Shown here: positions 1 through 13,110 of the stretch, piece by piece
Layout of the letters: every line of letters starts with the position of its first letter
How positions within the stretch are numbered: the stretch's first letter is position 1
Source of the DNA: a virus
Length of the DNA: 13,110 nucleotides
Virus genome (UHGV): UHGV-0162637
Direction: 5' to 3' (one strand)
The notes under the pieces: model-generated
Told to the model about the DNA's origin: nothing
Database searches by the model: none
Seen by the model: the letters and a program-made list of their open reading frames with translations, nothing else
Position numbers and translations under genes: made by a program

Positions 1-49
1 AGATAAAAGAAATCCCCGCGAGTGCGAGGATTGTTATGTAATATTTGGT

Positions 50-331
50 TTAATCATCTATATGTTTTGTACAGAGAGGGCAAGTATCGTTTCCACCGTA
101 CTCGTGATAATAATTTTGCACGGTATCAGTCATTTCTCGCACATTGCAGAATGGGGATTTGTCTTCATTAGACTTATAAACCTTCATGGAATATTTGTAT
201 GCCGACTCTATATCTATACCTTCATCTACATAAACACCTTCGTGATGTCTGCATGGAGACAAGACACCGGATCTGCACAACATTGATAACGCCCAATCTT
301 TTTGCTCAGACTCTAACTCATTGATACTCAT
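50..331 (-). CDS. Ea8.5-like small Cys-rich phage protein (93 aa), function unknown
   Basis: Intact 282-nt ORF with ATG at 331 preceded by AAGGAG at about 8 nt. Same length and relative position as lambda ea8.5 (recalled); several Cys residues including a CPLC motif suggest metal binding. No sequence identity was verified. Confidence 0.55.
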   Translation of the reverse strand: MSINELESEQKDWALSMLCRSGVLSPCRHHEGVYVDEGIDIESAYKYSMKVYKSNEDKSPFCNVREMTDTVQNYYHEYGGNDTCPLCTKHIDD

Positions 332-533
332 TTATAAACTCCTTGCAATGTATGTCGTTTCAGCTAAACGGTATCAGCAATGTTTATGTAAAGAAACAGT
401 AAGATAATACTCAACCCGATGTTTGAGTACGGTCATCATCTGACACTACAGACTCTGGCATCGCTGTGAAGACGACGCGAAATTCAGCATTTTCACAAGC
501 GTTATCTTTTACAAACCCGTATTCCTGCTCATA

Positions 534-1058
534 TTACTCTCCTTTGATGCGAATGCCTGTTGCAATGCTGTTTATGATGCTGTCAGTGCATGGGGTAGAA
601 AGCTGGGCATCTCCAGCAATTTTCATGACCTCAACATCTGCATATCGAATACCGAGGTGTATCAGACCGGCTATACCTGACTTAAGCCGAGCATTTTCCA
701 TAAACAGATCCTTTGCCCGCTGTTTTTCTGCCTCAAGCTCAACGCGCAACTTCCCTACCGTTAACGCAATTTCCTCGTTCTCCTGATCGCGGCGTTTTAT
801 GTATTGCTGGTTTCTTTCCCGTTCATCCAGCAGCGCCTGCACTACTTCAGGGTTGAAAGCTGCGATATAACGAGCGTTGTTCTCTGCGTTTTTCTGTTCG
901 TCGAATCCTGGCCAGTCGACAATATCTCCGTGATGATTATCACCTGGTGTGTGTACGGCGTACGTGCCGTATTTGCCCGGCGAAATAAATGCGACCCATT
1001 CACCCTGTGTTGCCTGTTTTGCTAACTCACGCAGTGCCTGATAGTCAATCTTGCTCAC
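534..1058 (-). CDS. Ead/Ea22-like family phage protein (174 aa)
   Basis: GTG start at 1058 preceded by AAGGAGG at 6 nt; GTGA overlap with the stop of the upstream gene (translational coupling). Contains an AAFNPEVVQALLDERE-type segment that I recall as typical of Ead/Ea22-like proteins. Confidence 0.65.
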   Translation of the reverse strand: MSKIDYQALRELAKQATQGEWVAFISPGKYGTYAVHTPGDNHHGDIVDWPGFDEQKNAENNARYIAAFNPEVVQALLDERERNQQYIKRRDQENEEIALTVGKLRVELEAEKQRAKDLFMENARLKSGIAGLIHLGIRYADVEVMKIAGDAQLSTPCTDSIINSIATGIRIKGE

Positions 1059-1606
1059 TGGTTGCCTCCTTTGCGAAGCTGGTCGGCGAACAAACGTACA
1101 CTAGACGCTTCACTGCGTAGAAACTTAACGGCATAATCAAAACCACCTCGTTCTGCGTCGTCTGCTCCGTTGTCGAGGTTATCTGCGTACATCTCTACCC
1201 CCTGCGCCCGTACTTCAGCCAGGAAAGCATCGGTGGCTGGGGTTTCGATATCGTTAATTTCAGGAAGAATCTCTTCCCATGTGGCGATATCGCCATTCAA
1301 ATGCCATCCGGCAATTCCACTGGAGTTATCCGCAACACTGCGAACGGCTTCAATAGTTTCGAGCATTACCGCATTCTCCGCCGCAAGCGCCGAAAACTTC
1401 TCGTGTGCCAACTTAACAGCTGCATCAGCCTGCTTAATTGACTCAATCGCTCTCTGCTGGTCTTCGGACAGAGCCGAAATCTTGGCCTCCGCTTCAGCAA
1501 ATTTACGCACCAGATATTCAGCGTTTGTTTCGTTAACCTTTAAATCACTTGGGATGCATTTATCTTTCAGAAAACCATCCATCTCAATTAGTGACATTTG
1601 TTTCAT
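1055..1606 (-). CDS. Ea22-like phage protein (183 aa), function unknown
   Basis: ATG at 1606 with GGAGTGGG upstream; ATGA overlap with the stop of the upstream ORF. Size (552 nt) and position match lambda ea22 (recalled). Acidic, predicted coiled-coil-rich. Confidence 0.6.
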
Positions 1607-1767
1607 TTTTTCCCACTCCGCAACATCGCATTCAGATATTTGTTTTGATTTACTGACGGAAAAGAATTTCTCTTAAGCAATTCCTCTCTCGATGGCATTG
1701 GCTTTACGCGCTGGCGAATAATCATTTCTGCCGGAAGAATGCCGGGATTGTATGCAAGTCCTCTCAT
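1603..1767 (-). CDS. hypothetical small phage protein (54 aa)
   Basis: ATG at 1767 with GAGGAA 6 nt upstream, immediately after the TGA of the preceding gene; 3' end overlaps the Ea22-like start (ATGA). The longer 104-aa version in the ORF track overlaps the upstream gene in another frame and is unlikely. Confidence 0.4.
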
Positions 1768-1777
1768 GGTAAATTCC

Positions 1778-2071
1778 TCAGTCATTACTGATAGCGCCAT
1801 AGCGTGAGCGGTAATTACGCAGGCGCGGGTCAATTTCAGGGAAGTGGGTATATGTGGCTTTGCGGAATGGTCGGATTGATGTCTGGTAAATTCGCTCGCG
1901 TTCTTCTTTCTCTGCAAGCCATATACAGTGGCGAAATTCCTTTTCCTTTTTCGTTTCCTGCGGTAGCGACATTATCCGATCGTAGTTTTTTCTGAATTTA
2001 TCCAGCACCTCCGATACGGAATTGCCGGAACAGCGGCGCGGGTCATCCGCACCATACAGAGGCGCTGGCAT
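1778..2071 (-). CDS. hypothetical phage protein (97 aa); lies where P22 carries abc1/abc2, possibly Abc2-like (speculative)
   Basis: ATG at 2071 with AAGGA about 8 nt upstream, 23 nt after the SSB-like stop; the track ORF begins at a TTG further upstream. Position just downstream of erf and the 97-aa size resemble P22 abc2 (recalled, not verified). Confidence 0.5.
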
Positions 2072-2094
2072 AATGGAATCCTTATTTTGCAAAT

Positions 2095-2478
2095 CTAGAA
2101 GGGAATTGAATCGTCGTATTCAGGATGATTTTGATGATTGCTACTTTGCTGCTGTTGGCTGTTTCCTGAAGTTGCAAATCCAATCTTTGCATTCAGTAAT
2201 TCAAGATTGATTGATTGACCATTTTGCCCCTGATAAACATCAACCCTGATGTTTTCTCCGGTAATTTCAACAATGCCACCTTCAACAAGAACACTACGGT
2301 AGTAATCCGCTTGCGCTCCCGGCTTGGCAAATACAACGGCGCTGTAGTTTGTCCATTCTTTCTTTTTTGTCTGGCGATCGTAATACTGAACGCCAGCACG
2401 GATGTTGAATCCGATATTTTCCCCGGCCTGAAACTCTCTTGCGGGCTTGTTTAGTCTTACAGTAATCGAATGTGCCAT
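2095..2478 (-). CDS. ssb: single-stranded DNA-binding protein (SSB-like, OB fold, 127 aa)
   Basis: ATG at 2478 overlaps the erf stop (TAATG) and has AAGGAG upstream. The protein shows the SSB core pattern (EWTNYSAVVFAKPGAQADYY...VLVEGGIVEI), a Gln/Ser-rich linker and the acidic C-terminal tail DDSIPF (compare E. coli SSB DDDIPF). The 157-aa track ORF carries a non-coding N-terminal extension. Confidence 0.75.
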   Translation of the reverse strand: MAHSITVRLNKPAREFQAGENIGFNIRAGVQYYDRQTKKKEWTNYSAVVFAKPGAQADYYRSVLVEGGIVEITGENIRVDVYQGQNGQSINLELLNAKIGFATSGNSQQQQSSNHQNHPEYDDSIPF

Positions 2479-3083
2479 TAAGCAGCCGCTCCTTCTAATT
2501 CGTCTCGTCTGATGTTGTAAACGTCCTGCGCTTTGTGCTGCTCCGGTGTGCCTTCGAGCATCTTCCACGCTTTGGCGAACGCCTGTTTAAGCTCTTCTAC
2601 GGTGTTTTTCTGCATTGCTGCGTCAGTGAATGCTTTTAGAACCTGTTCAGGTGTAGGTGATGGTTTTGATTGCTTTGCTGCTGCGTTCTGCTGATGTTTA
2701 TGCTCGTCTGTATCTGCATCTTTCGCATCATCAATGCCGAACAAACCATTGAGGCAATACTTGCGTGCATAAGAGCTTGTGGCTCCCGTAACTTGTGCAG
2801 AATCCATTCCTTTCTTGCTTTCTTCCTCTCGTGCAAGAGCGGTTGCTGTATGACTGTTTTCGCCATCAGTAATAGTTGCCGTGGCTTTCACGTAATACCG
2901 TTCACCAATCAACACAACTTCATCGCTGATTGATAAAAACAGGCCATTCAGTAACGGCTTAACACCCTCAAGAATGTCTTCGCAGCTTCTGTATTTATAT
3001 TTGCCGAATGAGTTGTATTGATTCTTTGGCGCGTTCAGATTCTCCTGAATAGCTGCCAGTCTTGCGTAAAATTCTTTGCTCAT
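2478..3083 (-). CDS. erf: Erf (essential recombination function) single-strand annealing protein, P22 Erf family
   Basis: Translation from ATG 3083 (MSKEFYARLAAIQENLNAPKNQYNSFGKYKYRSCEDILEGVKPLL...) closely matches my recollection of P22 Erf. The track ORF starts at an upstream TTG; I trimmed to the first ATG. Confidence 0.85.
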   Translation of the reverse strand: MSKEFYARLAAIQENLNAPKNQYNSFGKYKYRSCEDILEGVKPLLNGLFLSISDEVVLIGERYYVKATATITDGENSHTATALAREEESKKGMDSAQVTGATSSYARKYCLNGLFGIDDAKDADTDEHKHQQNAAAKQSKPSPTPEQVLKAFTDAAMQKNTVEELKQAFAKAWKMLEGTPEQHKAQDVYNIRRDELEGAAA

Positions 3084-3172
3084 ATGATTGTTCTCAGAAT
3101 GGACATGGCCCAAGGAAATAACGCTGATTTAATACTTCAGTCTTTGCCGCATTTAAAAATACGCGAACACCT

Positions 3173-3343
3173 TCACGATCTCCCTTCTGGCGATACATTA
3201 ACGCCTGCTGAGTGTACATGCGTCTCTGTAACTTGCTCTCCTTCACTGTGGTTGAAAGTGACATGAATATCTCCTTCGTTACCGATTAAATCTTTCATCT
3301 GACGAATGAATTCTTCGTCTGACCAGTTATCTGTAAAACTCAT
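3173..3343 (-). CDS. small phage protein (56 aa) at the Kil/Arf position between cIII and erf
   Basis: ATG at 3343 overlaps the stop of the CIII-like gene (ATGA), as lambda kil overlaps cIII. Identity as Kil or Arf is positional only. Confidence 0.45.
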   Translation of the reverse strand: MSFTDNWSDEEFIRQMKDLIGNEGDIHVTFNHSEGEQVTETHVHSAGVNVSPEGRS

Positions 3344-3510
3344 GGACGGCCTTGTTGTTTCAAAATATCCCAAAGCTTTTCGAGCAAACTTTTCATTCTT
3401 GGTTGTTTAAAGTCTGCTCCGGTTAGAATGTTTTTTCGTGAATGCTGTACCGATAAAATCGGGTTGAAAGGGCGAACCGATGCCGCCCCTGCAATAGCGA
3501 ACTGTTGCAT
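3340..3510 (-). CDS. cIII: CIII-like protein (inhibitor of FtsH-mediated CII degradation), 56 aa
   Basis: ATG at 3510 with GGAG 7 nt upstream. N-terminus MQQFAIAG and the segment SLLEKLWDILKQQGRP resemble lambda CIII (MQYAIAGW..., ...RLIDILNQPGVP, recalled). The track ORF extension upstream runs through a terminator hairpin and is not coding. Confidence 0.65.
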   Translation of the reverse strand: MQQFAIAGAASVRPFNPILSVQHSRKNILTGADFKQPRMKSLLEKLWDILKQQGRP

Positions 3511-3574
3511 AGGATGCTCCTTCTGTTTGATTGCATAACGAAAACGCCTCGAGTGAAGCGTTATTGGTATGCAT

Positions 3575-3600
3575 ATAAAAAGACCCTCACATTGGAGGGC
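3575..3600 (-). terminator. putative intrinsic terminator downstream of the membrane-protein gene
   Basis: On the minus strand: 5-bp GC-rich stem (CCCTC/GAGGG, plus one wobble pair), 6-nt loop, followed by CTTTTTATAT. Lies between the membrane-protein gene and the CIII-like start. Confidence 0.45.
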
Positions 3601-3749
3601 AAAGAAGATTTCCAATAATCAGAACAAGTCGGCTCCTGTTTAGTTACGAGCGACATTGCTCCGTGTATTCACTCGTTGGAATGAATACACAGTGCAGTGT
3701 TTATTCTGTTGTTTATGCCAAAAATAAAGGACGATTATGCGGCCTGAAA

Positions 3750-4199
3750 TTACTTAACCAATGATGCTGCATATTCGATAAGGTAAAGTTTTGGGGCCAG
3801 CCAAATTTTTAACCAAGTCATATTGGTTACTACACCAATAATAAAAATCCCCCACAGAGTCAAAACTCCAACCAATGGCATGATAAGAAGATTAATATCA
3901 CCTTTGCTATCCCAAACCATTGTCGGCCTGTATTTGGGATTTCCTTTCTCCCATGAATATCCTTCATCACCGATTTTACCTGTCTCAACTCTTTGGCACT
4001 GCTTCTTCATAAACCAGAAAACCAGTGGGATTGTTAGAATGGCTATTAATGTTTTAATCAGACTGTCAACCATATTCCATAGCAGCAACTGATGAACAAC
4101 ATCAGGAATCTGTGCTTGGCTAAATGAAACAGCCGCGTCTATTCCATTACTGGCTTTTTGCAGTAGTTCTACGAGAATCTTGTTTGCTTGTTCTTCCAT
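3750..4199 (-). CDS. predicted two-TM inner-membrane protein (149 aa), unknown function; candidate moron
   Basis: Intact ORF with two hydrophobic segments (about residues 47-63 and 108-128) and a charged loop between them. Sits in the slot lambda uses for ea10 between ral and cIII, with no obvious SD. Flanked by an identical 14-mer (3717-3730 and 4238-4251) and followed by a terminator. Confidence 0.7.
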   Translation of the reverse strand: MEEQANKILVELLQKASNGIDAAVSFSQAQIPDVVHQLLLWNMVDSLIKTLIAILTIPLVFWFMKKQCQRVETGKIGDEGYSWEKGNPKYRPTMVWDSKGDINLLIMPLVGVLTLWGIFIIGVVTNMTWLKIWLAPKLYLIEYAASLVK

Positions 4200-4257
4200 A
4201 TATCACATTGATTGTAATAAGCATGAAATTATTTACGGCCAAAAATAAAGGCCACCA

Positions 4258-4458
4258 TCAGGCAGCCTTGTTGTTCTGTTTACCAAATTCTCTGGCAATC
4301 ATTGCCGTCGTTCGTATTGCCCATTTATCGACATATTTCCCATCCTCCATTACAGGAAACATTTCTTCAGGCTTAACCATGCATTCCGATTGCAGCTTGC
4401 ATTCATTGCATCGCTTGAATTGTCCACACCATTGATTCTTATCAATAGTCGTAGTCAT
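4258..4458 (-). CDS. ral: Ral restriction-alleviation protein (66 aa)
   Basis: 66-aa product MTTTIDKNQWCGQFKRCNECKLQSEC... matches my recollection of lambda Ral in length and sequence; position between the N-like gene/sieB and cIII is the same as in lambda. Confidence 0.7.
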   Translation of the reverse strand: MTTTIDKNQWCGQFKRCNECKLQSECMVKPEEMFPVMEDGKYVDKWAIRTTAMIAREFGKQNNKAA

Positions 4459-4528
4459 ACGGATAGTCCTGGTATTGTTCCATCACATCCTGAGGATGCT
4501 CTTCGAACTCTTCAAATTCTTCTTCCAT
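4442..4528 (-). CDS. orf28-like acidic peptide (28 aa: MEEEFEEFEEHPQDVMEQYQDYPYDYDY)
   Basis: 87-nt ORF whose 3' end overlaps the ral start by 17 nt, the same arrangement I recall for the 87-nt ORF upstream of ral in lambda. Below the size cut-off of the ORF track; translation done by hand. Confidence 0.35.
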   Translation of the reverse strand: MEEEFEEFEEHPQDVMEQYQDYPYDYDY

Positions 4529-4671
4529 ATATCACCTTAAATAGTGGATTGCGGTAGTAAAGATTGTGCCTGTCTTTTAACCACATCAGGCTCGGTGGTT
4601 CTCGTGTACCCCTACAGCGAGAAATCGGATAAACTCTATTCACCCCTACAGAGAGCAAAAGAGAAACGCAG

Positions 4672-5253
4672 ATGAACAACTCATGGTGGCAGGAACTAAT
4701 GCATTTTTTCCTGCAAGGAATGACACTTAAACAGTTGATTCATATGCTAATCATCCTGATCATATTGATTATTGTTATGCCGGTAAGCGTAAAAGAATGG
4801 ATAAACCTGCATAATCCAGAAATCCTTCCTCATTATTGGATGTATTACATCCTGTTGTTCTGCGTTAGCTATGTGCTTAACGGTGTTGTTAATTCCGCTT
4901 ATCACGCTGTGACTGAAAGAATTGAGGTATCCGCTGCTCAGAAGCGCAAATCTAAAGAAGAAAAATATGTGCAAGATTTGTTTGATTCGTTAACTCTTGG
5001 AGAAAGAGCGTATTTGGCATTCGCTGTAGCCGCGAATAACCAGCTAAAGACAGAAAAGGGAAGCCATGAAGCAATCTCATTGCTCGAAAAAGGGCTTCTT
5101 ATTCGGATACCTTCTGCTACTGGATATCCTGAAATCGACCGTTTTGTTATCCCTGAACGCTATAGAAATGAGTGCTACATTAGGTTTGCTGGGAAGAAAG
5201 ACAGCCTTATGGATGAACTTATCGCTCAGGATAAGCATGGCAAAAACAAGTAA
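4672..5253 (+). CDS. sieB: SieB-like superinfection exclusion protein B (193 aa), membrane anchored
   Basis: Only plus-strand gene inside the leftward operon, between ral/orf28 and the N-like gene as sieB is in lambda and P22 (recalled). N-terminal hydrophobic segments then a charged C-terminal domain. AT-rich. Family assignment is from position, size and topology, not alignment. Confidence 0.65.
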   Translation: MNNSWWQELMHFFLQGMTLKQLIHMLIILIILIIVMPVSVKEWINLHNPEILPHYWMYYILLFCVSYVLNGVVNSAYHAVTERIEVSAAQKRKSKEEKYVQDLFDSLTLGERAYLAFAVAANNQLKTEKGSHEAISLLEKGLLIRIPSATGYPEIDRFVIPERYRNECYIRFAGKKDSLMDELIAQDKHGKNK

Positions 5254-5269
5254 TTAGCAAATGAATTTA

Positions 5270-5542
5270 TCATCTCGCCGTCAGTTGTTTTGATTTCCGG
5301 TAGCCTGCCGAGTAAATGGCTACGTTTGGCAGGCAAATACTTCCACTGCATTCTTCTGCCTTCTTGCAGCGAAGGCTTCCGAGTGATGCTGCTTTGTCTG
5401 CTCTGACGCAACCAGAGAGCTTTAACGCAATTTTTCGCGCCAGTGCTTCATTACTGCGTCGCTCGGCAATAAGTTCTGCTCTGCGAGCTTTGTAGCGGCT
5501 TTTTGCCGTACCTTTGGATTCTTTCCAGACAATGGTTACCAT
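5270..5542 (-). CDS. N: N-like transcription antitermination protein (P22 gp24 family), 90 aa
   Basis: ATG at 5542 with AAGGAG 7 nt upstream. Arginine-rich N-terminal motif (GTAKSRYKARRAELIAERR) and C-terminus ...YSAGYRKSKQLTAR resemble P22 gp24 (recalled). First gene downstream of the PL/nutL region. Confidence 0.75.
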   Translation of the reverse strand: MVTIVWKESKGTAKSRYKARRAELIAERRSNEALARKIALKLSGCVRADKAASLGSLRCKKAEECSGSICLPNVAIYSAGYRKSKQLTAR

Positions 5543-5652
5543 GATGGTCTCCTTTAAGTGGCTTTGGCGCATGACGCGTCGAGGTGCTTATCTTCTCGAT
5601 CGCTGTCTTGCAGCTGCAATTCGCGCCATCCCCAAAACCACTCAAGTTCTGG

Positions 5653-5693
5653 TCTCAACGGTTAGGTTGAGAGTTCGTAGATGTTAAAGAGCC
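5653..5693 (-). promoter_or_regulatory. putative nutL (boxA plus boxB hairpin)
   Basis: Minus strand reads GCTCTTTAACA (boxA, matching the rrn/lambdoid boxA consensus) followed 10 nt later by a 7-bp stem (TCTCAAC/GTTGAGA) with loop CTAACC. Located in the leader between PL and the N-like gene. Confidence 0.5.
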
Positions 5694-5729
5694 TGCCAAT
5701 CTGTTCCGTTTGGCTTCCAGTCTCCTGCT

Positions 5730-5810
5730 GATGGCTTAAATTTAAGACTTCTTAATTTGTTGGTCAAGTGTATTTTTGAAGAAAACTTAATTTTATGGGC
5801 GTGAATTTAG
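5730..5810 (-). promoter_or_regulatory. OL/PL region: leftward early promoter with P22-type operator
   Basis: Minus strand has -35 TTGACC (plus 5762-5767), a 17-nt spacer and -10 TAAATT (plus 5739-5744). The palindromic operator AATTTAAGACTTCTTAATTT (5738-5757) carries the TTAAG/CTTAA half-sites of P22 C2 operators and overlaps the promoter. Confidence 0.5.
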
Positions 5811-5832
5811 TTTGTCTTTGATTTTTAACGGG

Positions 5833-5857
5833 AAATAAAAAAGGGGCGAAAGCCCCT
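5833..5857 (-). terminator. intrinsic terminator immediately after the repressor gene
   Basis: Minus strand: TAA stop, then GGGGC-TTTC-GCCCC hairpin followed by TTTTTTATTT. Classic rho-independent terminator. Confidence 0.75.
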
Positions 5858-6507
5858 TAAGGAAGGTTTGCTAGCTTGGCATCAACGACAACGCCAATGA
5901 TTTTACAGTTCCCATTGATTTCAATCATTGGGTATTGTGGATTGAGTGGTTTCAGGAATTTTCTACCGGCATCAATAACTAACTTTTTGAATGTCGCCTC
6001 GTTTTCTCCTTCAAGTTTGGCGACTACCAGCTTTCCATTACGTGGTTCGACTTCTGGGTCGACGAGAATAATCATCCCCTCAGGAATACTCAGTCCTGCC
6101 GGGGCAGTCATTGAATCGCCTTTAACGTCGAGCCAAAAAGAGTCTTCAGAACAATCTACCGTTGTGTCGTACCAGTTATCTATTGCACGCCTATGATATG
6201 GCTCTACAGCTTCCATCCAACATCCTGCGCTTACCCAACTAATTAGAGGATACGAACCTCTTGGATCATGCCTGCTGTGATAGGCAATGTTTGAAAGACT
6301 ATCCTCTCCTTTCAACAGGTAATCAGGGGAGCACTGCAAAGCCTTGGCTAAGGCCAATAGGTTTTCGCCATTGGGCTCAGTTTCAGATCGCTCCCATTGG
6401 GAAATAGCAACATTAGACACGCCAACCATCTTTCCAAGGGCAGCCTGCCTAATCTTGAGTTCTTTTCTGCGAGCGCGAATACGCTCACCCATCAGTTGTG
6501 TATTCAT
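5857..6507 (-). CDS. c2: C2/CI-type prophage repressor (HTH plus S24 LexA-like autopeptidase domain), P22 C2 family
   Basis: 216-aa product MNTQLMGERIRARRKELKIRQAALGKMVGVSNVAISQWERSE...GVVVDAKLANLP matches my recollection of P22 C2 nearly throughout. Divergent from cro across an operator region. Confidence 0.9.
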   Translation of the reverse strand: MNTQLMGERIRARRKELKIRQAALGKMVGVSNVAISQWERSETEPNGENLLALAKALQCSPDYLLKGEDSLSNIAYHSRHDPRGSYPLISWVSAGCWMEAVEPYHRRAIDNWYDTTVDCSEDSFWLDVKGDSMTAPAGLSIPEGMIILVDPEVEPRNGKLVVAKLEGENEATFKKLVIDAGRKFLKPLNPQYPMIEINGNCKIIGVVVDAKLANLP

Positions 6508-6587
6508 AGTTAAGACATCTTAAATAAACTTGACTTAAGATTCCTTTGGTGGATAATTTAAGTGTTCTTTAATTTCGGAGCGAGTCT
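6508..6587. promoter_or_regulatory. OR operator region with PR (and divergent PRM)
   Basis: Three 18-bp P22-type operators: AGTTAAGACATCTTAAAT (6508-6525), a TTAAG-containing site around 6528-6549, and ATTTAAGTGTTCTTTAAT (6556-6573, as I recall for P22 OR1). PR: -35 TTGACT (6530-6535), -10 GATAAT (6552-6557), GGAG SD before cro. Confidence 0.8.
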
Positions 6588-6773
6588 ATGTACAAAAAAG
6601 ATGTTATTGACCACTTCGGAACCCAGCGTGCTGTTGCTAAAGCACTAGGCATTAGCGATGCAGCAGTCTCTCAGTGGAAAGAAGTTATCCCAGAGAAAGA
6701 CGCCTATCGATTGGAAATCGTTACAGCTGGCGCCCTGAAGTATCAAGAAAGTGCTTACCGCCAAGCGGCATAA
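6588..6773 (+). CDS. cro: Cro repressor (P22 Cro family), 61 aa
   Basis: MYKKDVIDHFGTQRAVAKALGISDAAVSQWKEVIPEKDAYRLEIVTAGALKYQESAYRQAA matches P22 Cro as recalled; transcribed rightward from PR. Confidence 0.9.
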   Translation: MYKKDVIDHFGTQRAVAKALGISDAAVSQWKEVIPEKDAYRLEIVTAGALKYQESAYRQAA

Positions 6774-6780
6774 GCAAATT

Positions 6781-6820
6781 GCTCTTTAACAGTTCTGGCC
6801 TTTCACCTCTAACCGGGTGA
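6781..6820 (+). promoter_or_regulatory. putative nutR (boxA plus boxB hairpin)
   Basis: GCTCTTTAACA (6781-6791), identical to the boxA of the putative nutL, followed 11 nt later by hairpin TCACC-TCTAACCG-GGTGA. The loop shares CTAACC with the nutL hairpin loop. Confidence 0.5.
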
Positions 6821-6888
6821 GCAAACATCAGCGGCAAATCCATTGGGTGTGCCGCTATAACTCAATACCAATATAGGAAAATTAACAA

Positions 6889-7185
6889 ATGGCACAAGCA
6901 AGCTACAGCAAGCCAACACAGCGAGAAATTGATCGCGCTGAAACTGATTTACTCATCAACCTGTCAACGCTTACCCAGCGCGGTCTGGCAAAGATGATTG
7001 GCTGTCATGAATCGAAGATAAGCAGAACGGACTGGAGATTTATTGCTTCGGTCTTGTGTGCTTTCGGAATGGCATCAGACATCAGTCCGATTAGCAGGGC
7101 TTTTAAGTATGCGCTTGATGAAATCACAAAGAAAAAATCCCCGGCCGCCACCGAGGATTTTAAGCAAATTGATATGCAATTCTGA
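6889..7185 (+). CDS. cII: CII-like transcriptional activator (lambda CII / P22 C1 family), 98 aa
   Basis: AGGAAA SD; C-terminus ...TKKKSPAATEDFKQIDMQF parallels lambda CII ...TNKKRPAATERSEQIQMEF (recalled); central HTH-like segment; canonical position after cro and nutR. Confidence 0.85.
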   Translation: MAQASYSKPTQREIDRAETDLLINLSTLTQRGLAKMIGCHESKISRTDWRFIASVLCAFGMASDISPISRAFKYALDEITKKKSPAATEDFKQIDMQF

Positions 7186-7217
7186 GGGAATTACTGGATC
7201 AATCCACAGGAGTAATT

Positions 7218-7379
7218 ATGACAAAACGTCGTAAGAAATACCAGGAAAAAGAAGAGATTCGACACCCTGATTCACCTGAGGGATTAGTGGTAGCCGCAGC
7301 AAATAACAGGGCGTTCGCAGAGCGCCTTGTTGGTGTTTACAGACTAGCCAAAGCAGGAGTGAAACATGGGCGTCGTTAA
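7218..7379 (+). CDS. hypothetical small basic protein (53 aa) between cII and the O-like gene
   Basis: ATG at 7218 preceded by ACAGGAG at 6 nt; product MTKRRKKYQEKEEIRHPDSPEGLV... . Its 3' end overlaps the O-like start by 14 nt. Below the ORF-track size cut-off. Confidence 0.4.
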   Translation: MTKRRKKYQEKEEIRHPDSPEGLVVAAANNRAFAERLVGVYRLAKAGVKHGRR

Positions 7380-8256
7380 GTTAGCTGATTACAGGCATAA
7401 CCCTGTACAACATCAGGAGGCATCCAGTATGGGGTATGTCTCTATACACCGCCAGTTTATGGACAGCAGGCTCTATAAGGACTCTCAGGCAGTACATCTT
7501 TGGCTTCACTTAATCCTCAAGGCTAATCACGAATCTACTGTCGTCAATACGGATATCGGTCCGATAACTGTTGATCGCGGTCAGATGATAACTGGACGCC
7601 CGTCGCTGGTCAGAGAAACATTCATTCCAGACAACAAAGTTCGGAGCTTATTACGGACTTTTGAGTCGAAAGGGATGCTTAATATTTGCTCGATGGGGAA
7701 GAAATTTAGCCTGTTTACAATTGTTAAATATGACGATTTTCAGGCAAAAAATTGTCCAACGGTTGTCCAACGATTGTCCAACGCAACCCCCAGTAATGGC
7801 GCGGCTCTCAGCGGAGATTGTCCAACGGTTGTCCAACGATTGTCCATAAACAATAATATAAATAATATCTCTAATACTGACGTATTAGAGAGTACCGCAG
7901 CAGACAAAAAGTCTGACAAGAAAAAACCTTCCGTTAGCTGTCAGGATGTTGTCGATGCTTACCACGAAATCCTTCCTGAAGCGCCAAGAATCCGCGCACT
8001 GAATGACAAGCGTAAAAACCAGATCCGAACGTTCTGGCGCAAAGCCGGAGTAATAACACGTCAACTTGACGGGCATGGGTTCACGATGCAGGACTGGAGA
8101 AATTATTTGAGCTACGTTGGCGAAAATTGCCGATGGATGTTCGAAGAGCGCCCAAACCATCAACGCGGAACCGTCTGGCACAAAAAGGGATTTGATTTCC
8201 TGCTTAACGATAATACCTACCTGAAAGTTCGTGAGGGTGAACACGATGACCGATAA
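7366..8256 (+). CDS. O: replication initiator protein (lambda O-like), origin iterons embedded in the gene
   Basis: Position after cII; the iteron cluster in mid-gene is translated as the repeat CPTVVQRLSN. AGGAG SD before ATG 7366; an alternative in-frame ATG at 7429 has an AGGAGG SD, so the true start may be 7429. Confidence 0.8.
   Translation: MGVVKLADYRHNPVQHQEASSMGYVSIHRQFMDSRLYKDSQAVHLWLHLILKANHESTVVNTDIGPITVDRGQMITGRPSLVRETFIPDNKVRSLLRTFESKGMLNICSMGKKFSLFTIVKYDDFQAKNCPTVVQRLSNATPSNGAALSGDCPTVVQRLSINNNINNISNTDVLESTAADKKSDKKKPSVSCQDVVDAYHEILPEAPRIRALNDKRKNQIRTFWRKAGVITRQLDGHGFTMQDWRNYLSYVGENCRWMFEERPNHQRGTVWHKKGFDFLLNDNTYLKVREGEHDDR
7753..7880. repeat. lambdoid replication origin: six iterons plus AT-rich region
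   Basis: TTGTCCAACG at 7753, 7764 and 7775, then again at 7818 and 7829, with a variant TTGTCCATAA at 7840 (11-bp periodicity, two clusters 33 bp apart), followed by an AT-rich stretch 7850-7880. Same architecture as lambda ori inside O. Confidence 0.8.
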
Positions 8257-8788
8257 TTTTTATGCGCCGCCCCATAGCATCGAGGCAGAGCAGGCGGTGA
8301 TTGGTGGATTGCTTCTGGATGATGACAGCAGTGAGCGCGTCCAGAAAGTTCTGGCGATGCTGAAGCCTGATTCATTTTACAGCCGACCACACAAAATCCT
8401 TTTCGAAGAAATAACCAGAATGCACCGGGAGCAAAAGCCAGTAGATGGCCTGACGCTTTTCGATGAACTGGAGCGTAAATCGTTAACGGTGTCTGTTGGC
8501 GGTTTTGCTTATATCGCTGAGATCGCAAAGAACACGCCAAGCGCAGCAAACATCGTTGCCTATGCAATGCAGGTTCGTGAAACCGCAATGGAACGCTACG
8601 CCATCAACCGCATGACTGAAGCGACGGAATTGCTCTATCTCACAGTAAAAGCCGCCGGTGTGTGGGCGGGTGGCATTGAAACACCTTCGGTGGAAACTCC
8701 ATCGGAAGGTTCAAAATTTTTTGGTTTTGATATGGATAACGAATTCATCAGTGGTTTTGATGTAGGAGCATGGGGAAAATTACTCTGA
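8246..8788 (+). CDS. DnaB-family replicative helicase, N-terminal domain only (truncated, likely non-functional fragment)
   Basis: ATG 8246 with GAGGG SD, overlapping the O stop. Residues PPHSIEAEQAVIGGLLLD...SVGGFAYIAEIAKNTPSAANIVAYA align with the E. coli DnaB N-terminal domain (recalled). Similarity ends after about 140 aa and the ORF stops at 181 aa; the RecA-like ATPase domain is absent. Confidence 0.7.
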   Translation: MTDNFYAPPHSIEAEQAVIGGLLLDDDSSERVQKVLAMLKPDSFYSRPHKILFEEITRMHREQKPVDGLTLFDELERKSLTVSVGGFAYIAEIAKNTPSAANIVAYAMQVRETAMERYAINRMTEATELLYLTVKAAGVWAGGIETPSVETPSEGSKFFGFDMDNEFISGFDVGAWGKLL

Positions 8789-9690
8789 TGGCTAAAAATG
8801 AATTTAAACCATTTGCAACTGGCTCTGGTGCTAACGTAACAACTCAGACAGACTGGGAATCATTACCTGTCCTATCTGCTGGCTTTACATCGGGGAAGGC
8901 ATCAAGTGCTCAGGTGAACAAAGGTCTGAGGCAAGGAACGGCAATGGCGGCTGCTGTGGGGCAGTTTATCGCAGATAATACCAGTGAGGATGTGAAAGAT
9001 AATGGTGATATTGCGGGGCTCTCTGCGCAATTAGCGAGTGCGGTAGAGCAGGCTGCAACAGGACGGCTTATTGGTGTTCGCACAATAACGACATCCGGGA
9101 CTTATACGCCAACCCCAGGAACGAAAAGCATTATTGTTGAAGTCCAAGGCGCAGGCGGAGGAGGGGGCGGGGTTGGTACAACTAACTCTACCAGTGTTGC
9201 AGTTGGGTGTGGAGGGGGAGGTGGCGCCTACGCTAAATCCCGTATCACCAATTTAGACTCAGCATATACTGTAACCATTGGAGCTGGTGGAGCTGGTGGG
9301 GTTAACGGTAATGGAGGAAACGGTGGTGGATCTTCTTTCGGATCTATAACCGCTGGCGGTGGATTTGGTGGTGGTTCAGGAAATGGGGTACCTCCTATTA
9401 TTCAGAACTCACCAGGAATTCCTATAGCATCCGGAGGTAATATTTTAAATCTCTCTGGAGAGAATCCAACTATTGGCATGGCTATATCGACTAGCTCTAT
9501 CATCTCTGGTGGCGGAGGTAATAGTCCATTAGGTGTGGGTGGTAATCCACACGGCTCAGCGGGTATCGGTGTATTGCCGACTGGTTTCGGGGCTGGGGGC
9601 GGTGGGGCTAACGCATATGTGAATAATGCCACCCAATATAACGGAGCCGCCGGTGGTAATGGTATTGTTCTTATCTGGGAGTATGCATGA
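8788..9690 (+). CDS. glycine-rich protein (about 300 aa), possibly phage tail-fibre-like; function unknown
   Basis: Long intact ORF; ATG 8788 overlaps the stop of the helicase fragment (TGATG), with an alternative in-frame ATG at 8770. Non-glycine-rich N-terminal region of about 130 aa, then poly-Gly and GxGG tracts to the C-terminus ...GIVLIWEYA. Family assignment is tentative. Confidence 0.65.
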   Translation: MAKNEFKPFATGSGANVTTQTDWESLPVLSAGFTSGKASSAQVNKGLRQGTAMAAAVGQFIADNTSEDVKDNGDIAGLSAQLASAVEQAATGRLIGVRTITTSGTYTPTPGTKSIIVEVQGAGGGGGGVGTTNSTSVAVGCGGGGGAYAKSRITNLDSAYTVTIGAGGAGGVNGNGGNGGGSSFGSITAGGGFGGGSGNGVPPIIQNSPGIPIASGGNILNLSGENPTIGMAISTSSIISGGGGNSPLGVGGNPHGSAGIGVLPTGFGAGGGGANAYVNNATQYNGAAGGNGIVLIWEYA

Positions 9691-9866
9691 TGAAATATGC
9701 ATTGGTAGAAAATGATGTTGTGATTAACGTTATATTATGGAACGGCGATGGAAAACAATACGATGATTATCTCTGTATAAAGCTTGACGACAATAGCGTT
9801 GTTGGTGTTGGGTATACATATTCAGAGGGTAGGTTTTTGCCCCCTGAATATATTGATGAATTATAG
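9687..9866 (+). CDS. hypothetical small protein (59 aa) coupled to the glycine-rich gene
   Basis: ATG overlaps the stop of the glycine-rich ORF (ATGATGA); product MMKYALVENDVVINVILWNGDGKQYDDYLCIKLDDNSVVGVGYTYSEGRFLPPEYIDEL. Its 3' end overlaps the convergent acyltransferase stop by 6 nt. Below the ORF-track size cut-off. Confidence 0.35.
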   Translation: MMKYALVENDVVINVILWNGDGKQYDDYLCIKLDDNSVVGVGYTYSEGRFLPPEYIDEL

Positions 9867-10955
9867 TGGTGAAATATTTTTACTCATTATTAGTCTCCCT
9901 GTTCTTATAAATTTCTTTTCTACATATCTATATGATAAATCAGAAAAGACAACTAGCAAAAGAATGAAAGCGAAGAAGTATATAACTTTGTTTTCGTAAA
10001 TGACGGTGTTAAGGGAGAGTTTGTTCAAAACCTCCCTTGTTACATGTAGTAATGGTAAATGGCAAAGATAAATGCTATAAGATCTATCCCCAATCCAGTC
10101 CAGCATTTTATATGCTGGATTATCTTTTTTATCTACCACACCACCACTAATAAAACATAGAAATAATAATGCACCAGCAAAACCAATCGCAGGTAATGTC
10201 AATCTATAGTTAAAGTGCTGAGGGGCAACGAGTAAAACAAAAATGCAAACTATAATAAAAAATAGTCTTGTGCATTTATTGCTTACATAACACTTGCTTC
10301 CAGTTATGAATATAATTGCTCCCAGAAAGAATGCTTGTGGTCTAATCCACCAACCAATGGATTGATAGTACATTTGAGTTACTGGCAGGAAAGATGCAAT
10401 AGCTACTATGAATATGAAAATAATCGTCAGATTTTTCCTGTTAAAGAGCAGCATGATTGCCGCAATTATAGCATACAGTTGCCATTCCAAAGATAGAGAC
10501 CAGGTCACCGCATTCATTTGGTCACAATCATTTGCTGTTACTGCGCACCTATAGAAGTGGATATTAGAATAACCAAGTAGGGATGTATATAACGTAGTGA
10601 ATGATTTAAGAGGTGAAACACCCCAAGAAGGTTGCATAAAATAAGAGATTATTATACAGATGGTGCCCCATACAAGTAAGCATGGGGCTAGCCTAAATAT
10701 TCTTTTAGATAAAAATAATAAAAATATTTTAGTTGTTCTGCCGGTTTTTTTTATTTCCCCAGTTAAGCTTTTAGCCATCAAATATCCAGATATAGCCAAA
10801 AATATATCAACTCCAGCCCAATAATTAACGTAATTAAAACTGCTCAAATACCAATCTGGCGAAGGTAATCTATTTCTATAATGTTGTAGAATAACCATTA
10901 TTATGGCTACCGCCCTTAGCGCTTGAATGTCAAGGTTTTTATTATTTAGGGTCAT
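9861..10955 (-). CDS. acyltransferase family 3 integral membrane protein (O-antigen acetylase-like, Oac/OafA type)
   Basis: 364-aa polytopic membrane protein with the conserved N-terminal motif LDIQALRAVAIIMVILQHY and many hydrophobic segments. Visibly AT-rich compared with flanking DNA. Lies at the prophage/host boundary where P22- and Sf6-like phages carry O-antigen modification genes (recalled). Confidence 0.85.
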   Translation of the reverse strand: MTLNNKNLDIQALRAVAIIMVILQHYRNRLPSPDWYLSSFNYVNYWAGVDIFLAISGYLMAKSLTGEIKKTGRTTKIFLLFLSKRIFRLAPCLLVWGTICIIISYFMQPSWGVSPLKSFTTLYTSLLGYSNIHFYRCAVTANDCDQMNAVTWSLSLEWQLYAIIAAIMLLFNRKNLTIIFIFIVAIASFLPVTQMYYQSIGWWIRPQAFFLGAIIFITGSKCYVSNKCTRLFFIIVCIFVLLVAPQHFNYRLTLPAIGFAGALLFLCFISGGVVDKKDNPAYKMLDWIGDRSYSIYLCHLPLLHVTREVLNKLSLNTVIYENKVIYFFAFILLLVVFSDLSYRYVEKKFIRTGRLIMSKNISPL

Positions 10956-11887
10956 GCTATACTCATCTTATTTAAGAATAAATATTAGATGGTAATCATA
11001 ACCTACCATCAGCTTGCTTTCATTGCCTGGAGCATGATTGTGGCAAAAAATTAGCGCAAAAAAAACTCAAAACTGGCGAAGGTGTCGATTCGTCTTGCGC
11101 TAATGTTCTGTGCCATTTTTGTGTCACACGCAGTTTGACACCTTAGATCATTTTCAATCATGTACCATCAACTTCATTAGTGTGAATGCGGAGATGGCCT
11201 TTATAAACAGTTAGTTATGCGTGATTCTGCTAATTCGTAATGCGAAGGTCATGTGACGTTACCGTCAATCCAGTCCGCCCACCACTGCATCATTTTTCTG
11301 CGCTTAACGTAGCGGATGTCTCACTATCACACGGTGATGGTCCATTACTGCTTTGTAGAATGGATAGAGAACTGAGGATAAAAAGATATCCCAAAACCCA
11401 AAATCTCATCTTTAGGATTTGCAGAAAGGTAGGCGTGAACAGATACCTACACATGAAGACGGAGCTAGTCCAGATGTGATATTTGTGGTGATCACATACA
11501 TCATCAACGATGCTCGTTATGGTGAGTTTGATGACTACCCGCTGAAGTGAAAATTGTGTTGTGTACCAAATTGCGTACCAAACTAAAATCACAAATCATG
11601 AAACCCTTGTTCATGGCGGTTCTCAGGGGTGTTTCGCGTAATCGTGAAACAAAAAGGTAGATTGTTGCTTACCGTCATTCATCATTAGGTTAAATCCGTT
11701 ATTTCTGCTGTCTGCCAGAGTATCAAATATCACCGTGCTAATCAGCTTTAGCGCCACAATTTGGCAGCGAGTGGCAACAGATCATGTCAGATAAAAATGA
11801 GAGGGTAGTCACATTTTCTTGCACTTTATTCCAGCCAGTTCATAAGTATTTCCGTAAAAAGAACAGCTATTTGAAACTCCTGAGGGT

Positions 11888-13060
11888 TTGCTGTTGAAAC
11901 GCCGTCTTATTATTGCTGCTTCTTTGTTCGTTTTTAACTTATCGTCTGGTTTTGCGGCGGAAAACATTCCTTTTTCACCTCAGCCTCCAGAGATTCATGC
12001 CGGGTCCTGGGTATTGATGGATTACACCACCGGTCAGATCCTCACCGCGGTTAATGAGCATCAACAGCGCAATCCCGCCAGCCTGACAAAGCTGATGACG
12101 GGTTATGTCGTGGATCGCGCTATCGATAGTCATCGCATTACGCCAGACGATATTGTCACCGTGGGGCGCGATGCGTGGGCGAAAGATAATCCGGTGTTTG
12201 TCGGTTCTTCACTGATGTTTTTGAAAGAGGGCGATCGCGTATCGGTACGTGATTTAAGCCGTGGTTTAATTGTGGATTCTGGAAATGACGCTTGTGTTGC
12301 TCTGGCTGACTATATTGCCGGTGGGCAACGGCAGTTTGTTGAAATGATGAACAACTATGCCGAGAAGCTGCATCTCAAGGATACGCATTTTGAAACAGTG
12401 CATGGTCTGGATGCACCTGGCCAGCATAGCTCGGCTTATGATTTAGCTGTGCTTTCTCGCGCTATCATCCACGGCGAGCCCGAGTTTTATCATATGTACA
12501 GTGAGAAAAGTCTCACCTGGAACGGTATCACCCAGCAAAACCGTAACGGGTTGTTGTGGGATAAAACCATGAATGTTGACGGCCTGAAAACGGGTCATAC
12601 TTCTGGTGCCGGGTTTAATCTCATTGCTTCGGCTGTAGATGGGCAGCGTCGTCTCATTGCAGTGGTAATGGGGGCTGACAGTGCAAAAGGTCGTGAGGAA
12701 GAGGCAAGAAAATTACTGCGTTGGGGGCAACAAAACTTTACTACGGTGCAAATTTTGCACCGTGGGAAAAAGGTCGGAACGGAACGCATCTGGTATGGCG
12801 ATAAAGAAAATATCGACCTGGGAACGGAACAAGAGTTCTGGATGGTGCTACCGAAAGCCGAAATTCCACATATCAAAGCCAAATATACCCTTGATGGTAA
12901 AGAGCTCACCGCGCCAATTAGCGCCCATCAGCGGGTAGGGGAAATTGAACTTTACGACCGTGATAAACAGGTGGCGCACTGGCCGCTGGTTACCCTGGAA
13001 TCTGTCGGGGAAGGCGGCATGTTTTCCCGCCTGAGTGATTATTTCCACCATAAGGCCTGA
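11888..13060 (+). CDS. dacD: D-alanyl-D-alanine carboxypeptidase DacD (penicillin-binding protein 6b)
   Basis: 390-aa product with signal peptide and the SxxK (ASLTK), SGN and KTG motifs of class-C low-molecular-weight PBPs; matches E. coli DacD as recalled. The start is a TTG at 11888, so the exact start is uncertain. Confidence 0.9.
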   Translation: MLLKRRLIIAASLFVFNLSSGFAAENIPFSPQPPEIHAGSWVLMDYTTGQILTAVNEHQQRNPASLTKLMTGYVVDRAIDSHRITPDDIVTVGRDAWAKDNPVFVGSSLMFLKEGDRVSVRDLSRGLIVDSGNDACVALADYIAGGQRQFVEMMNNYAEKLHLKDTHFETVHGLDAPGQHSSAYDLAVLSRAIIHGEPEFYHMYSEKSLTWNGITQQNRNGLLWDKTMNVDGLKTGHTSGAGFNLIASAVDGQRRLIAVVMGADSAKGREEEARKLLRWGQQNFTTVQILHRGKKVGTERIWYGDKENIDLGTEQEFWMVLPKAEIPHIKAKYTLDGKELTAPISAHQRVGEIELYDRDKQVAHWPLVTLESVGEGGMFSRLSDYFHHKA

Positions 13061-13110
13061 CCTTTCTTTTGCAGCAGACTGGCAGGAGTGCGAGTCTGCT
13101 CGCATAATCA

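What the first reader, a model, noticed from the sequence alone, without database searches (positions are those of the whole stretch)
1603..2071. Two coupled small unknown proteins downstream of the recombination genes
The 97-aa and 54-aa ORFs occupy the position where P22 encodes the anti-RecBCD proteins and lambda encodes small orfs of unknown role. Small proteins here are frequently host-takeover or anti-defence factors. Neither matches anything I can recall with confidence.
Basis: inference. Interest (0 to 1): 0.35.

Follow-up and report, generated by a model that had tools for sequence, protein, structure and literature searches.

The report
Phage Abc2 plus conserved DUF2737 peptide
The two small genes are real but not new: the 97-residue one is the well-studied phage protein Abc2, which takes over the host RecBCD DNA-repair enzyme, and the 54-residue one belongs to a catalogued small-protein family (DUF2737) whose function nobody has tested.

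Summary
Both ORFs exist exactly as described, on the minus strand: 97 aa at 1778-2071 and 54 aa at 1603-1767. They lie in a lambdoid prophage early-left operon, downstream of erf and an SSB-like gene.

The 97-aa protein is Abc2. It matches Pfam PF11043 over its full length (2.6e-63), is 93% identical to P22 Abc2 and 91% identical to the solved chain 8B1T_A. Pro68 and the RecC-binding helices are kept.

The 54-aa protein is DUF2737 (PF10930), the same family as P22 orf56, HK97 gp38 and HK446 gp28. It is a real gene: dN/dS is 0.09-0.28 with saturated synonymous sites. It sits 10 nt downstream of abc2 in 90 of 93 loci, and it also follows Abc2 homologues that are only 27-34% identical. Its stop codon overlaps the start of an EaE/Oad2-family gene.

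A 28-residue core of DUF2737 also occurs in phages that lack Abc2: virulent Jersey-like phages and a RecT/Exo lambdoid. The protein is very basic (pI 11) and has no predicted globular fold. No function has been published.

Low novelty.

The parts
1778..2071 (-). abc2: 97-aa anti-RecBCD protein 2 (modifies RecBCD by binding RecC)
   Evidence: PF11043 at 2.6e-63, residues 1-97 against profile 1-97. phrog_656 'abc2 anti-RecBCD' at 4.8e-55. PDB 8b1t_A at 7.8e-58, full length. 92.8% identical to P22 Abc2 and 100% identical to HK544 Abc2. Pro68 is conserved.
2079..2083 (-). Shine-Dalgarno-like AAGGA, 7 nt upstream of the abc2 ATG
   Evidence: Read directly from the minus-strand sequence.
1768..1780 (-). 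abc2 stop codon plus the 10-nt spacer (TGAGGAATTTACC). The GAGGA Shine-Dalgarno for the next ORF (1775-1779) overlaps the stop.
   Evidence: The 16-nt junction TGAGGAATTTACCATG is identical in 81 of 90 loci, and the 10-nt gap occurs in 90 of 93.
1603..1767 (-). DUF2737 gene: 54-aa basic peptide, orthologue of P22 orf56, HK97 gp38 and HK446 gp28; function unknown
   Evidence: PF10930 at 3.4e-32 over the full length; phrog_1117 at 1.3e-37. 77% identical to P22 orf56 and 94% to HK446 gp28. dN/dS 0.09-0.28. pI 11.0. AF2 gives pLDDT 72.8 and pTM 0.28 with three short helices.
1603..1606 (-). ATGA overlap: the DUF2737 stop codon overlaps the start codon of the downstream EaE/Oad2-family gene
   Evidence: An ATG overlapping the stop is seen in 92 of 93 loci and also in L090, L091 and ENT47670.
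1055..1606 (-). Context: 183-aa EaE / HK97 gp37 / Oad2-family gene immediately downstream
   Evidence: phrog_614 at 4.2e-57. 40% identical (2e-37) to HK446 gp27 = Oad2 and 61% identical to HK75 gp28. The Oad2 function comes from bioRxiv 10.64898/2026.07.10.737580.
2095..2478 (-). Context: SSB-like protein (HK97 gp40 / HK446 gp31) with a C-terminal DDSIPF tip. It occupies the slot that abc1 fills in P22.
   Evidence: phrog_44 at 9e-28. 98% identical to HK446 gp31. P22 gene order.
2478..3083 (-). Context: erf, the single-strand annealing protein that Abc2 is thought to serve
   Evidence: PF04404 at 2.8e-44; phrog_155 at 2.4e-57. 99.5% identical to HK97 Erf.

Best explanation
The finding covers two adjacent genes of the N-antiterminated early-left (PL) operon of a lambdoid prophage.

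(1) The 97-aa gene is abc2. By close orthology to P22 Abc2, its product binds the Chi-recognition ('inactivated helicase') domains of RecC as an extended helical protein. It engages the host prolyl isomerase PpiB through Pro68. It leaves the RecBCD helicase and nuclease running but makes the enzyme blind to Chi. In Murphy's model the hijacked enzyme then feeds ssDNA to the phage annealing protein Erf instead of RecA. This fits a Rec module that has Erf and an SSB-like protein but no exonuclease. The identity is shown here; the mechanism is taken from work on P22 Abc2.

(2) The 54-aa gene encodes a real, strongly conserved DUF2737 peptide with no known function. My best reading, which is inference, is that it is an autonomous small effector. 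It is a 6-kDa, very basic, largely unfolded peptide. Its conserved 28-residue motif ([23 protein letters not shown], two short helices flanking an invariant RNSF loop) would dock onto a conserved enterobacterial or defence-system component early in infection. Lambdoid phages carry it at the boundary between the Rec module and the EaE/Ea22 anti-defence accessory genes. It is not an allele-specific subunit of Abc2.
For: Abc2 identity:
- Pfam, PHROG and PDB matches all span the full length.
- It differs from P22 Abc2 at 7 of 97 positions, only two of them (L32R, E42K) within residues 3-52, which lie on RecC. Pro68 is kept (PMC9836394).
- The operon context is N, ral, erf, SSB-like, abc2, and no exonuclease was found among the Rec-module ORFs scanned.

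DUF2737 is a real gene:
- pS is 0.68-0.95 against pN of 0.18-0.42 in comparisons with six homologues; the closest pair, window vs HK97, is lower (pS 0.20, pN 0.06). dN/dS is 0.09-0.28.
- No Rfam family reaches threshold in the window.

Linkage:
- abc2 lies 10 nt upstream in 90 of 93 loci.
- Distant Abc2 homologues (27-34% identity; hhalign probability 98.9%, E 4e-17) still precede DUF2737 in L090, L091 and Flyfo phage L093.

Autonomy:
- Divergence of Abc2 alleles and DUF2737 alleles is uncorrelated (Spearman 0.04). DUF2737 copies 100% identical to the window's sit next to Abc2 copies that are 62-75% identical.
- DUF2737 occurs without Abc2 in the RecT/Exo phage ENT47670.
- Its core motif occurs in virulent Guernseyvirinae (Jersey gp67, Bas73_0075, Tsm2_26), inside clusters of tiny genes.
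- 698 phage records carry DUF2737 against 225 that carry Abc2.

Peptide character:
- AF2 with a 47-sequence alignment gives pTM 0.28 and only short helices at 12-15, 27-32 and 43-51.
- Foldseek against the PDB returns nothing.
- pI is 11.0.
- Conservation is concentrated in R33, N34, S35, F36, N42 and L45.
Against: No experiment exists for any DUF2737 member. One annotation-only paper mentions the family, and the HK446/HK75 study tested gp33, Erf, gp31, Abc2 and gp27 but does not mention gp28.

The near-perfect synteny with abc2, kept even across deep Abc2 divergence, could equally mean a shared RecBCD-related function. The invariant stop/start overlap with the EaE/Oad2-family gene could mean a functional pair with that protein instead.

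The allele-shuffling test is weak because most sampled DUF2737 copies are nearly identical. The IMG/VR loci are the 80 best matches, not a random sample.

For Abc2, binding to the RecC of this particular host was not tested.
Confidence: 0.6

Rival explanations
1. DUF2737 is a third component of the Abc system: a cofactor that works with Abc2 on RecBCD, for example by helping to load Erf or by blocking RecA loading.
For: It lies directly downstream of abc2 with a fixed 10-nt spacer in 90 of 93 loci. The pairing persists with Abc2 homologues of only 27-34% identity. Full-length DUF2737 is found in 223 phage records, close to the 225 that carry Abc2. The published work notes that P22 recombination needs extra, poorly understood factors, Abc1 and Arf.
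Against: Abc2 on its own binds RecBCD and changes its behaviour in the published work (PMC9836394). DUF2737 occurs without any Abc2 in ENT47670 and in Guernseyvirinae. Abc2 and DUF2737 alleles do not co-vary. In HK446-type loci a 96-aa gene is inserted between the two.
Confidence: 0.2
2. DUF2737 is a functional partner of the downstream EaE/Ead/Ea22-family (Oad2-like) protein, such as a co-translated subunit, chaperone or modulator of that anti-defence protein.
For: Its stop codon overlaps the start of the downstream gene in 92 of 93 loci, and the same overlap occurs in the Abc2-less or divergent loci ENT47670, L090 and L091. In the virulent Serratia phage Tsm2 the DUF2737-core gene again overlaps the start of an Ead/Ea22-like ORF. 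HK446 gp27, the gene after its DUF2737, is the anti-OLD protein Oad2.
Against: The preprint reports that Oad2 alone is sufficient to inhibit OLD in vivo and that it binds OLD in vitro. The downstream protein is highly mosaic (35-84% identity) while DUF2737 stays nearly constant. P22 EaE and Jersey gp68 have unrelated N-termini. Overlapping stop/start codons are common in compact phage operons.
Confidence: 0.15
3. The 54-aa ORF has no function as a protein. It would serve only as a translated spacer that couples ribosomes from abc2 to the downstream gene, or as a spurious ORF over a nucleic-acid element.
For: It is very short, has no predicted fold, and is tightly packed between two genes.
Against: The amino-acid sequence is under strong purifying selection while synonymous sites are saturated. 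The same 28-residue motif is kept in unrelated genomic contexts and with different N-termini across 106 clusters at 50% identity. No Rfam family reaches threshold.
Confidence: 0.03

Closest known systems
Bacteriophage P22 Abc2 (anti-RecBCD protein 2; Pfam PF11043; PDB 8B1T/8B1U)
   Same: Same length (97 aa) and 92.8% identity. Pro68 is present. The N-terminal RecC-binding helices are nearly unchanged. Same position downstream of erf in the PL operon, and same following gene.
   Different: Seven substitutions, mostly in the C-terminal third, which is disordered in the structure. The upstream neighbour is an SSB-like gene (HK97 gp40 type) rather than abc1. The host is Escherichia-type rather than Salmonella; the published structure itself uses E. 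coli RecBCD.
P22 orf56 / HK97 gp38 / HK446 gp28 (Pfam PF10930 DUF2737; phrog_1117)
   Same: The 54-aa ORF is 77%, 93% and 94% identical to these three respectively. It has the same position and the same stop/start overlap with an EaE-type gene.
   Different: Nothing of substance; it is an ordinary member. The family has no assigned function.
Guernseyvirinae small proteins carrying the DUF2737 core (Jersey gp67; phrog_4684)
   Same: They share the C-terminal motif P-x-P-[ST]-R-x-E-L-[LM]-K-R-N-S-F-P-x-x-x-x-N-K-Y-L-N and a basic tail.
   Different: Their N-terminal halves are unrelated. The phages are virulent siphoviruses, with no Abc2 in the regions inspected around the gene. The gene sits in a cluster of tiny genes after the lysis cassette.
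Lambda Gam and T7 gp5.9 (RecBCD inhibitors that block the DNA-binding site)
   Same: Small phage proteins aimed at RecBCD and encoded in or near Rec modules.
   Different: [quoted passage not shown] Abc2 instead modifies the enzyme through RecC. From general knowledge these DNA-mimic inhibitors are acidic, whereas DUF2737 is strongly basic (pI 11), so it does not look like a DNA mimic.
Oad2 (HK446 gp27; EaE family), inhibitor of the P2 OLD abortive-infection tRNase
   Same: It is the family of the gene translationally coupled to DUF2737 in this window (40% identity). It lies in the same recombination/anti-defence hotspot.
   Different: It is a different protein of about 175 aa with no sequence relation to either ORF of the finding. 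It is relevant only as context.

Membership tests
Abc2 (Pfam PF11043, Anti-RecBCD_p2) | Full-length match to the family profile above the curated cutoff | tested here: met
   210.7 bits against a cutoff of 25; residues 1-97 against profile 1-97. phrog_656 at 4.8e-55.
Abc2 (Pfam PF11043, Anti-RecBCD_p2) | Close identity to the experimentally characterised P22 protein and the solved chain | tested here: met
   92.8% identical to NC_002371 Abc2 and 90.7% to 8b1t_A, with no gaps.
Abc2 (Pfam PF11043, Anti-RecBCD_p2) | Conserved RecC-contacting helical region (residues 3-52/66) and Pro68, which enters the PpiB active site | tested here: met
   Only L32R and E42K differ within residues 3-52, plus A65S. 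Pro68 is present and invariant in 8 diverse Abc2 sequences, and a proline is kept at the aligned position in the distant homologues.
Abc2 (Pfam PF11043, Anti-RecBCD_p2) | Encoded in a Rec module with an annealing protein but no phage exonuclease | tested here: met
   Erf at 2478-3083 and an SSB-like gene at 2095-2478. No exonuclease family was found among the Rec-module ORFs scanned.
Abc2 (Pfam PF11043, Anti-RecBCD_p2) | Physical binding to RecC and loss of the Chi response in RecBCD | not testable with these tools
   Needs biochemistry. Inferred from P22 Abc2 (PMC9836394).
DUF2737 (Pfam PF10930) | Full-length match to the family profile above the curated cutoff | tested here: met
   110.5 bits against a cutoff of 25; residues 1-53 against profile 1-53. 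phrog_1117 at 1.3e-37.
DUF2737 (Pfam PF10930) | Conserved core motif with RNSF and N-K-Y-L | tested here: met
   R33 is invariant; E29, N34, S35, F36, N42 and L45 are at least 90% conserved in 47 diverse members. The window sequence has all of them.
P22 Abc1 (considered for the 54-aa ORF) | Sequence similarity to the ~94-aa HTH protein located between erf and abc2 | tested here: not met
   tblastn of P22 Abc1 against the window gives no hit at E <= 0.01. The 54-aa ORF lies downstream of abc2, not upstream, and has a different size.
DNA-mimic RecBCD inhibitors (lambda Gam / T7 gp5.9 type; considered for the 54-aa ORF) | Acidic protein that imitates DNA | tested here: not met
   pI 11.0, with 11 K+R against 3 D+E. 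No Pfam or PDB similarity.
Known anti-phage defence proteins (PADLOC) | Match to any defence-system profile | tested here: not met
   No hit for the 54-aa ORF. Only a chance-level hit (E 0.024) for Abc2.

The most novel reading that the evidence does not exclude
DUF2737 would be an unrecognised counter-defence or host-takeover peptide shared by temperate lambdoid and virulent Jersey-like enterobacterial phages. Its 28-residue RNSF/NKYL motif would neutralise a conserved host factor or a defence system that senses phage recombination functions or RecBCD manipulation. That would explain why lambdoid phages keep it wedged between abc2 and the Oad2-type anti-OLD gene.
Probability: 0.3. Interest if true: 0.55.

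Novelty: already known. Interest (0 to 1): 0.2.

Why it matters
For genome annotation the result is simple. The window carries a standard Erf, SSB-like, Abc2 recombination module of the HK97/HK022/P22 type, and the first ORF can be named abc2 with high confidence.

The one open point is DUF2737. It is a tiny, strongly constrained peptide found in about a quarter of complete E. coli genomes and in hundreds of phages, including well-studied ones such as P22 and HK97. It sits in a region now known to hold both triggers and inhibitors of abortive-infection systems: Gp33, which triggers OLD, and Oad2, which inhibits it. No paper found here tests it, although clean deletion mutants in HK97 or P22 should be feasible. 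If it proves to be an effector, it would add a new short-motif inhibitor and would help explain the persistent architecture of lambdoid Rec modules.

Tried and rejected
- Solved-structure search for the 54-aa ORF: only a chance hit, E 1.8.
- NCBIfam and PADLOC scans: nothing useful.
- Rfam over the whole window: no family reaches threshold, so there is no RNA-element explanation.
- AF2 with a 47-sequence alignment gave no compact fold (pTM 0.28). Foldseek against the PDB returned zero matches. No structural analogy can be drawn.
- The exhaustive profile search of 1.84 billion representatives found only 106 small clusters, many of them fragments or frameshift fusions, and no long cellular protein carrying the motif. 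There is therefore no evidence of mimicry of a host protein.
- Supplements of the accessory-gene screen (bioRxiv 10.1101/2023.04.06.535777) were searched for the peptide and for 'DUF2737': no occurrences.
- Literature searches for DUF2737 and for orf56 found only annotation mentions.
- I considered that the 54-aa ORF might be Abc1. Rejected: no similarity and the wrong position.
- I first took the window ORF at 3094-3264 to be the Gp33 homologue. It is not. The Gp33 homologue lies at 3176-3343.
- Natural DUF2737 fusions to downstream proteins (P0121, P0126, P0127, P0137) were not used as Rosetta-stone evidence. With an ATGA overlap, a one-base frameshift or a small deletion would produce them.

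Full report
**Observation.** The window carries two adjacent minus-strand ORFs at exactly the stated limits. The 97-codon ORF runs from ATG 2071-2069 to TGA 1780-1778. The 54-codon ORF runs from ATG 1767-1765 to TGA 1605-1603. AAGGA lies 7 nt upstream of the first ATG. The second ATG is 10 nt past the first stop, with GAGGA overlapping that stop. The second ORF's TGA overlaps the ATG of the next gene (ATGA). No promoter-like or terminator-like site was found on the minus strand between 2943 and 32, so the ORFs belong to one transcription unit.

**Context.** The surroundings are a lambdoid early-left operon, all on the minus strand:
- CI-type repressor, 5857-6507
- N, 5270-5572
- Ral, 4258-4458
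- Erf, 2478-3083
- an SSB-like protein, 2095-2478
- the two ORFs of the finding
- an EaE-type gene, 1055-1606
- Ead/Ea22, 534-1058
- ea8.5, 50-331

**The 97-aa ORF is Abc2.** It matches Pfam PF11043 (Anti-RecBCD_p2) end to end at 2.6e-63, and phrog_656 'abc2 anti-RecBCD' at 4.8e-55. It matches the solved chain 8B1T_A/8B1U over residues 1-97 at 7.8e-58. It is 92.8% identical to P22 Abc2 and 100% identical to the annotated Abc2 of phage HK544. RefSeq calls the same gene 'phage anti-RecBCD protein' in E. coli genomes.

Seven residues differ from P22 Abc2. Only L32R and E42K fall within residues 3-52, the part ordered on RecC in the cryo-EM structure. Pro68, which the structure places in the PpiB active site, is present and is invariant in eight diverse Abc2 alleles.

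The mechanism follows from the P22 work (PMC9836394). [quoted passage not shown] It abolishes the response to Chi and is thought to redirect the enzyme's ssDNA product to Erf. The window's Rec module has Erf and an SSB-like protein, and no exonuclease was found among the ORFs scanned. That matches the module type in which Abc2 is expected. No Chi octamer occurs in the phage-derived part of the window. That is consistent, but the region is too short for the absence to mean much.

**The 54-aa ORF is DUF2737.** It matches PF10930 over its full length (3.4e-32) and phrog_1117 (1.3e-37). It is 77% identical to P22 orf56, which lies directly downstream of abc2 in P22 itself. It is 93% identical to HK97 gp38 and 94% to HK446 gp28.

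It is a real coding gene. Against P22 and four more distant homologues, synonymous sites are largely saturated (pS 0.68-0.95) while pN is 0.18-0.42. Against the close relative HK97, pS is 0.20 and pN 0.06. Where dN/dS can be computed it is 0.09-0.28. No Rfam family reaches threshold anywhere in the window.

The family is small. An exhaustive profile search of 1.84 billion representative proteins found 106 clusters, many of them fragments. Named members are enterobacterial or their phages. Only one paper in the library mentions DUF2737, as an annotation label.

**Anatomy of DUF2737.** Aligning 47 diverse members shows that conservation lies in the C-terminal half: [14 protein letters not shown]-x-S-V-N-x-N-K-Y-L. 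R33 is invariant, and E29, N34, S35, F36, N42 and L45 are at least 90% conserved. The N-terminal 20-25 residues come in several unrelated versions.

The window protein is 6.2 kDa with pI 11.0. AlphaFold2 with that alignment gives mean pLDDT 72.8 but pTM 0.28. It predicts only short helices at 12-15, 27-32 and 43-51 and no compact fold. Foldseek against the PDB returns nothing, and sequence search of the PDB gives only a chance hit. This is the profile of a peptide that folds on a partner, not of an enzyme or a DNA mimic.

**Linkage to abc2.** I analysed 93 loci that carry both genes: 80 from IMG/VR, five from GTDB genomes, seven reference phages or prophages, and the window itself. In 90 of them abc2 ends exactly 10 nt before the DUF2737 ATG. 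The 16-nt junction is identical in 81. The other three carry a 297-nt insert encoding a 96-aa protein (HK446 gp29).

The pairing is old. In a Pseudocitrobacter prophage (L090), in a contig labelled Chryseobacterium (L091) and in Flyfo phage Tbat2_3 (L093), DUF2737 is preceded by 97-102-aa proteins that are only 27-34% identical to Abc2. They miss the Pfam model at E 0.1. Profile-profile comparison shows they are full-length Abc2 homologues (hhalign probability 98.9%, E 4e-17), with the proline retained.

In the phage database, full-length DUF2737 (223 records) and Abc2 (225 records) have almost the same frequency.

**Independence from abc2.** Three observations argue against an obligate Abc2 partner.
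- DUF2737 copies 100% identical to the window's sit beside Abc2 alleles that are 62-75% identical. Across 67 distinct pairs, divergence of the two proteins is uncorrelated (Spearman 0.04).
- Cronobacter phage ENT47670 has a RecT/exonuclease module and no Abc2, yet carries DUF2737 in the equivalent position.
- The core motif is found in 698 phage records. Most are virulent Guernseyvirinae (Jersey gp67, Kagunavirus Bas73_0075, Serratia Tsm2_26). There it lies in a run of tiny genes after the lysis cassette, with no Abc2.

**Linkage to the downstream gene.** The DUF2737 stop overlaps the start of the next gene in 92 of 93 loci, and the overlap also holds in ENT47670, L090 and L091. In the lambdoid loci that gene is nearly always an EaE / HK97 gp37-type protein (two of the IMG/VR loci lacked a full-length match). 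In Tsm2 it is an Ead/Ea22-like protein.

A July 2026 preprint (10.64898/2026.07.10.737580) reports that HK446 gp27 is Oad2, a direct inhibitor of the P2 OLD abortive-infection tRNase. HK446 gp27 is the gene immediately after that phage's DUF2737. The preprint also reports that Gp33 of HK75/HK446 triggers OLD.

The window's 183-aa ORF is 40% identical to Oad2 and 61% identical to the HK75 homologue, which reportedly does not inhibit OLD. The window also carries a 95%-identical Gp33 at 3176-3343. The preprint does not mention gp28, which is DUF2737. It reports Oad2 alone as sufficient, so DUF2737 is not required for that activity.

**Interpretation.** The Abc2 identification is secure. Its mechanism is inherited from P22 and not re-tested here.

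For DUF2737 the evidence supports a real, constrained, early-expressed small basic peptide with a docking-type motif. It sits in the hotspot between the Rec module and the EaE/Ea22 accessory genes. I rank the readings as follows:
- autonomous effector against a conserved host or defence component (about 0.4 on its own)
- Abc2/RecBCD cofactor (0.2)
- partner of the EaE/Oad2-type protein (0.15)
- non-functional spacer (0.03)

None can be decided without experiments or multimer modelling, which were not available here.

**Verdict.** One gene is a textbook anti-RecBCD protein and the other is a catalogued DUF. Both exact protein sequences are already in public phage genomes. Novelty: already known. 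Interest is low (0.2). The residual value is that DUF2737 remains untested in the literature searched, despite its prevalence and its now interesting neighbourhood.

Noticed in passing
window 1055-1606 (-): The 183-aa gene whose start overlaps the DUF2737 stop belongs to the EaE / HK97 gp37 family. It is 40% identical to HK446 gp27 (Oad2), reported in a July 2026 preprint to inhibit the P2 OLD abortive-infection tRNase. It is 61% identical to the HK75 homologue, which reportedly does not inhibit OLD.
   Followed up: partly
window 3176-3343 (-): A 56-aa ORF is 94.6% identical to HK75 Gp33, reported in the same preprint to be sufficient to trigger OLD toxicity. Its N-terminus (SDEEFI) resembles P22 Arf. 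The ORF listing extends it to an upstream TTG at 3373.
   Followed up: partly
window 2095-2478 (-): An SSB-like protein (HK97 gp40 / HK446 gp31, 98% identical) ends in DDSIPF, like the partner-binding tip of host SSB. It occupies the slot that abc1 fills in P22. Pfam does not recognise it; only phrog_44 does.
   Followed up: partly
window about 8638-13110: Similarity to lambdoid phage regions in E. coli genomes stops near 8638, after cII and a 296-aa replication-type ORF. Beyond that lie a glycine-rich-domain ORF (8770-9690, containing the window's only two Chi octamers at 9283-9299), an Acyl_transf_3 gene (9861-10955, minus strand) and a DacD-like penicillin-binding protein (11888-13060). The prophage looks truncated or rearranged next to dacD. 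No complete E. coli genome in the collection covers more than 45% of the window.
   Followed up: partly
L098 1694-1984 (HK446 gp29); L090 3702-3992; L093 2818-3114: A conserved ~96-aa gene (Sf6 gene 24-like; mis-annotated as 'replication initiation protein' in RefSeq HK446) is sometimes inserted between abc2 and DUF2737. It appears both in close relatives and in the distant Abc2-like loci. It gives only a weak DUF5405 hit (E 0.037).
   Followed up: no
L090 3395-3691; L091 3697-3990; L093 2501-2809: These divergent Abc2 homologues (27-34% identity) are missed by Pfam PF11043 at E 0.1 but are clearly related by profile-profile comparison (probability 98.9%). Surveys that rely on PF11043 therefore undercount Abc2-type RecBCD modifiers. 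In L091 the upstream neighbour is an Rv2179c-like 3'-5' exoribonuclease.
   Followed up: partly
L091 (CACSKA010000001.1, labelled Chryseobacterium sp.): A typical enterobacterial lambdoid Rec module (SSB, exonuclease, Abc2-like, DUF2737, EaE-like) sits in a contig labelled Chryseobacterium. This may be a mislabelled or contaminated assembly.
   Followed up: no
window 3750-4199 (-): A 149-aa ORF between ral and the cIII/kil region appears hydrophobic and has no Pfam match. It could be a membrane-associated exclusion or moron protein.
   Followed up: no

Follow-up and report, generated by a model that had tools for sequence, protein, structure and literature searches.

[quoted passage not shown]

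A 127-residue protein is encoded between erf and abc2 in the window, by which we mean the whole 13,110-nucleotide stretch of viral DNA (UHGV-0162637) analysed here. Judging from its sequence and its predicted fold, the protein most likely belongs to the bacterial SSB lineage, as a phage representative that has diverged strongly. We consider it quite probable that it acts inside the early-left (PL) erf-ssb-abc2 module, where it would serve recombination and its acidic C-terminal tip would recruit Erf.

The SSB identity of this gene and its erf/abc2 module are already known, having been reported in 2025 on the basis of a predicted fold. In a survey of 325 lambdoid phages (Genome Research 2025; PMC12315714), an SSB-like structure was predicted for HK97 gp40 despite identity of 15% or less to a canonical phage SSB, the protein was named SSB-1b, and 27 phages were found to carry a module type composed of an anti-RecBCD function, an SSB and a strand-annealing protein, without a nuclease. 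The window protein is 94% identical to HK97 gp40 over 127 residues (E=1e-80), and this homology, together with its location in an early-left Rec module beside the gene for a single-strand annealing protein (SSAP), places it by sequence in the SSB-1b family. It is 100% identical to HK633_036, a CDS of phage HK633 listed as 'hypothetical protein' in a record that notes similarity to HK97 Gp40. Family, erf/abc2 position and predicted SSB-like fold are all shared with HK97 gp40 and nothing essential differs, although the deposited C-terminus of gp40 reads DDSNPILI and not DDSIPF. A search of the survey's main text found no reference to a tail described as acidic or C-terminal, and domains for interaction with partners were left 'beyond the scope' (PMC12315714). 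What might repay further work is only the relationship between this tip and the C-terminal domain (CTD) of the annealing protein; both the portability of the CTD and the tracking of its second helix with the SSB tip are, to our knowledge, new.

Organization and distribution of the erf-ssb-abc2 module

Both the erf gene and the second open reading frame are encoded on the minus strand, and their coordinates agree exactly with those of a first-pass annotation of this DNA (Table 1). The ssb ATG shares one base with the erf TAA stop codon, and a GAAGGAG Shine-Dalgarno sequence is located ∼10 nt upstream of it. HK633, HK97 and PhiR12_1 are annotated with an identical 1-nt overlap and also have the gene order erf-ssb-abc2. 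This arrangement indicates that ssb is translationally coupled to erf through TAATG and is part of a conserved recombination module. The abc2 gene starts 23 nt past the ssb stop codon, and its product, which matches Pfam Anti-RecBCD_p2 at E=3.4e-63, shares 93% identity with P22 Abc2; a DUF2737 gene and Ead/Ea22-type genes follow downstream. Promoter and terminator scans of positions 1500–3500 gave counts at chance level, with nothing above chance between erf, ssb and abc2. The O-like and DnaB-like replication genes sit apart from ssb, at 7366–8788. The prophage in the window is a remnant in which the DnaB-like helicase ORF retains no more than its N-terminal domain, and resemblance to other prophages ends at 8638, beyond which are a glycine-rich ORF, an acyltransferase and the chromosomal gene dacD.

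Table 1. Features of the erf-ssb-abc2 region, in window coordinates.
Feature	Coordinates	Strand	Basis
erf, single-strand annealing protein, 201 aa	2478..3083	-	Pfam ERF, phrog_155, P22 Erf identity
Erf N-terminal annealing core (about aa 1–123)	2715..3083	-	Pfam match, AF2 high-pLDDT alpha/beta domain
Erf C-terminal domain, three helices (aa 145–201)	2481..2651	-	AF2 model; portable module
Divergent phage SSB (HK97 gp40 / SSB-1b family; probable), 127 aa + stop	2095..2478	-	phrog_44, hhalign, AF2, Foldseek, PMC12315714
SSB OB-fold domain (predicted; aa 1–103)	2170..2478	-	AF2, Foldseek, hhalign
SSB short disordered Q/N/S-rich linker (aa 104–119)	2122..2169	-	Low pLDDT; variability in homologues
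SSB acidic C-terminal tip PEYDDSIPF (aa 120–127, with P119)	2098..2121	-	Sequence
TAATG stop/start overlap, erf to ssb	2476..2480	-	Direct sequence reading
abc2, anti-RecBCD protein 2, 97 aa	1778..2071	-	Pfam Anti-RecBCD_p2; P22 Abc2 identity

Phage P22 has the same gene order, with erf overlapping the middle gene in the same way, and its Erf is 74% identical to the protein described here, but the middle gene of P22 is abc1 (94 aa), whose product shows no similarity to the 127-residue protein. We rejected the possibility that the latter is an Abc1 homologue, as BLASTP gave no alignment at E≤100 and the two have only their position in common. DNA homology with P22 breaks off at window position 2607 (about erf codon 159) and is regained just ahead of abc2, and therefore the exchanged cassette consists of the distal part of the Erf CTD and the middle gene. 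It had been proposed in the first-pass annotation that the OB-fold gene lies where P22 has abc1 and abc2. The abc1 slot is indeed occupied by ssb, but abc2 is retained directly downstream, and the unit is therefore erf-ssb-abc2 and not an erf-ssb pair that replaces both genes. The further proposal of a self-contained recombination module is correct as to a conserved recombination module, but the module is not self-contained because it has no nuclease and, with Abc2 present, depends on host RecBCD. Given the abc2 correction, we regard the earlier interpretation as largely right, and as supported in part.

A homologue search with the 127-residue protein yielded 318 clusters, and the 1.7-kb erf-ssb-abc2 stretch is covered to at least 80% in 563 of 5426 complete E. 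coli genomes (∼10%). The ssb gene itself is thus an ordinary and common prophage gene; the practical gain is better annotation, because PGAP still labels it hypothetical in E. coli genomes, as do most phage records. The homologues, the frequency in E. coli genomes, the conservation of the tip and the close match to HK633 and HK97 indicate that the ORF is genuine and not there by chance. In viral contigs, the Erf-related loci that we found were 99–100% identical only.

SSB-1b homologues in other taxa keep similar company. All ten Enterobacterales genome loci for which upstream DNA was available (10 of 11 loci) have the SSB-1b gene directly after an SSAP gene, and the further loci that were fetched are arranged likewise. 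The two genes overlap by 1 to 16 nt in Intestinirhabdus, Cedecea, Serratia, Rahnella, Raoultella, Chimaeribacter and metagenomic contigs. In two MAGs they are separated by one to three others. The identity of the partner varies, with a divergent ERF-domain protein (27–33% identical) in Rahnella and related loci, a Rad52_Rad22-domain protein in Yersinia prophages, and the order RecT-exonuclease-SSB in Vibrio phages, and SSB-1b accompanies SSAPs of four different cores across genera. The pairing suggested in the first-pass annotation is not specific to Erf, as members of this SSB family are found behind Rad52-type genes in Yersinia and, in Vibrio phages, behind RecT-exonuclease genes. In mEp044 the same slot is filled by a different SSB, such that Erf is followed by a canonical PF00436 SSB (139 aa, ending DFDDSIPF) and then by an Abc2-like gene.

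Fold, linker and acidic tip of the 127-residue protein

Curated family models do not recognize the 127-residue protein (MAHSITVRL...NHPEYDDSIPF). A Pfam scan at E≤0.1 matched no family, PF00436 and DUF669 included, and TIGR00621 scored 15.8 bits, below its cut-off of 53.95. Searches of PDB sequences, using phmmer with the single sequence and hmmsearch with a 41-sequence profile, returned nothing significant. We accordingly rejected membership of the curated families PF00436 and TIGR00621, since the protein is below the sequence thresholds of both, and also rejected an HK620-type SSB-2, which would be expected to match DUF669. The protein does match phrog_44 ('single strand DNA binding protein'; E=9e-28), and an hhalign comparison of the family profile with E. 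coli SSB gave E=1.7e-5 at a probability of 78%. The alignment to SSB profiles that had been suggested as a check in the first-pass annotation thus succeeds with phrog_44 and hhalign but misses the Pfam and TIGR00621 thresholds. The hhalign alignment places Y32, W42, F50 and Y82 opposite W40, W54, F60 and W88, which are the known ssDNA-stacking residues of E. coli SSB, and the aromatic positions of the two proteins appear to be equivalent. Across 41 homologues neither W42 nor F50 varies, Y32 is conserved in at least 90%, and the family alignment has 22 invariant columns in all.

An AF2 monomer model built on the 41-homologue alignment has a mean pLDDT of 83 and consists of a beta-barrel with one helix at residues 55–63. 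The first 103 residues are confidently predicted (block-mean pLDDT 81–95), with disorder from about residue 104 to residue 127 and pLDDT below 50 at 108–120. When the model was compared with the PDB using Foldseek, all 36 matches at E≤0.001, and all 50 of the matches listed, were bacterial or mitochondrial SSBs or PriB, albeit with modest TM-scores of 0.35–0.5 and rmsd of 6–7 Å relative to solved SSBs, with which the protein shares an identity of about 15%. In the viral structure library BFVD, every named fold match is a phage SSB. The model therefore predicts an OB fold of the SSB/PriB type (a barrel of five strands, the third and fourth being linked by a helix), in agreement with the compact OB-fold protein of the first-pass annotation, which had named the absence of an OB fold from a structure prediction as grounds for refutation. 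PriB is an SSB-derived OB dimer that lacks an acidic tail and is encoded in the rpsF-priB-rpsR-rplI operon. We rejected the identification of the window protein as PriB, as it has a linker, an IPF tip and the setting of a phage recombination operon.

The C-terminal part of the protein is a disordered linker followed by an acidic tip, which in the family ends in (I/P)PF. Its last seven residues, YDDSIPF, are identical at five of seven positions to the FDDDIPF of E. coli SSB, as expected from the near-canonical tail noted in the first-pass annotation. An acidic stretch with x-P-[FY] at the C-terminus is present in 81 of 105 full-length cluster representatives; the residue preceding the proline in these 81 is I, P, V or L in 79 and A in two, and an aromatic residue is found 7–8 positions from the end in 70 of those 79. 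The consensus in most homologues is [FYW]-D/E-D/E-x-[IP]-P-F, and the Yersinia and Edwardsiella homologues end in PPMDFDDDIPF, the C-terminal residues of E. coli SSB itself, although some distant SSB-1b family members are without an x-P-F tip. In contrast, the linker is hypervariable in both sequence and length, and the homologues range from 123 to 215 aa in total. This pattern of conservation indicates that the SSB tail is real and under selection.

The 127-residue protein thus shares with E. coli SSB an OB fold (as predicted), equivalent aromatic residues, a disordered linker and an acidic IPF tip, but it is considerably smaller, with a linker of ∼16 residues as opposed to ∼55 in the 178-residue E. 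coli protein. With its 16-residue linker, its near-host tip and its coupling to erf, it offers a minimal system for studying how SSAPs gain access to SSB-coated ssDNA. Recruitment of the recombinase by the tip and interference of phage SSBs with the host SSB interaction network are two questions that it could be used to address.

Erf, its C-terminal domain and the SSB tip

The 201-residue neighbour is assigned as Erf from its sequence, with a match to Pfam ERF (PF04404) over residues 5–143 (E=2.8e-44; 151 bits against a cut-off of 25), a match to phrog_155, and homology to P22 Erf, which rises to about 93% identity in the N-terminal core. The AF2 model of Erf contains a structured N-terminal domain of helices and three strands (residues 1–115), a disordered stretch at 125–141 (pLDDT below 50) and a CTD of three helices at 145–158, 162–175 and 181–198 (pLDDT 75–86). 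The CTD is ∼55 aa long and has the pattern L..FT..A...EL..a[FY]....L....K..VY.IR..EL. Domains of this type are not confined to ERF cores such as P22 Erf, and are found also on the RecT cores of phiEt88 and of the phiV10 RecE-RecT fusion, on Rad52_Rad22 cores in Yersinia, and on the AAA_24/Sak4-like core of Erwinia EhrS_59. A homologue search with the Erf CTD alone returned gene fragments only. We rejected a strict dependence in either direction: the CTD is not restricted to SSAPs beside a phage SSB, as P22 Erf, phiEt88 RecT, phiV10 RecE-RecT and EhrS_59 have none adjacent and the phages P22, phiEt88 and phiV10 encode no SSB themselves, and SSB-1b is not always paired with this CTD, as the Erf-like protein of Edwardsiella GF-2 has a different C-terminus.

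Two characterized systems suggest what the CTD and the tip might do. Red-beta has the same SSAP architecture as Erf, with an annealing core, a flexible linker and a small three-helix CTD, a likeness that we treat as an analogy and not as demonstrated homology, and its CTD binds the 9-residue tail of E. coli SSB (PMC6393309). The last seven residues of SSB have been reported to determine its compatibility with SSAPs (bioRxiv 10.1101/2020.04.14.041095). The best functional precedent for the 127-residue protein is the SSB-Sak4 pair of HK620, which has the same slot order (recombinase, SSB, abc2) and an SSB with an acidic tail ending in PPF, although that SSB is of the unrelated DUF669 'SSB-2' family and its partner is the RecA-like Sak4 and not Erf. 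The HK620 SSB (HkaK) stimulates Sak4 in vivo and in vitro only with an intact C-terminal NDYPPF, and HkaK and its N4 gp45-like relatives are without homology to bacterial SSBs (Hutinet et al., PMC5928155). An hhalign comparison of the Erf CTD with the Red-beta CTD gave a probability of 0.1%, with no detectable sequence similarity, and no PDB entry matched the full-length Erf model below E=0.02 in Foldseek. Because neither a similarity to the Red-beta CTD nor a PDB fold match was found, the case for a contact between the CTD and the SSB tail is built on analogy and on co-variation.

We compared CTDs and tips at 16 loci where an SSAP gene precedes one for SSB-1b, and the type of CTD helix 2 and the type of SSB tip were perfectly associated. 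Helix 2 has the form A[FY]xWTxxKL in all seven loci with PPF or APF tips, and in all nine with IPF or IPY tips it is of a type other than WT; seven of these nine have an AFaKAWkMLeG-like helix, from which the two Yersinia Rad52 partners differ. Mean identities within and between tip types are 53% and 39% for the CTD, as compared with 55% and 56% for the SSAP core and 77% and 77% for the OB domain, such that neither the core nor the OB domain partitions by tip type. The SSAP cores are shuffled relative to the block formed by the CTD and SSB; loci L090 and L114, for example, have the same CTD and SSB types and unrelated cores. This pattern fits a contact between CTD and tip but is not proof of it. 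No more than about four independent lineages stand behind the PPF loci, linkage is a confounding factor because the CTD and ssb are physically adjacent, and neither sequence nor fold searches connected the CTD with that of Red-beta.

A broader reading, which we advance tentatively and regard as somewhat doubtful, is that the CTD is a portable SSB-tail-binding adaptor carried by at least four unrelated cores, with helix 2 co-evolving with the SSB tip and the two being shuffled as a unit. The CTD and SSB of Enterobacterales phages could then perhaps constitute a private and exchangeable specificity pair, serving Erf, RecT, Rad52/Sak and RecA-like Sak4 cores alike, and the recombination breakpoints of the CTD-SSB unit might fall in the SSAP linker or in the CTD; we view each of these corollaries as possible but rather less than probable. 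The co-variation, if confirmed, would give a handle on the specificity of SSAPs for SSBs, a matter that bears on recombineering in new hosts, and if the CTD is truly an adaptor, then swapping it jointly with the SSB would be a rational route to portable annealing proteins.

Proposed role and alternative explanations

The explanation that best fits these observations is that the 127-residue protein serves as the SSB of a phage recombination pathway, which would operate as follows. Upon induction or infection, an N-antiterminated PL transcript would express the three genes, with erf and ssb coupled. Abc2, for which redirection of host RecBCD is established in P22 (Murphy 2000, cited in PMC5928155; PMC9836394), would presumably make RecBCD generate ssDNA by resection, given its 93% identity to the P22 protein. 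The OB domain would coat the resected ssDNA by means of the aromatics equivalent to those of E. coli SSB, as its predicted fold and the residue equivalence suggest. The disordered linker would present the YDDSIPF tip, and the tip would recruit Erf, most likely through the three-helix CTD. We infer this step because the Red-beta CTD binds the E. coli SSB tail and because HK620 Sak4 depends on the tail of its own SSB. The recruited Erf would displace the SSB and anneal complementary strands. The same phage SSB may also engage host proteins that bind the SSB tail, since its tip is almost identical to that of the host. The competition for host SSB partners that the first-pass annotation had envisaged is plausible because of this resemblance of the tips.

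Such interactions could in principle be the purpose of the protein and not a by-product, with the host-like tip titrating or redirecting clients of the SSB tail such as ExoI, RecQ, RecO, PriA and the chi subunit. We think this unlikely, and equally unlikely that the protein, as a host-takeover function in the abc1 slot, protects phage recombination intermediates or disturbs host repair by such means. The near-host tip (YDDSIPF here, PPMDFDDDIPF in Yersinia and Edwardsiella) and the very short linker would suit a decoy, and the slot is that of P22 abc1, an accessory gene that aids recombination. However, the stacking aromatics and the OB core are strongly conserved and would be needless in a pure tail decoy, and the gene is constantly linked to that of an SSAP and not to anti-host genes; it is this conservation of the DNA-binding core and the constancy of the linkage that lead us to disfavour such a role. 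Moreover, the HK620 SSB acts positively on its own recombinase, and whether the tip is IPF or PPF varies with the CTD of the phage SSAP and not with the host. A role in the phage replisome, to which the adjacency of erf would be incidental, is improbable to much the same degree or a little more so. Many phages do encode replication SSBs, the tip of SSB contacts replisome and primosome proteins as well, and PriB is among the Foldseek matches, but the ssb gene is in the PL recombination cluster, coupled to erf and well away from the replication genes, and SSB-1b travels with SSAPs of four different cores across genera. Furthermore, an SSB gene is missing from 177 of the 246 lambdoid phages that infect Enterobacterales and carry Rec modules (PMC12315714), so replication in these evidently uses the host SSB, and it is the gene position and the lack of SSB in most lambdoid phages that argue against a replicative function.

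Recombination within the erf-ssb-abc2 module is thus the role that we favour. The window prophage is cut off, with a truncated helicase gene and an end to prophage similarity at 8638, and it might be asked whether ssb is an inert and functionless leftover in a decaying prophage. We consider this very improbable, and rule against it because the ORF is 100% identical to a gene of the viable phage HK633. The ORF is also intact, as are the neighbouring erf and abc2 genes, and purifying selection on the family is clear across genera.

The Erf C-terminal domain and the SSB tip

The Erf protein ends in a C-terminal domain (CTD) of three predicted helices. Pfam has no model of this domain, and no resemblance to the CTD of Red-beta could be detected. 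In phages of Enterobacterales the domain is a portable one, attached to recombinase cores of the ERF, RecT, Rad52_Rad22 and AAA_24 (Sak4-like) types. Comparison of 16 loci (the window, L085, L088-L092, L104-L106, L108, L109, L111, L112, L114 and L115) shows a perfect association of the helix-2 motif in the CTD of the single-strand annealing protein (SSAP) with the tip type of the adjacent SSB, in a small sample for which linkage is a confound. The tips are IPF/IPY in nine of these loci and PPF/APF in the other seven, and among them no split by tip type is seen in the SSAP core or in the OB domain of the SSB.

A search of PDB sequences with the CTD profile matched 24 residues (ERQAKAVQVYNSRKSELDA) of the receptor-binding coiled coil of colicins E2/E3/E9 (E=3e-4). 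This likeness could be due to chance between helical segments, or to an old exchange.

Genes of the recombination module

The first-pass annotation implied that abc2 is absent from the window; an intact copy is in fact present, beginning 23 nt past the end of the SSB gene. Phage mEp044 shares the three-gene layout of the window, but its SSB is of the canonical PF00436 type, only 139 aa long, with a poly-Q linker and the C-terminal sequence PPMDFDDSIPF; one slot therefore holds two unrelated-looking SSB types. The DDSIPF tip is common to both and is phage-typical, with a serine replacing the third aspartate of the host.

The family prototype, HK97 gene 40, ends in the deposited sequence with ...VYDDSNPILI rather than ...YDDSIPF. 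Small indels close to the 3' end account for the difference; they could be an error of early sequencing or could mark a genuine variant that has no tail. The 'Gp40' label is also attached to the erf product in this record. In distant relatives from MAGs, other genes lie between Erf and the SSB homologue: a PolB-exonuclease-like gene in a Coxiellaceae MAG, whose SSB homologue is without the IPF tip, and a Gp157-family gene plus a CsrA-like ORF in a gammaproteobacterial MAG.

Both small ORFs upstream of erf match PHROGs labelled 'recombinase' (phrog_1723, phrog_2123), and the 56-aa ORF shows no similarity to P22 Arf.

Coordinates of features in the window and in comparison loci
Feature	Locus	Position	Strand
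abc2 (anti-RecBCD protein 2), intact, 93% identical to P22 Abc2	window	1778-2071	-
Erf CTD, last ~55 residues	window	2481-2651	-
Segment matching colicins, positions 30-53 of CTD profile A3	window	about 2487-2558	-
Two small overlapping ORFs, arf/kil position just upstream of erf	window	3094-3264; 3173-3373	-
DnaB-like helicase ORF, N-terminal domain only, 185 aa	window	about 8231-8788	
Glycine-rich ORF	window	8770-9690	
Acyl_transf_3 gene	window	9861-10955	-
dacD, chromosomal	window	11888-13060	
CTD	L091/L092	3834-3998	
CTD	L096	2498-2662	
CTD	L097	2501-2665	
CTD	L098	2495-2668	
mEp044 three-gene stretch	L099	2030-3384	
HK97 gene 40, as deposited	L103 (AF069529.1)	1668-2057	
MAG loci, other genes between Erf and SSB homologue	L093; L094	2729-4510; 2500-4429	

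The prophage remnant

The prophage in the window is a remnant. Its likeness to other prophages ends at 8638, and beyond this junction region come the glycine-rich ORF, the Acyl_transf_3 gene and the chromosomal dacD. No late genes are present within the window.

Follow-up and report, generated by a model that had tools for sequence, protein, structure and literature searches.

The Imm protein of phage T4 stops DNA entry by later phages, and SieA of P22, an inner-membrane protein of a lambdoid/P22-like phage, blocks DNA injection. In lambda, the non-essential gene ea10 lies in the early-left (PL) operon, between ral and cIII. Extra genes that separate two genes standing side by side in related phages are known as morons, a term reportedly used in this sense in the comparison of HK97 and HK022 by Juhala et al. 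2000. The boundary sequences of Sf6 (bsq1-4) are short conserved intergenic stretches that flank variable genes and match mosaic joints, and the model of conserved boundary sequences in lambdoid early operons has been summarised (PMC3233612). Additionally, Silas et al. screened 200 accessory genes in ECOR strains, among them the SPN9CC homologue (orf47) of the gene described here, and reported that orf184, from an accessory region in common with ral, triggers gop-beta-cII. Model-file size suggests that the orf184 product is smaller than the protein described here.

The window analysed here, a stretch of 13,110 nucleotides from the virus genome UHGV-0162637, carries a coding sequence for a 149-aa protein at 3750..4199 on the minus strand, delimited from the list of open reading frames and characterised by profile match, hydropathy, alignments and identity by segment. 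An earlier note on this DNA had read it as a self-contained moron in the ea10 slot. The outcome of the present analysis is mainly corrective: it is a genuine accessory gene of the early-left operon, open to exchange, and is not self-contained, an ordinary passenger of a lambdoid operon rather than an autonomous defence moron.

Judged by its sequence, the protein belongs to the Sf6 gp34 / PHROG 3054 family. The phrog_3054 profile is matched with an E value of 3.7e-64, residues 1-149 aligning to profile positions 1-137 of 137. Named members of the family are the Sf6 gene 34 protein, SPN9CC_0015, Oslo gp47 and Gally gene 30; at E <= 1e-3 it comprises 5,301 clusters at 50% identity, the best 150 of which have members of 121-180 aa matched over almost their full length. 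Scans of the protein against Pfam (E <= 1) and NCBIfam gave no match, and a Pfam scan of 128 family members returned only scattered chance matches to TM segments. Searches of the literature on the family, PHROG 3054 and Sf6 gene 34 found no functional study, and in the Sf6 paper the evolved deletions fall in the nin region, not at the gene 34 locus.

Residues 1-41 and 128-149 are conserved, and residues 42-127, which comprise TM1, the loop and TM2, form a variable core. An N-terminal motif (..F..x.PDV.HQLLxW) and a C-terminal motif (WLxIWxAPKxxLxEYAxxLxK), both present in this protein, flank the two hydrophobic helices, and P32, I132, P136, K137, E142 and Y143 are invariant in a 128-sequence alignment. 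Compared with Sf6 gp34 and the SPN9CC protein, 39-40 of the 41 N-terminal and 19-21 of the 22 C-terminal residues are identical (40/41 and 19/22 for Sf6 gp34 alone), against 15-18 of 86 in the core, and the 5' DNA is 92-97% identical to the genes for these two proteins. The ends, whose conservation extends across enterobacterial, Vibrio and Pseudomonas phages, probably do the work of the protein, and the TM1-loop-TM2 core is exchanged between alleles.

By hydropathy, the two hydrophobic stretches fall near residues 43-64 and 102-125, bearing out the intact open reading frame with two hydrophobic helices described in the earlier note, and a published table lists two TM segments by TMHMM for the SPN9CC homologue. 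The N-terminal stretch of about 41 aa is acidic and helical, and the C-terminal stretch of about 22 aa is amphipathic; with two membrane spans, the conserved ends are therefore expected on the same side of the membrane. Either orientation is possible, because a positive-inside analysis of 355 family members found the K/R density highest in the loop while the N-terminus is acidic. These features mark the product as a predicted inner-membrane helical hairpin of the Sf6 gp34 / PHROG 3054 family. AlphaFold2 models made with 47- and 128-sequence alignments were of low confidence (pLDDT 62.9 and 66.6, pTM 0.40). Of the two homology searches proposed in the earlier note, the profile search was thus answered by the full-length PHROG 3054 match, but the structure search with the low-confidence model gave family members only: Foldseek returned 0 matches in the PDB and, in BFVD, uncharacterised proteins of the family, the top one from phage Bjorn and already a sequence homologue. 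A profile search of PDB sequences gave GPCR matches alone, at E 0.35, and these were set aside as chance.

The position of the gene between ral and cIII is confirmed by profiles for both neighbours, ral upstream at 4258..4458 (minus strand; Pfam Ral, E 2e-46) and cIII downstream at 3340..3510 (minus strand; PHROG 550 (CIII), E 1e-22). The gene and ral are not translationally coupled, as had been noted, because 58 nt separate the ral stop from the ATG. The start of ral is overlapped by a homologue of orf28 (28 aa, MEEEFEEFEEHPQDVMEQYQDYPYDYDY; 4442..4528, minus strand), recognised from the lambda orf28 annotation. The first gene of the operon is an N-type antiterminator gene at 5270..5572 (minus strand), an open reading frame at the position where N is annotated in relatives. 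Upstream of it, a PL-like promoter (TTGACC-17-TAAATT; 5739..5790, minus strand) is overlapped by two P22-type operators (TTAAGNNNNCTTAA) at 5742-5755 and 5777-5790, with a boxA-like element (GCTCTTTAACA) about 50 nt downstream of the promoter. A strong terminator-like hairpin directly 3' of the C2-type repressor gene (5841..5858, minus strand) would halt PRM transcripts ahead of the PL operon. The 149-aa gene is thus co-oriented with N, ral and cIII and has OL/PL, nutL and N upstream, and sieB lies on the opposite strand. An Rfam scan of 3200-4800 gave nothing meaningful.

The reading in the earlier note amounts to an autonomous moron that brings along a promoter and a terminator; it would be expressed from the repressed prophage and would protect the lysogen through superinfection exclusion or abortive infection, as SieB and RexB do. 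Several features agree with such a gene: its product is a small membrane protein, the accessory region around it, next to sieB and ral, is hypervariable, it is found in some close relatives and missing from others, and in a P. tolaasii prophage a homologue is embedded among the structural genes, where morons are classically found. A -35/-10 pair at 4214-4242 also counts in its favour, but is very weak: this candidate promoter (TTGGCC-17-TATTAC) agrees with only 8/12 consensus positions, has no final T (-7) in its -10 and was not called in a scan, in which promoter-like sites upstream of the gene were no more frequent than in shuffles. Nor is it conserved with the gene; across 75 related loci there are at least four unrelated types of 5' leader, sharing only the SD region, and the leader with this -10 is present in about 28 of them.

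The terminator fares differently, in that its hairpin and T-run are real (stem 3583-3600, T-run 3575-3582, minus strand; Sf6 tL2A annotation and folds), but it is the backbone homologue of tL2a and not the gene's own, tL2a being conserved in lambda and HK140, from which the 149-aa gene is absent. It lies in a conserved backbone segment (3573..3716, minus strand), 96% identical to lambda, which consists largely of Sf6 'bsq4' and the lambda ral-ea10 spacer and also holds a perfect hairpin with a 14-bp stem at about 3643-3674. Folding reveals a second terminator-like hairpin just upstream of cIII (3543..3562, minus strand), presumably at the position of lambda tL2b. The ea10 slot, from tL2a to this hairpin, is empty in the window; ea10 lies on the far side of tL2a, and the two genes occur together in 24 related loci, which contradicts the placement of the 149-aa gene in that slot.

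Base composition also gives no sign of a foreign insert, with GC at 0.38-0.41 across the 149-aa gene, ral and sieB and no contrast with the neighbours; the description as self-contained consequently falls on promoter, terminator and composition alike. Comparisons with defence proteins point the same way. PADLOC-DB v2 yielded 0 families at E <= 10 for the protein. For SieB (PF14163) there was no Pfam match at E <= 1 and an hhalign probability of 0.1% against the window's own SieB, for P22 SieA the hhalign probability was 1.2% and the BLASTP E value 0.033 over 38 residues, and for T4 Imm (PF14373) there was no Pfam match and an hhalign probability of 0.2%. Together with the orientation of the gene, which runs with PL and against sieB, and with the frequency of the family in virulent phages, where there is no lysogen in need of protection, these results make an autonomous, lysogen-expressed moron improbable.

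An identical 14-mer upstream of the start and past the stop had been proposed to mark the edges of an inserted cassette. The 14-mer (GCCAAAAATAAAGG) does occur exactly twice in the window, at 3717-3730 and 4238-4251, where the chance expectation is 0.01 and 0/200 shuffles gave two copies. The downstream copy (3717..3730, minus strand) lies 19 nt past the stop of the gene and about 20 nt from the segment annotated as bsq4 in Sf6; no hairpin precedes it (fold -2.9 kcal/mol, z 0.2). It is present in 63 of 74 related loci and travels with the gene. The upstream copy (4238..4251, minus strand; CCTTTATTTTTGGC on the coding strand) consists of the last 4 nt of the stem and the U-tract of a terminator-like hairpin that overlaps the ral stop codon (4248..4269, minus strand; -13.9 kcal/mol, z -3.2). 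This copy occurs in 25 of the 74 loci, in 22 of them following a ral-type 3' end, and the hairpin itself is kept behind ral and also, in Gally, behind a gene other than ral. Both copies are exact in 2 of the 74 loci, so that exact identity is unusual. As cassette edges, the 14-mers hold to the extent that they bound the difference from lambda and HK140, but the upstream one is the U-tract of the ral hairpin. The 14-mer stands on both sides because the module's own 3' end became placed behind ral, whose terminator-like end has the same T-tract. The supposed own terminator and the flanking repeats are, in this light, features of the backbone and of the neighbour ral.

Comparison of the ral-cIII interval across relatives shows a discrete gene, present in some and absent from others, as the idea of a cassette had implied. 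In HK140 and lambda the gene is missing exactly between the repeats, ral is joined directly to the tL2a segment, one 14-mer is kept and the difference amounts to 521 bp. On the 5' side, the part that moves with the gene is limited to about 20 nt ahead of the ATG. This boundary, the SD region with ATG GAA GAA (AATGTGATATATGGAAGAACAA; 4188..4209, minus strand), was recognised by self-BLAST and from the joints in SPN9CC and Oslo, and a second copy of it is found at the orf28 start, upstream of ral (4517..4538, minus strand). SPN9CC and Oslo are without orf28-ral, and their joint falls at this second repeat, the SD-region copy. Among 2,273 E. coli genomes matching the query, 52 hold at least 80% of it (ral and this allele on the tL2a backbone); the whole window was found in no complete E. 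coli genome, the best match covering 45%. The association of the gene with ral is not constant across related loci, and empty, single and tandem states of the module all occur in nature.

Gain and loss of the module are thereby demonstrated at the level of the compared genomes. The mobile unit consists of a ribosome-binding leader of about 20 nt, the open reading frame, 19 nt and the T-rich 14-mer, and passes between phages through recombination at short conserved junction sequences. The reading preferred here, an accessory module of the PL operon that has no promoter of its own, encodes a membrane protein and is moved by recombination, is judged to have about an even chance of being right.

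For such a module, the gene layout points to expression that depends on PL and N. The gene would be transcribed only when PL fires and N permits read-through of the ral-end hairpin, and would be on after infection or induction and off in the repressed lysogen; some transcription in the lysogen may also come from a weak promoter or from transcripts that enter from other parts of the genome. The SD sequence of this copy is weakened, reading AATGTGA where related loci mostly have A/GAGGTGA and one group AAGGGGA, a change seen in none of the 75 surveyed loci. Additionally, the prophage is defective, everything between the N-terminal domain of a DnaB-like helicase and a tail-fibre-like gene being missing, and its repressor gene and OL/PL are intact. 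Given the weakened SD and the defective prophage, this copy may be poorly expressed. The same two observations, with the intact repressor gene and OL/PL counted on the same side, would suit a silent passenger, an intact open reading frame with no present role for the host. Set against this are the intactness of the frame and a protein 99-100% identical to that of many other prophages; the proposal, which is quite improbable, concerns this copy only and is silent on the function of the family.

The distribution of the family bears more directly on function. Homologues are present in strictly virulent phages, namely N4-like Schitoviridae and phi92-like Justusliebigvirus, and a lytic-cycle role is therefore indicated rather than a lysogen-specific one. 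In these groups and in Vibrio and Pseudomonas phages the neighbours of the homologues are early or accessory genes. For the gene of the window, an N-dependent membrane function early in the lytic cycle appears most likely. Because the family is also found among the early or accessory genes of virulent phages, the product can be suggested to act at the cytoplasmic membrane during lytic growth, with an Imm-like block to the entry of DNA from a second phage, or another manipulation of the envelope, as the best guess; this more specific suggestion is tentative. No link of the Sf6 gp34 / PHROG 3054 family to DNA-entry blockade was found, nor any similarity to Imm, SieA or SieB.

A related proposal is that of an early counter-defence or host-takeover membrane protein, which would disarm a membrane-based defence of the host or of a prophage, or remodel the envelope. 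The company of the gene in the PL accessory region, consisting of ral and, in relatives, abc-type genes, fits this proposal, although the association with ral is not constant. Presence of the family in virulent phages fits as well, as do two other prophages in which the homologue lies in an accessory island, beside a PagP-like PHROG in the first and beside a sialyltransferase-like PHROG in the second, and a hypervariable core between conserved ends is the pattern of arms-race proteins. The SPN9CC homologue was picked by Silas et al. for their set of accessory genes, but orf47 is not among the genes for which they report a phenotype, including counter-defence and the triggering of cell death; their screen is poor at detecting exclusion. 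The protein has no homology to any known anti-defence protein, and on balance a counter-defence role is rather unlikely.

Small phage proteins with two TM segments also include regulators of lysis timing, and a holin, antiholin or pinholin-like protein displaced from its lysis cassette would be consistent with a Vibrio casei prophage in which the homologue lies between the late-regulator region and the terminase, a frequent site of lysis genes. The Vibrio casei neighbours, however, are a dGTPase, a PagP-like PHROG and the small terminase, with no endolysin or spanin, and a role in a lysis cassette was rejected for that homologue on the identity of these neighbours. In lambdoid phages the gene is in the early-left operon, only 1 of 128 family members has a holin match in Pfam (E 0.02), and the C-terminus is amphipathic where holins typically have a charged tail, all of which renders a lysis-timing protein very improbable. 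A two-gene system was also considered; the genes downstream of the homologues vary (an AAA ATPase, a YadA-like protein, a pentapeptide protein or nothing recognisable), and the idea was therefore dropped.

A broader and rather doubtful proposal regards the family as a very widespread, unnamed class of inner-membrane effectors that temperate and virulent phages alike produce early in infection, in which the ends form the working or assembly module, the core sets specificity and the genes spread as promoterless cassettes. The core would then decide, for instance, what incoming phages are shut out or what membrane-based defence of the host is disarmed, and recombination at the conserved SD and T-tract ends would spread the cassette.

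Returning to the promoterless accessory module, the locus offers a clean example of the shuffling of such modules in the PL operon, with repeats at the ribosome-binding site and at the T-tract. Furthermore, with about 5,300 clusters and no Pfam entry, PHROG 3054 is among the larger unnamed families of phage membrane proteins; conserved ends around a swapped core are an unusual layout, and the family is found in virulent as well as temperate phages. If its function were found, thousands of phage genes would gain an annotation, and three natural alleles are on hand for chimera work.

The closest counterpart of the gene is that of Sf6 gp34, which likewise follows ral and precedes the tL2a/bsq4 segment. 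The cores of Sf6 gp34 and the SPN9CC protein are other alleles, with a core identity of 17-21% and total lengths of 140 or 121 aa against 149 aa. Lambda ea10 shares with the gene its place between ral and cIII in the PL operon, but encodes an unrelated protein and occupies the slot between tL2a and the hairpin before cIII. Like the morons of the HK97/HK022 type, the 149-aa gene is an extra gene between otherwise adjacent ones; unlike them, it is without its own promoter and terminator and depends on the surrounding operon. The junctions resemble the boundary sequences of Sf6, although the 14-mer and the SD-region repeat carry no boundary-sequence annotation and the targeting of recombination to them is putative here. 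P22 SieA is comparable as an inner-membrane protein of a related phage, but it has three predicted TM helices where two hydrophobic helices are seen here, and in the P22 record its gene stands outside the PL operon and has an annotated promoter of its own. T4 Imm, an early product of a lytic phage, is likewise small and has two TM segments in the inner membrane, and differs in being 83 aa long and without the conserved N- and C-terminal extramembrane segments that distinguish the Sf6 gp34 / PHROG 3054 family.

The minus-strand gene for the 149-aa protein (3750-4199), located between ral and cIII, emerges from the comparison of its repeats and terminator and from a survey of related loci as a discrete module lacking a promoter and a terminator, apparently exchanged through recombination at its short, conserved end sequences. 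Its transcription appears to be supplied by the surrounding operon, the PL operon, with which it is co-oriented. The earlier note had described an autonomous moron; the cassette stands, while the autonomy does not, as the gene carries with it neither a conserved promoter nor a conserved terminator.

The window represents the early region of a P22/HK-type lambdoid prophage adjoining the host gene dacD (11888-13060). The minus strand carries the C2-type repressor gene (5857-6507), the PL promoter (TTGACC-17-TAAATT, 5739-5767) overlapped by P22-type operators (5742-5755 and 5777-5790), a boxA-like sequence between OL/PL and N, N itself (5270-5572), orf28 (4442-4528), a homologue of lambda orf28, ral (4258-4458), the 149-aa ORF and cIII (3340-3510), with an Erf-type recombination gene and ea-type genes leftward of cIII. 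A strong terminator-like hairpin (5841-5858) directly follows the repressor gene, and sieB (4672-5253) lies on the strand opposite to the 149-aa ORF. The orf28 product (MEEEFEEFEEHPQDVMEQYQDYPYDYDY) comprises 28 aa and is very acidic, and its ORF overlaps the ral start. Further along, a DnaB-like helicase ORF (8231-8788) retains the N-terminal domain alone and is directly followed by a glycine-rich tail-fibre-like ORF (8770-9690), a 59-aa ORF, and a minus-strand Acyl_transf_3 gene (9861-10955) that may encode an O-antigen acetylase. The prophage is defective (8231-10955), and the stretch from the start of the helicase gene to the tail-fibre-like gene has apparently been lost. In locus L021 and similar IMG/VR loci, an N-type ORF lies at least about 235 nt upstream of the homologue of the 149-aa gene; its first ~73 residues match the N of the window, after which it departs from that sequence and stops a short way into the ral region, suggesting a deletion or mosaic joint that would have removed the N C-terminus and sieB.

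The 14-mer pointed out in the earlier note, GCCAAAAATAAAGG, occurs in exactly two copies in the window (3717-3730 and 4238-4251), where 0.01 would be expected by chance and 0 of 200 shuffles gave two. By BLAST, HK140 and lambda join the end of ral straight to the downstream segment, confirming that the cassette is present or absent among relatives. This joint keeps a single copy of CCTTTATTTTTGGC, so the 521-bp difference from the window has its edges exactly at the repeat, where the gene has been gained and lost. The upstream 14-mer constitutes the stem end and U-tract of a stable hairpin overlapping the ral stop codon (-13.9 kcal/mol, z -3.2), and no hairpin was found in front of the downstream copy (-2.9 kcal/mol, z 0.2). 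Additionally, the Shine-Dalgarno (SD) region and first codons of the 149-aa ORF (4188-4209) recur at the orf28 start (4517-4538), and SPN9CC and Oslo, which lack orf28-ral, are joined exactly at this second repeat. According to an established model (summarised in PMC3233612), exchanges of this kind are directed by short conserved boundary sequences, and the particular repeats of the window may act likewise.

Relatives were surveyed in 80 IMG/VR loci carrying the same allele (protein identity 74-100%). Among the 74 with enough flanking sequence, the downstream 14-mer is present in 63 and the upstream one in only 25, in 22 of which it stands behind ral or another gene ending in a ral-type hairpin; both are exact in 2. 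The stop codon lies 34-37 nt from the tL2a segment, the backbone stretch downstream of the gene, in most loci, and another gene is interposed in others. A 931-bp query matched 2,273 of 5,426 complete E. coli genomes; only 52 of the matching genomes hold at least 80% of ral together with the allele of the window, and in several evenly sampled matches ral abuts the tL2a segment. No GC difference was found between the gene and its flanks.

The hairpin with a T-run at 3575-3600 is present, as reported, and had been assigned to the cassette. It also occurs in phages without the 149-aa gene. The segment containing it (3573-3730) is 96% identical by BLAST to the lambda spacer separating ral from ea10, and the Sf6 record labels this segment boundary sequence 'bsq4' and its hairpin a lambda tL2A homologue; the supposed cassette terminator is therefore a backbone element. 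Nor does the gene occupy the ea10 slot, as had been proposed: lambda ea10 lies beyond the tL2a segment, and a 122-aa Ea10 is encoded after that segment in 24 loci with the 149-aa gene, so the two genes hold different slots and co-occur. A second terminator-like hairpin (3543-3562), just before cIII, occupies the position of lambda tL2b. The tL2a-like and tL2b-like hairpins stand back to back (3543-3603) because the ea10 slot between them, filled in related loci by ea10 (about 400 nt) or other genes, is empty in the window. A perfect 14-bp-stem hairpin (~3643-3674, minus) lies within the 158-bp segment conserved in lambda between ral and ea10, overlapping Sf6 bsq4; the 201-nt stretch with it folds better than shuffles (z -3.4), and no Rfam match was found for it.

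The 149-aa ORF is intact, with two hydrophobic segments at ~43-64 and ~102-125, and since 58 nt separate the ral stop from its ATG, it is not translationally coupled to ral, both as previously noted. The promoter then suggested (TTGGCC-17 nt-TATTAC) fares worse, matching 8 of 12 consensus positions, lacking the final T of the -10 hexamer, and going uncalled in a scan in which promoter-like sites upstream of the gene were no commoner than in shuffles. The 5' leaders of 75 related loci represent at least four unrelated sequence types sharing only ~20 nt before the ATG (CCACTTATTT-GAGGTGATAT), and about 28 of the loci have the leader with that -10 hexamer. The SD (4200-4212, minus) reads AATGTGA in the window and mostly A/GAGGTGA in related leaders, with AAGGGGA in one group; the weakening G-to-T change was seen in none of the 75 loci. 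Given this weakened SD and the defective prophage, the window's copy may be poorly expressed.

The product, a membrane protein with two helices, belongs to a very large phage family that also has members in virulent phages. The protein aligns with PHROG 3054 (function unknown) from end to end (E 3.7e-64), with no match in Pfam, NCBIfam or PADLOC, and Pfam gave no consistent match on 128 family members; the gene belongs to a known but uncharacterised family. Listed homologues are named 'hypothetical protein', 'Uncharacterised protein', 'TMhelix containing protein', 'Gene 34 protein' or equivalents, the sole exception being an apparently spurious JGI label, NqrD. A profile search recovered 5,301 clusters at 50% identity (E <= 1e-3; 2,454 at E <= 1e-10), among which the best 150 listed are 121-180 aa long and align over almost all of it. 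By tblastn, members occur in 178 phage records, including Sf6 (gene 34), CUS-3, HK633 and SPN9CC, the virulent N4-like Schitoviridae and phi92-like Justusliebigvirus, and Vibrio and Pseudomonas phages; in the virulent, Vibrio and Pseudomonas phages, its neighbours are small early or accessory genes. Outside early operons, a Pseudomonas tolaasii prophage (L016, 5001-5971) has a distant homologue within the head-tail cluster adjoining a sialyltransferase-like PHROG, and a Vibrio casei prophage (L017, 5001-5892) has one before terminase adjoining a PagP-like (lipid A acylation) PHROG, which hints at an envelope-related accessory island. No conserved gene was found downstream of the homologues, so the 149-aa gene is a stand-alone gene.

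Family alignments show that the N-terminal ~41 residues (..GID..F..E.PDV.HQLLxW) and the C-terminal ~22 (WLxIWxAPKxxLxEYAxxLxK) are conserved across all hosts, while the TM1-loop-TM2 core varies in sequence and length. Relative to Sf6 gp34 and the SPN9CC protein, 39-40 of 41 N-terminal and 19-21 of 22 C-terminal residues are identical, against only 15-18 of 86 in the core. The 5' 123 nt of the gene share 92-97% DNA identity with Sf6 and SPN9CC, so the core has been swapped by recombination and has not drifted apart slowly. K/R density is highest in the loop, and the N-terminus is acidic. AlphaFold models were of low confidence, and structure searches with them returned uncharacterised proteins alone, headed by a known sequence homologue.

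The SPN9CC homologue (AEW47744.1, 121 aa, two TM helices by TMHMM) is UDP0047 in the set of 200 accessory genes that Silas et al. (Supplementary File 3, bioRxiv 10.1101/2023.04.06.535777) synthesised and tested in ECOR strains. The genes that they report as triggering cell death or sensitising hosts do not include it, and neither the preprint nor the follow-up (PMC12373910) mentions it; the authors state that protective, exclusion-type genes are only unreliably detected by their screen. Their orf184 is described as sharing the accessory region of ral and as setting off the gop-beta-cII abortive system; judging by the size of its model file, it is probably a smaller protein, different from the 149-aa protein, and perhaps another occupant of these slots such as Ea10. 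Most early-left operon genes lack a known function, according to the phage L genome paper (PMC8022706).

In a repressed lysogen, the 149-aa gene would be silent, and a defence moron expressed from the prophage is unlikely. After induction or infection, N would allow read-through of the ral-end hairpin, and the protein would be made. Its site of action in the lytic cycle would be the cytoplasmic membrane, with the conserved ends probably forming the working part. The leading but tentative proposal for its role, at well below even likelihood, is that it excludes a second phage early on, as T4 Imm and P22 SieA do, or manipulates the envelope in another way; a counter-defence role for the protein is a close rival. 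Interest is modest for this locus and higher for the PHROG 3054 family as a whole. In profile comparison, the 149-aa protein stands apart from T4 Imm, from P22 SieA and from SieB, bearing no relationship to any of these systems.

Follow-up and report, generated by a model that had tools for sequence, protein, structure and literature searches.

The window, that is, the whole 13,110-nucleotide stretch that was analyzed, comes from a lambdoid phage and makes up its early-left and immunity region. It carries ral, sieB, genes for an N-type antiterminator and a CI/C2-type repressor, and a P22-type cro (Table 1). A pair of direct repeats lies directly 5' of sieB, between ral and the N/24 gene, and is antisense to the PL operon. 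The segment 4440-4760 is 99-100% identical to E. coli phages such as HK140. It is also 96% identical over 321 bp to Salmonella phage P22, in which both repeat copies are unchanged. The SieB protein of the window is 85% identical to P22 SieB. Between ral and the repeat-bearing module lies a 28-codon acidic ORF, MEEEFEEFEEHPQDVMEQYQDYPYDYDY (4442-4528, minus strand), the counterpart of lambda orf28.

Table 1. Features of the sieB control region and neighboring genes in the window.
Feature	Position	Strand	Basis or remark
ral	4458..4258	-	Ral PF11058
sieB, 193 aa	4672..5253	+	ATG 4672; PF14163, E = 3.4e-24
N-type antiterminator	5572..5270	-	N_peptide PF25694
CI/C2-type repressor	6507..5857	-	
P22-type cro	from 6588	+	P22_Cro
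PsieB promoter	4605..4635	+	homology with P22 annotation
PsieB -35 region TGTACC/TACCCC	4605-4612	+	weak match
PsieB -10 TAAACT	4630-4635	+	
Repeat copy 1 ACCCCTACAG	4608..4617, extended match to 4621	+	over the -35 region of PsieB, -34..-25
Repeat copy 2 ACCCCTACAG	4642..4651, extended match to 4655	+	+1..+10 of the predicted sieB mRNA
esc start, Met25 of sieB, in frame	ATG 4744	+	maps to P22 esc 29830
sas homologue, ~105-127 nt	4676 -> ~4568	-	alignment with published P22A-sas
Hairpin SL-B UUCUCG-C-UGUA-GGGG-UACA-CGAGAA	4599..4623	-	predicted in leftward RNA
Terminal hairpin GCCUG(N14)CAGGC	4568..4591	-	3' end of the conserved block

A sequence search confirmed that the 10-bp motif ACCCCTACAG occurs twice ahead of the sieB start codon, 34 bp apart from start to start, as the original prediction had it. 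No third copy exists in the window, even when one mismatch is allowed. The match extends beyond ten bases: ACCCCTACAGCGAG (4608-4621) and ACCCCTACAGAGAG (4642-4655) are identical at 13 of 14 positions, and the extended repeat reads ACCCCTACAG[C/A]GAG. The GAG-containing stretch noticed earlier behind each copy is part of this longer match. Exact 10-mer direct repeats spaced 11-60 bp apart have a mean of 0.99 per simulated 13-kb window, and 47% of such windows contain at least one. Since about one is expected per random 13-kb window, the 10-mer repeat is not significant alone. The window holds other direct repeats of this kind. One example is TTGTCCAACG, which occurs five times at 7751-7838 (starts 7752, 7763, 7774, 7818 and 7829) inside a 296-aa ORF (7366..8256); these repeats are probably origin iterons within an O-like replication gene.

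The comparison of sieB upstream regions that had been proposed as a check shows the repeats to be conserved. The sieB loci were gathered by protein searches, independently of the repeat. Both copies occur at the constant 34-bp spacing in sieB loci of Escherichia, Salmonella, Hafnia, Klebsiella, Yersinia and Phytobacter. In Arsenophonus and in the Rac type, copy 1 is exact and copy 2 has one mismatch, with a spacing of 35 bp in the Rac type. The module is kept where SieB identity falls to ~27-45% (lambda, Rac-type, Yersinia, Arsenophonus), and the block from ~4567 to 4651 precedes SieB homologues that are only 40-55% identical in Yersinia, Phytobacter, Arsenophonus and metagenomic contigs. The module also stands complete before lambda sieB, where the sequence becomes unalignable directly after copy 2. 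It likewise precedes, intact, the Rac-type sieB (27% protein identity to lambda SieB) and hkaP of HK620, another putative exclusion gene. Sequence variation is greater in the spacer than in the copies that flank it. Copy 1 is exact in 24 of 31 distinct paired-repeat variants, and its variants are ACCCCTACAA (bulge base; L080 group) and ACCACTACAG. Copy 2 is invariant in all nine sequences of the first alignment; elsewhere it appears as ACCCTTACAG (Arsenophonus, Rac type), ATCCGTACAG (L102) and ACCCCCTACAG. Because both copies and their constant spacing are kept across sieB loci, the repeat is beyond chance. A coincidental match, of which a 13-kb window should hold about one, would have had to persist across genera and through SieB divergence to below 30% identity, and we give it next to no credence.

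Of 5426 complete E. coli genomes, 991 carry the module, and none of them has it annotated. It serves phages with different immunity and N regions, including lambda, P22, VT1-Sakai and HK620. In a few loci, a mosaic joint falls in the spacer or directly behind the ACCCC of copy 2. Salmonella phage S9-5 (L009, 540-580, compared with window 4602-4641) has an exact 34-bp deletion of one repeat unit, which takes copy 1, SL-B and the PsieB -10 element and leaves the terminal hairpin and copy 2 in place. A Yersinia pekkanenii contig (L014, 204-323) has a second, weaker module match (23.9 bits, E = 7e-4) about 700 bp upstream of its sieB module, with a further stem variant, GCUGGG/CCCAGC. In the records of vB_EcoS-673R7 (L109, 575-700) and Hafnia phage Pocitis76 (L008, 532-600), the annotated sieB starts upstream of the module, and the module is thus translated in these records. 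The true sieB start in both is probably the ATG ~25-30 nt after copy 2.

The P22 annotation provides a functional frame for the two copies. Curated P22 records (BK000583) annotate 29690-29720 as the 'P sieB' promoter, 29727 as the 'sieB RNA start site' and 29830 as the internal in-frame start of esc. By alignment, and as read off the P22 sequence itself, these features map to 4605-4635, 4642 and 4744 of the window, and the RNA start corresponds to the first A of copy 2. With the mRNA start at 4642, copy 1 is promoter DNA, and the rightward transcript holds only copy 2. PsieB appears to be a weak promoter, since a sigma-70 consensus scan does not call it. Met25, the esc start, is invariant in 15 SieB homologues. 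Judged from this homology, the location of the repeats within a PsieB/sas module is close to certain, and the PsieB/sas locus itself is an already known control region. The earlier proposal that the repeats control sieB was therefore right in that they belong to the sieB control element, and wrong in the mechanism it suggested. It had also held that sieB must be expressed in the lysogen against PL transcription. This is not the case, because PL is repressed in the lysogen. The conflict between PL and sieB arises on infection or induction, and it is the basis of the known sas antisense mechanism.

P22A-sas is a 127-nt minus-strand RNA, defined by RNA-seq, that starts with UUCAUCGG opposite the sieB ATG (Table 2 of PMC13397905). 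A length of 105 nt has also been given for sas, under whose action the sieB message is translated into Esc instead of SieB (PMC12197685). The published P22A-sas (PMC13397905) carries CUGUAGGGGU twice and aligns to 4676..4551 on the minus strand of the window. The 5' end of the sas homologue lies opposite the sieB start codon, the RNA spans both repeats, with the complement of copy 2 in its 5' part, and its conserved part ends at the terminal hairpin; conservation stops at ~4567. A covariance model of the module (R1) has a single match in the window, at 4556-4679 on the minus strand, with 142 bits. Rfam gave no match in 4560-4680 at E up to 1, and none at the gathering threshold in five related loci. 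For sas, the scan calls no sigma-70 promoter inside sieB, where only weak candidates (TGcCACCAT) are seen by eye; sas could instead come from processing of N-antiterminated PL transcripts. A further hairpin, GCAGGAA-N12-TTCCTGC, lies at 4691-4716 inside sieB codons 7-15. Its nucleotides are conserved throughout the P22-type sieB genes, including those with 40-50% protein identity, and it could be relevant to sas biogenesis or to the SieB/Esc switch.

Copy 1 lies inside an imperfect palindrome, TTCTCG-TGTA-CCCC-TACA-G-CGAGAA, at 4599-4623. In leftward RNA, this palindrome is predicted by RNAalifold to form the SL-B hairpin, to which the minus strand of copy 1 contributes the bulged C, the inner 5' arm UGUA, the GGGG loop and the first base of the 3' arm. 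SL-B with a 4-nt apical loop is found in 24/24 distinct sieB-type variants, at -7 to -11 kcal/mol, and the loop is GGGG, or GUGG in L079. Base pairs were counted in a covariance-model alignment of 98 distinct modules that is fitted to the minus-strand model and holds related sequences, and its counts lean towards structure: all 10 pairs of SL-B are changed on both sides, and 88-92% of its cells are paired, compared with at most 43% when the partners are slid. Overall, 93.7% of cells are paired in this structure-leaning alignment (31-43% with slid partners), and none of 500 shuffles reaches the observed values. Non-Watson-Crick cells in the same alignment, again fitted to the minus strand, are G.U in 36 cases and A.C in one. 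An alignment-free comparison also finds the minus strand more stable than the plus strand in 50 of 58 distinct hairpin segments. These patterns of substitution make it highly probable that a conserved SL-B hairpin forms in leftward RNA, with copy 1 as its apical part. SL-B lies outside the region in which sas and the sieB mRNA overlap.

The terminal hairpin covaries as well, with UA:89 GC:8 CG:1 at one pair, GC:96 AU:1 at another and 99.8% of its cells paired, as counted in the alignment fitted to this strand. Its stem occurs as GCCUG/CAGGC, GCCGG/CCGGC, GCCUA/UAGGC and GCCCGG/CCGGGC. The bases CCAC (4581-4584) and GUGG (4595-4598) never vary and could form a pseudoknot at this hairpin. Around copy 2, only a few variants have a well-formed hairpin (SL-A). 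Support is thus confined to local hairpins and does not reach whole-RNA folds of sas or of the sieB leader: the fold of the whole sas is no better than that of shuffled sequences (z = +0.79), and the sieB 5' leader is predicted to be unstructured, with a z-score of -0.47.

The same data bear on the suggestion that the repeats are part of a structured 5' UTR of the sieB mRNA. The imperfect palindrome around copy 1 can fold on the plus strand too. However, the P22 start site leaves copy 1 out of the transcript, no pairing is predicted in the first 28 nt of the leader from 4642, and the variants favor the minus strand, on which the conserved hairpin lies. We consider a structured sieB leader very improbable.

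The module was also sought without reference to the repeat. IMG/VR was scanned with the terminal element alone, blind to the repeats, and the scan returned 120 loci with 81 distinct downstream sequences, in which the element stands before many unrelated rightward genes. 'Short' modules (class I) have one hairpin with a ribosome-binding site directly after it and are without duplication. 'Long' modules have an internal -10 element and a direct repeat. Every long module carries its motif twice, with the first copy starting 8-11 nt past the anchor and the second following at a spacing of 32-35 bp; exact repeats of at least 9 nt arise in about 0.4% of shuffles. The motif falls into three types: ACCCCTACAG (sieB, hkaP and others), TCCCCAACA(AC) and TTCCACAGTCAAA. 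Modules before other cargo genes bear different repeats, namely TCCCCAACAAC and TTCCACAGTCAAA. The copies match over 9-13 nt within each type, and the motif differs between types. In all three types, the identity starts at about the mapped or predicted +1 and covers the SL-B loop and 5' arm, and not the 3' arm. The spacers with the -10 element are homologous between types (TCGGATAAACT, TCGTTTAATCT, TGGATAGACT). The unit-1 tails of the three types resemble one another more than they resemble their own unit-2 tails, which suggests one old duplication. As the sequences read, they are most simply explained by one old duplication, after which both copies changed in parallel.

Other features of these modules were recorded alongside. 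A 33-bp element, GCCTGTCTTTTAACCACATCAGGCTCGGTGG (4567-4599; loci L118-L237), is nearly invariant and stands in IMG/VR before >80 different downstream sequences and cargo genes. Short modules have TATNCT 16 nt after TTMACC, and TTMACC-N16-TATNCT is possibly a sigma-70 promoter, with 8/12 matches, which is below the scan threshold. Class I loci such as L120 and L126 (e.g. L120:4457-4560) have a plus-strand hairpin with a conserved loop, AGUUCUCACACAAC, that holds the GcvB-target consensus CACAACA. An AgvB-type anti-sRNA was considered for the CA-rich loop (CUCACACAAC) of short modules and was rejected: AgvB is located at the PR' moron site, and the two are thus different loci.

Several other identities were considered for the repeat region and set aside. 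By eye, it has no CTGT-N8-ACAG, operator or TTGC-N6-TTGC sequence that would mark a LexA, CI/C2, cII-type or IHF site. A CsrA site was rejected because the loop is GGGG, without a GGA motif. An intrinsic terminator or tL1 was rejected as well, since neither strand of 4567-4625 is called and there is no U tract; the sequences 3' of the hairpins are AAAAGA and ACAAUC, and the HK620 tL1 is annotated elsewhere, inside the cargo gene.

The original prediction had viewed the copies as a pair of binding sites for a regulator. One protein would bind ACCCCTACAG at -34..-25 and at +1..+10 and thereby activate or repress PsieB. The copies sit where an activator (over -35) and a repressor (over +1) classically bind, the poor hexamers of PsieB might need help, and the spacing is constant at 32-35 bp. 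The comparison of modules nevertheless speaks against this reading, which we consider improbable. The same modules serve phages with different repressors, Cro, N proteins and cargo genes, and a phage-encoded binding partner is therefore unlikely. No candidate regulator is encoded in the module, and the variation of the motif between module types argues against a conserved host factor. The 34-bp spacing places the two sites ~0.24 turn out of phase. Moreover, the constraint is RNA-like and falls on one strand (G.U:A.C 36:1 in the alignment fitted to that strand; minus strand favored in 50/58 segments), and a DNA site would need neither.

The repeat could also be a relic of duplication in which the copies are not coupled. 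Copy 1 would then be kept as the -35 region and as SL-B, with a role in sas stability or 3'-end formation, and copy 2 as the transcription start and leader. The two units do align beyond the 10-mer (CGAGAAATCGGATAAAC and AGAGCAAAAG-AGAAAC), class I modules without the duplication exist, S9-5 lacks exactly one 34-bp unit, and the copies are not always identical. Yet independent copies should drift after an old duplication, and instead they match within types and differ between them. Their identity also begins at about the transcription start, which a relic at the DNA level need not respect. These two points make an uncoupled relic quite unlikely.

The best explanation, to which we assign a probability of about 0.5, is that the pair represents two copies of one motif in a bidirectional PsieB/sas module, with SL-B as a recognition loop. 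By homology with P22, the weak sigma-70 promoter PsieB (-10 TAAACT) would start the sieB mRNA at A4642. Leftward transcription on infection would yield sas (from ~4676 to 4568), which would cover the sieB leader and start codon. As described for P22, sas would block the translation of SieB, and Esc would still be made from Met25. SL-B would hold the complement of the very 5' end of the sieB mRNA in an accessible loop; the complement encoded in cis is predicted to be sequestered in part. SL-B may thus be the loop at which recognition of the mRNA 5' end nucleates, as in IS10 RNA-OUT/RNA-IN, and selection for pairing between SL-B and the mRNA would hold the two copies identical. A tandem duplication of a ~34-bp leader unit probably gave rise to the pair. 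This duplication may also have made the present -10 element, as GATAAAC in unit 1 corresponds to GAGAAAC in unit 2.

In silico, the SL-B loop and 5' arm (CUGUAGGGGU) are complementary to +1..+10 of the sieB mRNA. In predicted sas ensembles, the GGGG of SL-B is unpaired with a mean P of 0.79, compared with a mean P of 0.10 for the GGGG of the cis-copy, and 6/7 type-IIb modules, those of the second motif type, have the same contrast in accessibility. The recognition-loop step taken by itself is a model, and we judge it to be somewhat doubtful. Since sas is already perfectly complementary to the leader over 35 nt, a second short pairing site is not obviously needed. The copies are also not always identical and are sometimes 1-2 bases apart, which counts against a recognition loop. 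Wobble-compatible differences between the copies are in excess, and they lend no support to pairing between the mRNA and SL-B, because base composition alone predicts such an excess.

A wider proposal can be made from the module types, and we offer it as a tentative one that is on balance unlikely. The module could be a portable cassette of a promoter and a structured antisense segment that heads unrelated cargo genes of the PL operon. Its loop outside the overlap, matched to the first 9-13 nt of the cargo mRNA, would be a trans-type seed in a cis-antisense RNA. At least three co-varying types (ACCCCTACAG, TCCCCAACAAC, TTCCACAGTCAAA) could let an incoming phage silence the cargo of a resident prophage in a type-specific manner.

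Three aspects appear to be new here, as far as sequence comparison can suggest. The repeat is linked to a covarying antisense hairpin, it seems to vary in concert between module types, and the module is apparently in wide use as a head for other prophage cargo genes. The literature searched, outside which the 1993 papers of Ranade & Poteete fall, contained no description of the repeat, of the SL-B hairpin or of its co-variation with the mRNA 5' end. The sieB/esc/sas system is a textbook but little-studied exclusion switch. The proposed role of the repeat, if true, would explain by what means a short antisense RNA locates its target's 5' end. It would also account for the far stronger conservation of this ~110-nt non-coding block compared with the proteins under its control, and would show a way in which superinfecting lambdoid phages could neutralize exclusion genes of prophages with the same module. 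The module also offers a simple rule by which the start sites of sieB-like genes and of other cargo genes of the N-cIII interval can be annotated; several database records begin these genes too far upstream.

The closest known system is that of P22. Its PsieB promoter, sieB-esc gene and sas antisense RNA were reportedly described by Ranade & Poteete in 1993 (J Bacteriol 175:4712; Genes Dev 7:1498). The window shares with P22 the locus order ral - sieB - N/24, the promoter, the start site, the esc start and a sas with both copies, and differs in that its phage is an E. coli phage of the HK140 type. A second parallel is IS10. RNA-OUT of IS10 is a stem-loop that shows a loop complementary to the extreme 5' end of RNA-IN, and the pairing covers the ribosome-binding site. 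The sas hairpin has a similar loop, complementary in silico to the 5' end of the target mRNA. In IS10, however, the loop is the cis complement, whereas SL-B, which is outside the overlap, owes its match with the mRNA 5' end to the repeat alone. Lambda OOP RNA (mentioned in PMC7067206) is a further parallel. It is antisense to the 3' end of cII and works by way of RNase III cleavage. Like OOP, sas is a short cis-antisense RNA in a lambdoid early operon, directed against an oppositely oriented gene. Unlike OOP, it overlaps the 5' leader and switches between two start codons. Finally, phage 'morons' (Juhala et al. 2000, as cited in PMC4104026) resemble the sieB cassette in being autonomous, prophage-expressed cargo genes with a promoter of their own in an operon of opposite or other regulation. 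The sieB cassette differs from them in lying antisense within the PL operon, and in carrying, beyond a promoter and terminator, a conserved structured antisense segment.

Follow-up and report, generated by a model that had tools for sequence, protein, structure and literature searches.

The N leader of a deleted prophage very probably carries a phage 21-type nutL site, with a matching nutR beyond cro

The DNA analyzed here, referred to throughout as the window, is a 13,110-nucleotide stretch of the virus genome UHGV-0162637, and it contains the immunity region of a prophage. The cI-type repressor gene lies on the minus strand at 5857..6507, where Pfam recognizes an HTH_3 and a Peptidase_S24 domain and where phage 21 is annotated with a "LexA-like repressor." On the plus strand it is flanked by cro at 6588..6773, a member of the P22_Cro family (Pfam PF14549, 96.9 bits), and then by cII at 6889..7185 (Pfam Phage_CII, 114.5 bits). 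A consensus scan placed the leftward promoter pL on the minus strand at 5739..5767 (−35 TTGACC, 17-nt spacer, −10 TAAATT), with a start at about 5732. The same scan placed pR on the plus strand at 6530..6557 (−35 TTGACT, 16-nt spacer, −10 GATAAT), the best match in the window at 10/12. pR falls within the set of OR operators annotated in phage 21, and the mEp235 and HK629 records annotate it as a promoter. An operator-like palindromic 14-mer, TTAAGACTTCTTAA, was found at 5742-5755 and is repeated at 6510-6523 (TTAAGACATCTTAA), where phage 21 has its annotated OL1 and first OR operator, respectively. We also noted a weaker operator-like copy at 5776-5798. With the nut sites described below, the region has the canonical layout, pL-nutL-N to the left and pR-cro-nutR-cII to the right.

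A motif scan of the window found an exact boxA, GCTCTTTAACA, on the minus strand at 5692-5682, about 40 nt into the pL transcript and at the position annotated as boxA-L in the phage 21 record OL657228. Beyond this boxA come a 9-nt spacer, TCTACGAAC (5673..5681, minus strand), and then boxB (5653..5672, minus strand), which folds into a 7-bp stem (TCTCAAC/GTTGAGA) closed by a CUAACC hexaloop and is the stem-loop annotated as "nutL" in phage 21. The preliminary description of this DNA had placed nutL at 5653-5693; the site is indeed there, but that span runs one base too far, since boxA begins at 5692.

The right-hand site, nutR, is built in the same way on the plus strand. Its boxA, again an exact GCTCTTTAACA and annotated as boxA-R in phage 21, occupies 6781..6791, 8 nt past the cro stop codon. 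An 11-nt spacer, GTTCTGGCCTT, separates it from boxB at 6803..6820, where a TCACCT/GGGTGA stem carries the CUAACC hexaloop of the phage 21 "nutR" stem-loop. A seventh pair, U.G between 6802 and 6821, can form, giving a stem of 6 to 7 bp. The two boxA copies, 5692-5682 (minus) and 6781-6791 (plus), lie 1,088 nt apart in mirror layout, which bears out the preliminary description in its claim that the same boxA stands on both sides of the immunity region. Its further description of the right-hand loop as containing CTAACC proved understated, as both loops are one and the same CUAACC hexaloop. When one mismatch to GCTCTTTAACA was allowed, the window held 4 matches against 0.27 expected, a number reached in none of 200 shuffles.

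A third exact GCTCTTTAACA, at 10449-10439 on the minus strand, sits on the sense strand inside the Acyl_transf_3 open reading frame, where it encodes L-L-F-N. We rejected it as a nut site, as it is intragenic and has neither a hairpin nor a promoter context; lacking a hairpin after it and a promoter-proximal position, it probably arose by chance in an AT-rich gene. A second repeated element, the 11-nt direct repeat AGTTCTGG(T/C)CT, adjoins both boxB hairpins (5645-5655 and 6791-6801, plus strand). In nutR it forms the boxA-boxB spacer, and in nutL it would be transcribed as the complement just 3′ of boxB. As an additional nut element it was also rejected in favor of chance, about 7 such 10/11 matches being expected per 1.3-kb region, although its placement is curious despite the chance-level match count.

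Folding of both leaders, which the preliminary description had proposed as a check, gave stable hairpins at nutL and nutR. The nutL 20-mer, TCTCAAC-CTAACC-GTTGAGA, folds at −7.3 kcal/mol (z −5.8), with none of 200 shuffles as good, and the hairpin is retained in the minimum free energy (MFE) fold of its 56-nt context and in that of the entire 208-nt pL leader. The nutR hairpin, (T)TCACCT-CTAACC-GGGTGA(G) at 6802/6803-6820/6821, likewise folds at −7.3 kcal/mol (z −2.6) and is retained in the MFE folds of its 56-nt context and of the 127-nt cro-cII interval. The overall fold energies of the 56-nt contexts were ordinary relative to shuffles (z about −0.5), as is expected for a short protein-binding hairpin, and thermodynamics alone is not proof of function. 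The case for nut function is carried instead by the homology and covariation evidence. Searching the entire window against Rfam at E≤1 produced a single match, a chance-level snoRNA at 6702-6766, and none at the nut sites; this result has no bearing either way on the nut sites.

The rest of the pL leader is also structured. From the nutL boxB to the N start, positions 5545-5645 on the minus strand form a long, almost unbroken helix in which CUUGAGUGGUUUUGGGG pairs with CCAAAGCCACUUAAAG, extending to immediately 5′ of the Shine-Dalgarno sequence of N. The fold of the 208-nt leader had a z score of −3.8, and none of 200 shuffles was as good. The helix resembles the structure of the lambda N leader, which is processed by RNase III and controls N translation and autoregulation.

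The N antiterminator gene itself lies at 5270..5542 on the minus strand and encodes a 90-residue protein starting MVTIV. A strong Shine-Dalgarno sequence, AAGGAG, is present at 5556-5551, 6 nt before the ATG. The protein scores 63 bits against the Pfam N_peptide family (PF25694; cutoff, 27.9), with residues 4 to 90 of 90 aligned to profile positions 4 to 100 of 100. A longer form starting at 5572 (100 residues) was considered and rejected, as it has no Shine-Dalgarno sequence whereas AAGGAG precedes the ATG at 5542, and the annotations of phage 21, mEp235, and HK629 all use the MVTIV start. Residues 8 to 29, ESKGTAKSRYKARRAELIAERR, match PDB entry 1NYB chain A, "Probable regulatory protein N," at 22 of 22 positions, and this was the only PDB match. 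As it is cited in PMC6061696, the work of Cilley and Williamson (2003) identifies 1NYB as the phi21 N peptide in complex with boxB RNA, and where PMC12550061 cites the same study, the phi21 boxB is described as known for its CUAACC hexaloop. Given the 22/22 match and the CUAACC loop, both the RNA loop and the peptide that recognizes it are unchanged here.

The first 64 residues of the protein, including the arginine-rich RNA-binding peptide, are identical to those of phage 21 N (N21), in agreement with the preliminary assignment of 5270-5542 to an N-like gene. That label was too loose, for this is a specific and structurally characterized phage 21 specificity class. The last 26 residues, CSGSICLPNVAIYSAGYRKSKQLTAR, are unrelated to the corresponding tail of phage 21 N (35 C-terminal amino acids). 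The N protein of HK629, which also has 90 residues, is 97% identical over its full length, C terminus included. In mEp235, where a Nun-like gene comes after the N gene, the C terminus of N is of a third kind, and all three types have the 64 N-terminal residues conserved. At the DNA level the N gene is mosaic, with a joint at 5351, where identity to phage 21 begins; its last 26 codons (5270-5350, minus strand) belong to the HK629/CP-933V type. The C-terminal region may contact RNA polymerase, by analogy with lambda N. Because the 26 C-terminal residues are unrelated to those of N21, it is from the HK629 homologue, and not from N21 itself, that activity of the protein is expected. The gp24 proteins of P22 and phage L similarly share a conserved N-terminal part and have unrelated C-terminal segments of 25 to 35 amino acids, yet they are functionally interchangeable (PMC8022706).

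We compared positions 5200-7200 with a phage collection by megablast, which returned 326 records. Over 5351-7200, the identity to Escherichia phage 21 (OL657228; genome announcement, PMC9119081), lambda imm21, lambda h434 imm21, and DE3 is 98.2%. From 5351 onward, identity to mEp235 and phiv205-1 is 99.2 to 99.4%, and HK629 (JQ182735) is 97.7% identical over 5274-7200. The control region of OL657228 was annotated by hand and includes the pL start, OL1-3, boxA-L, nutL, the OR operators, boxA-R, nutR, tR1, and pRE. Two alignments, one at the left and one at the right site, gave a constant offset of 3850 between the phage 21 locus and the window, so that the annotated features land on the proposed nut elements: boxA-L at 5685-5692 (minus), the nutL stem-loop at 5653-5672 (minus), boxA-R at 6781-6788 (plus), and the nutR stem-loop at 6803-6820 (plus). 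The annotated pL transcription start (locus 1882) falls at 5732.

Alignment of the sites themselves, suggested in the preliminary description, showed that nutR and its surroundings equal phage 21 over 100 nt without a difference. At nutL, neither boxA nor boxB departs from phage 21, and mEp235 and HK629 have this boxA as well; the spacer, TCTACGAAC, differs at 2 bases from the TCGACGGAC of phage 21, HK629, and mEp235. The mirror arrangement around cI and cro that had been proposed is likewise the one annotated in phage 21, with boxA-L, nutL, boxA-R, and nutR at homologous positions.

To see how these elements vary, we scanned IMG/VR for GCTCTTTAACA-N(10-26)-CTAACC with the stem left unconstrained and recovered 120 loci, many of which have one plus and one minus copy about 1.1 kb apart, the mirror layout of the window. 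Among the 48 nutL-type copies, the 14 nt of the 7-bp stem were invariant, while the 9-nt spacer occurred in five variants (six with that of the window) that differ at four variable positions. The window spacer, TCTACGAAC, was not seen among the other nutL-type copies in the IMG/VR sample. The nutR-type copies had either the stem of the window or a variant, in which a G-to-A change gives a C.A mismatch and is accompanied by two new pairs at the stem base. Chance co-occurrences of boxA and CTAACC in unrelated contexts had stems of only 0 to 3 bp. The scan also recovered P22-type sites of the form GCTCTTTAACA-acattgca-GCGCTGACAAAGCGC (loci L007, L013, and L095).

Between the nutL and nutR stems, compared together with the nutR variant from viral contigs, six of the seven pairs are changed on both sides with pairing kept. 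Stem cells formed standard pairs in 95% of cases, versus 17 to 48% when the 3′ partners were slid by 1 to 3 columns; since the set comprises three distinct stems only, this covariation is supportive and its statistics are thin. These comparisons support the view that selection keeps the boxB stem while the spacer drifts.

Each of the sequence-level features that define the phage 21 nut class was looked for and found here. We therefore consider it almost certain (a probability of roughly 95%) that nutL in the window is a phage 21-type nut site, part of a phage 21 immunity and antitermination module carried in a prophage. As such it is an ordinary feature that has already been described.

If the site works as its relatives do, RNA polymerase starting from pL (about 5732) would transcribe boxA (GCUCUUUAACA in the RNA), the 9-nt spacer, and boxB, which lie some 40 and 60 nt from the start. 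N (5542-5270) would then bind boxB by way of the arginine-rich helix at its N terminus (residues about 8 to 29), and the host NusB/NusE(S10) dimer would bind boxA. NusA and NusG would complete a looped RNA-protein complex riding on the polymerase, which would thereafter ignore downstream terminators. The same events would take place at nutR (6781-6820) on the pR transcript, past cro. We infer Nus-factor binding and antitermination itself from the biology of lambda, P22, and phage 21.

Several structures could be the targets of such a complex. On the minus strand, terminator-like hairpins are present at 4269-4248 (the end of ral), 3600-3583, and 3562-3543, and all three are candidates. On the right, the candidate is an inverted repeat, AGCGGCA...TGCCGCT, at 6830..6856 (plus strand) between nutR and cII, which is present as a hairpin in the fold. 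In OL657228, tR1 is annotated at a position equivalent to about 6868-6871, and the hairpin, standing in the place of tR1, is a putative terminator. Two further elements were noted near cII. A strong terminator-like hairpin with a 12-bp stem and a T run, at 7134-7161 on the minus strand, is antisense to the 3′ end of cII and corresponds to an HK629 feature described as "similar to lambda oop RNA," and a pRE-type CII site, TTGC-N6-TTGC, lies at 6898-6911 on the minus strand.

The prophage around the module is incomplete. The pL operon comprises N, ral, an ERF recombinase gene, and an Ea22-like gene, with sieB oppositely oriented between N and ral. sieB (superinfection exclusion B, Pfam PF14163; 4672-5253, plus strand) is convergent with N, and because its stop codon is only 17 nt from that of N, pL readthrough transcripts would be antisense to it. 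Rightward of cII come a replication gene of the O type and an open reading frame (8231-8788) for a DnaB-like helicase with the N-terminal domain only (185 amino acids). Similarity of the DNA to lambdoid prophages breaks off at about 8638 and picks up again with a glycine-rich tail-fibre-like gene (8770-9690), a small open reading frame, Acyl_transf_3, a 2851-type att, and dacD. The tail of the helicase frame runs into the tail-fibre-like gene, marking a deletion joint. The Acyl_transf_3 gene (9861-10955, minus strand), of the O-antigen acyltransferase type, stands at the prophage end, and within 9861-11888 there is a match to the 2851-type attachment site beside dacD that is used by the Stx phages 1717 and 2851 and also by mEp234. 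None of the complete E. coli genomes in the collection contained the whole window, the best coverage being 45%.

The nin/Q, lysis, and morphogenesis (head and tail) genes having been lost, the prophage is defective and little is left for N to act on in the right arm; the deletion may also have released the nut module from selection in this genome. It is accordingly possible, although we put it at clearly less than even odds, that the nut sites are intact but functionless relics that persist only because the deletion is recent. The helicase frame with its N-terminal domain only, the end of homology at about 8638, and the absence of Q, lysis, and morphogenesis genes in the direction of pR all point that way. 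Set against this, N, cI, cro, and cII are full-length open reading frames, boxA and boxB are without mutation, and genes of the pL operon (ral, ERF, and others) remain; the window begins inside the prophage, whose left end lies outside it. The question moreover concerns the present use of the sites rather than their identity, and a relic is compatible with a phage 21-type nutL. Overall, the N/nut module in this genome has probably become a relic or kept only part of its use.

We also considered whether boxB might serve mainly in translational autoregulation of N, or as the target through which a competing phage brings about exclusion or termination with a Nun-like factor. mEp235, with the same nut sites, has a Nun-like gene beside N, and the pL leader helix past boxB (z −3.8) reaches the N ribosome-binding region. 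HK022 Nun targets lambda-type boxB, whereas nothing here ties Nun to a boxB of the CUAACC type; moreover, the window has no Nun gene, and N is followed by sieB in the opposite orientation. Both roles would in any case be added uses of a nut site and not alternatives to it, and we think it very unlikely that either is the main one.

Only slight credence can be given to a set of more speculative readings. The N/nut pair may have been domesticated as an SOS-inducible switch, the deletion having fused cro-cII-O-helicase′ to the tail-fibre-like gene so that the remaining prophage genes are driven for the benefit of the host. Alternatively, the combination of an HK629-type N C terminus with a nutL spacer specific to the window may reflect altered requirements for Nus factors or RNA polymerase. 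Weaker still than these two is the idea that the boxA at 10449-10439 may be a working Nus-factor site in the acyltransferase mRNA.

A chance pairing of the hairpin with the boxA 11-mer, or a generic structure of the leader, is effectively refuted as an explanation and has a negligible likelihood: the 11-mer does occur in an unrelated gene (10449-10439), short hairpins are common, and the context energies are unremarkable, but the window has mirror copies at canonical positions whose loops are identical and whose stems covary, the sites are identical to annotated phage 21 sites, the N peptide matches that of a solved complex, and the chance pairs of boxA and CTAACC found elsewhere are without stems.

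The identification of nutL as a phage 21-type site fixes the immunity and antitermination type of the prophage as imm21-like, confirms the call of the N gene with its start at 5542 (MVTIV), and places pL, pR, nutL, and nutR precisely. It also supplies a further natural example of an N protein that keeps its RNA-binding, NusA-side N terminus while its C-terminal part is swapped by mosaic recombination, and of nut spacers that drift while boxA and boxB stay fixed. Beyond correct annotation, its significance is small.

Antitermination in lambda follows the same logic, with the order boxA, spacer, boxB, nutL between pL and N, and nutR after cro, and lambda N has an N-terminal arginine-rich motif like that of the N protein in the window. 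The elements themselves differ. In the annotations of mEp235 and HK629, the lambda boxA is CGCTCTTA(M), whereas that of the window is the rrn-type GCTCTTTAACA. The lambda boxB has a GAAAA or GAAGA pentaloop with a GNRA-like tetraloop fold, and, from imm21 hybrid genetics, the N proteins of lambda and phage 21 are not known to be interchangeable. The CUAACC hexaloop of phi21 adopts a GNRA-like (UMAC-type) loop fold (PMC12550061). P22 shares its boxA 11-mer with the window, the cro gene of which belongs to the P22_Cro family, but the P22 boxB has a GACAA pentaloop and not CUAACC (PMC12550061). The arginine-rich motif of P22 gp24 also differs in sequence from that of N in the window.

Phage 21 and P22 both carry an rrn-type boxA. 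Reading the boxA directly from the rrnB leader of E. coli K-12 MG1655 gave cacTGCTCTTTAACAAttt, in which the boxA, identical to that of the window, adjoins a hairpin. boxA is the binding site of NusB/NusE(S10) (PMC2800207, PMC3177189), and the identity with the rrnB boxA fits that role. The E. coli rrn leaders have the order boxB then boxA and function with no N protein, whereas nut sites have boxA then boxB.

The closest relatives of the module are phage 21 itself and the phages that share its immunity region. A review (PMC12360218) treats phage 21 only for Q21. In HK629 and mEp235, the boxA sites are annotated as "putative Nut boxA" and the nutL spacer is that of phage 21; these two and phiv205-1 are complete phages, whereas the prophage in the window is deleted. 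In phage 21, the nut sites have the same placement relative to pL, N, cI, cro, and cII, but N is followed directly by ral where the window has sieB, and the replication genes of the window are of another type. At the nut/N module, as judged from sequence, the window differs from the type phage 21 only by two spacer bases and the C terminus of N.

What the first reader, a model, noticed from the sequence alone, without database searches (positions are those of the whole stretch)
6781..6820. Putative nutR downstream of cro
Counterpart of the nutL site: boxA GCTCTTTAACA then hairpin TCACC-TCTAACCG-GGTGA. A further inverted repeat, AGCGGCA...TGCCGCT (6830-6857), follows and may be a tR1-like pause or termination structure before cII.
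Basis: partly seen in the sequence, partly recalled or inferred. Interest (0 to 1): 0.35.

Follow-up and report, generated by a model that had tools for sequence, protein, structure and literature searches.

The report
Phage 21-type nutR antitermination site

Summary
Window 5351-7225 is the imm21-type early region of a lambdoid prophage: 98.0% identical to phage 21 and 99.1% to mEp235. The cro-cII spacer 6760-6867, which holds every element of the finding, is 100% identical to both phage 21 GenBank records. Those records annotate boxA-R, the nutR stem-loop and terminator tR1 at exactly these positions.

- **boxA:** UGCUCUUUA (6780-6788) is the rrn-consensus form.
- **nutL:** a second copy (5653-5693, minus strand) has the same boxA and loop. 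Five of its seven stem pairs are changed on both sides.
- **N:** the adjacent N gene (5270-5542, minus strand) contains the exact 22-residue peptide solved in complex with phi21 boxB (PDB 1NYB).

In IMG/VR contigs, phage 21-type N and this boxB co-occur wherever the flanking DNA allows a test.

The second inverted repeat (6830-6856) is a stable hairpin (-15.9 kcal/mol) with no U-tract. It matches the annotated tR1 and is presumably part of a Rho-dependent terminator, but neither covariation nor composition proves that.

Novelty: already known.

The parts
6530..6557 (+). pR-like promoter (TTGACT-16-GATAAT) that drives the cro-nutR-cII transcript
   Evidence: Consensus scan scores 10 of 12. It lies in the operator region annotated in phage 21.
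6588..6773 (+). cro (61 aa, P22_Cro family)
   Evidence: ORF list. Pfam PF14549, E = 5.7e-28.
6780..6788 (+). boxA-R, UGCUCUUUA (rrn-consensus form). The identity with nutL extends to 6791 (GCTCTTTAACA).
   Evidence: Phage 21 annotates boxA-R at the equivalent of window 6781-6788. The consensus is quoted in PMC2724277.
6789..6801 (+). 13-nt boxA-boxB spacer. By analogy with lambda and H-19B it is the NusA and Rho contact region. It is the most variable part of the site among relatives.
   Evidence: Variants. The NusA and Rho contacts are inferred from PMC2724277 and PMC3526286.
6802..6821 (+). boxB-R RNA hairpin: stem UUCACCU/GGGUGAG (7 bp, with U-G pairs at both ends) and hexaloop CUAACC (6809-6814)
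   Evidence: Folds. Five of 7 pairs are compensated against nutL. The phage 21 'nutR stem_loop' corresponds to window 6803-6820. The CUAACC hexaloop of phi21 boxB is in PDB 1NYB.
6822..6829 (+). G-free linker CAAACAUC, in the position of lambda rutB
   Evidence: Composition. Lambda rutB annotation.
6830..6856 (+). Hairpin 2, the annotated tR1 hairpin: AGCGGCA-A-AUCC-AUU-GGGU-G-UGCCGCU, with no U-tract after it
   Evidence: -15.9 kcal/mol, z = -4.2. AJ237660 'terminator tR1' corresponds to window 6830-6855. VT1-Sakai annotates a 'putative rho-dependent terminator' here. No intrinsic terminator is predicted.
6857..6888 (+). A-rich, G-poor tail (C/G 2.5) with CAAU repeats and the cII Shine-Dalgarno sequence. 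It is the presumed Rho release zone. Record OL657228 marks tR1 at the equivalent of window 6868-6871.
   Evidence: The release-zone role is inferred.
6889..7185 (+). cII (98 aa), the first gene beyond tR1
   Evidence: Pfam PF05269, E = 2.7e-33.
6898..6911 (-). CII-binding site TTGC-N6-TTGC of pRE. The pRE transcript runs antisense through tR1, nutR and cro.
   Evidence: Sequence. Annotation in phage 21 and mEp235.
5270..5542 (-). N gene (90 aa from the ATG at 5542). Residues 1-64 are identical to phage 21 N. Residues 8-29 are the 1NYB peptide. The C-terminus is of the 933W/VT2-Sakai type.
   Evidence: Pfam N_peptide, E = 4.1e-17.
5653..5693 (-). nutL: boxA GGCUCUUUA (5693-5685), a 12-nt spacer, and boxB UCUCAAC-CUAACC-GUUGAGA (5672-5653)
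   Evidence: Phage 21 annotates boxA-L and nutL at equivalent positions.
5739..5767 (-). pL-like promoter (TTGACC-17-TAAATT)
   Evidence: The phage 21 pL start corresponds to window 5732.
5857..6507 (-). cI-type repressor (216 aa, HTH plus S24 peptidase) that controls pL and pR

Best explanation
Window 6780-6821 is the nutR site of a phage 21-type N antitermination system. The hairpin at 6830-6856 and the A-rich tail to 6888 form the tR1 region that this system overrides.

Proposed mechanism:
1. After prophage induction, RNA polymerase starts at pR and transcribes cro and then the nut RNA.
2. boxA (UGCUCUUUA) is bound by NusB/NusE.
3. The boxB hairpin, with its CUAACC hexaloop, is bound by the arginine-rich N-terminus of the N protein. 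N is made from the pL transcript, which carries the twin site nutL.
4. Together with NusA and NusG, the looped-out RNA-protein complex stays on the elongating polymerase and makes it resistant to terminators.
5. Without N, a fraction of transcripts ends in the cro-cII spacer at tR1. There the stable U-tract-less hairpin and the G-poor flanks most likely support Rho-dependent termination.
6. With N, transcription continues into cII and the replication genes.

What is shown here: the sequence identity to phage 21 nutR and tR1, the anatomy, the compensated nutL/nutR stems, and the cognate N in cis.

What is inferred from the lambda, H-19B and phi21 literature: Nus factor binding, antitermination activity, and the Rho dependence of tR1.
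For: **Identity to phage 21.**
- The cro-cII spacer 6760-6867 is 100% identical to phage 21 records OL657228 and AJ237660.
- Window 5351-7225 is 98.0% identical to phage 21 and 99.1% to mEp235.
- Those records annotate boxA-R, the nutR stem-loop and tR1 at the corresponding positions.
- VT1-Sakai annotates the same sequence as nutR plus a putative Rho-dependent terminator.

**The site itself.**
- nutL and nutR share an 11-nt boxA and the CUAACC loop. Five of 7 stem pairs differ on both sides, and 98% of cells are paired against 25-51% for slid controls.
- The boxA-plus-loop pattern occurs twice against 0.00 expected.

**The cognate protein.**
- N residues 8-29 equal the peptide of PDB 1NYB, the phi21 N peptide-boxB complex.
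- The CUAACC hexaloop of that RNA is described in PMC12550061.

**Co-occurrence in IMG/VR.**
- Of 80 contigs with a phage 21-type N, 72 carry this nutR within 3 kb.
- Of 70 contigs with the exact boxB-R 20-mer, 59 show the phage 21-type arginine-rich motif upstream. Ten of the other 11 lack enough flank. The last, L233, comes from the same contig as L188, which one search had already matched to phage 21 N at 95%.
- Immunity modules of four different lengths lie between the same nut sites.

**The tR1 hairpin.**
- Hairpin 2 is stable, at -15.9 kcal/mol and z = -4.2.
- It lacks a U-tract, and no intrinsic terminator is predicted in the spacer.
- Lambda has the same layout of boxB, a G-free linker, hairpins and a CAAU-rich tail.
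Against:
- Hairpin 2 shows no compensatory double changes among 9 distinct variants. There are only two one-sided changes that keep pairing, and four unpaired cells.
- The C-over-G bias of the spacer (1.33) is weaker than in lambda (2.0), so a rut site is not obvious.
- No Rfam family matches the site, so there is no independent model-based confirmation.
- The prophage has lost its nin, late and structural genes, so the system may no longer matter biologically in this genome.
Confidence: 0.92

Rival explanations
1. Hairpin 2 (6830-6856) is an intrinsic, Rho-independent terminator for the cro transcript.
For: It is a stable G+C-rich hairpin of -15.9 kcal/mol directly downstream of cro and nutR. 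AJ237660 simply calls it 'terminator tR1' without naming a mechanism.
Against: The stem is followed by AUAACUCAAUACC, not a U run. The terminator scan finds nothing in the spacer on the + strand, although it does detect the oop-like and cI-distal terminators nearby. VT1-Sakai annotates the same sequence as Rho-dependent. Lambda tR1 is the prototype Rho-dependent terminator.
Confidence: 0.05
2. Hairpin 2 is not primarily a terminator element. It could be a pause or processing structure that sets cII expression. Alternatively its complement could act as a 5'-proximal stabilising hairpin on the antisense pRE transcript, which starts just to its right.
For: [quoted passage not shown] The hairpin is retained in the diverged PA28-type spacer, where a C-G pair becomes U-G, a U-G pair becomes C-G, and an insertion extends the outer stem.
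Against: There is no direct evidence and no covariation. The same retention is expected for a tR1 element. This reading does not exclude the terminator role.
Confidence: 0.08
3. The boxA-like motif and the inverted repeats are chance features of an intergenic spacer.
For: A 5-bp inverted repeat as originally described is common by chance. The short motif CTAACCG alone is not enriched, at 3 observed against 0.82 expected. A third exact boxA copy sits inside a coding region with no hairpin after it.
Against: The composite pattern is found twice against 0.00 expected. Both nut sites have 7-bp stems with compensatory changes. The spacer is 100% identical to an experimentally studied site, and the cognate N is encoded alongside. 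The site is conserved across about 70 independent contigs, with variation concentrated in the spacer.
Confidence: 0.01

Closest known systems
nutR and tR1 of coliphage 21 (imm21 region; GenBank OL657228 and AJ237660; phi21 N peptide-boxB structure PDB 1NYB)
   Same: boxA, spacer, boxB, linker and the tR1 hairpin are identical base for base across 6760-6867. The nutL architecture is the same. N residues 1-64 are identical, including the peptide solved in 1NYB. cI, cro and cII are about 98% identical at the DNA level.
   Different: There are two substitutions in the tail before cII, at 6868 and 6878. The C-terminal 26 residues of N are of the 933W/VT2-Sakai type rather than the phage 21 type. 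The flanking modules differ: SieB lies next to N, the replication genes are of a different type, and the prophage carries a deletion.
nutR regions of mEp235, phiv205-1 and VT1-Sakai (phage 21-type N/nut modules in other lambdoid phages)
   Same: mEp235 is 99.9% identical over 6500-7200. VT1-Sakai N is 97.8% identical over its full length and has the same boxB and tR1 hairpin.
   Different: VT1-Sakai and the Stx1a and PA28 phages carry unrelated cI and cro genes between the same nut sites. Homology begins at or just after boxA. PA28-type nutR has the loop CUAACA.
Lambda nutR/tR1 (boxA CGCUCUUA, boxB GCCCUGAAAAAGGGC, rutA and rutB, Rho-dependent tR1)
   Same: It has the same position between cro and cII. 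It has the same order of boxA, spacer, boxB hairpin, G-free linker, hairpins, CAAU-rich tail and cII. By inference it uses the same Nus-factor-dependent mechanism.
   Different: The boxB sequence and geometry differ: lambda has a 5-bp stem with a GAAAA pentaloop, this site a 7-bp stem with a CUAACC hexaloop. boxA here is the rrn-consensus form with an extra U. The C-over-G bias is weaker, at 1.33 against 2.0. The N arginine-rich motifs are not interchangeable; that last point is from my own knowledge of the field and was not tested here.
E. coli rrn leader antiterminator boxA (UGCUCUUUA)
   Same: The boxA 9-mer is identical to the consensus quoted in PMC2724277.
   Different: rrn antitermination needs no N protein and, according to that paper, its boxB is dispensable. 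Here boxA is paired with an N-specific boxB.

Membership tests
Lambdoid N-utilisation (nut) site | boxA element matching CGCUCUU(U)A | tested here: met
   UGCUCUUUA lies at 6780-6788, and the exact 11-mer is shared with nutL. It equals the rrn consensus quoted in PMC2724277.
Lambdoid N-utilisation (nut) site | boxB hairpin a short spacer downstream of boxA, with the stem kept by base pairing and the loop sequence conserved between nutL and nutR | tested here: met
   The spacers are 13 nt (nutR) and 12 nt (nutL). Both stems have 7 bp and both loops read CUAACC. Five of 7 pairs are compensated.
Lambdoid N-utilisation (nut) site | Two copies placed downstream of pL (before N) and downstream of pR and cro (before tR1 and cII) | tested here: met
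   Promoter scan, ORFs and Pfam assignments. The layout matches the phage 21 annotation.
Lambdoid N-utilisation (nut) site | Cognate N protein with a matching arginine-rich motif encoded in the same element | tested here: met
   N residues 8-29 are identical to the peptide in 1NYB. N and boxB co-occur in IMG/VR contigs.
Lambdoid N-utilisation (nut) site | N- and Nus-dependent read-through of downstream terminators | not testable with these tools
   This needs reporter or in vitro transcription assays.
Phage 21 specificity class of boxB | CUAACC hexaloop on a stem identical to phi21 boxB | tested here: met
   100% identity to the phage 21 nutR stem-loop annotation. The hexaloop is described for 1NYB in PMC12550061.
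Rho-dependent terminator (tR1 type) | Absence of a canonical intrinsic terminator (a hairpin followed by a U-tract) | tested here: met
   No terminator-like site lies on the + strand of 6774-6888. The hairpin is followed by AUAACUCAAU.
Rho-dependent terminator (tR1 type) | C-rich, G-poor, weakly structured rut region upstream of the release sites | tested here: inconclusive
   The spacer has C/G of 1.33 against 2.0 in lambda. The unstructured segments are G-poor (6822-6829 has no G; 6857-6888 has C/G of 2.5), but two stable hairpins occupy 47 of 115 nt.
Rho-dependent terminator (tR1 type) | Rho- and NusG-dependent transcript release, sensitive to bicyclomycin | not testable with these tools
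   Only database annotations are available: AJ237660 'terminator tR1' and VT1-Sakai 'putative rho-dependent terminator'.

The most novel reading that the evidence does not exclude
The most novel reading still open is that hairpin 2 (6830-6856) is not simply part of tR1. It could be a dedicated pause or boxC-like element needed for assembly of the phage 21-type N complex. It could also work on the antisense pRE transcript. A related possibility is that the third exact rrn-type boxA copy (TGCTCTTTAACAG at 10439-10451, minus strand, inside the acyltransferase mRNA) is a real Nus-factor site rather than a coding coincidence. Nothing here supports these readings beyond position and stability.
Probability: 0.04. 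Interest if true: 0.3.

Novelty: already known. Interest (0 to 1): 0.06.

Why it matters
It matters little beyond correct annotation. The site identifies the window as carrying an imm21-type early control region whose N/nut specificity is that of phage 21, one of the three classical N-boxB recognition classes, for which an NMR structure exists. It is useful as a landmark: it marks the pR operon leader, and many Stx phages share the nutR-cII module starting at or just after boxA. No open question becomes testable because of it.

Tried and rejected
- **Rfam scan** of the whole window at E up to 1. The only match was a spurious archaeal snoRNA hit inside cro, so no nut family matched.
- **Loose IMG/VR pattern** GCTCTTTA-N(10-30)-CTAACC. 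I replaced it with an N-anchored search and an exact-boxB search.
- **Covariation test of hairpin 2.** Only 9 distinct variants were available and none had a double change, so the test was uninformative.
- **Composition test for a rut site.** The C-over-G bias was modest, so the result is inconclusive.
- **Cilley & Williamson 2003.** I tried to read this phi21 N-boxB structure paper by DOI and by PMC id, but it is not held. I relied on secondary descriptions instead.
- **Source genome.** No complete E. coli genome in the collection spans the junction at about 8638.
- **Intrinsic-terminator reading of hairpin 2.** Rejected because there is no U-tract.
- **Third boxA copy as a nut site.** Rejected because no CUAACC hairpin follows it.

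Full report
**1. The observation**

The quoted sequences are present at the stated coordinates.
- GCTCTTTAACA lies at 6781-6791.
- TCACC, TCTAACCG and GGTGA lie at 6803-6807, 6808-6815 and 6816-6820.

Folding extends the first hairpin to seven pairs, U6802-G6821 to U6808-G6815, around a six-base loop CUAACC at 6809-6814. With the preceding T, boxA reads UGCUCUUUA (6780-6788). PMC2724277 gives this as the rrn consensus boxA, against CGCUCUUA in lambda.

The site is far beyond chance.
- The 11-mer with up to one mismatch occurs four times against 0.27 expected.
- boxA-N(8-20)-CTAACCG occurs exactly twice against 0.00 expected in 200 shuffles.
- The only two CTAA[CT][CA] loops in the window closed by at least 4 bp are these two sites, each with 7 bp.

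**2. Context**

The surrounding ORFs form a lambdoid immunity region:

| Feature | Coordinates | Strand | Evidence |
|---|---|---|---|
| N | 5270-5542 | - | Pfam N_peptide, E = 4.1e-17 |
| LexA-type repressor | 5857-6507 | - | HTH plus S24 peptidase |
| cro | 6588-6773 | + | P22_Cro family |
| cII | 6889-7185 | + | Phage_CII family |

pR-like and pL-like promoters face outward from the repressor gene.

On the minus strand, downstream of pL and upstream of N, lies a twin site. Its boxA is GGCUCUUUA (5693-5685). A 12-nt spacer follows, then boxB UCUCAAC-CUAACC-GUUGAGA (5672-5653).

nutL and nutR share boxA and the loop. Five of the seven stem pairs differ on both sides, and 98% of cells are paired against 25-51% when the partner is slid. 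This is the signature of an RNA hairpin whose stem matters as structure and whose loop matters as sequence.

**3. Identity**

- Megablast of 6500-7200 finds phage mEp235 at 99.9%. It finds phage 21, DE3 and lambda imm21 at 96.6%.
- Window 5351-7225 is 98.0% identical to phage 21 and 99.1% to mEp235.
- Across 6760-6867 the window is identical to both phage 21 records. The only differences in the spacer are at 6868 and 6878.
- OL657228 annotates boxA-R (window 6781-6788), the nutR stem-loop (6803-6820) and a tR1 mark (6868-6871).
- AJ237660 annotates nutR, and 'terminator tR1' at window 6830-6855.
- VT1-Sakai annotates the same sequence as 'putative N-utilization rightward' and 'putative rho-dependent terminator for pR transcript'. 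It describes its N as similar to phi-21 N.

**4. The cognate protein**

From the ATG at 5542, preceded by AAGGAG, N is 90 aa. Residues 1-64 are identical to phage 21 N. [quoted passage not shown] PMC12550061 describes the RNA in that entry as having a CUAACC hexaloop.

The C-terminal 26 residues differ from phage 21 N. They match the N proteins of VT2-Sakai and 933W-type Stx phages at 87-91%. The whole protein is 97.8% identical to VT1-Sakai N. It is therefore a known mosaic N, not a frameshifted one.

**5. Co-inheritance**

- Of 80 IMG/VR contigs encoding a phage 21-type N (88-100% identity), 72 carry this nutR on the opposite strand within 3 kb, and nearly all carry the nutL.
- Variation among these contigs concentrates in the boxA-boxB spacer.
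- boxA is nearly invariant. The loop varies only at positions 5 and 6, giving CUAACA in 8 loci and CUAAUC in one.
- Conversely, 59 of 70 contigs containing the exact boxB-R 20-mer show the phage 21-type arginine-rich motif upstream.
- Ten of the remaining 11 have too little flank. The last, L233, comes from the same contig as L188, matched to phage 21 N at 95%; my regular expression probably missed a variant motif, which I did not verify.
- The distance between nutR and nutL falls in four classes, about 1.1, 2.3, 2.4 and 2.9 kb. In the annotated phages VT1-Sakai and PA28, unrelated cI and cro genes sit between the same nut sites. N, nutL and nutR therefore stay together across immunity swaps.

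**6. The second inverted repeat**

It folds as AGCGGCA-A-AUCC-AUU-GGGU-G-UGCCGCU at -15.9 kcal/mol, z = -4.2, with 0 of 200 shuffles as stable.

It is followed by AUAACUCAAUACC rather than a U run. The terminator scan finds nothing in the spacer on the + strand, although it does pick up the oop-like and cI-distal terminators nearby. It is therefore not a canonical intrinsic terminator.

Evidence that the hairpin is maintained as a structure is weak.
- Among nine distinct variants there are no double compensatory changes.
- Two one-sided changes keep pairing (C-G to U-G, and U-G to C-G), and four cells are unpaired.
- The diverged PA28-type version still folds, at -17.0 kcal/mol, with an extended outer stem.

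The spacer's C/G ratio is 1.33, against 2.0 in lambda. The unpaired segments are G-poor: 6822-6829 has no G and 6857-6888 has a ratio of 2.5.

Lambda shows the same layout of boxB, a G-free rutB, hairpins, a CAAU-rich tail and cII. Work on H-19B and lambda shows that nutR and the rut sites of tR1 overlap, and that N-Nus complexes overcome Rho there (PMC3526286; PMC12360218).

I therefore take the hairpin as part of a Rho-dependent tR1, at about 60% confidence for that specific mechanism. This rests on annotation, position and analogy, not on a test.

**7. Mechanism**

Steps 1 to 3 are inferred from the literature. The parts list is shown by the sequence.
1. The pR transcript carries boxA, which binds NusB/NusE, and boxB, which binds the N arginine-rich helix.
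2. With NusA and NusG, the complex stays tethered to RNA polymerase and suppresses termination at tR1 and beyond. This allows expression of cII and the replication genes.
3. Without N, some transcripts stop before cII.

pRE and its CII-binding site TTGC-N6-TTGC (6898-6911, minus strand) lie just to the right, so the region is also transcribed antisense during establishment of lysogeny.

**8. Comparison and novelty**

This is the phage 21 nutR/tR1 itself, carried in a mosaic prophage. It differs from lambda and P22 nut sites in boxB sequence and loop geometry, but not in organisation. Rfam has no matching family. The site is nevertheless annotated in GenBank and has been characterised structurally.

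Verdict: already known, with low interest.

**9. Other things seen**

- *Deleted prophage.* The window is a deletion derivative of a prophage beside dacD.
  - Homology to lambdoid early genes stops at 8638, inside the DnaB-like helicase gene.
  - It resumes at 8636 in a DUF2612/tail-fibre region.
  - These two points lie 27.6 kb apart in the intact prophage of E. coli H9Ecoli.
- *Third boxA copy.* An exact copy of the 13-mer TGCTCTTTAACAG lies in the sense strand of an acyltransferase ORF, at 10439-10451 on the minus strand. No boxB follows it.
- *Mosaic joint.* Matches of 6500-7200 to mEpX1, PA28 and many Stx1a-phage records start exactly at boxA, window 6781; the VT1-Sakai match starts 15 nt later, in the spacer. 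This marks a recombination joint.

Noticed in passing
window 8636-8638 (context 8231-9690): This is an internal deletion junction of the prophage. Homology to the lambdoid early region ends at 8638, inside the DnaB-like helicase gene, whose ORF 8231-8788 is only 185 aa. Homology to a DUF2612/tail-fibre region begins at 8636. In E. coli H9Ecoli these two points are 27.6 kb apart in an intact prophage next to dacD. The window's prophage therefore lacks nin, Q, lysis and morphogenesis genes. No complete E. coli genome in the collection spans this junction.
   Followed up: partly
window 10439-10451, minus strand: A third exact copy of the rrn-type boxA 13-mer TGCTCTTTAACAG, identical to nutR 6780-6792, lies in the sense strand of the 364-aa acyltransferase ORF (9861-10955, minus strand; codons M-L-L-F-N-R). 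Only a weak AU-rich hairpin follows, with no CUAACC loop. It is probably a coding coincidence, but an exact 13-mer is unexpected in 13 kb.
   Followed up: partly
window 5270-5542, minus strand: N is a mosaic. Residues 1-64 are identical to phage 21 N. Residues 65-90 (CSGSICLPNVAIYSAGYRKSKQLTAR) are unrelated to phage 21 N but 87-91% identical to the C-terminus of the N proteins of VT2-Sakai and 933W-type Stx2 phages. The full-length protein is 97.8% identical to VT1-Sakai N.
   Followed up: yes
window 6781 (boxA start): Megablast matches of 6500-7200 to mEpX1, PA28 and many Stx1a-phage records begin exactly at window 6781, the first base of boxA. The VT1-Sakai match begins at 6796, in the spacer. 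The conserved nut boxA thus coincides with a mosaic recombination joint between immunity modules and the nutR-cII module.
   Followed up: partly
L275 (phage PA28) 2993-3111, and L196-L203: PA28-type phages carry nutR with the loop CUAACA, while their nutL keeps CUAACC. Their N arginine-rich motif has KARREELIAERR in place of KARRAELIAERR. Position 6 of the loop therefore tolerates C to A. I did not examine whether the protein change is linked to it.
   Followed up: no
window 4672-5253, plus strand: A SieB-family superinfection-exclusion ORF (193 aa, Pfam PF14163, E = 3.4e-24) lies convergent with N and immediately distal to it. In mEp235 and the H9Ecoli prophage the gene at this position is a 339-nt ORF on the N strand, annotated as Nun (HK022-like) in mEp235.
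   Followed up: partly
window 7134-7161, minus strand: A strong terminator-like hairpin (12 bp followed by a U run) lies antisense to the 3' end of cII. It corresponds to the oop RNA terminator annotated in phage 21 and HK629.
   Followed up: partly
window 11888-13060, plus strand: The chromosomal gene dacD (D-Ala-D-Ala carboxypeptidase) lies here, so the right end of the window is host chromosome. The prophage attachment site lies between the acyltransferase gene and dacD.
   Followed up: partly

Follow-up and report, generated by a model that had tools for sequence, protein, structure and literature searches.

The window analyzed in this study is the whole 13,110-nucleotide stretch of the UHGV virus genome UHGV-0162637, read on one strand from 5' to 3'. 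It contains phage genes for recombination, superinfection exclusion, immunity and replication initiation, followed by a fused ORF, a tail-fibre gene, a short ORF, an acyltransferase gene, a non-coding phage arm, an att core and the host gene dacD. These features are listed in Table 1, and positions in the text are those of the window.

Table 1. Features of the window, from left to right, with the evidence used to assign each.
Feature	Position	Strand	Basis
ead/Ea22-like and ea8.5-like genes	left end of window		Identical contig
Block of recombination genes, including a 127-aa ORF	1778..3083	-	Pfam
abc2, anti-RecBCD	1778..2071	-	Anti-RecBCD_p2 on identical contig
erf	2478..3083	-	Pfam ERF
ral	4258..4458	-	Identical contig
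sieB, superinfection exclusion	4672..5253	+	Pfam SieB, E=3.4e-24
N antiterminator	5270..5542	-	Pfam N_peptide on identical contig L005
cI-type repressor, intact, 216 aa	5857..6507	-	Pfam HTH_3 and Peptidase_S24 (self-cleaving)
cro	6588..6773	+	Pfam P22_Cro on identical contig
cII	6889..7185	+	Pfam Phage_CII, E=2.7e-33
53-aa ORF upstream of O	7218..7379	+	PHROG 1331; also in W284, BEN2908 and PI24
O-like replication initiator, intact	7366..8256	+	PHROG 345 replication initiation O-like, E=6e-85
Fusion ORF, helicase residues 1-131 and wedge residues 178-226 in frame	8246..8788	+	Pfam; translation matches W284 to ...ELLY and PI24 from YLTVKAAG...
Helicase-derived part: DnaB N-terminal domain and ~19 residues towards the linker	8246..8638	+	Homology ends at 8638
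Deletion junction at TAT, 3 bp of microhomology that both parent genes read as Tyr	8636..8638		Three-way alignment; megablast overlap
Wedge gene (Phage_Wedge1/DUF2612) 3' end, last 50 codons and stop	8636..8788	+	PI24 frame and stop codon shared
Tail-fibre gene, glycine-rich, 300 aa	8788..9690	+	Pfam Gly_rich_2; PHROG tail-fibre families 863, 11303, 6202 and others; best E=3e-58
59-aa ORF after fibre gene	9687..9866	+	Also in PI24 and the MS15047 remnant; PHROG families without assigned function
Acyltransferase_3 family gene	9861..10955	-	Pfam PF01757, E=4.7e-28; PHROG O-acetyltransferase, E=2e-50
Non-coding phage arm beside attR, with two GTACCAAA repeats (11563, 11575) also present beside attL	10956..11636		Sequence repeats
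attR core CGTAATCGTGAAA	11637..11649		K-12 empty site matches window 100% from 11637 on
Host dacD	11894..13060	+	Gene identification

The early-left, immunity and O/origin regions are kept complete in the element, together with int and both att cores. A preliminary description of this DNA, made from the sequence alone, held that immunity, exclusion and recombination genes were retained, and cI, cro, sieB, erf and abc2 were each identified in our analysis. The origin iterons are located inside the O gene and consist of two sets of three TTGTCCA repeats (7752-7784 and 7818-7846), which the Sf6 record annotates as lambda-origin-like. A pR-like promoter match precedes cro at 6530-6557, and it is a consensus match only, from a scan with counts near background. 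A simple scan for plus-strand terminators between O and the fibre gene and 59-aa ORF also gave near-background counts and no convincing candidate.

The fusion ORF encodes 180 amino acids, from an ATG at 8246 to a TGA at 8786-8788; the frame is also open from a GTG upstream at 8231, which gives a 185-aa version. Pfam identified the DnaB N-terminal domain (PF00772, E=1.8e-31) over its whole profile, and PHROGs assigned residues 1-131 to a DnaB-like replicative helicase family. DnaB_C (PF03796), the RecA-like ATPase domain that contains the Walker motifs, was not found by Pfam in the 180-aa product. The full-length relative in strain W284 is a helicase of 478 residues, with PF00772 at residues 8-112 and DnaB_C at residues 190-445. 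The fusion ORF tracks this helicase to residue 131, apart from a single V/A substitution near residue 82, and then diverges; over its last 49 residues it is the exact C-terminus of a baseplate-wedge protein. The wedge parent is 226 residues long with DUF2612 at residues 4-185; only residues 178-226 are present in the fusion ORF, and DUF2612 (Phage_Wedge1) was not detected there by Pfam. In addition, tblastn searches of the whole window with helicase residues 132-478 and with the missing part of the wedge protein gave no significant match. The chimaera is a whole DnaB N-terminal domain without the ATPase domain and without the wedge domain. Residues 1-131 also match the helicases P22 gp12 and Sf6 gp44, with 98.3% nucleotide identity to the Sf6 gene region; unlike these proteins, the fusion lacks the linker and the RecA-like ATPase domain (190-445 of the full protein). 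The preliminary description had placed at the same coordinates a DnaB-like ORF truncated after its N-terminal domain, which is what was found, and had the ORF diverge before its stop codon into unrelated sequence. The divergence is real, but the sequence beyond it is the in-frame 3' end of a baseplate-wedge gene. Alignment against full-length helicases, which the description had proposed for locating the breakpoint, ended the homology at 8638, after residue 131.

Megablast was used to identify the two parents of the fusion, with window positions 7300-10000 as the query and 5,426 complete E. coli genomes as the database. None of the 5,426 genomes covered the whole query, and none contained the junction. 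The left match, query positions 1-1339 (window 7300-8638), was found at 98-99% identity in hundreds of prophages that carry a full-length helicase gene after the O-like gene. The right match, query positions 1337-2701 (window 8636-10000), was found in PI24 at 99.9% identity, and the PI24 annotation across it reads baseplate wedge 1 family protein, glycine-rich domain protein, hypothetical protein and acyltransferase. The two matches share query positions 1337-1339. Window positions 8200-8638 have 99.5% nucleotide identity to W284 and 98.6% to BEN2908, and the right part has 99.7% nucleotide identity to the PI24 locus (L001, from position 20001). No single sequenced prophage was at least 99% identical on both sides; the best left match (W284 or BEN2908) and the best right match (PI24) differ. 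Among isolated phages, the O and helicase genes of mEp234, mEp506, HK106, HK629 and Sf6 are 98.3-98.7% identical to the window, while the closest match to the right part in the isolated-phage collection was 181 nt of wedge/fibre sequence in the vB_EcoM-606R2 group. A three-way alignment of the window with L002 and L001 showed that the window equals the W284 helicase gene to ...GAATTGCTCTAT and the PI24 wedge gene from TATCTCACAGTA... on, with an overlap of TAT only. This TAT is a Tyr codon in the same phase in both parent genes, and thus the fusion is in frame. The fusion ORF ends at the wedge gene's own stop codon, the TGATG overlap with the start of the fibre gene is kept, and the position of the fibre gene after the wedge gene is the same in PI24 and BEN2908.

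Different projects that assembled isolates or metagenomes independently recovered the same junction, in contigs as long as 68-114 kb. An assembly artefact, in which a chimaeric contig joins two prophage regions, is therefore next to impossible: prophage repeats often break or mis-join short-read assemblies, but only 3 bp are common at this join, and there is no repeat to mislead the assembler. Across NCBI, ENA and Logan assemblies made independently of one another, 18-24 contigs encode the exact fusion protein, with the same surroundings in each case, and the protein forms a single-sequence cluster. Carrier isolates include GCA_006236175.1 and GCA_043291675.1. Two metagenome contigs (L005/L026 and L007) match the window at 100% identity, isolate and Logan contigs match it at 99.97-99.99%, and the copies compared differ from the window by at most three substitutions over 13 kb. 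This near-identity points to a recent deletion event in one lineage.

The ends of the element were defined by alignment with E. coli K-12, which has an empty site with a dacD-sbcB intergenic region of 208 bp. Host DNA begins at the attR core with the displaced native 5' end of sbcB, followed by the intergenic region, and the match on the attL side ends at the same short core stretch. The attL site is the same 13-mer, CGTAATCGTGAAA, located upstream of attR on contig L026, which is identical to the window; the element between the two core copies is 13,675 bp long. Phages 2851 and Sf101 are reported to have an attP core of the same sequence (PMC4159516). The 13-bp core of this att type was found at both ends of the element, within the 5' end of sbcB. 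A longest-common-substring search for att repeats returned the GTACCAAA repeats, and the core came from the K-12 empty-site alignment. The GTACCAAA repeats are putative integrase-binding sites. To the left of the window, identical contigs carry a 114-aa ORF, a small ORF in the xis position and a 392-aa tyrosine integrase, and then sbcB. This integrase lies beside attL, adjoins sbcB and was assigned by its Arm-DNA-bind_3 and Phage_integrase domains. Beyond sbcB are tsuB, tsuA, plaP, yeeY, yeeZ and yoeB-yefM, and to the right of the element are dacD, sbmC, yeeA and tmaR. The leftward extension used a 183-aa protein as the query. The ea8.5-like protein (window 53-331) was too common for this purpose, with entries in 19,309 of the collection's blocks, and matched unrelated prophages.

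BEN2908 carries an apparently complete prophage of 41,215 bp between sbcB and dacD, with the 13-bp core at each end. Its left part contains int, the xis-position gene, the early-left genes, N, cI, cro, cII, the 53-aa ORF, O and the 478-aa helicase gene. These are followed by the nin genes, Q, holin, endolysin, Rz, terminase, portal and head genes in the middle, and by sheath (DUF3383), tube (DUF3277), tape measure, baseplate, DUF2612 wedge, fibre and acyltransferase genes on the right, and then dacD. When the breakpoint codons were mapped onto this prophage, the missing interval was 26,700 bp, and nin, Q, lysis, terminase, head, sheath, tube and baseplate genes are missing by comparison. The deletion size of 26.7 kb is an estimate, because the ancestor is reconstructed from a mosaic and no single prophage matches both sides. 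The nin, Q, lysis, terminase, head, sheath and tube genes are absent from the window, and the same late genes are absent from 7.4 kb rightward and 8.9 kb leftward on contigs 100% identical to the window. Between its att sites the element consists of phage DNA from which genes required for lytic growth are gone (13,675 bp, against 41,215 bp in BEN2908). As read from the sequence, the distal ~2.3 kb of the late/moron region survives.

These comparisons support the large internal deletion, leaving a cryptic prophage, that the preliminary description had proposed: the related prophage in BEN2908, at the same sbcB/dacD site, contains the interval of ~26.7 kb that is missing here. Late genes on contiguous sequence beyond the window would have counted against the description, and only host genes were found there past the integrase and left genes and past dacD. 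It had the order of the glycine-rich gene, the acyltransferase gene and dacD right, with the 59-aa ORF to be added between the first two. Two of its statements need to be narrowed. The absence of nin, Q, lysis, terminase and head genes holds, but that of all tail genes does not, as the glycine-rich gene is a tail-fibre gene and the end of the fusion ORF is a wedge fragment. Similarly, everything after early replication was said to be missing, which applies to the 26.7-kb interval but not to the distal region.

The two sides of the junction have different closest relatives, and the right part is 99.9% identical to the prophage of PI24, which sits at argW, while the left replication genes match other prophages best. 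The junction could on this basis have come from recombination between two resident prophages, one of sbcB type and one of argW type like that of PI24, and not from an internal deletion. This is very unlikely for several reasons. First, the right end of the element has the sbcB-type att core and arm, not intS/argW. Secondly, the host flanks, sbcB at one end and dacD-sbmC-yeeA at the other, keep the collinear arrangement of the empty site in K-12. Third, an exchange between sbcB and argW would delete or invert ~380 kb of the chromosome. Lastly, the same contractile-tail late module ending in wedge, fibre and acyltransferase genes occurs naturally in sbcB-integrated prophages, as in BEN2908. From the BEN2908 module, the att type and the collinear flanks, the mosaic is better explained by lambdoid module exchange before the deletion.

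We conclude that the element, most of which lies in the window, is very probably a defective lambdoid prophage of 13.7 kb, integrated next to dacD at the sbcB 5' end in E. coli and made by one internal microhomology deletion of ~26.7 kb. Three observations carry this reading: there is only one junction, at which 3 bp of microhomology are shared; the sequence to either side of it is nearly identical to intact genes; and the chromosomal flanks are conserved. The ancestor would have been a ~40-kb mosaic temperate phage with a P22/Sf6/mEp234-type early region, an sbcB-specific integrase and a contractile-tail late region ending in the wedge gene, the fibre gene, the 59-aa ORF and the acyltransferase gene. 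One illegitimate recombination at TAT inside the resident prophage would have deleted the DNA from helicase codon 131 to wedge codon 177, taking with it the helicase linker and ATPase domain, nin, Q, the lysis, terminase and head genes and nearly all of the tail genes. The in-frame join that produced the 180-aa chimaera would have arisen by chance.

Such a deletion is predicted to have several consequences. First, the remnant should not replicate from its own origin, because its own DnaB-type helicase is no longer there to be loaded or run. In this phage group a DnaB-type helicase, as in P22 gp12, stands in for the lambda-P-type loader. Secondly, the late genes could not be switched on with Q gone, and cell lysis and particle assembly would be impossible. 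Third, the fibre gene and the 59-aa ORF would now form the end of the rightward early operon and, with no convincing terminator after O, would be transcribed only on cI inactivation. In the lysogenic state, cI, sieB and the acyltransferase gene are expected to be expressed, which would provide cI immunity and SieB exclusion. Lastly, the remnant may still excise, since it has intact copies of int, the xis-position gene and the two att cores.

The 180-aa chimaera itself is most probably a non-functional by-product, and we suggest that 8246-8788 be annotated as a helicase/baseplate-wedge fusion pseudogene and not as a helicase. A selected role for the short DnaB-N-terminal protein, for example as a dominant-negative decoy against the helicase/primase contacts of superinfecting phages, is extremely unlikely. 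The fusion is in frame, for which the chance is one in three, a complete N-terminal domain is kept, as are the start overlap with the O gene and the TGATG overlap with the fibre gene, and PHROGs contains short DnaB-N-terminal-like families (phrog_20000 and phrog_23150). However, the 49 residues at the C-terminus come from an arbitrary stretch of a structural protein, and in a lysogen the ORF would sit in the cI-repressed rightward operon. The protein is also not a conserved full-length family in intact phages, a possibility that the earlier reading had raised against its own view; it is confined to one near-clonal set of ~18-24 contigs, which offers no sequence diversity on which to assess selection. 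Nothing supports a functional role for the chimaera. If it were expressed as a decoy, phage exclusion would be due in part to the deletion scar itself.

The defective prophage resembles several known systems. It shares its att core with the sbcB-integrating lambdoid phages 2851 (an Stx phage) and Sf101 (a Shigella phage), a set that also includes the mEp234/HK544 integrase group, and it matches mEp234 at 98.5% identity in the O and helicase genes. An acyltransferase moron beside the att site is a further feature in common with Sf101; the genome organization of Sf101 is Sf6-like, whereas the ancestral late region of the remnant is of the contractile-tail type. In contrast to these phages, which are complete and viable, the remnant has lost 26.7 kb of a contractile-tail-type phage. 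It has the same site, att core, gene order and late architecture as the BEN2908 prophage, with O and helicase genes 98.4% identical, but the immunity region, early-left genes and acyltransferase gene are different alleles, and identity is 76% across the wedge 3' end and the start of the fibre gene. In E. coli K-12, Rac, DLP12, Qin, e14 and KplE1/CPS-53 are lambdoid remnants in which lytic genes are deleted and int/xis are often kept. The remnant is similar to these defective prophages in the loss of lytic genes and the retention of some regulatory, exclusion or recombination genes. However, those of K-12 are old, multiply rearranged and widespread, whereas the remnant is apparently a recent, single-step deletion in one lineage, in which each remaining ORF is intact and at least 99% identical to functional relatives. 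A phage satellite of the PICI-like kind was also considered and rejected, because the element has no dedicated small-element gene set, with a primase/replicase of its own and genes for helper exploitation and packaging redirection, and is a collinear subset of ordinary prophage DNA. Its genes are 98-100% identical at the nucleotide level to ordinary prophage genes and collinear with them, with the chimaeric ORF at the scar.

The retained acyltransferase is, by its sequence, probably an O-antigen O-acetyltransferase moron. Its protein identity to the acetylases of isolated phages was 25-29%, with nothing above 29% in the phage collection. An intact prophage with exactly this acyltransferase was sought, and the protein was found only in the deleted remnant. 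Maintenance of the remnant for the protection of its host, as proposed earlier, is plausible; all copies are essentially clonal, so no signal of selection can be read from the sequence. A defective prophage is an ordinary, well-known kind of element, and the present one matters little beyond annotation. It is nonetheless a clean record of how a temperate phage integrated at sbcB became a non-lytic remnant through a one-step microhomology deletion. A different block has been lost from sibling remnants at this site, and together with these it forms a small natural series on prophage decay.

L024 and L027 (reverse complement) carry sibling remnants at the sbcB site that the prophage in the window also occupies. 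Both share window 1-5396 at 99.8-99.9% identity, break at window 5396 and pass straight into late genes (see table). The genes missing from these loci are instead N, cI, cro, cII, O, the helicase, nin, Q and the lysis genes, lost in a deletion independent of the one in the window. Decay of the same prophage has thus taken at least two or three different courses in different strains. E. coli MS15047 (L003) also holds a remnant at this site, where positions 17635-20156 match window 9501-13110 at 98.9% identity. Besides the 59-aa ORF and the acyltransferase gene, all that is left there between sbcB and dacD is one fragment of IS911 and an arm-binding fragment of an integrase. The MS15047 remnant is further decayed than that of the window, its acyltransferase gene having outlasted the remainder of the prophage.

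Compared with O-antigen acetylases from the collection's isolated phages, the acyltransferase (window 9861-10955) reaches only 25-29% identity. The module of wedge, fibre, 59-aa ORF and acyltransferase is 99.9% common to the window and the argW-integrated prophage of E. coli PI24, which shows that it has been exchanged between phages with different integrases.

The fusion of helicase and baseplate wedge sequence is also present in the metagenome contig FERR18-1 scaffold_4923 (L011). The integrase upstream of it there is of the lambda type (Arm-DNA-bind_1), not the sbcB type, and the O gene is disrupted by an 11-nt indel. This contig is a recombinant or else a metagenome assembly that is chimaeric. 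A 98.7% identical copy of the helicase gene lies in E. coli AMSCJX03 (L029, positions 4947-7412), where an insertion of about 1 kb has split it into N- and C-terminal pseudogene halves. This insertion is a separate and independent route to inactivation of the helicase gene.

The TTGTCCA(A/T)CG repeats inside the O-like gene are the origin iterons; the same repeats are annotated as lambda-origin-like in the Sf6 record. In the window the initiator and origin are intact, but the helicase is not.

The paired GTACCAAA repeats beside the att cores, on both phage arms, are probably arm-type binding sites for the integrase, and if so, they would point to a remnant that can still excise. On integration the first codons of sbcB were swapped for phage-encoded ones (window 11650-11685, with attL on L026, the contig that extends past it), and sbcB is therefore 474 rather than 475 aa long. 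The native start of sbcB, now displaced, still adjoins attR as the reverse complement of ...CATCAT.

Repeats in the prophage and late genes of the sibling remnants
Feature	Position	Description
GTACCAAA repeats, right phage arm	window 11563 and 11575	pair beside att core
GTACCAAA repeats, attL side (L026)	window-equivalent -1850 and -1827	pair beside att core
TTGTCCA(A/T)CG repeats	window 7752-7784 and 7818-7846	repeats in two sets of three, 11 bp apart, inside O-like gene
Late genes, L024	past breakpoint	DUF2280, TerL, portal
Late genes, L027	past breakpoint	metallopeptidase fragment, DUF2280, baseplate J, wedge, fibre

Follow-up and report, generated by a model that had tools for sequence, protein, structure and literature searches.

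Does the repeat array inside the O-like gene of virus genome UHGV-0162637 form a replication origin, to which type would such an origin belong, and could it still fire? The window analysed here is the whole stretch of 13,110 nucleotides, and all coordinates refer to it. The first-pass annotation had placed an origin within the O-like gene, and this placement is supported by the rep_origin feature of the Sf6 record, by the phage L paper and by the strong comparative evidence presented below. Very probably, a lambdoid (P22-like/Sf6-like) prophage module had its replication origin in this array, which is situated inside the linker-coding stretch of the initiator gene and survives here as a relic. 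Its presumed function as an origin rests on homology to other systems.

Five exact copies of TTGTCCAACG start at positions 7752, 7763, 7774, 7818 and 7829, and a sixth copy, cut short to TTGTCCATAA, begins at 7840. When one mismatch was allowed, TTGTCCAACG was matched five times on both strands of the 13.1-kb window against 0.8 matches expected, and none of 200 shuffled windows reached five. Tandem Repeats Finder reported a period of 11, with 3.0 copies at 7751-7783 and 2.8 copies at 7816-7846. The two clusters of 11-bp-spaced iterons noted on first inspection are thereby borne out as five exact copies plus a truncated one, and the repeat-finder check that had been suggested confirmed their periodicity; the first repeat had been put one base too far right, at 7753. 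Since the starts of the two triplets lie 66 bp apart (6 x 11), all six units fall on one 11-bp lattice, which corresponds to nucleotides 386-484 of the 891-nt initiator gene. Relative to relaxed B-DNA with 10.5 bp per turn, spacings of 11 and 66 bp do not place the sites all exactly on one face. In most of the family the third unit of cluster 2 is shortened to ..CCA[C/T]A. The AT-rich stretch that had been reported after the iterons is indeed there (Table 1), the GC content of 60-nt windows falling to 0.28-0.32. The element had been drawn to end at 7880, but it reaches beyond that position because a perfect palindrome directly follows the AT tract and carries it on to 7891.

Table 1. Coordinates of the origin region, the initiator gene and the helicase remnant in the window.
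Feature	Coordinates	Strand	Remarks
Intact replication initiator gene, 296 aa	7366..8256	+	Sf6 gp43 / HK620 / phage L gp18 type; 'O-like' by position
N-terminal winged-helix origin-binding domain (predicted), aa 24-124	7435..7737	+	AF2 pLDDT 80-93
Interdomain linker, aa 125-188, predicted disordered	7738..7929	+	holds the whole putative ori; pLDDT <50
Iteron cluster 1	7751..7783	+	three 11-bp units ATTGTCCAACG, GTTGTCCAACG, ATTGTCCAACG; core TGTCCAAC
Non-repeat spacer between clusters, 33 bp	7784..7816	+	length conserved in relatives examined, sequence variable
Iteron cluster 2	7817..7849	+	ATTGTCCAACG, GTTGTCCAACG, truncated third unit ATTGTCCATAA
AT-rich tract, presumed DNA-unwinding element	7846..7867	.	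21/22 A+T
Perfect palindrome TCTCTAATAC-TGAC-GTATTAGAGA, 10-bp arms	7868..7891	.	conserved dyad element of putative ori
C-terminal domain, aa 189-296, presumed helicase-recruiting	7930..8253	+	pLDDT ~80-90
Truncated DnaB-type helicase gene, N-terminal domain only	8246..8788	+	phage homology stops at ~8638

The product of the gene that contains the array was assigned to PHROG 345 ('replication initiation O-like', E=5.7e-85). Searches of Pfam and NCBIfam gave no family for it, only a sub-threshold match to DUF7376, and a search of solved structures with its sequence returned no match at E values up to 1; Rfam gave no family over the whole window. The AF2 model of the N-terminal domain has the topology H-H-EEE-H-H-E-E with a putative recognition helix at residues 89-101, and all of its fold matches are winged-helix DNA binders. 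The C-terminal domain is 25% identical to that of P22 gp18 (E=1.7e-4). In mEp235 the C-terminal domain is 100% identical, the N-terminal domain is only 49% identical and the iterons are different. An Erwinia phage combines a related N-terminal domain (46%) and related iterons with a different C-terminal domain (18%) and a lambda-P-like partner. Judged from these comparisons, the parts of initiator and origin are modular.

The origin of this module carries an annotation in close relatives already. Over its full length the initiator gene shows 98.3% nucleotide identity with Sf6 gene 43, and the rep_origin annotated at 28385-28480 in the Sf6 record corresponds to positions 7751-7846 of the window. 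The initiator is 78% identical to phage L gp18 at the amino acid level over the full length, and 82.5% identical over the tblastn match (residues 23-296). A putative ori is annotated at the corresponding place in the phage L record, and in the paper on this phage six 11-bp TGTCCAACGGA repeats are named as the likely origin (PMC8022706); the window repeat is identical to the iteron described there. Because the Sf6 record annotates the same repeats and the phage L paper describes the iteron, the origin in the window was already known. It represents one more copy and carries little weight alone. Six 11-bp TGTCCAACG units are shared with Sf6 gene 43, HK620, HK106, mEp234, HK629 and phage L gene 18, as are the AT tract and the palindrome at the equal gene position in the Sf6/HK620/phage L type. 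The window copy differs from the Sf6 type in the third unit of both clusters, where the inter-core base is changed from G to A, and by the spacer variant CAACCCCC. This type has a DnaB-type helicase gene downstream, whereas the window retains a truncated copy of that gene and lacks the remainder of the phage. By its initiator and its six repeats the ori sequence belongs to the Sf6/HK620/phage L type, in a module that is incomplete for lack of a functional downstream helicase. All database labels for this type of ori read 'putative', and the searchable literature contained no experiment on it in enterobacterial phages, only the phage L description and the work on lambda and SPP1.

We examined how far this architecture extends among more distant relatives. 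The 3+33+3 layout, the AT tract and the palindrome are kept in 36 relatives with 33-95% identity (31 genome loci and five phages). A scan of genome contigs found the two clusters 66 bp apart at 43 of 52 loci; the 31 of these 43 that were placed on the lattice (33-95% amino acid identity) all read 3x11 / 33 / 3x11, keep the AT tract and palindrome at a constant distance and reach a best 20-nt AT fraction of 0.80-0.95. All five phage relatives placed on the lattice had the same architecture with the 66-bp cluster spacing. An initial scan of viral contigs yielded only 98-99% identical loci, which were used for polymorphism and not for divergence. Among 70 close variants, polymorphism was located in the spacer and at inter-core positions, and none of the 44 sites of the AT tract and palindrome was polymorphic; in the spacer, 14 of 33 sites varied among near-identical genes.

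The palindrome displays signs of conserved pairing. As single-stranded DNA it is predicted to form a hairpin with a dG of -7.9 kcal/mol (z=-5). Across relatives 96.8% of cells were paired, compared with 28-46% in slid controls, and double changes were seen at all 10 pairs, which amounts to complete compensatory covariation. The arms measured 9-11 in 31 of 31 relatives. Picking the best palindrome per locus could have biased this result; such a bias was ruled out by 682 other 65-nt windows from the same loci, in which no arm exceeded 7. Whereas the arms vary, T[A/G]A[C/A] is retained at the centre.

Hairpin and AT tract together might instead constitute an intrinsic terminator of leftward (minus-strand) transcription and be no part of an origin. 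A consensus scan does list a minus-strand terminator-like stem at 7891-7868 with the tail TATTATTTAT, minus-strand 'terminator' features have been placed here automatically in the phage L record, and the covariation is equally consistent with an RNA or a DNA hairpin. However, with 3 G-C among its 10 pairs the stem is AT-rich and weak, its tail is not a clean U-run, and conservation of the centre with variable arms also speaks against this explanation. No well-matching leftward promoter was found downstream, and the only minus-strand promoter-like matches of the region score 9/12 and lie inside or upstream of the iterons. Moreover, lambda has a palindrome (GTCAGAGAATTC-n4-GAATCCTCTGAC, L002 663-690) in the equivalent position, and a short dyad, CCCCCT-AA-AGGGGG, was recognized by eye at the equivalent place in P22. 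This shared relative position suggests an origin-associated role, and we consider a terminator unlikely.

The repeats had been called the hallmark of a lambdoid ori, but the origin is not of the lambda/P22 kind: both the iterons and the N-terminal domain differ. Lambda and P22 have four dyad-symmetric iterons of 18-20 bp at spacings of 20, 24 and 23 bp, whereas the window has six asymmetric direct repeats of 11 bp, spaced at 11 bp. Pfam Phage_rep_O (PF04492) is matched by lambda O and P22 gp18 with E values of 1e-36 to 1e-38, but neither the window initiator nor its isolated N-terminal domain matched PF04492, and BLASTP detected no similarity of the initiator to lambda O (E=4.5). The origins of lambda and P22 had been proposed for comparison; what they share with this one is the layout only. 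This layout comprises an origin placed centrally in the initiator gene (~39-43% of its length) and between a DNA-binding and a helicase-recruiting domain, the order of iterons, AT-rich tract and palindrome from left to right, and the gene order cII-(orf)-O-helicase or loader. In addition, P22 gp18 has a distantly related C-terminal domain. The comparison shows that the label 'O-like' in the annotation of lambdoid phages covers two unrelated origin-binding systems.

A homologue of the N-terminal domain was found in G38P, the replisome organizer of Bacillus phage SPP1. 

In BLASTP, residues 20-127 of the initiator aligned with residues 2-112 of G38P (28% identity over 111 aa, E=7e-13). As in the window, the origin of SPP1, oriL, lies inside the initiator gene, gene 38, directly after the N-terminal domain; its AAACGACAGAG-type units recur every 11 bp and give way to an AT-rich region of the AACAATGAT type. 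The same repeats-then-AT layout is present in Staphylococcus phage SA7. Experiments have established that G38P binds the oriL repeats and that theta replication depending on oriL takes place in vitro (summarised in PMC6316719), so that the comparison links the Sf6/HK620 type to an experimentally understood system. The two are not identical: SPP1 has 4-5 contiguous units (AAACGACA core) in place of 3+33+3, its AT region is built of 9-bp repeats, and it encodes a separate loader, G39P, where in the window the next gene is the helicase itself. The C-terminal domain also differs, being Phg_2220_C in the SPP1-like phage 000TH010 and P22-gp18-like in the window.

Among the relatives examined, the iteron core varies together with the putative recognition helix, a correlation that is confounded by common ancestry. 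The helix DNKV[RK]SLLR pairs with core TGTCCAAC, DRVKSLLRKF with TGTCCAGCC, DRVQYLLRKF with TACCAGCA and [DN]RIKYLxxKF with TGCCAACA. This correlation could guide the design of orthogonal phage or plasmid origins. We tentatively propose, at somewhat less than even confidence, that the Sf6/HK620/L 'O' initiators and their origins are not of the lambda-O type and form one ancient module shared with SPP1 G38P and with phage or prophage homologues from Staphylococcus, Bacteroidia, Elusimicrobiales and Prevotella. In this module a winged helix would read 11-12-bp phased direct repeats through a simple code of swappable recognition helices. In Enterobacterales it would include an obligatory, so far undescribed third element, the palindrome with arms of 9-11 bp, a T[A/G]A[C/A] centre and compensatory changes, to which the present comparison draws attention. 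Under the same proposal, the palindrome could be a helicase-loading or priming hairpin.

The anatomy of the locus, its conservation, the selection on its DNA, the co-variation of iterons and protein and the homology to G38P can all be read from the sequence itself. Binding, stoichiometry, unwinding and helicase recruitment would follow from the homology to SPP1 G38P/oriL and the analogy to lambda O/ori-lambda. On this basis, the N-terminal winged-helix domain would bind the six direct repeats (core TGTCCAAC) head to tail, one domain per repeat, giving two three-unit arrays of bound initiator 66 bp apart on one lattice. The assembled complex may then distort or untwist the adjacent 22-nt AT tract, with the conserved palindrome beyond it presumably forming part of the element, and the C-terminal domain would recruit the phage's own DnaB-type helicase.

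Alternatively, the iterons could be a site of another kind, such as an autoregulatory, handcuffing or partition-like centromere site, with replication starting elsewhere. In favour of such a site, the fold matches of the N-terminal domain include TubR, a centromere-binding winged-helix protein (Foldseek probability ~1, E ~0.04, statistics that are generic for winged helices). TubR coats clusters of 12-bp direct repeats. The TubR-tubC repeats are a possible geometric analogue only, with one domain per helical turn; tubC is a partition centromere and not an origin, TubR has no sequence homology to the initiator, and no partition genes lie nearby in the window. G38P, for its part, also binds oriR, for which fork stalling rather than initiation was proposed (PMC6316719). 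Against a non-origin site stand the AT-rich tract directly beside the array throughout the family, the position of the array within a cII-orf-O-helicase replication module, inside its initiator gene, and the homology to G38P/oriL, the origin activity of which was reconstituted in vitro (PMC6316719). Genetic data cited for phage L likewise put origin specificity in the replication module (PMC8022706). Taken with these points, a site unconnected with initiation is quite improbable.

If the array is an origin, can it still fire in this genome? The helicase gene had been described as truncated, and this was corroborated in three ways. Pfam recognized DnaB by its N-terminal domain alone (aa 13-117 of a 185-aa ORF from GTG 8231), the RecA-like domain being missing; the TIGR03600 phage_DnaB model scored 144 bits against a cutoff of 499; and matches to phages and prophages stop at 8638, with unrelated sequence beyond. 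The full-length helicase gene of Sf6, gene 44, measures 1437 nt, and here the gene is cut after ~131 codons, all further rightward phage sequence is missing and the remnant is fused to the end of another prophage. The defective prophage adjoins dacD. With its helicase truncated and joined to another prophage's end, the origin should not fire on its own, and it is probably a silent relic. That no helicase means no firing is not certain, because 34 of 314 lambdoid phages have an O homologue but lack both helicase and loader (Genome Research 2025). The origin had also been called orphaned, which holds with respect to the lost helicase but not to the initiator gene, which is intact in cis.

A stranded origin might nevertheless matter to the host as a titration site for initiator, DnaA or factors that load the helicase. 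Both ori and initiator gene are intact, and the same remnant, seen on at least 24 contigs, has become fixed in a lineage. For lambda, inhibition of rep-lambda phages by iterons on a plasmid, in combination with oop, has been described (PMC3349717). That effect, however, needs a multicopy plasmid and oop transcription (PMC3349717), whereas the remnant is a single chromosomal copy. In one copy of the remnant an 11-bp slip frameshifts the initiator, which looks like neutral decay. The titration of DnaA, which the first-pass annotation had suggested, is rejected, as a scan for DnaA boxes (TTATCCACA) with at most one mismatch found none within the O gene (7366-8256). The nearest such boxes are at 6548-6556 and 8731-8739, and the cluster of DnaA boxes of a DnaA-dependent origin is absent. 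Titration of any of these factors therefore appears very improbable.

Finally, the array is translated, and the peptide CPTVVQRLS is encoded once per 33-bp triplet. The CPTVVQRLSN repeat had been described as tandem, but its two copies (aa 130-138 and 152-160) are separated by 13 residues. In seven relatives with the same core (48-95% amino acid identity), only 1 of 322 iteron core sites differed and none of 105 third-codon positions within cores did, compared with a rate of 0.29 at inter-core and spacer positions. As these substitution patterns indicate, selection is on the DNA and not on the peptide. Although the peptide is repeated in frame and homologues carry other twice-repeated peptides, such as VPTDYQQSA, there is next to no chance that the protein needs a repeated linker peptide (CPTVVQRLS x2) with the DNA periodicity as a by-product: 11 bp is not a multiple of 3, selection on a peptide cannot create iterons when the three units of one cluster, read in three frames, encode the unrelated CPT, VVQR and LSN, synonymous third positions in the cores are frozen, non-synonymous inter-core changes (for example V to D/G/A) are tolerated, and the region is predicted to be disordered and tolerates gains and losses of 22 aa. 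Peptide-level selection as the cause of the repeat was thus ruled out by the frame and synonymous-site evidence, and the repeated peptide is a passenger of the DNA-level repeat in a predicted disordered linker, the natural length variants of which differ by exactly 22 aa.

The element that the first-pass annotation had taken for an origin of replication lies inside an intact initiator ORF of 296 aa. Two clusters of three 11-bp-spaced iterons had been proposed, and these were recovered as five exact copies of TTGTCCAACG and a truncated sixth copy (TTGTCCATAA). When both strands of the 13.1-kb window were searched with at most one mismatch, the same five copies were the only matches (0.8 expected), and none of 200 dinucleotide-preserving shuffles of the window attained this number. 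Tandem Repeats Finder likewise called two arrays, both with period 11. A 33-bp non-repeat spacer separates the triplets, whose starts are 66 bp apart, so that all six units share one 11-bp lattice. The AT-rich stretch reported to follow the iterons was also present (21 of 22 nucleotides are A or T), and beyond it a perfect palindrome, TCTCTAATAC-TGAC-GTATTAGAGA, extends past position 7880, where the element had been thought to end. The observation as a whole was thus confirmed, and we consider it very probable that the element is a phage replication origin. The peptide repeat was described less accurately: CPTVVQRLS is encoded once per triplet (aa 130-138 and 152-160), but the two copies are 13 residues apart and not in tandem.

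Features of the remnant and its flanks in window coordinates
Feature	Position	Strand	Remarks
LexA-like repressor gene	5857-6507	minus	upstream of initiator ORF
P22-type cro, cII homologue, small orf48-like gene			upstream of initiator ORF
Terminator-like hairpin	7134-7161	minus	3' end of cII
Initiator ORF	7366-8256		contains the origin
Iteron cluster 1	7751-7783		exact copies start at 7752, 7763, 7774
Iteron cluster 2	7817-7849		exact copies start at 7818, 7829; truncated copy at 7840
AT tract	7846-7867		right after the iterons
Palindrome	7868-7891
DnaB-type helicase gene			downstream of initiator ORF; N-terminal domain alone retained
End of phage/prophage similarity	~8638
Glycine-rich tail-fibre-like gene	8770-9690		beyond helicase junction
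Acyltransferase gene	9861-10955	minus	beyond helicase junction

To place this anatomy among relatives, homologues were taken from phages and from one genome per species, which gave 52 loci at 26-95% amino acid identity. In 43 of these, which extend across Enterobacterales down to 33% identity, the strongest 28-nt direct repeat was 66 bp apart and had an internal 11-bp periodicity. Thirty-one of the 43 were placed on the 11-bp lattice, and every one consists of three units, a 33-bp spacer, a second set of three that ends in a truncated unit, an AT tract (AT content up to 0.80-0.95 in 20 nt) and a perfect palindrome whose distance from the first unit is 107-122 bp. This layout recurs in five phage relatives, namely phage L, mEp235 and phages of Klebsiella, Yersinia and Erwinia. 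The spacer is conserved in length and variable in sequence, while the iteron cores are lineage-specific (TGTCCAAC, TGTCCAGCC, TACCAGCA, TGCCAACA, AATCCAA and TCCCAGAAG). Initiator homologues were also found in three sizes, each step between them being exactly 22 aa (66 bp), or one triplet plus spacer, in the segment that corresponds to window 7738-7929: proteins of 274 aa (P0032-P0043) have one triplet, those of 296 aa two and those of 318 aa (P0001-P0022) three, which means that the iteron copy number of the origin is 3, 6 or 9 in nature. Such a 66-bp step preserves both the reading frame and the lattice.

The palindrome arms measure 9-11 bp at the origin in 31/31 loci, and the longest arms found in 682 65-nt windows elsewhere in these loci were 7 bp. 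In a gapless alignment of 22 distinct palindrome sequences, 96.8% of the cells were paired, as compared with 28-46% when the partner was slid as a control. Each of the ten pairs has changed on both sides, and nine have no unpaired cell; the centre reads T[A/G]A[C/A]. Folding of the palindrome as single-stranded DNA yields -7.9 kcal/mol (z=-5). Read on the minus strand, the palindrome is a weak terminator-like site, and the phage L record carries an automatic terminator label here.

Selection for the encoded peptide can be dismissed as the source of the repeats, because each iteron of a triplet falls in a different reading frame. Instead, the substitution patterns indicate that selection acts on the DNA of the origin. 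Among seven relatives with the TGTCCAAC core (48-95% amino acid identity), 1 of 322 core sites and 0 of 105 third-codon positions in the cores differ, whereas the difference is 0.29 in inter-core and spacer positions and 0.24 in the AT-plus-palindrome stretch. A set of 70 distinct, nearly identical genes shows polymorphism at 14 of the 33 spacer sites; changes in the iterons fall at unit positions 11, 1 and 2, and the AT-plus-palindrome stretch is invariant (0/44 sites). The window and its identical copies have an A for the usual G at 7773 and 7839, the inter-core base before the third unit (GATTGTCC versus GGTTGTCC). None of 80 IMG/VR relatives has this A in both clusters, and the paired change suggests that one cluster was converted by the other.

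The origin had been called lambdoid, and this reading holds for its layout but not for its family. As in lambda, the origin sits at ~40% of the initiator gene and runs from iterons to AT tract to palindrome, with the lambda palindrome in the equivalent relative position; in P22 a short dyad can be seen by eye there. However, lambda and P22 each have four dyad-symmetric iterons of 18-20 bp at 20/24/23-bp spacing, and their initiators share a Phage_rep_O N-domain (43% identical). The window initiator belongs to no Pfam or NCBIfam family, has no similarity to lambda O (E=4.5) and resembles P22 gp18 in its C-terminal domain alone (25% identity, E=1.7e-4). The window origin is therefore not of the lambda/P22 type, and the first-pass interpretation stands at its core while its family assignment and several details do not.

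The closest characterised homologue of the N-domain, for which Pfam has no model, is G38P, the replisome organizer of Bacillus phage SPP1 (28% identity over 111 residues, E=7e-13). In SPP1 gene 38, the N-domain coding region is directly followed by four to five 11-bp units of the AAACGACAGAG type and then by an AT-rich block; together these constitute oriL. G38P binds the oriL repeats with nanomolar affinity, unwinding is ascribed to the AT-rich region, and G38P, G39P and G40P together support theta replication of a supercoiled oriL plasmid in vitro (PMC6316719). About nine 11-bp units and an AT-rich block are present in a homologue from a Staphylococcus phage. More generally, each of the distant N-domain homologues, from Glaciecola, Spongiibacteraceae, Bacteroidia, Elusimicrobiales, Prevotella, SPP1 and Staphylococcus phage SA7 (loci L134, L135, L137, L138, L139, L143 and L144), has an array of 11- or 12-bp direct repeats just behind the coding part of the domain, with AT-rich DNA next to it. 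The C-domains attached to these N-domains vary (DnaB_2, Phg_2220_C, lambda-O-type or P22-gp18-type).

An AlphaFold model of the initiator, built on 28 homologues (mean pLDDT 67), has a confident N-domain (aa 24-124, pLDDT 80-93) and a folded C-domain (189-293), and residues 125-188, which are encoded by the origin, score below 50. Across 32 sequences the iteron core tracks a putative recognition helix (aa 89-99): the base before CCA is T where the helix has KS, G where it has KY, and A or C where it has QY. A lineage with a TGCCAACA-like scaffold but KS in the helix reads TGTCCAGCC, which fits direct readout, although this is confounded by phylogeny. Mosaic cases show that the N-domain and its iterons move as one unit, apart from the C-domain and helicase or loader. 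The mEp235 initiator is 100% identical to that of the window in the C-domain and 49% in the N-domain; the two share the AT tract and palindrome but mEp235 has different iterons (TACCAGCA), which places a recombination boundary at the origin. An Erwinia phage has a related N-domain and related iterons, but its C-domain is of the lambda type and its partner is lambda-P-like.

By analogy with SPP1 and lambda, from which binding, stoichiometry, unwinding and helicase recruitment are extrapolated, winged-helix N-domains would bind at all six phased sites, the resulting complex would put strain on the adjacent AT tract, and the C-domain would bring in the phage DnaB-type helicase. Titration of DnaA, which had also been suggested, finds no support, as there is no DnaA box within the element. 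In the whole window, nine DnaA-box-like 9-mers (at most one mismatch) were counted against 3.45 expected, a number attained by 1 of 200 shuffles; their positions are scattered.

As a putative origin, this feature is not new. The initiator ORF is 97.6-98.4% identical at the nucleotide level to genes of HK106, mEp234, HK629, Sf6, IME10, HK75 and others, and the Sf6 GenBank rep_origin feature ('repeat region reminiscent of the phage lambda origin; similar to phage HK620') projects exactly onto window 7751-7846. The phage L record has a putative ori at the matching place, and the phage L paper, which identifies its six 11-bp repeats as the likely origin, sets these against the four roughly 20-bp repeats of lambda/P22 (PMC8022706). 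No experimental test of an Sf6/HK620/L-type origin was found in the searchable literature. The window itself is of low interest. What the family-wide comparison adds is modest: the SPP1 link, a correlation of helix with iteron, the conservation of the palindrome, and copy numbers that vary in steps of 66 bp.

Initiator and origin are intact, but the helicase is truncated, as previously proposed: it lacks the ATPase domain and is joined after ~131 codons to unrelated sequence (junction region, window 8600-8800), and the remaining phage is gone. In other E. coli strains the right end of a different prophage, next to dacD, is made up of the tail-fibre-like and acyltransferase genes, so the element is what a deletion or fusion has left behind. 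Its origin should be silent unless helicase is provided in trans by a related phage; this is likely rather than certain, since some lambdoid phages naturally have no helicase or loader gene. The identical remnant, including the fused helicase ORF, is present on at least 24 public contigs beside dacD-sbmC-yeeA, and strain FDAARGOS_1250 has an independent deletion in which a similarly truncated helicase is fused directly to dacD. On one metagenome contig with the exact remnant (L148, 5110-6010), a fourth 11-bp unit in cluster 2 frameshifts the initiator, called as 164 aa, which points either to decay by slippage, the prophage being dead, or to an artefact of assembly. Rfam returned no family for the whole window. 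The hairpin at the end of cII is strongly terminator-like (12 pairs followed by TTCTTTGTGA), and in lambda and P22 the oop RNA terminator occupies the matching position.

Follow-up and report, generated by a model that had tools for sequence, protein, structure and literature searches.

A Pam3-type tail fibre and a short Tfa-like partner encoded side by side in a deleted E. coli prophage

Introduction

The best described relative of the locus treated here is the tail fibre of cyanophage Pam3, gp24, for which structure and mechanism have been established together with its chaperone gp25 (PDB 7YFW, 7YPX; PMC9608196). The Pam3 authors pointed to a local structural match between their fibre and S16 gp38 (PMC9608196), and the T-even/S16 gp38 adhesin (polyglycine-rich domain, 6F45) combines a glycine-rich stem with hypervariable receptor-binding tip loops, as is proposed for the fibre described below. 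Closer to the enterobacterial setting, a gp24 homologue of Klebsiella phage SCNJ1-Y (TFP_Y) is described as binding LPS, with host-range mutations in its glycine-rich domain (PMC12671077), host-adaptation mutations of MMNM_27 are placed in long loops (PMC11633184), and a preprint defining a 'pam3 fiber-like' class of receptor-binding proteins assigns Pam3-like adhesins to outer-membrane proteins (bioRxiv 10.64898/2026.05.12.724579). Going by these descriptions, the Klebsiella homologues are likewise Pam3-like single fibres on minimal baseplates of Enterobacteriaceae phages, with variable loops of the glycine-rich head setting the host range. The three sources differ in the receptor, LPS or an outer-membrane protein, and in the parts consulted they do not describe a short chaperone partner (PMC12671077, PMC11633184, bioRxiv 10.64898/2026.05.12.724579). 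More distant likenesses, at the level of the fold only, exist to the siphovirus tail tip of mycobacteriophage Bxb1 (gp33 'tail wing brush' with gp29; 9D93) and to the glycine-rich domain of ALK/LTK, a metazoan receptor ectodomain (7LIR, 7NX3).

The pair of genes studied here lies in a DNA stretch of 13,110 nucleotides (virus genome UHGV-0162637), in the following referred to as the window. It differs from the Pam3 pair in several respects: the partner has 59 aa compared with the 162 aa of gp25 and lacks the C-terminal helical trimerisation domain, the fibre stems from a temperate E. coli phage rather than a cyanophage and is coupled to an O-antigen acyltransferase moron, and its N-terminal docking domain is of an enterobacterial/Burkholderia lineage. 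The partner also differs from the Tfa/Caudo_TAP proteins (lambda Tfa, Mu gpU 5YVQ, P2 gpG; PF02413) in that the C-terminal region defining that family is absent. In our assessment it is highly probable that the pair consists of a Pam3-type fibre and a stand-alone Tfa N-domain helper, which persist as an intact passenger in a deleted prophage. The fibre type has been described before; the modestly novel part is the family of the partner, here termed mini-Tfa.

Results

Gene layout

The features relevant to this locus are:

6530-6557, + strand: pR-like promoter upstream of cro, TTGACT-16-GATAAT (consensus scan, 10/12; consensus match only)
8246-8638, + strand: 5' fragment of a dnaB-type phage helicase gene, ~131 codons (PF00772, TIGR03600, megablast)
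8636-8638, no strand: deletion junction, 3-bp microhomology TAT common to dnaB and the wedge gene (three-way alignment)
8638-8788, + strand: last 50 codons of a DUF2612/Phage_Wedge1 baseplate-wedge gene, native stop kept (PI24 identity, PHROG 587)
8788-9069, + strand: fibre residues 1-94, mostly helical N-terminal domain, putative baseplate docking (PHROG 11303, tblastn, model)
9070-9690, + strand: fibre residues 95-300, predicted TNF-like beta-sandwich and glycine-rich lattice, PF21722 head
9687-9866, + strand: mini-Tfa, 59 aa, stand-alone homologue of the Tfa N-terminal fibre-binding domain, without Caudo_TAP
9861-10955, - strand: Acyl_transf_3 gene, O-antigen acetylase-type moron at the module end (PF01757 4.7e-28; PHROG 3333 2.3e-50; PHROG 6705)

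Both reading frames of the pair are located on the + strand, the glycine-rich one at 8788-9690 and the small one at 9687-9866. The former had been given a length of 306 aa in the first-pass annotation, a value that is obtained by counting from an upstream in-frame ATG at 8770; its actual length is 300 aa from the ATG at 8788. This start is indicated by the TGATG overlap joining it to the stop of the upstream ORF, by its annotation as start in the 99.8%-identical gene of E. coli PI24, and by the near-invariance of M1, N4, F6 and F9 across fibre homologues (alignment, n=87). The dominance of glycine in the C-terminal two-thirds, as noted earlier, is borne out by a glycine content of 30.5% in residues 101-300 compared with 11% in residues 1-100. 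A tandem-repeat scan of the glycine-rich DNA identified a single 2.3-copy 9-mer as the sole repeat, hence this part of the gene is free of a slippage-prone array. The 59-aa ORF is coupled as had been described, its start overlapping the fibre stop as ATGA, which suggests translational coupling of the two genes, and its stop reaches into the 3' end of the acyltransferase gene, which runs convergently. With 556 homologues of the fibre (E<=1e-3) and a small-ORF family of 6,838 cluster representatives (50% identity), both are real genes and not chance ORFs. No tRNA genes were found in the window.

The tail fibre

Its sequence identifies the 300-aa protein as a tail fibre of the Pam3 gp24 type that is complete, so that the remnant is the prophage and not the fibre gene. 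Comparison with tail-fibre and glycine-rich HMMs gave a match to PF21722 (Gly_rich_2) of 32.3 bits, above the gathering cut-off of 24.3, in which fibre residues 101-296 span profile positions 1-223 of 226; this was the sole Pfam match at E<=0.1. PHROG 863 (tail fibre) matched over the full length at 3.3e-58 and PHROG 11303 (tail fibre protein) matched residues 1-100 at 8.8e-40, and eight of the nine PHROGs hits at E<=0.01 were tail-fibre families, the ninth being one of no known function. NCBIfam contained no model for the fibre or the 59-aa protein. A search of PDB sequences with the single fibre sequence gave no match, while a profile of 87 homologues reached the Pam3 fibre (7yfw at 6.8e-9, 7ypx at 7.4e-9; profile positions 79-303). 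The AF2 monomer model (pLDDT 93.4, pTM 0.81) displays the predicted fold of the Pam3 fibre, with a helical N-domain (helices at residues 40-65 and 75-90), a TNF-like sandwich and a glycine-rich lattice, and the Pam3 fibre was the top-ranking Foldseek match of this model (6.5e-10). All structural statements in this work rest on predicted monomer models.

Within the homologue alignment, the lowest column entropy was found in the N-terminal domain and the most variable stretch at approximately residues 200-260 (~9385-9567). In tblastn searches against cultured phages only the N-terminal 75-98 residues matched, the matches lying beside DUF2612 genes in phages of Klebsiella, Salmonella, Burkholderia and others, and a close full-length relative was not found among them; either divergence or low-complexity filtering probably accounts for the absence of the glycine-rich part from these matches.

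An identical or 99.8%-identical fibre gene follows Baseplate_J and Phage_Wedge1 genes in complete-looking E. coli myovirus prophages (PI24, GCA_031684805), which also carry Pam3_gp18, Sheath_initiator, E217_gp31_N and Phage_Tube_PhiTE and in which the fibre gene is followed by the 59-aa ORF, the acyltransferase gene and intS. In other genomes the gene was always preceded by the baseplate wedge genes of a phage tail module; in the window, these upstream genes are reduced to the last 50 wedge codons. The full-length homology to the fibre gene of complete-looking prophages and the fold matches to Pam3 gp24 and gp25 thus agree with the earlier proposal of a tail fibre and its chaperone in front of a terminal O-antigen gene, and they make the pair an ordinary structural remnant. 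Where that proposal spoke of a tail-fibre remnant with a chaperone, fibre and helper both stand, but the fibre gene is complete and the partner comprises only the N-terminal module of Tfa.

The partner protein

Mini-Tfa is homologous to the N-domains of 128-147-aa proteins encoded 3' of such fibres, and the remainder of these long relatives is PF02413 in four out of four tested (scores 1e-20 to 1e-34). The 59-aa ORF itself had no Pfam match at E<=0.1, PF02413 included. Its predicted monomer matches the fold of the N-domain of the Pam3 chaperone gp25. Searching the PDB at E<=10 with the 59-aa sequence or with a 75-sequence profile did not find gp25 (7ypx chain a) and gave chance-level matches only; the likeness of the modelled protein to gp25 is therefore one of fold only. 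Only two proteins came up when homologues of the 59-aa ORF were sought by a word-indexed search, and the family was reached through an alignment of downstream ORFs from related loci. Among the best 150 cluster matches of the 6,838 representatives, about 110 have a length of <=80 aa. Members of the family come from enterobacterial phages and prophages, from a jumbo phage of E. coli and from a Microbacterium phage; the Klebsiella short form P0128 had no match among cultured phages. Judged by homology, mini-Tfa is a shortened, so far unnamed form of a fibre-assembly chaperone that lacks a Pfam or NCBIfam model.

A Caudo_TAP ORF was absent from the window, from all short-form loci and from a 42-kb stretch of PI24 that extends from the terminase gene through the integrase gene, includes the head and tail genes and adds ~19 kb of flanking chromosome. 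A separate ORF supplying the missing Tfa C-domain was therefore rejected for the short-form loci and the PI24 stretch.

The occurrence of the N-domain was determined in a census of 73 loci, which are not phylogenetically independent: an N-domain ORF followed 38 of 41 glycine-rich (PF21722) heads (24 short and 14 long forms) and none of 32 other fibre heads, 27 of which have a different Tfa. The corresponding Fisher test (p ~1e-16) was based on 29 instead of 32 other fibres, so that the association is not overstated by this difference. N-domain and glycine-rich head are likewise combined in phages Goslar, Kp4865-2 and Damascus, whose shafts are unrelated. The record of Kp4865-2 is unverified, and the N-domain ORF of Damascus has 100 aa with an extra tail beyond the N-domain. 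N-domain distances tracked those of the heads (rho 0.26, Mantel p 0.004) but not those of the fibre N-terminus (rho -0.06).

In Mu and P2, Tfa proteins reportedly remain on their fibres. The 59-aa protein might similarly be a stable accessory of the virion that sits laterally on the fibre head, where it would modulate or mask receptor binding. The modelled protein shares fold and predicted partner with the gp25 N-domain, and its strict linkage to the head domain and divergence along with it would fit such a role; in addition, without a capping C-domain the distal loops would be uncovered, and the protein could stay bound without blocking the receptor site. However, mass spectrometry of Pam3 virions did not detect the chaperone (PMC9608196), and we consider an accessory of this kind unlikely.

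Still less probable, in our view, is that the 59-aa ORF represents a decayed and non-functional stump of Tfa and that only the fibre worked in the parental phage. There are long relatives in which this N-domain is joined to Caudo_TAP, and short and long forms are interspersed in a tree of the N-domains (~55 columns, no support values), suggesting that the Caudo_TAP domain has been lost more than once; furthermore, the published model attributes oligomerisation and a role in assembly to the conserved C-domain (PMC9608196). Against decay, the short forms display dN/dS values of 0.06-0.28, similar to the 0.11-0.14 of the long forms and indicating purifying selection, and they constitute the majority of the best matches in the family. 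Moreover, the stop-start overlap with the fibre gene is conserved, no remnant of the C-domain was found 3' of the short ORFs, which are separated from the start of the next gene by no more than tens of bases. A shortened but maintained helper of the fibre thus remains the preferred reading of this ORF.

The deletion junction and the fate of the pair

The ORF upstream of the fibre gene (8231-8788) had been regarded as a helicase fragment. This holds for its dnaB-derived 5' part and for the coupling at its stop, but the ORF is a chimera whose 3' end is derived from a baseplate-wedge gene. The dnaB' part matched PF00772 (DnaB N-terminal domain) at 1.8e-31 and covered only profile positions 1-118 of TIGR03600 (phage_DnaB), and every megablast match to intact dnaB genes ended at 8638. 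Residues 131-179 of the chimera matched PHROG 587 (structural protein), and PF11041 (Phage_Wedge1) was detected on the intact wedge gene. The junction was placed by a three-way alignment of the window with the dnaB gene of ET245 and the wedge gene of PI24. From 8636 onward the identity to PI24 is 99.8%, and the wedge 3' end is fused in frame to dnaB'. The distance from the junction to the fibre gene is thus 150 bp, and the stop-start coupling in front of the fibre is the native wedge-fibre coupling. The chimeric product had no record in the assembly index searched, and the junction was absent from complete E. coli genomes (megablast). An illegitimate deletion reaching from dnaB into the wedge gene took out the intervening late genes, which include head and tail genes in complete-looking relatives, and left fibre, mini-Tfa and acyltransferase genes intact.

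Any transcripts of the fibre genes would probably start at the pR-like promoter, and no strong terminator-like site was found on the + strand between this promoter and 9866. Since they lie downstream of the early rightward genes on the same strand, the fibre and mini-Tfa genes are probably co-transcribed with them. The convergent neighbour matched PHROGs of O-acetyltransferases (3333) and O-antigen acetylases (6705), and genes of the Acyl_transf_3 family are convergent to the end of the fibre pair at further loci (L006/L007, L027, L034, L055). This recurrent pairing suggests that the phage alters the receptor of its own fibre.

Among other strains, the fibre gene is 5'-truncated in three (TUM9812, E89, MS15047), and it is intact and identical or 99.8% identical in complete-looking prophages. 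The three truncated cases are independent remnants that kept the acyltransferase end and lost most of the fibre gene, indicating that the end with the moron and attachment site is what is retained and that the fibre is a passenger. They argue against retention of fibre and mini-Tfa by selection, either as a recombination reservoir cassette or as a unit with the acyltransferase, as does the expectation that one in three fusions is in frame by chance. Both genes are 100% intact, a protein of identical sequence occurs elsewhere (P0001; 90%-identity cluster with 77 member sequences), the native coupling survives in the fusion, by which the genes come to lie behind the early rightward genes, and the module has apparently moved between argW-type and sbcB/dacD-type prophages; even so, we judge selective retention to be quite improbable and favour an intact passenger.

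Finally, a secreted or surface glycine-rich effector of the bacteriocin or adhesin type with an immunity or partner protein, unrelated to the virion, had been put forward on what is a superficial resemblance in architecture (a glycine-rich protein, a small coupled ORF, survival in a remnant) and is hardly credible, and it was rejected on hydropathy and homology: the maximal Kyte-Doolittle mean over 19 residues is 0.79 without any hydrophobic signal or transmembrane segment, the family matches are exclusively glycine-rich or tail-fibre families and one PHROG of no known function, homology is full-length with fold identity to a solved tail fibre, the gene keeps its place behind wedge genes and is merely truncated in other strains, and the modelled partner has a Tfa N-domain fold.

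Discussion

Taken together with the Pam3 structures, the 300-aa protein is the single short tail fibre, and probably the trimeric receptor-binding protein, of a Pam3-like minimal contractile-tailed phage. Its helical N-domain (~residues 1-94) may dock on the rim formed by Baseplate_J and Wedge1, and residues 95-300 are predicted to form a TNF-like beta-sandwich whose glycine-rich strands pack into a lattice. Conserved GGGGxGG-type motifs may build the stem, and the variable loops (~200-260) would provide the distal receptor-binding face. LPS is the probable receptor by analogy to the Klebsiella homologues, in keeping with the adjoining O-antigen acyltransferase gene. Mini-Tfa is probably the cognate helper of this fibre, corresponding to the beta-sandwich N-domain by which Tfa-type chaperones grip the side of the head, and it could shield the glycine-rich region, which is prone to aggregate, while each subunit folds. 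The trimerising Caudo_TAP domain may be dispensable for a fibre with a glycine-rich head, as such a fibre would trimerise through the helical bundle of its own N-terminus and its heads would not be intertwined. We give an even chance to the wider proposal that the 55-80-aa proteins following PF21722 heads form a large unnamed mini-Tfa family of monomeric lateral chaperones or accessories from which Caudo_TAP has repeatedly been shed.

In the annotation of the window, a complete receptor-binding fibre of the Pam3 type and its proposed helper take the place of two 'hypothetical' genes, and the dnaB'-'wedge fusion marks the exact junction of the deletion. Pam3-like fibres are the simplest known receptor-binding proteins of myoviruses and are candidates for host-range engineering, and the finding that many of them have a partner of some 60 residues in place of a full Tfa tells what to co-express when heads are produced or swapped. 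Mini-Tfa also offers a natural test of the current view that Tfa chaperones cannot do without their conserved C-terminal domain. If the proposed reading is true, this domain would be dispensable for non-intertwined heads, and the head together with mini-Tfa would represent a portable receptor-binding cassette.

Layout of the region and start of the fibre gene

The window consists of a lambdoid early region followed by the fibre gene, the 59-aa ORF (mini-Tfa), an acyltransferase gene and chromosomal dacD:

5857-6507, minus strand, cI-type repressor gene
6530-6557, pR-like promoter, upstream of the chimeric ORF, fibre and mini-Tfa genes
6588-6773, cro
6889-7185, cII-like gene
7366-8256, O-like replication gene, followed by the start of a dnaB-type helicase gene
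8788-9690, plus strand, glycine-rich fibre gene
9687-9866, plus strand, 59-aa ORF
9861-10955, acyltransferase gene, convergent to the two ORFs
11888-13060, chromosomal dacD

Within the O-like replication gene, 11-nt direct repeats (TTGTCCAACGN) occur as two groups of three (7751-7783 and 7817-7849) and look like origin iterons. As the origin and the O gene are intact and the helicase is truncated, the remnant should be replication-defective.

Both ORFs described in the first-pass annotation were found, but the glycine-rich protein comprises 300 aa starting at ATG 8788 and not 306 aa from ATG 8770. The later start is indicated by its overlap with the upstream stop (TGATG), by the equivalent start annotated for the fibre's counterpart in E. 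coli PI24 (99.8% identity), and by the near-invariance of M1, N4, F6 and F9 among 87 fibre homologues. Glycine makes up 30.5% of residues 101-300 compared to 11% of residues 1-100, and the start of the 59-aa ORF overlaps the fibre stop as ATGA.

The glycine-rich protein is a Pam3-type tail fibre

Residues 101-296 matched PF21722 (Gly_rich_2) with 32.3 bits (cut-off 24.3), while the tail-fibre families phrog_863 and phrog_11303 matched the full-length protein (3.3e-58) and residues 1-100 (8.8e-40), respectively. A profile of the 87 homologues matched the cyanophage Pam3 fibre (7yfw, 7ypx) with an E-value of 7e-9 over profile positions 79-303, and the AlphaFold2 model of the fibre was confident in both local structure (pLDDT 93.4) and overall fold (pTM 0.81). 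At E<=1e-3, 556 homologues, mostly of about 300 aa, were identified in E. coli, Shigella, Klebsiella, Pantoea, Rahnella, Pseudomonas, Dyella and Rhodanobacter. An identical protein (P0001) is encoded on a 207-kb E. coli contig downstream of genes for E217_gp31_N, Phage_Tube_PhiTE, Dit_like, Pam3_gp18, Sheath_initiator, Baseplate_J and Phage_Wedge1 (Pfam). Downstream of it come the same 59-aa ORF, the acyltransferase and an integrase gene, then chromosomal genes on the tRNA-Arg side. PI24 displays the same arrangement from the terminase through the integrase gene.

Pam3 gp24 is a trimer with a baseplate-docking N-terminal helical bundle, a TNF-like domain and a glycine-rich lattice; its stem is built of conserved GGGGxGG motifs, and the host is bound by variable distal loops (PMC9608196). 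Similarly, the fibre of the window has a conserved N-terminus and glycine motifs (e.g., 121-GAGGGGGG and 268-GAGGGG) and varies most around residues 200-260. The homologue of Klebsiella phage SCNJ1-Y binds LPS and its host-range mutations fall within the glycine-rich domain (PMC12671077), and the Klebsiella homologue MMNM_27 adapts via loop mutations (PMC11633184). 'pam3 fiber-like' is a receptor-binding-protein class already in use, and the fibre belongs to an already known kind.

The earlier proposal of a tail fibre with a chaperone is supported by PF21722, the tail-fibre PHROGs, the Pam3 profile match and the tail-module context; judged by the refuting condition given there, the fibre gene is an ordinary structural gene. 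The other option raised there, a secreted or surface glycine-rich protein of bacteriocin-like or adhesin-like type, was discarded, as the protein has no hydrophobic segment, the matching families are glycine-rich or tail-fibre families and the context is consistently that of a phage tail. NCBI records call Shigella and E. coli homologues of 332-338 aa with PF21722 and 43% identity (P0098, P0101, P0103 and relatives) 'carbohydrate kinase'; this is almost certainly a mis-annotation passed on between records.

The fibre gene survived next to a deletion junction

All megablast matches to intact phage dnaB stop at position 8638 and those to the tail module start at 8636; a three-way alignment located the switch between the two in the microhomology TAT (3 bp, 8636-8638). 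Up to it, dnaB runs to codon ~131; from there on, a DUF2612/Phage_Wedge1 baseplate gene of 226 codons takes over at codon 177. Since the fusion is in frame, the ORF takes its final 50 codons and its stop from the wedge gene. The 'helicase fragment' previously reported as coupled to the fibre is thus a dnaB-wedge chimera, and its coupling is native to the wedge-fibre pair. The fibre gene, which had been placed at the truncation junction, begins 150 bp downstream of it. The deletion took out the whole interval from dnaB to the wedge gene. In complete-looking relatives the late genes located there include head and tail genes, so that the fibre cannot join a tail of its own. As no strong terminator-like site was found from the pR-like promoter to the chimeric ORF, fibre and mini-Tfa genes, these would probably be transcribed only upon derepression.

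Strain ET776, likewise at the sbcB-dacD locus, has a dnaB-to-baseplate deletion that differs from the window's. In three further strains only a 213-nt 3' stub of the fibre gene, annotated as hypothetical protein, is left at the argW/intS locus, with an identical 59-aa ORF and the acyltransferase retained (interrupted by IS1A in E89):

TUM9812, L088 4236-4624, fibre 3' stub and 59-aa ORF
E89, L089 3436-3824, the same
MS15047, hit H4, the same

Decay in these other strains is independent. This pattern argues that what persists is the acyltransferase or attachment-site end, and that the window's fibre is a passenger, spared by where the deletion endpoint fell.

Between the acyltransferase gene and dacD lies a remnant of an intS-type integrase gene, its final ~60 nt (11249-11309; also 11109-11309), with 99.6% identity to TUM9812 and 87% to PI24; ET776 matches 11109-13110 at 95%. 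Prophages of the window's type sit between sbcB and dacD with the integrase at the opposite side. The fibre/mini-Tfa/moron cassette therefore looks as if it came from a Pam3-like myovirus that integrates at argW. At the acyltransferase position, ET776 has a convergent BNR_2 sialidase-like moron (L002 13295-14341; PF13088, 4e-70); the fibre before it is 87% identical, and the mini-Tfa, of 62 aa, is divergent. At loci lacking the acyltransferase (L010, L022 and others), a same-strand 650-1000-aa ORF often follows fibre and mini-Tfa; two of five tested had tailspike-type domains (L010, L022: Tail_spike_N; pectate-lyase/beta-helix), the other three having no Pfam match. Some phages appear to pair Pam3-like fibres with tailspikes.

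The mini-Tfa is paired with the glycine-rich fibre head

The 59-aa ORF matched no Pfam or NCBIfam family and only PHROGs of unknown function. Among 80 viral contigs encoding fibre relatives, homologues were found directly 3' of the fibre gene in many, either as ORFs of 56-78 aa (short form) or within proteins of 128-147 aa, of which they make up the first ~55 residues (long form). Beyond these residues, the three long forms tested and the Tfa annotated in phage Goslar consist of PF02413 (Caudo_TAP, the family of lambda Tfa).

Table. N-domain ORFs at 73 loci with the fibre N-terminal domain in common
Head; loci; short form; long form (N+C); neither
Glycine-rich (PF21722); 41; 24 (one cut by contig end); 14; 3
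Other; 32; 0; 0; 32 (27 with a Tfa of different N-domain)

Head and N-domain ORF were strongly associated (Fisher p ~1e-16, the loci being non-independent). The pairing recurs on unrelated shafts in Goslar, Klebsiella phage Kp4865-2 and Microbacterium phage Damascus, and N-domain divergence correlates with that of the head (rho 0.26, Mantel p 0.004; partial 0.44) but not of the baseplate-docking domain (rho -0.06). Census, unrelated shafts and divergence are evidence for a putative cognate pair of N-domain and PF21722 head. The Pam3 chaperone gp25 trimerises via C-terminal helices (PMC9608196) and was not detected at the sequence level by a profile of the small-ORF family. The 59-aa ORF corresponds to a putative fibre-binding module on its own.

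Damascus gp21, annotated as hypothetical, has 476 aa and a PF21722-like head. Its stop is where a mini-Tfa-like N-domain (L084 3001-3303) begins, 87 nt 5' of the annotated gp22 start. This suggests that the gp22 start is mis-called and shows that the pairing reaches actinobacteriophages.

The short form appears to be real

Short and long forms had similar dN/dS values (0.06-0.28 and 0.11-0.14). No Caudo_TAP ORF occurred anywhere in the short-form loci, including a 42-kb stretch of PI24, nor was a translated Caudo_TAP remnant found downstream of short forms. In an N-domain tree (without support values) both forms were intermixed, with short/long sister pairs sharing 48-55% identity. An exhaustive profile search at E<=1e-3 yielded 6,838 cluster representatives, of which 1,042 reached E<=1e-10; among the best 150 of the 6,838, about 110 have at most 80 aa and about 22 at least 120 aa, a split that is indicative only, given that the profile derives from short forms and that truncation may affect some of the metagenomic ORFs. 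Four members of 110-175 aa (P0268, P0272, P0286, P0287) were matched in two stretches and look like tandem N-domain duplications rather than N-domain plus Caudo_TAP.

Taken together, dN/dS, the lack of Caudo_TAP ORFs or remnants, the intermixed tree and the family size make the short form look real rather than a product of decay. As gp24 trimerises mainly by its N-terminal helical bundle and its heads touch only loosely (PMC9608196), we infer that a trimerising C-domain may be dispensable for the PF21722 head type. The mini-Tfa, a putative chaperone, belongs to a widespread, unnamed Tfa class cut down to the fibre-binding domain, which is the sole, modest novelty of this region.

Follow-up and report, generated by a model that had tools for sequence, protein, structure and literature searches.

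The AT3 (Acyl_transf_3) gene on the minus strand at positions 9861–10955 of the window (the whole 13,110-nucleotide stretch of virus genome UHGV-0162637 that was analysed) probably encodes a phage-derived, stand-alone inner-membrane O-acyltransferase, the product of a lysogenic-conversion ('moron') gene that would acylate an envelope polysaccharide, most likely the LPS O-antigen. We hold this reading with moderate confidence. The protein is a member of the AT3 family with an intact catalytic motif set, its clade has been under purifying selection, and the gene lies in the slot that holds the O-antigen acetylase genes of Shigella phages Sf6 and Sf101, a position that points to decoration of an E. 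coli surface polysaccharide. The gene is an uncharacterised addition to the phage AT3 lysogenic-conversion acetyltransferases and an ordinary case of a well-known kind, one that specialists would expect here and that implies no new mechanism.

The open reading frame is complete from ATG to stop and encodes 364 amino acids. The protein matches PF01757 (Acyl_transf_3) over the full length of the family (residues 8–341 on profile positions 2–324 of 326; 98.6 bits, E = 4.7e-28, with a curated cutoff of 31 bits) and PHROG 3333 'O-acetyltransferase' (E = 2e-50). An SGNH domain is absent: Pfam finds PF01757 only, and the protein stops at residue 364, right behind the last AT3 helix. A search of PDB sequences gave no match, a search of NCBIfam gave no family, and no named subfamily could be assigned. 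The original prediction described a family-3 acyltransferase gene of conspicuously low G+C content, and both points hold: the gene has 33.9% G+C (GC3 30%) compared with 44.9% for the remaining window, all 400-bp windows with a G+C fraction of ≤0.35 lie inside ∼9600–11000, and the window minima fall between ∼9600 and 11200. A G+C content of ∼34% is maintained by the gene family in hosts of 51–61% G+C and is usual for polysaccharide genes.

The canonical AT3 motifs are all present in the window protein (R14-X10-H25; V49-D50-I-F52-L-A-I-S56-G57; R85-xx-R88; W152-S-L-S-x-E157-W-Q; G289-x-R-S-Y-S-x-Y-L-x-H299), and an alignment of 30 homologues shows no variation in them. R-X10-H in TMH1 and RXXR at the cytoplasmic end of TMH3 are essential in OafB, OafA, Oac and OacB (PMC9833829, PMC8952252), and R14/H25 and R85/R88 of the window protein align to these residues. 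Residues proven essential in OacB (R47, H58, W71, R116, R119 and S146; PMC8952252) and in OafB (R14, H25, R71, R74, W138 and E143; PMC9833829) are matched by identical residues at the aligned window positions, and mismatches to the characterised enzymes occur at two positions, where OafB F42 corresponds to L53 and OacB F98 to M60. Judged by alignment, most of the experimentally essential AT3 residues tested are conserved. The AlphaFold2 model of the protein (pLDDT 91.4, pTM 0.90) has ∼10 membrane-length helices (residues 8–26, 48–71, 75–107, 151–170, 173–187, 207–222, 227–247, 250–269, 292–314 and 323–360), and the AT3 core fold has been defined as 10 TMH (PMC9833829). The top match of the model among solved structures in the PDB is acetyl-CoA-bound HGSNAT, a TmAT-fold enzyme (probability 0.99).

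From these features and from characterised relatives we infer the acyl donor, the acceptor, the expression and the phenotype of AT3. If it works as Oac, OacB and OafB do, AT3 would take an acyl group, most likely acetyl, from cytoplasmic acyl-CoA, move it through a pore of ∼10 transmembrane helices by means of R14/H25 and R85/R88, and O-acylate a sugar of an envelope polysaccharide on the periplasmic face of the membrane. The undecaprenyl-linked LPS O-antigen repeat is the likeliest acceptor. Surface antigenicity would then be expected to change, and adsorption of phages that use the modified glycan to be blocked.

A family profile built from the 30 homologues detected three characterised O-antigen enzymes, OafB (81 bits, E = 3.5e-26), OacB (68 bits) and Oac (63 bits). 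Among the characterised enzymes compared (Oac, OacB, OafB, OacD, WecH and OpgC), pairwise identity was at most 29% (Oac, 27% over 360 residues; OacB, 29% over only 199 residues, E = 2e-9; OafB, 25.6%). At 27–29% identity, we judge that AT3 is no orthologue of Oac or OacB. SfII OacD was rejected as a relative (E = 0.13, no profile match). WecH, which acts on ECA, and OpgC, which succinylates OPG, were rejected as closer non-LPS kin, since the profile gave nothing at E≤10 for these K-12 proteins; BLASTP with AT3 returned no more than E = 0.3 fragments for WecH, and OpgC gave no match. Best homology to a non-LPS acyltransferase family, which the original prediction had named as the result that would count against it, was therefore not found among the enzymes tested. 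The class of AT3-SGNH fusions (OafA, OafB, OatA and PglI) was likewise set aside, as the window protein has neither the C-terminal periplasmic SGNH domain nor the 11th helix.

The surrounding DNA is a degraded Sf101-like (P22-like) prophage at sbcB-dacD. Sf101 integrates at sbcB, and the 13-bp core of its attP has been published (PMC4159516). This core, CGTAATCGTGAAA, has one exact match in the window, on the plus strand at 11637–11649 (chance expectation 0.03), and homology to the empty sbcB-dacD sites of PI24 and TUM9812 starts exactly at 11637, identifying the match as the attR core. Outside the element lies chromosomal dacD (11894–13060, plus strand; NCBIfam DacD equivalog, 846 bits; also annotated in MS15047), and AT3 is the final intact gene ahead of attR and dacD, in agreement with its predicted place at a prophage boundary. 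The right arm of the prophage (11265–11666), with a homologue of Sf101 gp17 and attP-proximal DNA, is 91.6% identical to Sf101 (L131 5802–6203), where it is the DNA upstream of oacB, and 98.4% identical to the end of the E3 prophage. The remnant is heavily deleted, with all virion genes gone except an orphan tail fibre, and an Rfam search of the window found no RNA family.

AT3 itself is foreign to this P22-like prophage. A segment at 8636–11105, comprising the 3′ end of a baseplate-wedge gene, the fibre gene, a 59-residue ORF, AT3 and its upstream DNA, is 99.84% identical by blastn to the annotated argW-integrated myovirus prophage of E. coli PI24. At the left junction (8635/8636) P22-like homology stops at 8638 and PI24 homology begins at 8636, leaving a chimeric ORF (8231–8788, plus strand) that joins the N-terminal domain of a DnaB-like helicase (Pfam, residues 13–117) to the final ∼50 codons of the wedge gene (PHROG 587 structural protein, residues 131–179). 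A cassette of argW (IntS) myovirus origin has thus taken the place of everything from the middle of the helicase gene to the tailspike/oacB end; it brought AT3 with it and placed it in the Sf101 oacB slot, the equivalent of the Sf6 oac slot. The glycine-rich tail-fibre gene (8788–9690, plus strand, 300 residues; Pfam Gly_rich_2 and PHROG tail-fibre families) is collinear with its PI24 counterpart (L003 14189–15091) and is orphaned in the window, where other tail genes are absent. Between it and AT3 lies the 59-residue ORF (9687–9866, plus strand; PHROG 14370/18617, function unknown), a possible fibre accessory protein that constantly accompanies the fibre–AT3 pair in PI24, TUM9812, E89 and MS15047 and has a 64-residue version in Atlantibacter. 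AT3 overlaps the stop of this ORF by 6 bp and is convergent to both the ORF and the fibre gene, in line with the convergence to phage genes described in the original prediction.

On its other side, AT3 is preceded by non-coding DNA (10956–11255, minus strand) that presumably holds its promoter and that was transferred, up to 11105, together with the gene; the adjoining 150 bp (11106–11255) are common to TUM9812 and MS15047 and missing from PI24 and E89 (blastn). Next comes a stub (11256–11309, minus strand) left from the 3′ end of an integrase gene of the IntS type. It is contiguous with intS of TUM9812 (99.6%), is 87% identical to intS of PI24 and E89 and 91% to the 3′ end of Sf6 intS, and is found also in Sf101 and the E3 prophage. 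This shared boundary sequence is the probable right-hand crossover point. The native argW layout in PI24, TUM9812 and E89 is fibre (+), 59-residue ORF (+), AT3 (−), intS (−) and tRNA-Arg.

With the flank shared with Sf101 and this native order, the analogy of position with Sf6 and P22-like phages is stronger than the original prediction could know. OacB of Sf101 (a Shigella phage), which performs 3/4-O-acetylation of rhamnose III in the S. flexneri O-antigen, resembles AT3 in being an AT3-only protein encoded convergently to a receptor-binding gene, last before the attR of an Sf101-type sbcB-dacD prophage with the same 13-bp core. In contrast, OacB has 390 residues and an extra N-terminal helix, and the window gene is a myovirus import in an E. 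coli host with a non-flexneri O-antigen. Oac (OacA) of Sf6, which performs 2-O-acetylation of rhamnose I, is also AT3-only and of similar size, R73 and R76 of its RxRR motif pair with R85 and R88 in the alignment, and the Sf6 order of tailspike, oac and IntS is that of the argW site; however, Oac R75 corresponds to F87, and the native phage of AT3 is contractile-tailed with a glycine-rich fibre, whereas Sf6 is a podovirus with an endorhamnosidase tailspike. OafB (GtrC of Salmonella prophage BTP1; rhamnose 2/3-O-acetylation), the top scorer among the characterised enzymes tested, shares R14 and H25 at the same numbering, conserves RXXR, W138 and E143, and is encoded convergently with a tailspike gene, but is a 640-residue AT3-SGNH fusion with an 11th helix, and the window locus has no gtrA-like partner. 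The nearest relative in phage databases (29% over 383 residues, 180 bits) is p24 of Serratia phage vB_SspM_BZS1, a Mu-like myovirus in which p24 and the tail-fibre gene converge; its authors proposed a role as O-antigen acetylase (PMC7556043), and as this role is likewise only proposed, p24 contributes context and no biochemistry. Convergent placement behind a receptor-binding gene thus recurs at BTP1 gtrC/OafB and BZS1 p24, as well as at SfII oacD.

Each of the four carriers with a complete genome differs from the others in O-antigen genotype (O150, O98, a rare unnamed man(nose)-type cluster and, in one, none), and they have no O-antigen cluster in common; the wzy of MS15047 is present in five genomes, none of which is another carrier. 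A single O-unit-specific activity is hard to reconcile with these genotypes unless the target sugar is widespread or the O-loci were swapped after acquisition, and no specific serotype conversion can be named. The original prediction of a possible serotype-conversion gene is partly supported: each part of it that could be checked holds, with the qualifications that O-antigen acetylation is a predicted activity, that the gene came in a myovirus cassette and that the carriers differ in O-antigen genotype. The genotypes also leave room for an acceptor other than the O-antigen. With the same chemistry, AT3 may modify a conserved envelope glycan (ECA, LPS core, colanic acid, capsule or another exopolysaccharide) and mask the receptor of the linked fibre regardless of O-serogroup, a tentative alternative to which we give a minor but real chance. 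In its favour, a cassette at least 99.6% identical is shared by strains whose O-loci include O150 and O98 as well as others; AT3-only enzymes that act on ECA, OPG, capsules and EPS are well documented (PMC9558356); Pfam and PHROG show no recognisable O-antigen-degrading domain in the short glycine-rich fibre; and the closest non-E. coli homologue (75% identity) adjoins a cellulose synthase operon (bcsB-C-D and GH8). However, that homologue (L005) sits in its own island of 31–42% G+C beside a bcs operon of 58% G+C, because of which we judge cellulose modification unlikely; the profile that misses E. coli WecH and OpgC finds three O-antigen enzymes; the slot is that of oac and oacB; and in Pantoea dispersa a homologue (55%) sits amid glycosyltransferases in the his-gnd O-antigen locus, with hisIE on one side and gnd on the other. 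A single-protein scan of genome contigs with AT3 gave no match, and an alignment-based scan gave loci that were mostly distant orphans; the surroundings of distant relatives in Paraburkholderia, Stenotrophomonas and Citrobacter were uninformative. The convergent downstream neighbour is a tail-fibre gene in 10 of the 12 closest viral contigs (IMG/VR), and also for the Atlantibacter (60%) and Enterobacter (42%) homologues. A speculative reading of this linkage, which we consider rather unlikely, is that the uncharacterised AT3 clade forms a portable receptor-masking module tied to tail-fibre genes: it would act on a sugar that many E. coli surface glycans share, such as the GlcNAc with which WecA initiates O-units, or on ECA or core, so that one cassette would protect hosts of different O-serogroups, and the cassette would hop between unrelated phage morphotypes (an argW myovirus and an sbcB podovirus-type prophage) by recombination at the conserved intS-stub sequence flanking the oac/oacB slot. 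An OatA-like peptidoglycan O-acetyltransferase, or an acyltransferase of a non-glycan substrate, we regard as very improbable. OatA has an AT3 domain related to those of OafA/OafB, and generic annotation reads 'peptidoglycan/LPS O-acetylase OafA/YrhL'; however, the reviewed peptidoglycan enzymes are AT3-SGNH fusions (PMC9558356, PMC9833829), unlike this 364-residue AT3-only protein, and such an enzyme would not be expected to be linked this closely with receptor-binding genes of phages and with an O-antigen locus.

AT3 could also be a silent passenger, intact merely because the mosaic is young, unexpressed or lacking a suitable acceptor here and destined to decay. E. coli alleles differ by a mere 2–8 nt, which indicates recent spread; the 90% cluster contains several truncated members, and IS1 interrupts the copy in E89. 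The surrounding prophage is heavily deleted, and no convincing promoter was seen: a sigma-70-like site at 11023–10995 is weak and not above chance, and promoter and terminator scans around AT3 gave nothing above chance. The upstream region contains one GATC only, and therefore no gtr/OafB-like Dam/OxyR phase-variation signature. Nevertheless, we think this explanation improbable, as the clade shows strong long-term purifying selection (pN 0.155 compared with pS 0.77), the catalytic residues are intact and the gene moved along with its own upstream region. At least seven independent contigs of the same mosaic carry this very allele intact, even where the neighbouring fibre and cI are truncated; AT3 is also intact in MS15047, where IS911 removed all DNA to its left, and in L134, where its neighbours are truncated.

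If AT3 is active as the envelope O-acyltransferase that we favor, it would give the E. coli surface an O-acetyl or other acyl decoration that in silico O-typing based on wzx/wzy does not see. Such decoration can alter serological reactivity, vaccine epitopes and phage susceptibility, and so would be relevant to phage therapy and O-antigen vaccines. In addition, the locus illustrates how a conversion gene can outlast its prophage, being intact in a remnant whose only virion gene is an orphan tail fibre, and how different temperate phages swap conversion genes, in the form of cassettes, at one conserved slot. In E. coli K-12 prophage CPS-53/KplE1, the intS-adjacent argW slot beside tail-fibre genes presumably carries another O-antigen modification module, gtrABS (yfdGHI), which differs from AT3 in acting by glucosylation through GtrA/B/C proteins and is unrelated to it in sequence.

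The acyltransferase-3 gene (AT3; 9861-10955, minus strand) is an uninterrupted ORF of 364 codons. Its product matches the Pfam family Acyl_transf_3 (PF01757) over its full length (98.6 bits against a cutoff of 31 bits), PHROG 3333 'O-acetyltransferase' (E 2e-50) and, as a second PHROG match, PHROG 6705 'O-antigen acetylase', as expected from the original prediction of a family-3 acyltransferase. The low G+C content noted there also held, at 33.9% for the gene (GC3 30%) versus 44.9% for the remaining window, whose lowest-G+C intervals overall fall on AT3. The gene does converge on phage genes, namely a glycine-rich tail-fibre gene (8788-9690, plus strand) and a 59-aa ORF (ORF59; 9687-9866, plus strand) whose stop codon it overlaps. 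A GATC cluster of the Dam/OxyR type is not present upstream of AT3. A hairpin with a T-rich run after it (11010-10988, minus strand; scan count not above chance) is found 33 nt upstream of the start codon and could be an insulator-terminator or a 5′-UTR structure. Across the whole window, GATC is under-represented about two-fold (24 sites versus 50.7 ± 6.8 in dinucleotide-preserving shuffles, n = 200, all 200 of which had at least the observed count).

By Pfam, PHROG and homology, positions 1-8638 are early-region DNA from a P22-like prophage, with ea genes, ssb, erf, cIII, sieB, cI, cro, cII, a replication gene resembling O and the first part of a gene for a DnaB-like helicase; chromosomal dacD lies to the right of the prophage. 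Judged by sequence, this is an Sf101-type prophage. The DNA at 11265-11666 is 91.6% identical to that between oacB and attP in Sf101, and the 13-bp attP core of Sf101, CGTAATCGTGAAA (PMC4159516), has a single exact match in the window (11637-11649; chance expectation 0.03). Homology to the empty sbcB-dacD sites of E. coli PI24 and TUM9812, two carriers of AT3, starts at 11637, and the integrase adjoining sbcB in a third carrier, E89, shares 99.2% identity with Sf101 Int. From the att core and the Sf101-type flank, AT3 is therefore the last intact gene, ∼680 bp inside attR, which agrees with the predicted position at the prophage boundary. The immunity and exclusion genes at 4672-7185 (sieB, cI with an S24 domain, cro and cII) look intact, and the remnant may still give immunity and exclusion, though its virion genes are gone except for one fibre gene.

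AT3 itself is not native to this Sf101-like prophage. The block at 8636-11105, containing the 3′ end of a baseplate-wedge gene, the fibre gene, ORF59, AT3 and upstream DNA, shares 99.84% identity with a contractile-tail prophage integrated at argW in PI24, and the match to TUM9812 runs on to 11309, where it closes with ∼60 bp of intS 3′ sequence. Upstream of AT3, a segment of 150 bp (11106-11255; no Rfam match) occurs in the window, TUM9812 and the fourth carrier, MS15047, and is absent from PI24 and E89. The left junction (8635/8636) lies within a single chimeric ORF (8231-8788, plus strand) and is an illegitimate one joining two unrelated prophages; the ORF links the N-terminal domain of the DnaB-like helicase, in frame, to the C-terminus of the wedge protein (final ∼50 codons). 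The right junction lies in an intS 3′ stub of ∼50 bp (11256-11309). The same sequence forms the true end of intS in Sf6 (L095 2798-2842), is carried as a stub in Sf101 (L131 5802-5846), and in the Sf101-like prophage of E. coli E3 (L010 ∼6001-6045) lies downstream of the tailspike without any AT3. It adjoins the oac/oacB slot also in phages that integrate at sbcB with a different integrase. The slot, which extends from the receptor-binding gene to this boundary sequence, can thus be empty (E3), filled by oacB (Sf101) or filled by this AT3 (window). The shared stub is probably the crossover point and looks like a boundary sequence mediating cassette exchange. Through such an exchange with an argW myovirus, AT3 has come to occupy the oacB position in a decayed prophage of the Sf101 kind.

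This mosaic is a genuine, inherited structure: the exact AT3 allele occurs on at least seven contigs from independent samples, and the mosaic structure was found in 6 of the 6 places shown. MS15047 shares the AT3-dacD junction of the window, with IS911 on the left side. In an independent mosaic copy (L134, ENA ERZ842753 contig, 5785-10883), the fibre (248 aa) and cI (119 aa) are truncated and AT3 is intact.

At the argW locus of PI24, TUM9812 and E89, the genes are arranged as fibre (+), ORF59 (+), AT3 (−), intS (−) and tRNA-Arg, the same as in Sf6 (tailspike (+), oac (−), IntS (−), attP for argW); with the oacB slot here, the proposed analogy to Sf6 and P22-like phages is upheld. SfII oacD, BTP1 gtrC/OafB and Serratia phage BZS1 p24 are, like AT3, convergent with a receptor-binding gene. 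An Atlantibacter homologue (60% identity) has the identical three-gene cassette layout, and an Enterobacter homologue (42%) follows fibre and fibre-assembly genes in a Mu-like prophage. A tail-fibre gene is the immediate convergent neighbour in 10 of the 12 closest IMG/VR relatives (contig L117 being counted on the N-terminal identity it shares with the L112, L114 and L118 fibres), many of them situated 1-3 kb from the end of their contig. On L118 (UViG_3300015265_000153, 645-3172), a second AT3 lies directly upstream of the relative, and both adjoin a tail-fibre gene. The Pantoea dispersa homologue (55%) lies between hisIE and gnd, a classical O-antigen locus, with glycosyltransferases and two further AT3 genes; there (LDRY01000001.1, 6776-12471) the three different AT3 genes, of 31-33% G+C, are clustered beside low-G+C glycosyltransferase genes, and the his operon is 61% G+C. 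A 75% homologue follows a bcs operon, yet in a separate low-G+C island. This island (L005, 8001-12645), downstream of a bcsB-C-D/GH8 operon of 58% G+C, also contains a 370-aa protein without a Pfam match and a second AT3. Relatives at 33-41% are orphan genes in uninformative contexts.

Over 30 homologues, R14, H25, D50, F52, S56, G57, R85, R88 and E346 are invariant, as are the motifs W152-S-L-S-x-E157-W-Q and G289-x-R-S-Y-S-x-Y-L-x-H299. Residues essential in OacB and OafB by mutagenesis (PMC8952252, PMC9833829) were mapped by MAFFT alignment, independently of structure. OacB R47, H58, W71, R116, R119 and S146 and OafB R14, H25, R71, R74, W138 and E143 all correspond to identical residues, the exceptions being OafB F42 (L53 in AT3) and OacB F98 (M60). 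The AlphaFold model is confident (pLDDT 91.4, pTM 0.90) and has ten membrane-length helices, which is the AT3 fold as defined (PMC9833829), and no SGNH domain is present. Among solved structures, its top match is human HGSNAT bound to acetyl-CoA (prob 0.99, TM about 0.45), and the matches included no bacterial AT3 membrane domain.

The comparison with characterised enzymes covered Oac, OacB, OafB, OacD, WecH and OpgC. The family profile scored the AT3 domain of BTP1 OafB (25.6% identity) at 81 bits, Sf101 OacB (29% over 199 aa) at 68 bits and Sf6 Oac (27% over 360 aa) at 63 bits. SfII OacD gave no significant pairwise similarity and no profile hit. The nearest phage-database protein, BZS1 p24 (29% identity; function putative), was put forward by its authors as an O-antigen acetylase (PMC7556043), the role considered here for AT3. 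Since identity to all characterised enzymes is low, the protein represents a distinct, uncharacterised lineage of AT3-only proteins. Within the set of enzymes compared, it is more like O-antigen acetyltransferases than like the non-LPS AT3 enzymes of E. coli.

We lean, by a little over even chances, towards AT3 being a phage-derived stand-alone O-acyltransferase, a lysogenic-conversion gene that modifies the LPS O-antigen. The acyl group would come from cytoplasmic acyl-CoA, and the O-antigen would be modified at the periplasmic face. Such genes are well known (AT3 functions and phage seroconversion: PMC9558356, PMC9833829, PMC4159516, PMC8787464), and this particular member is uncharacterised; the original prediction was right on family, position and analogy, and the O-antigen substrate is putative. 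Only 4 of 5,426 complete E. coli genomes carry AT3, and their O-antigen loci all differ: O150 wzx/wzy in PI24, O98 wzx/wzy in TUM9812, a manB/manC-type cluster in MS15047 (its wzy occurs in only 5 genomes, none of them another carrier) and gnd-IS1-galF, with no O-antigen cluster, in E89. AT3 is thus not tied to one O-unit, and three readings remain: a widely shared sugar, another conserved glycan, or O-loci that changed after acquisition. That the same chemistry serves another envelope glycan is a minority reading, perhaps one chance in a few; on the other side, the K-12 enzyme acting on ECA, WecH, gave only fragments at E 0.3 and no profile hit at E≤10, and OpgC (OPG) of K-12 showed no pairwise similarity and no profile hit at E≤10. 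Action on peptidoglycan or some other substrate seems very improbable.

AT3 could instead be a silent passenger: no promoter stood out above chance, and E. coli AT3 alleles are only 2-8 nt apart. Against the 75% homologue, pN is 0.155 and pS 0.77 (saturated), so that long-term purifying selection is evident; we regard the passenger reading as unlikely. In E89, the AT3 copy is IS1-disrupted, a single coincidence that fits loss of AT3 when the O-antigen was lost, and a function dependent on the O-antigen. In that strain, gnd-IS1-galF lies at NZ_CP121157.1 2891506-2895189 (L102) and the IS1-interrupted AT3 at L004 10262-12043.
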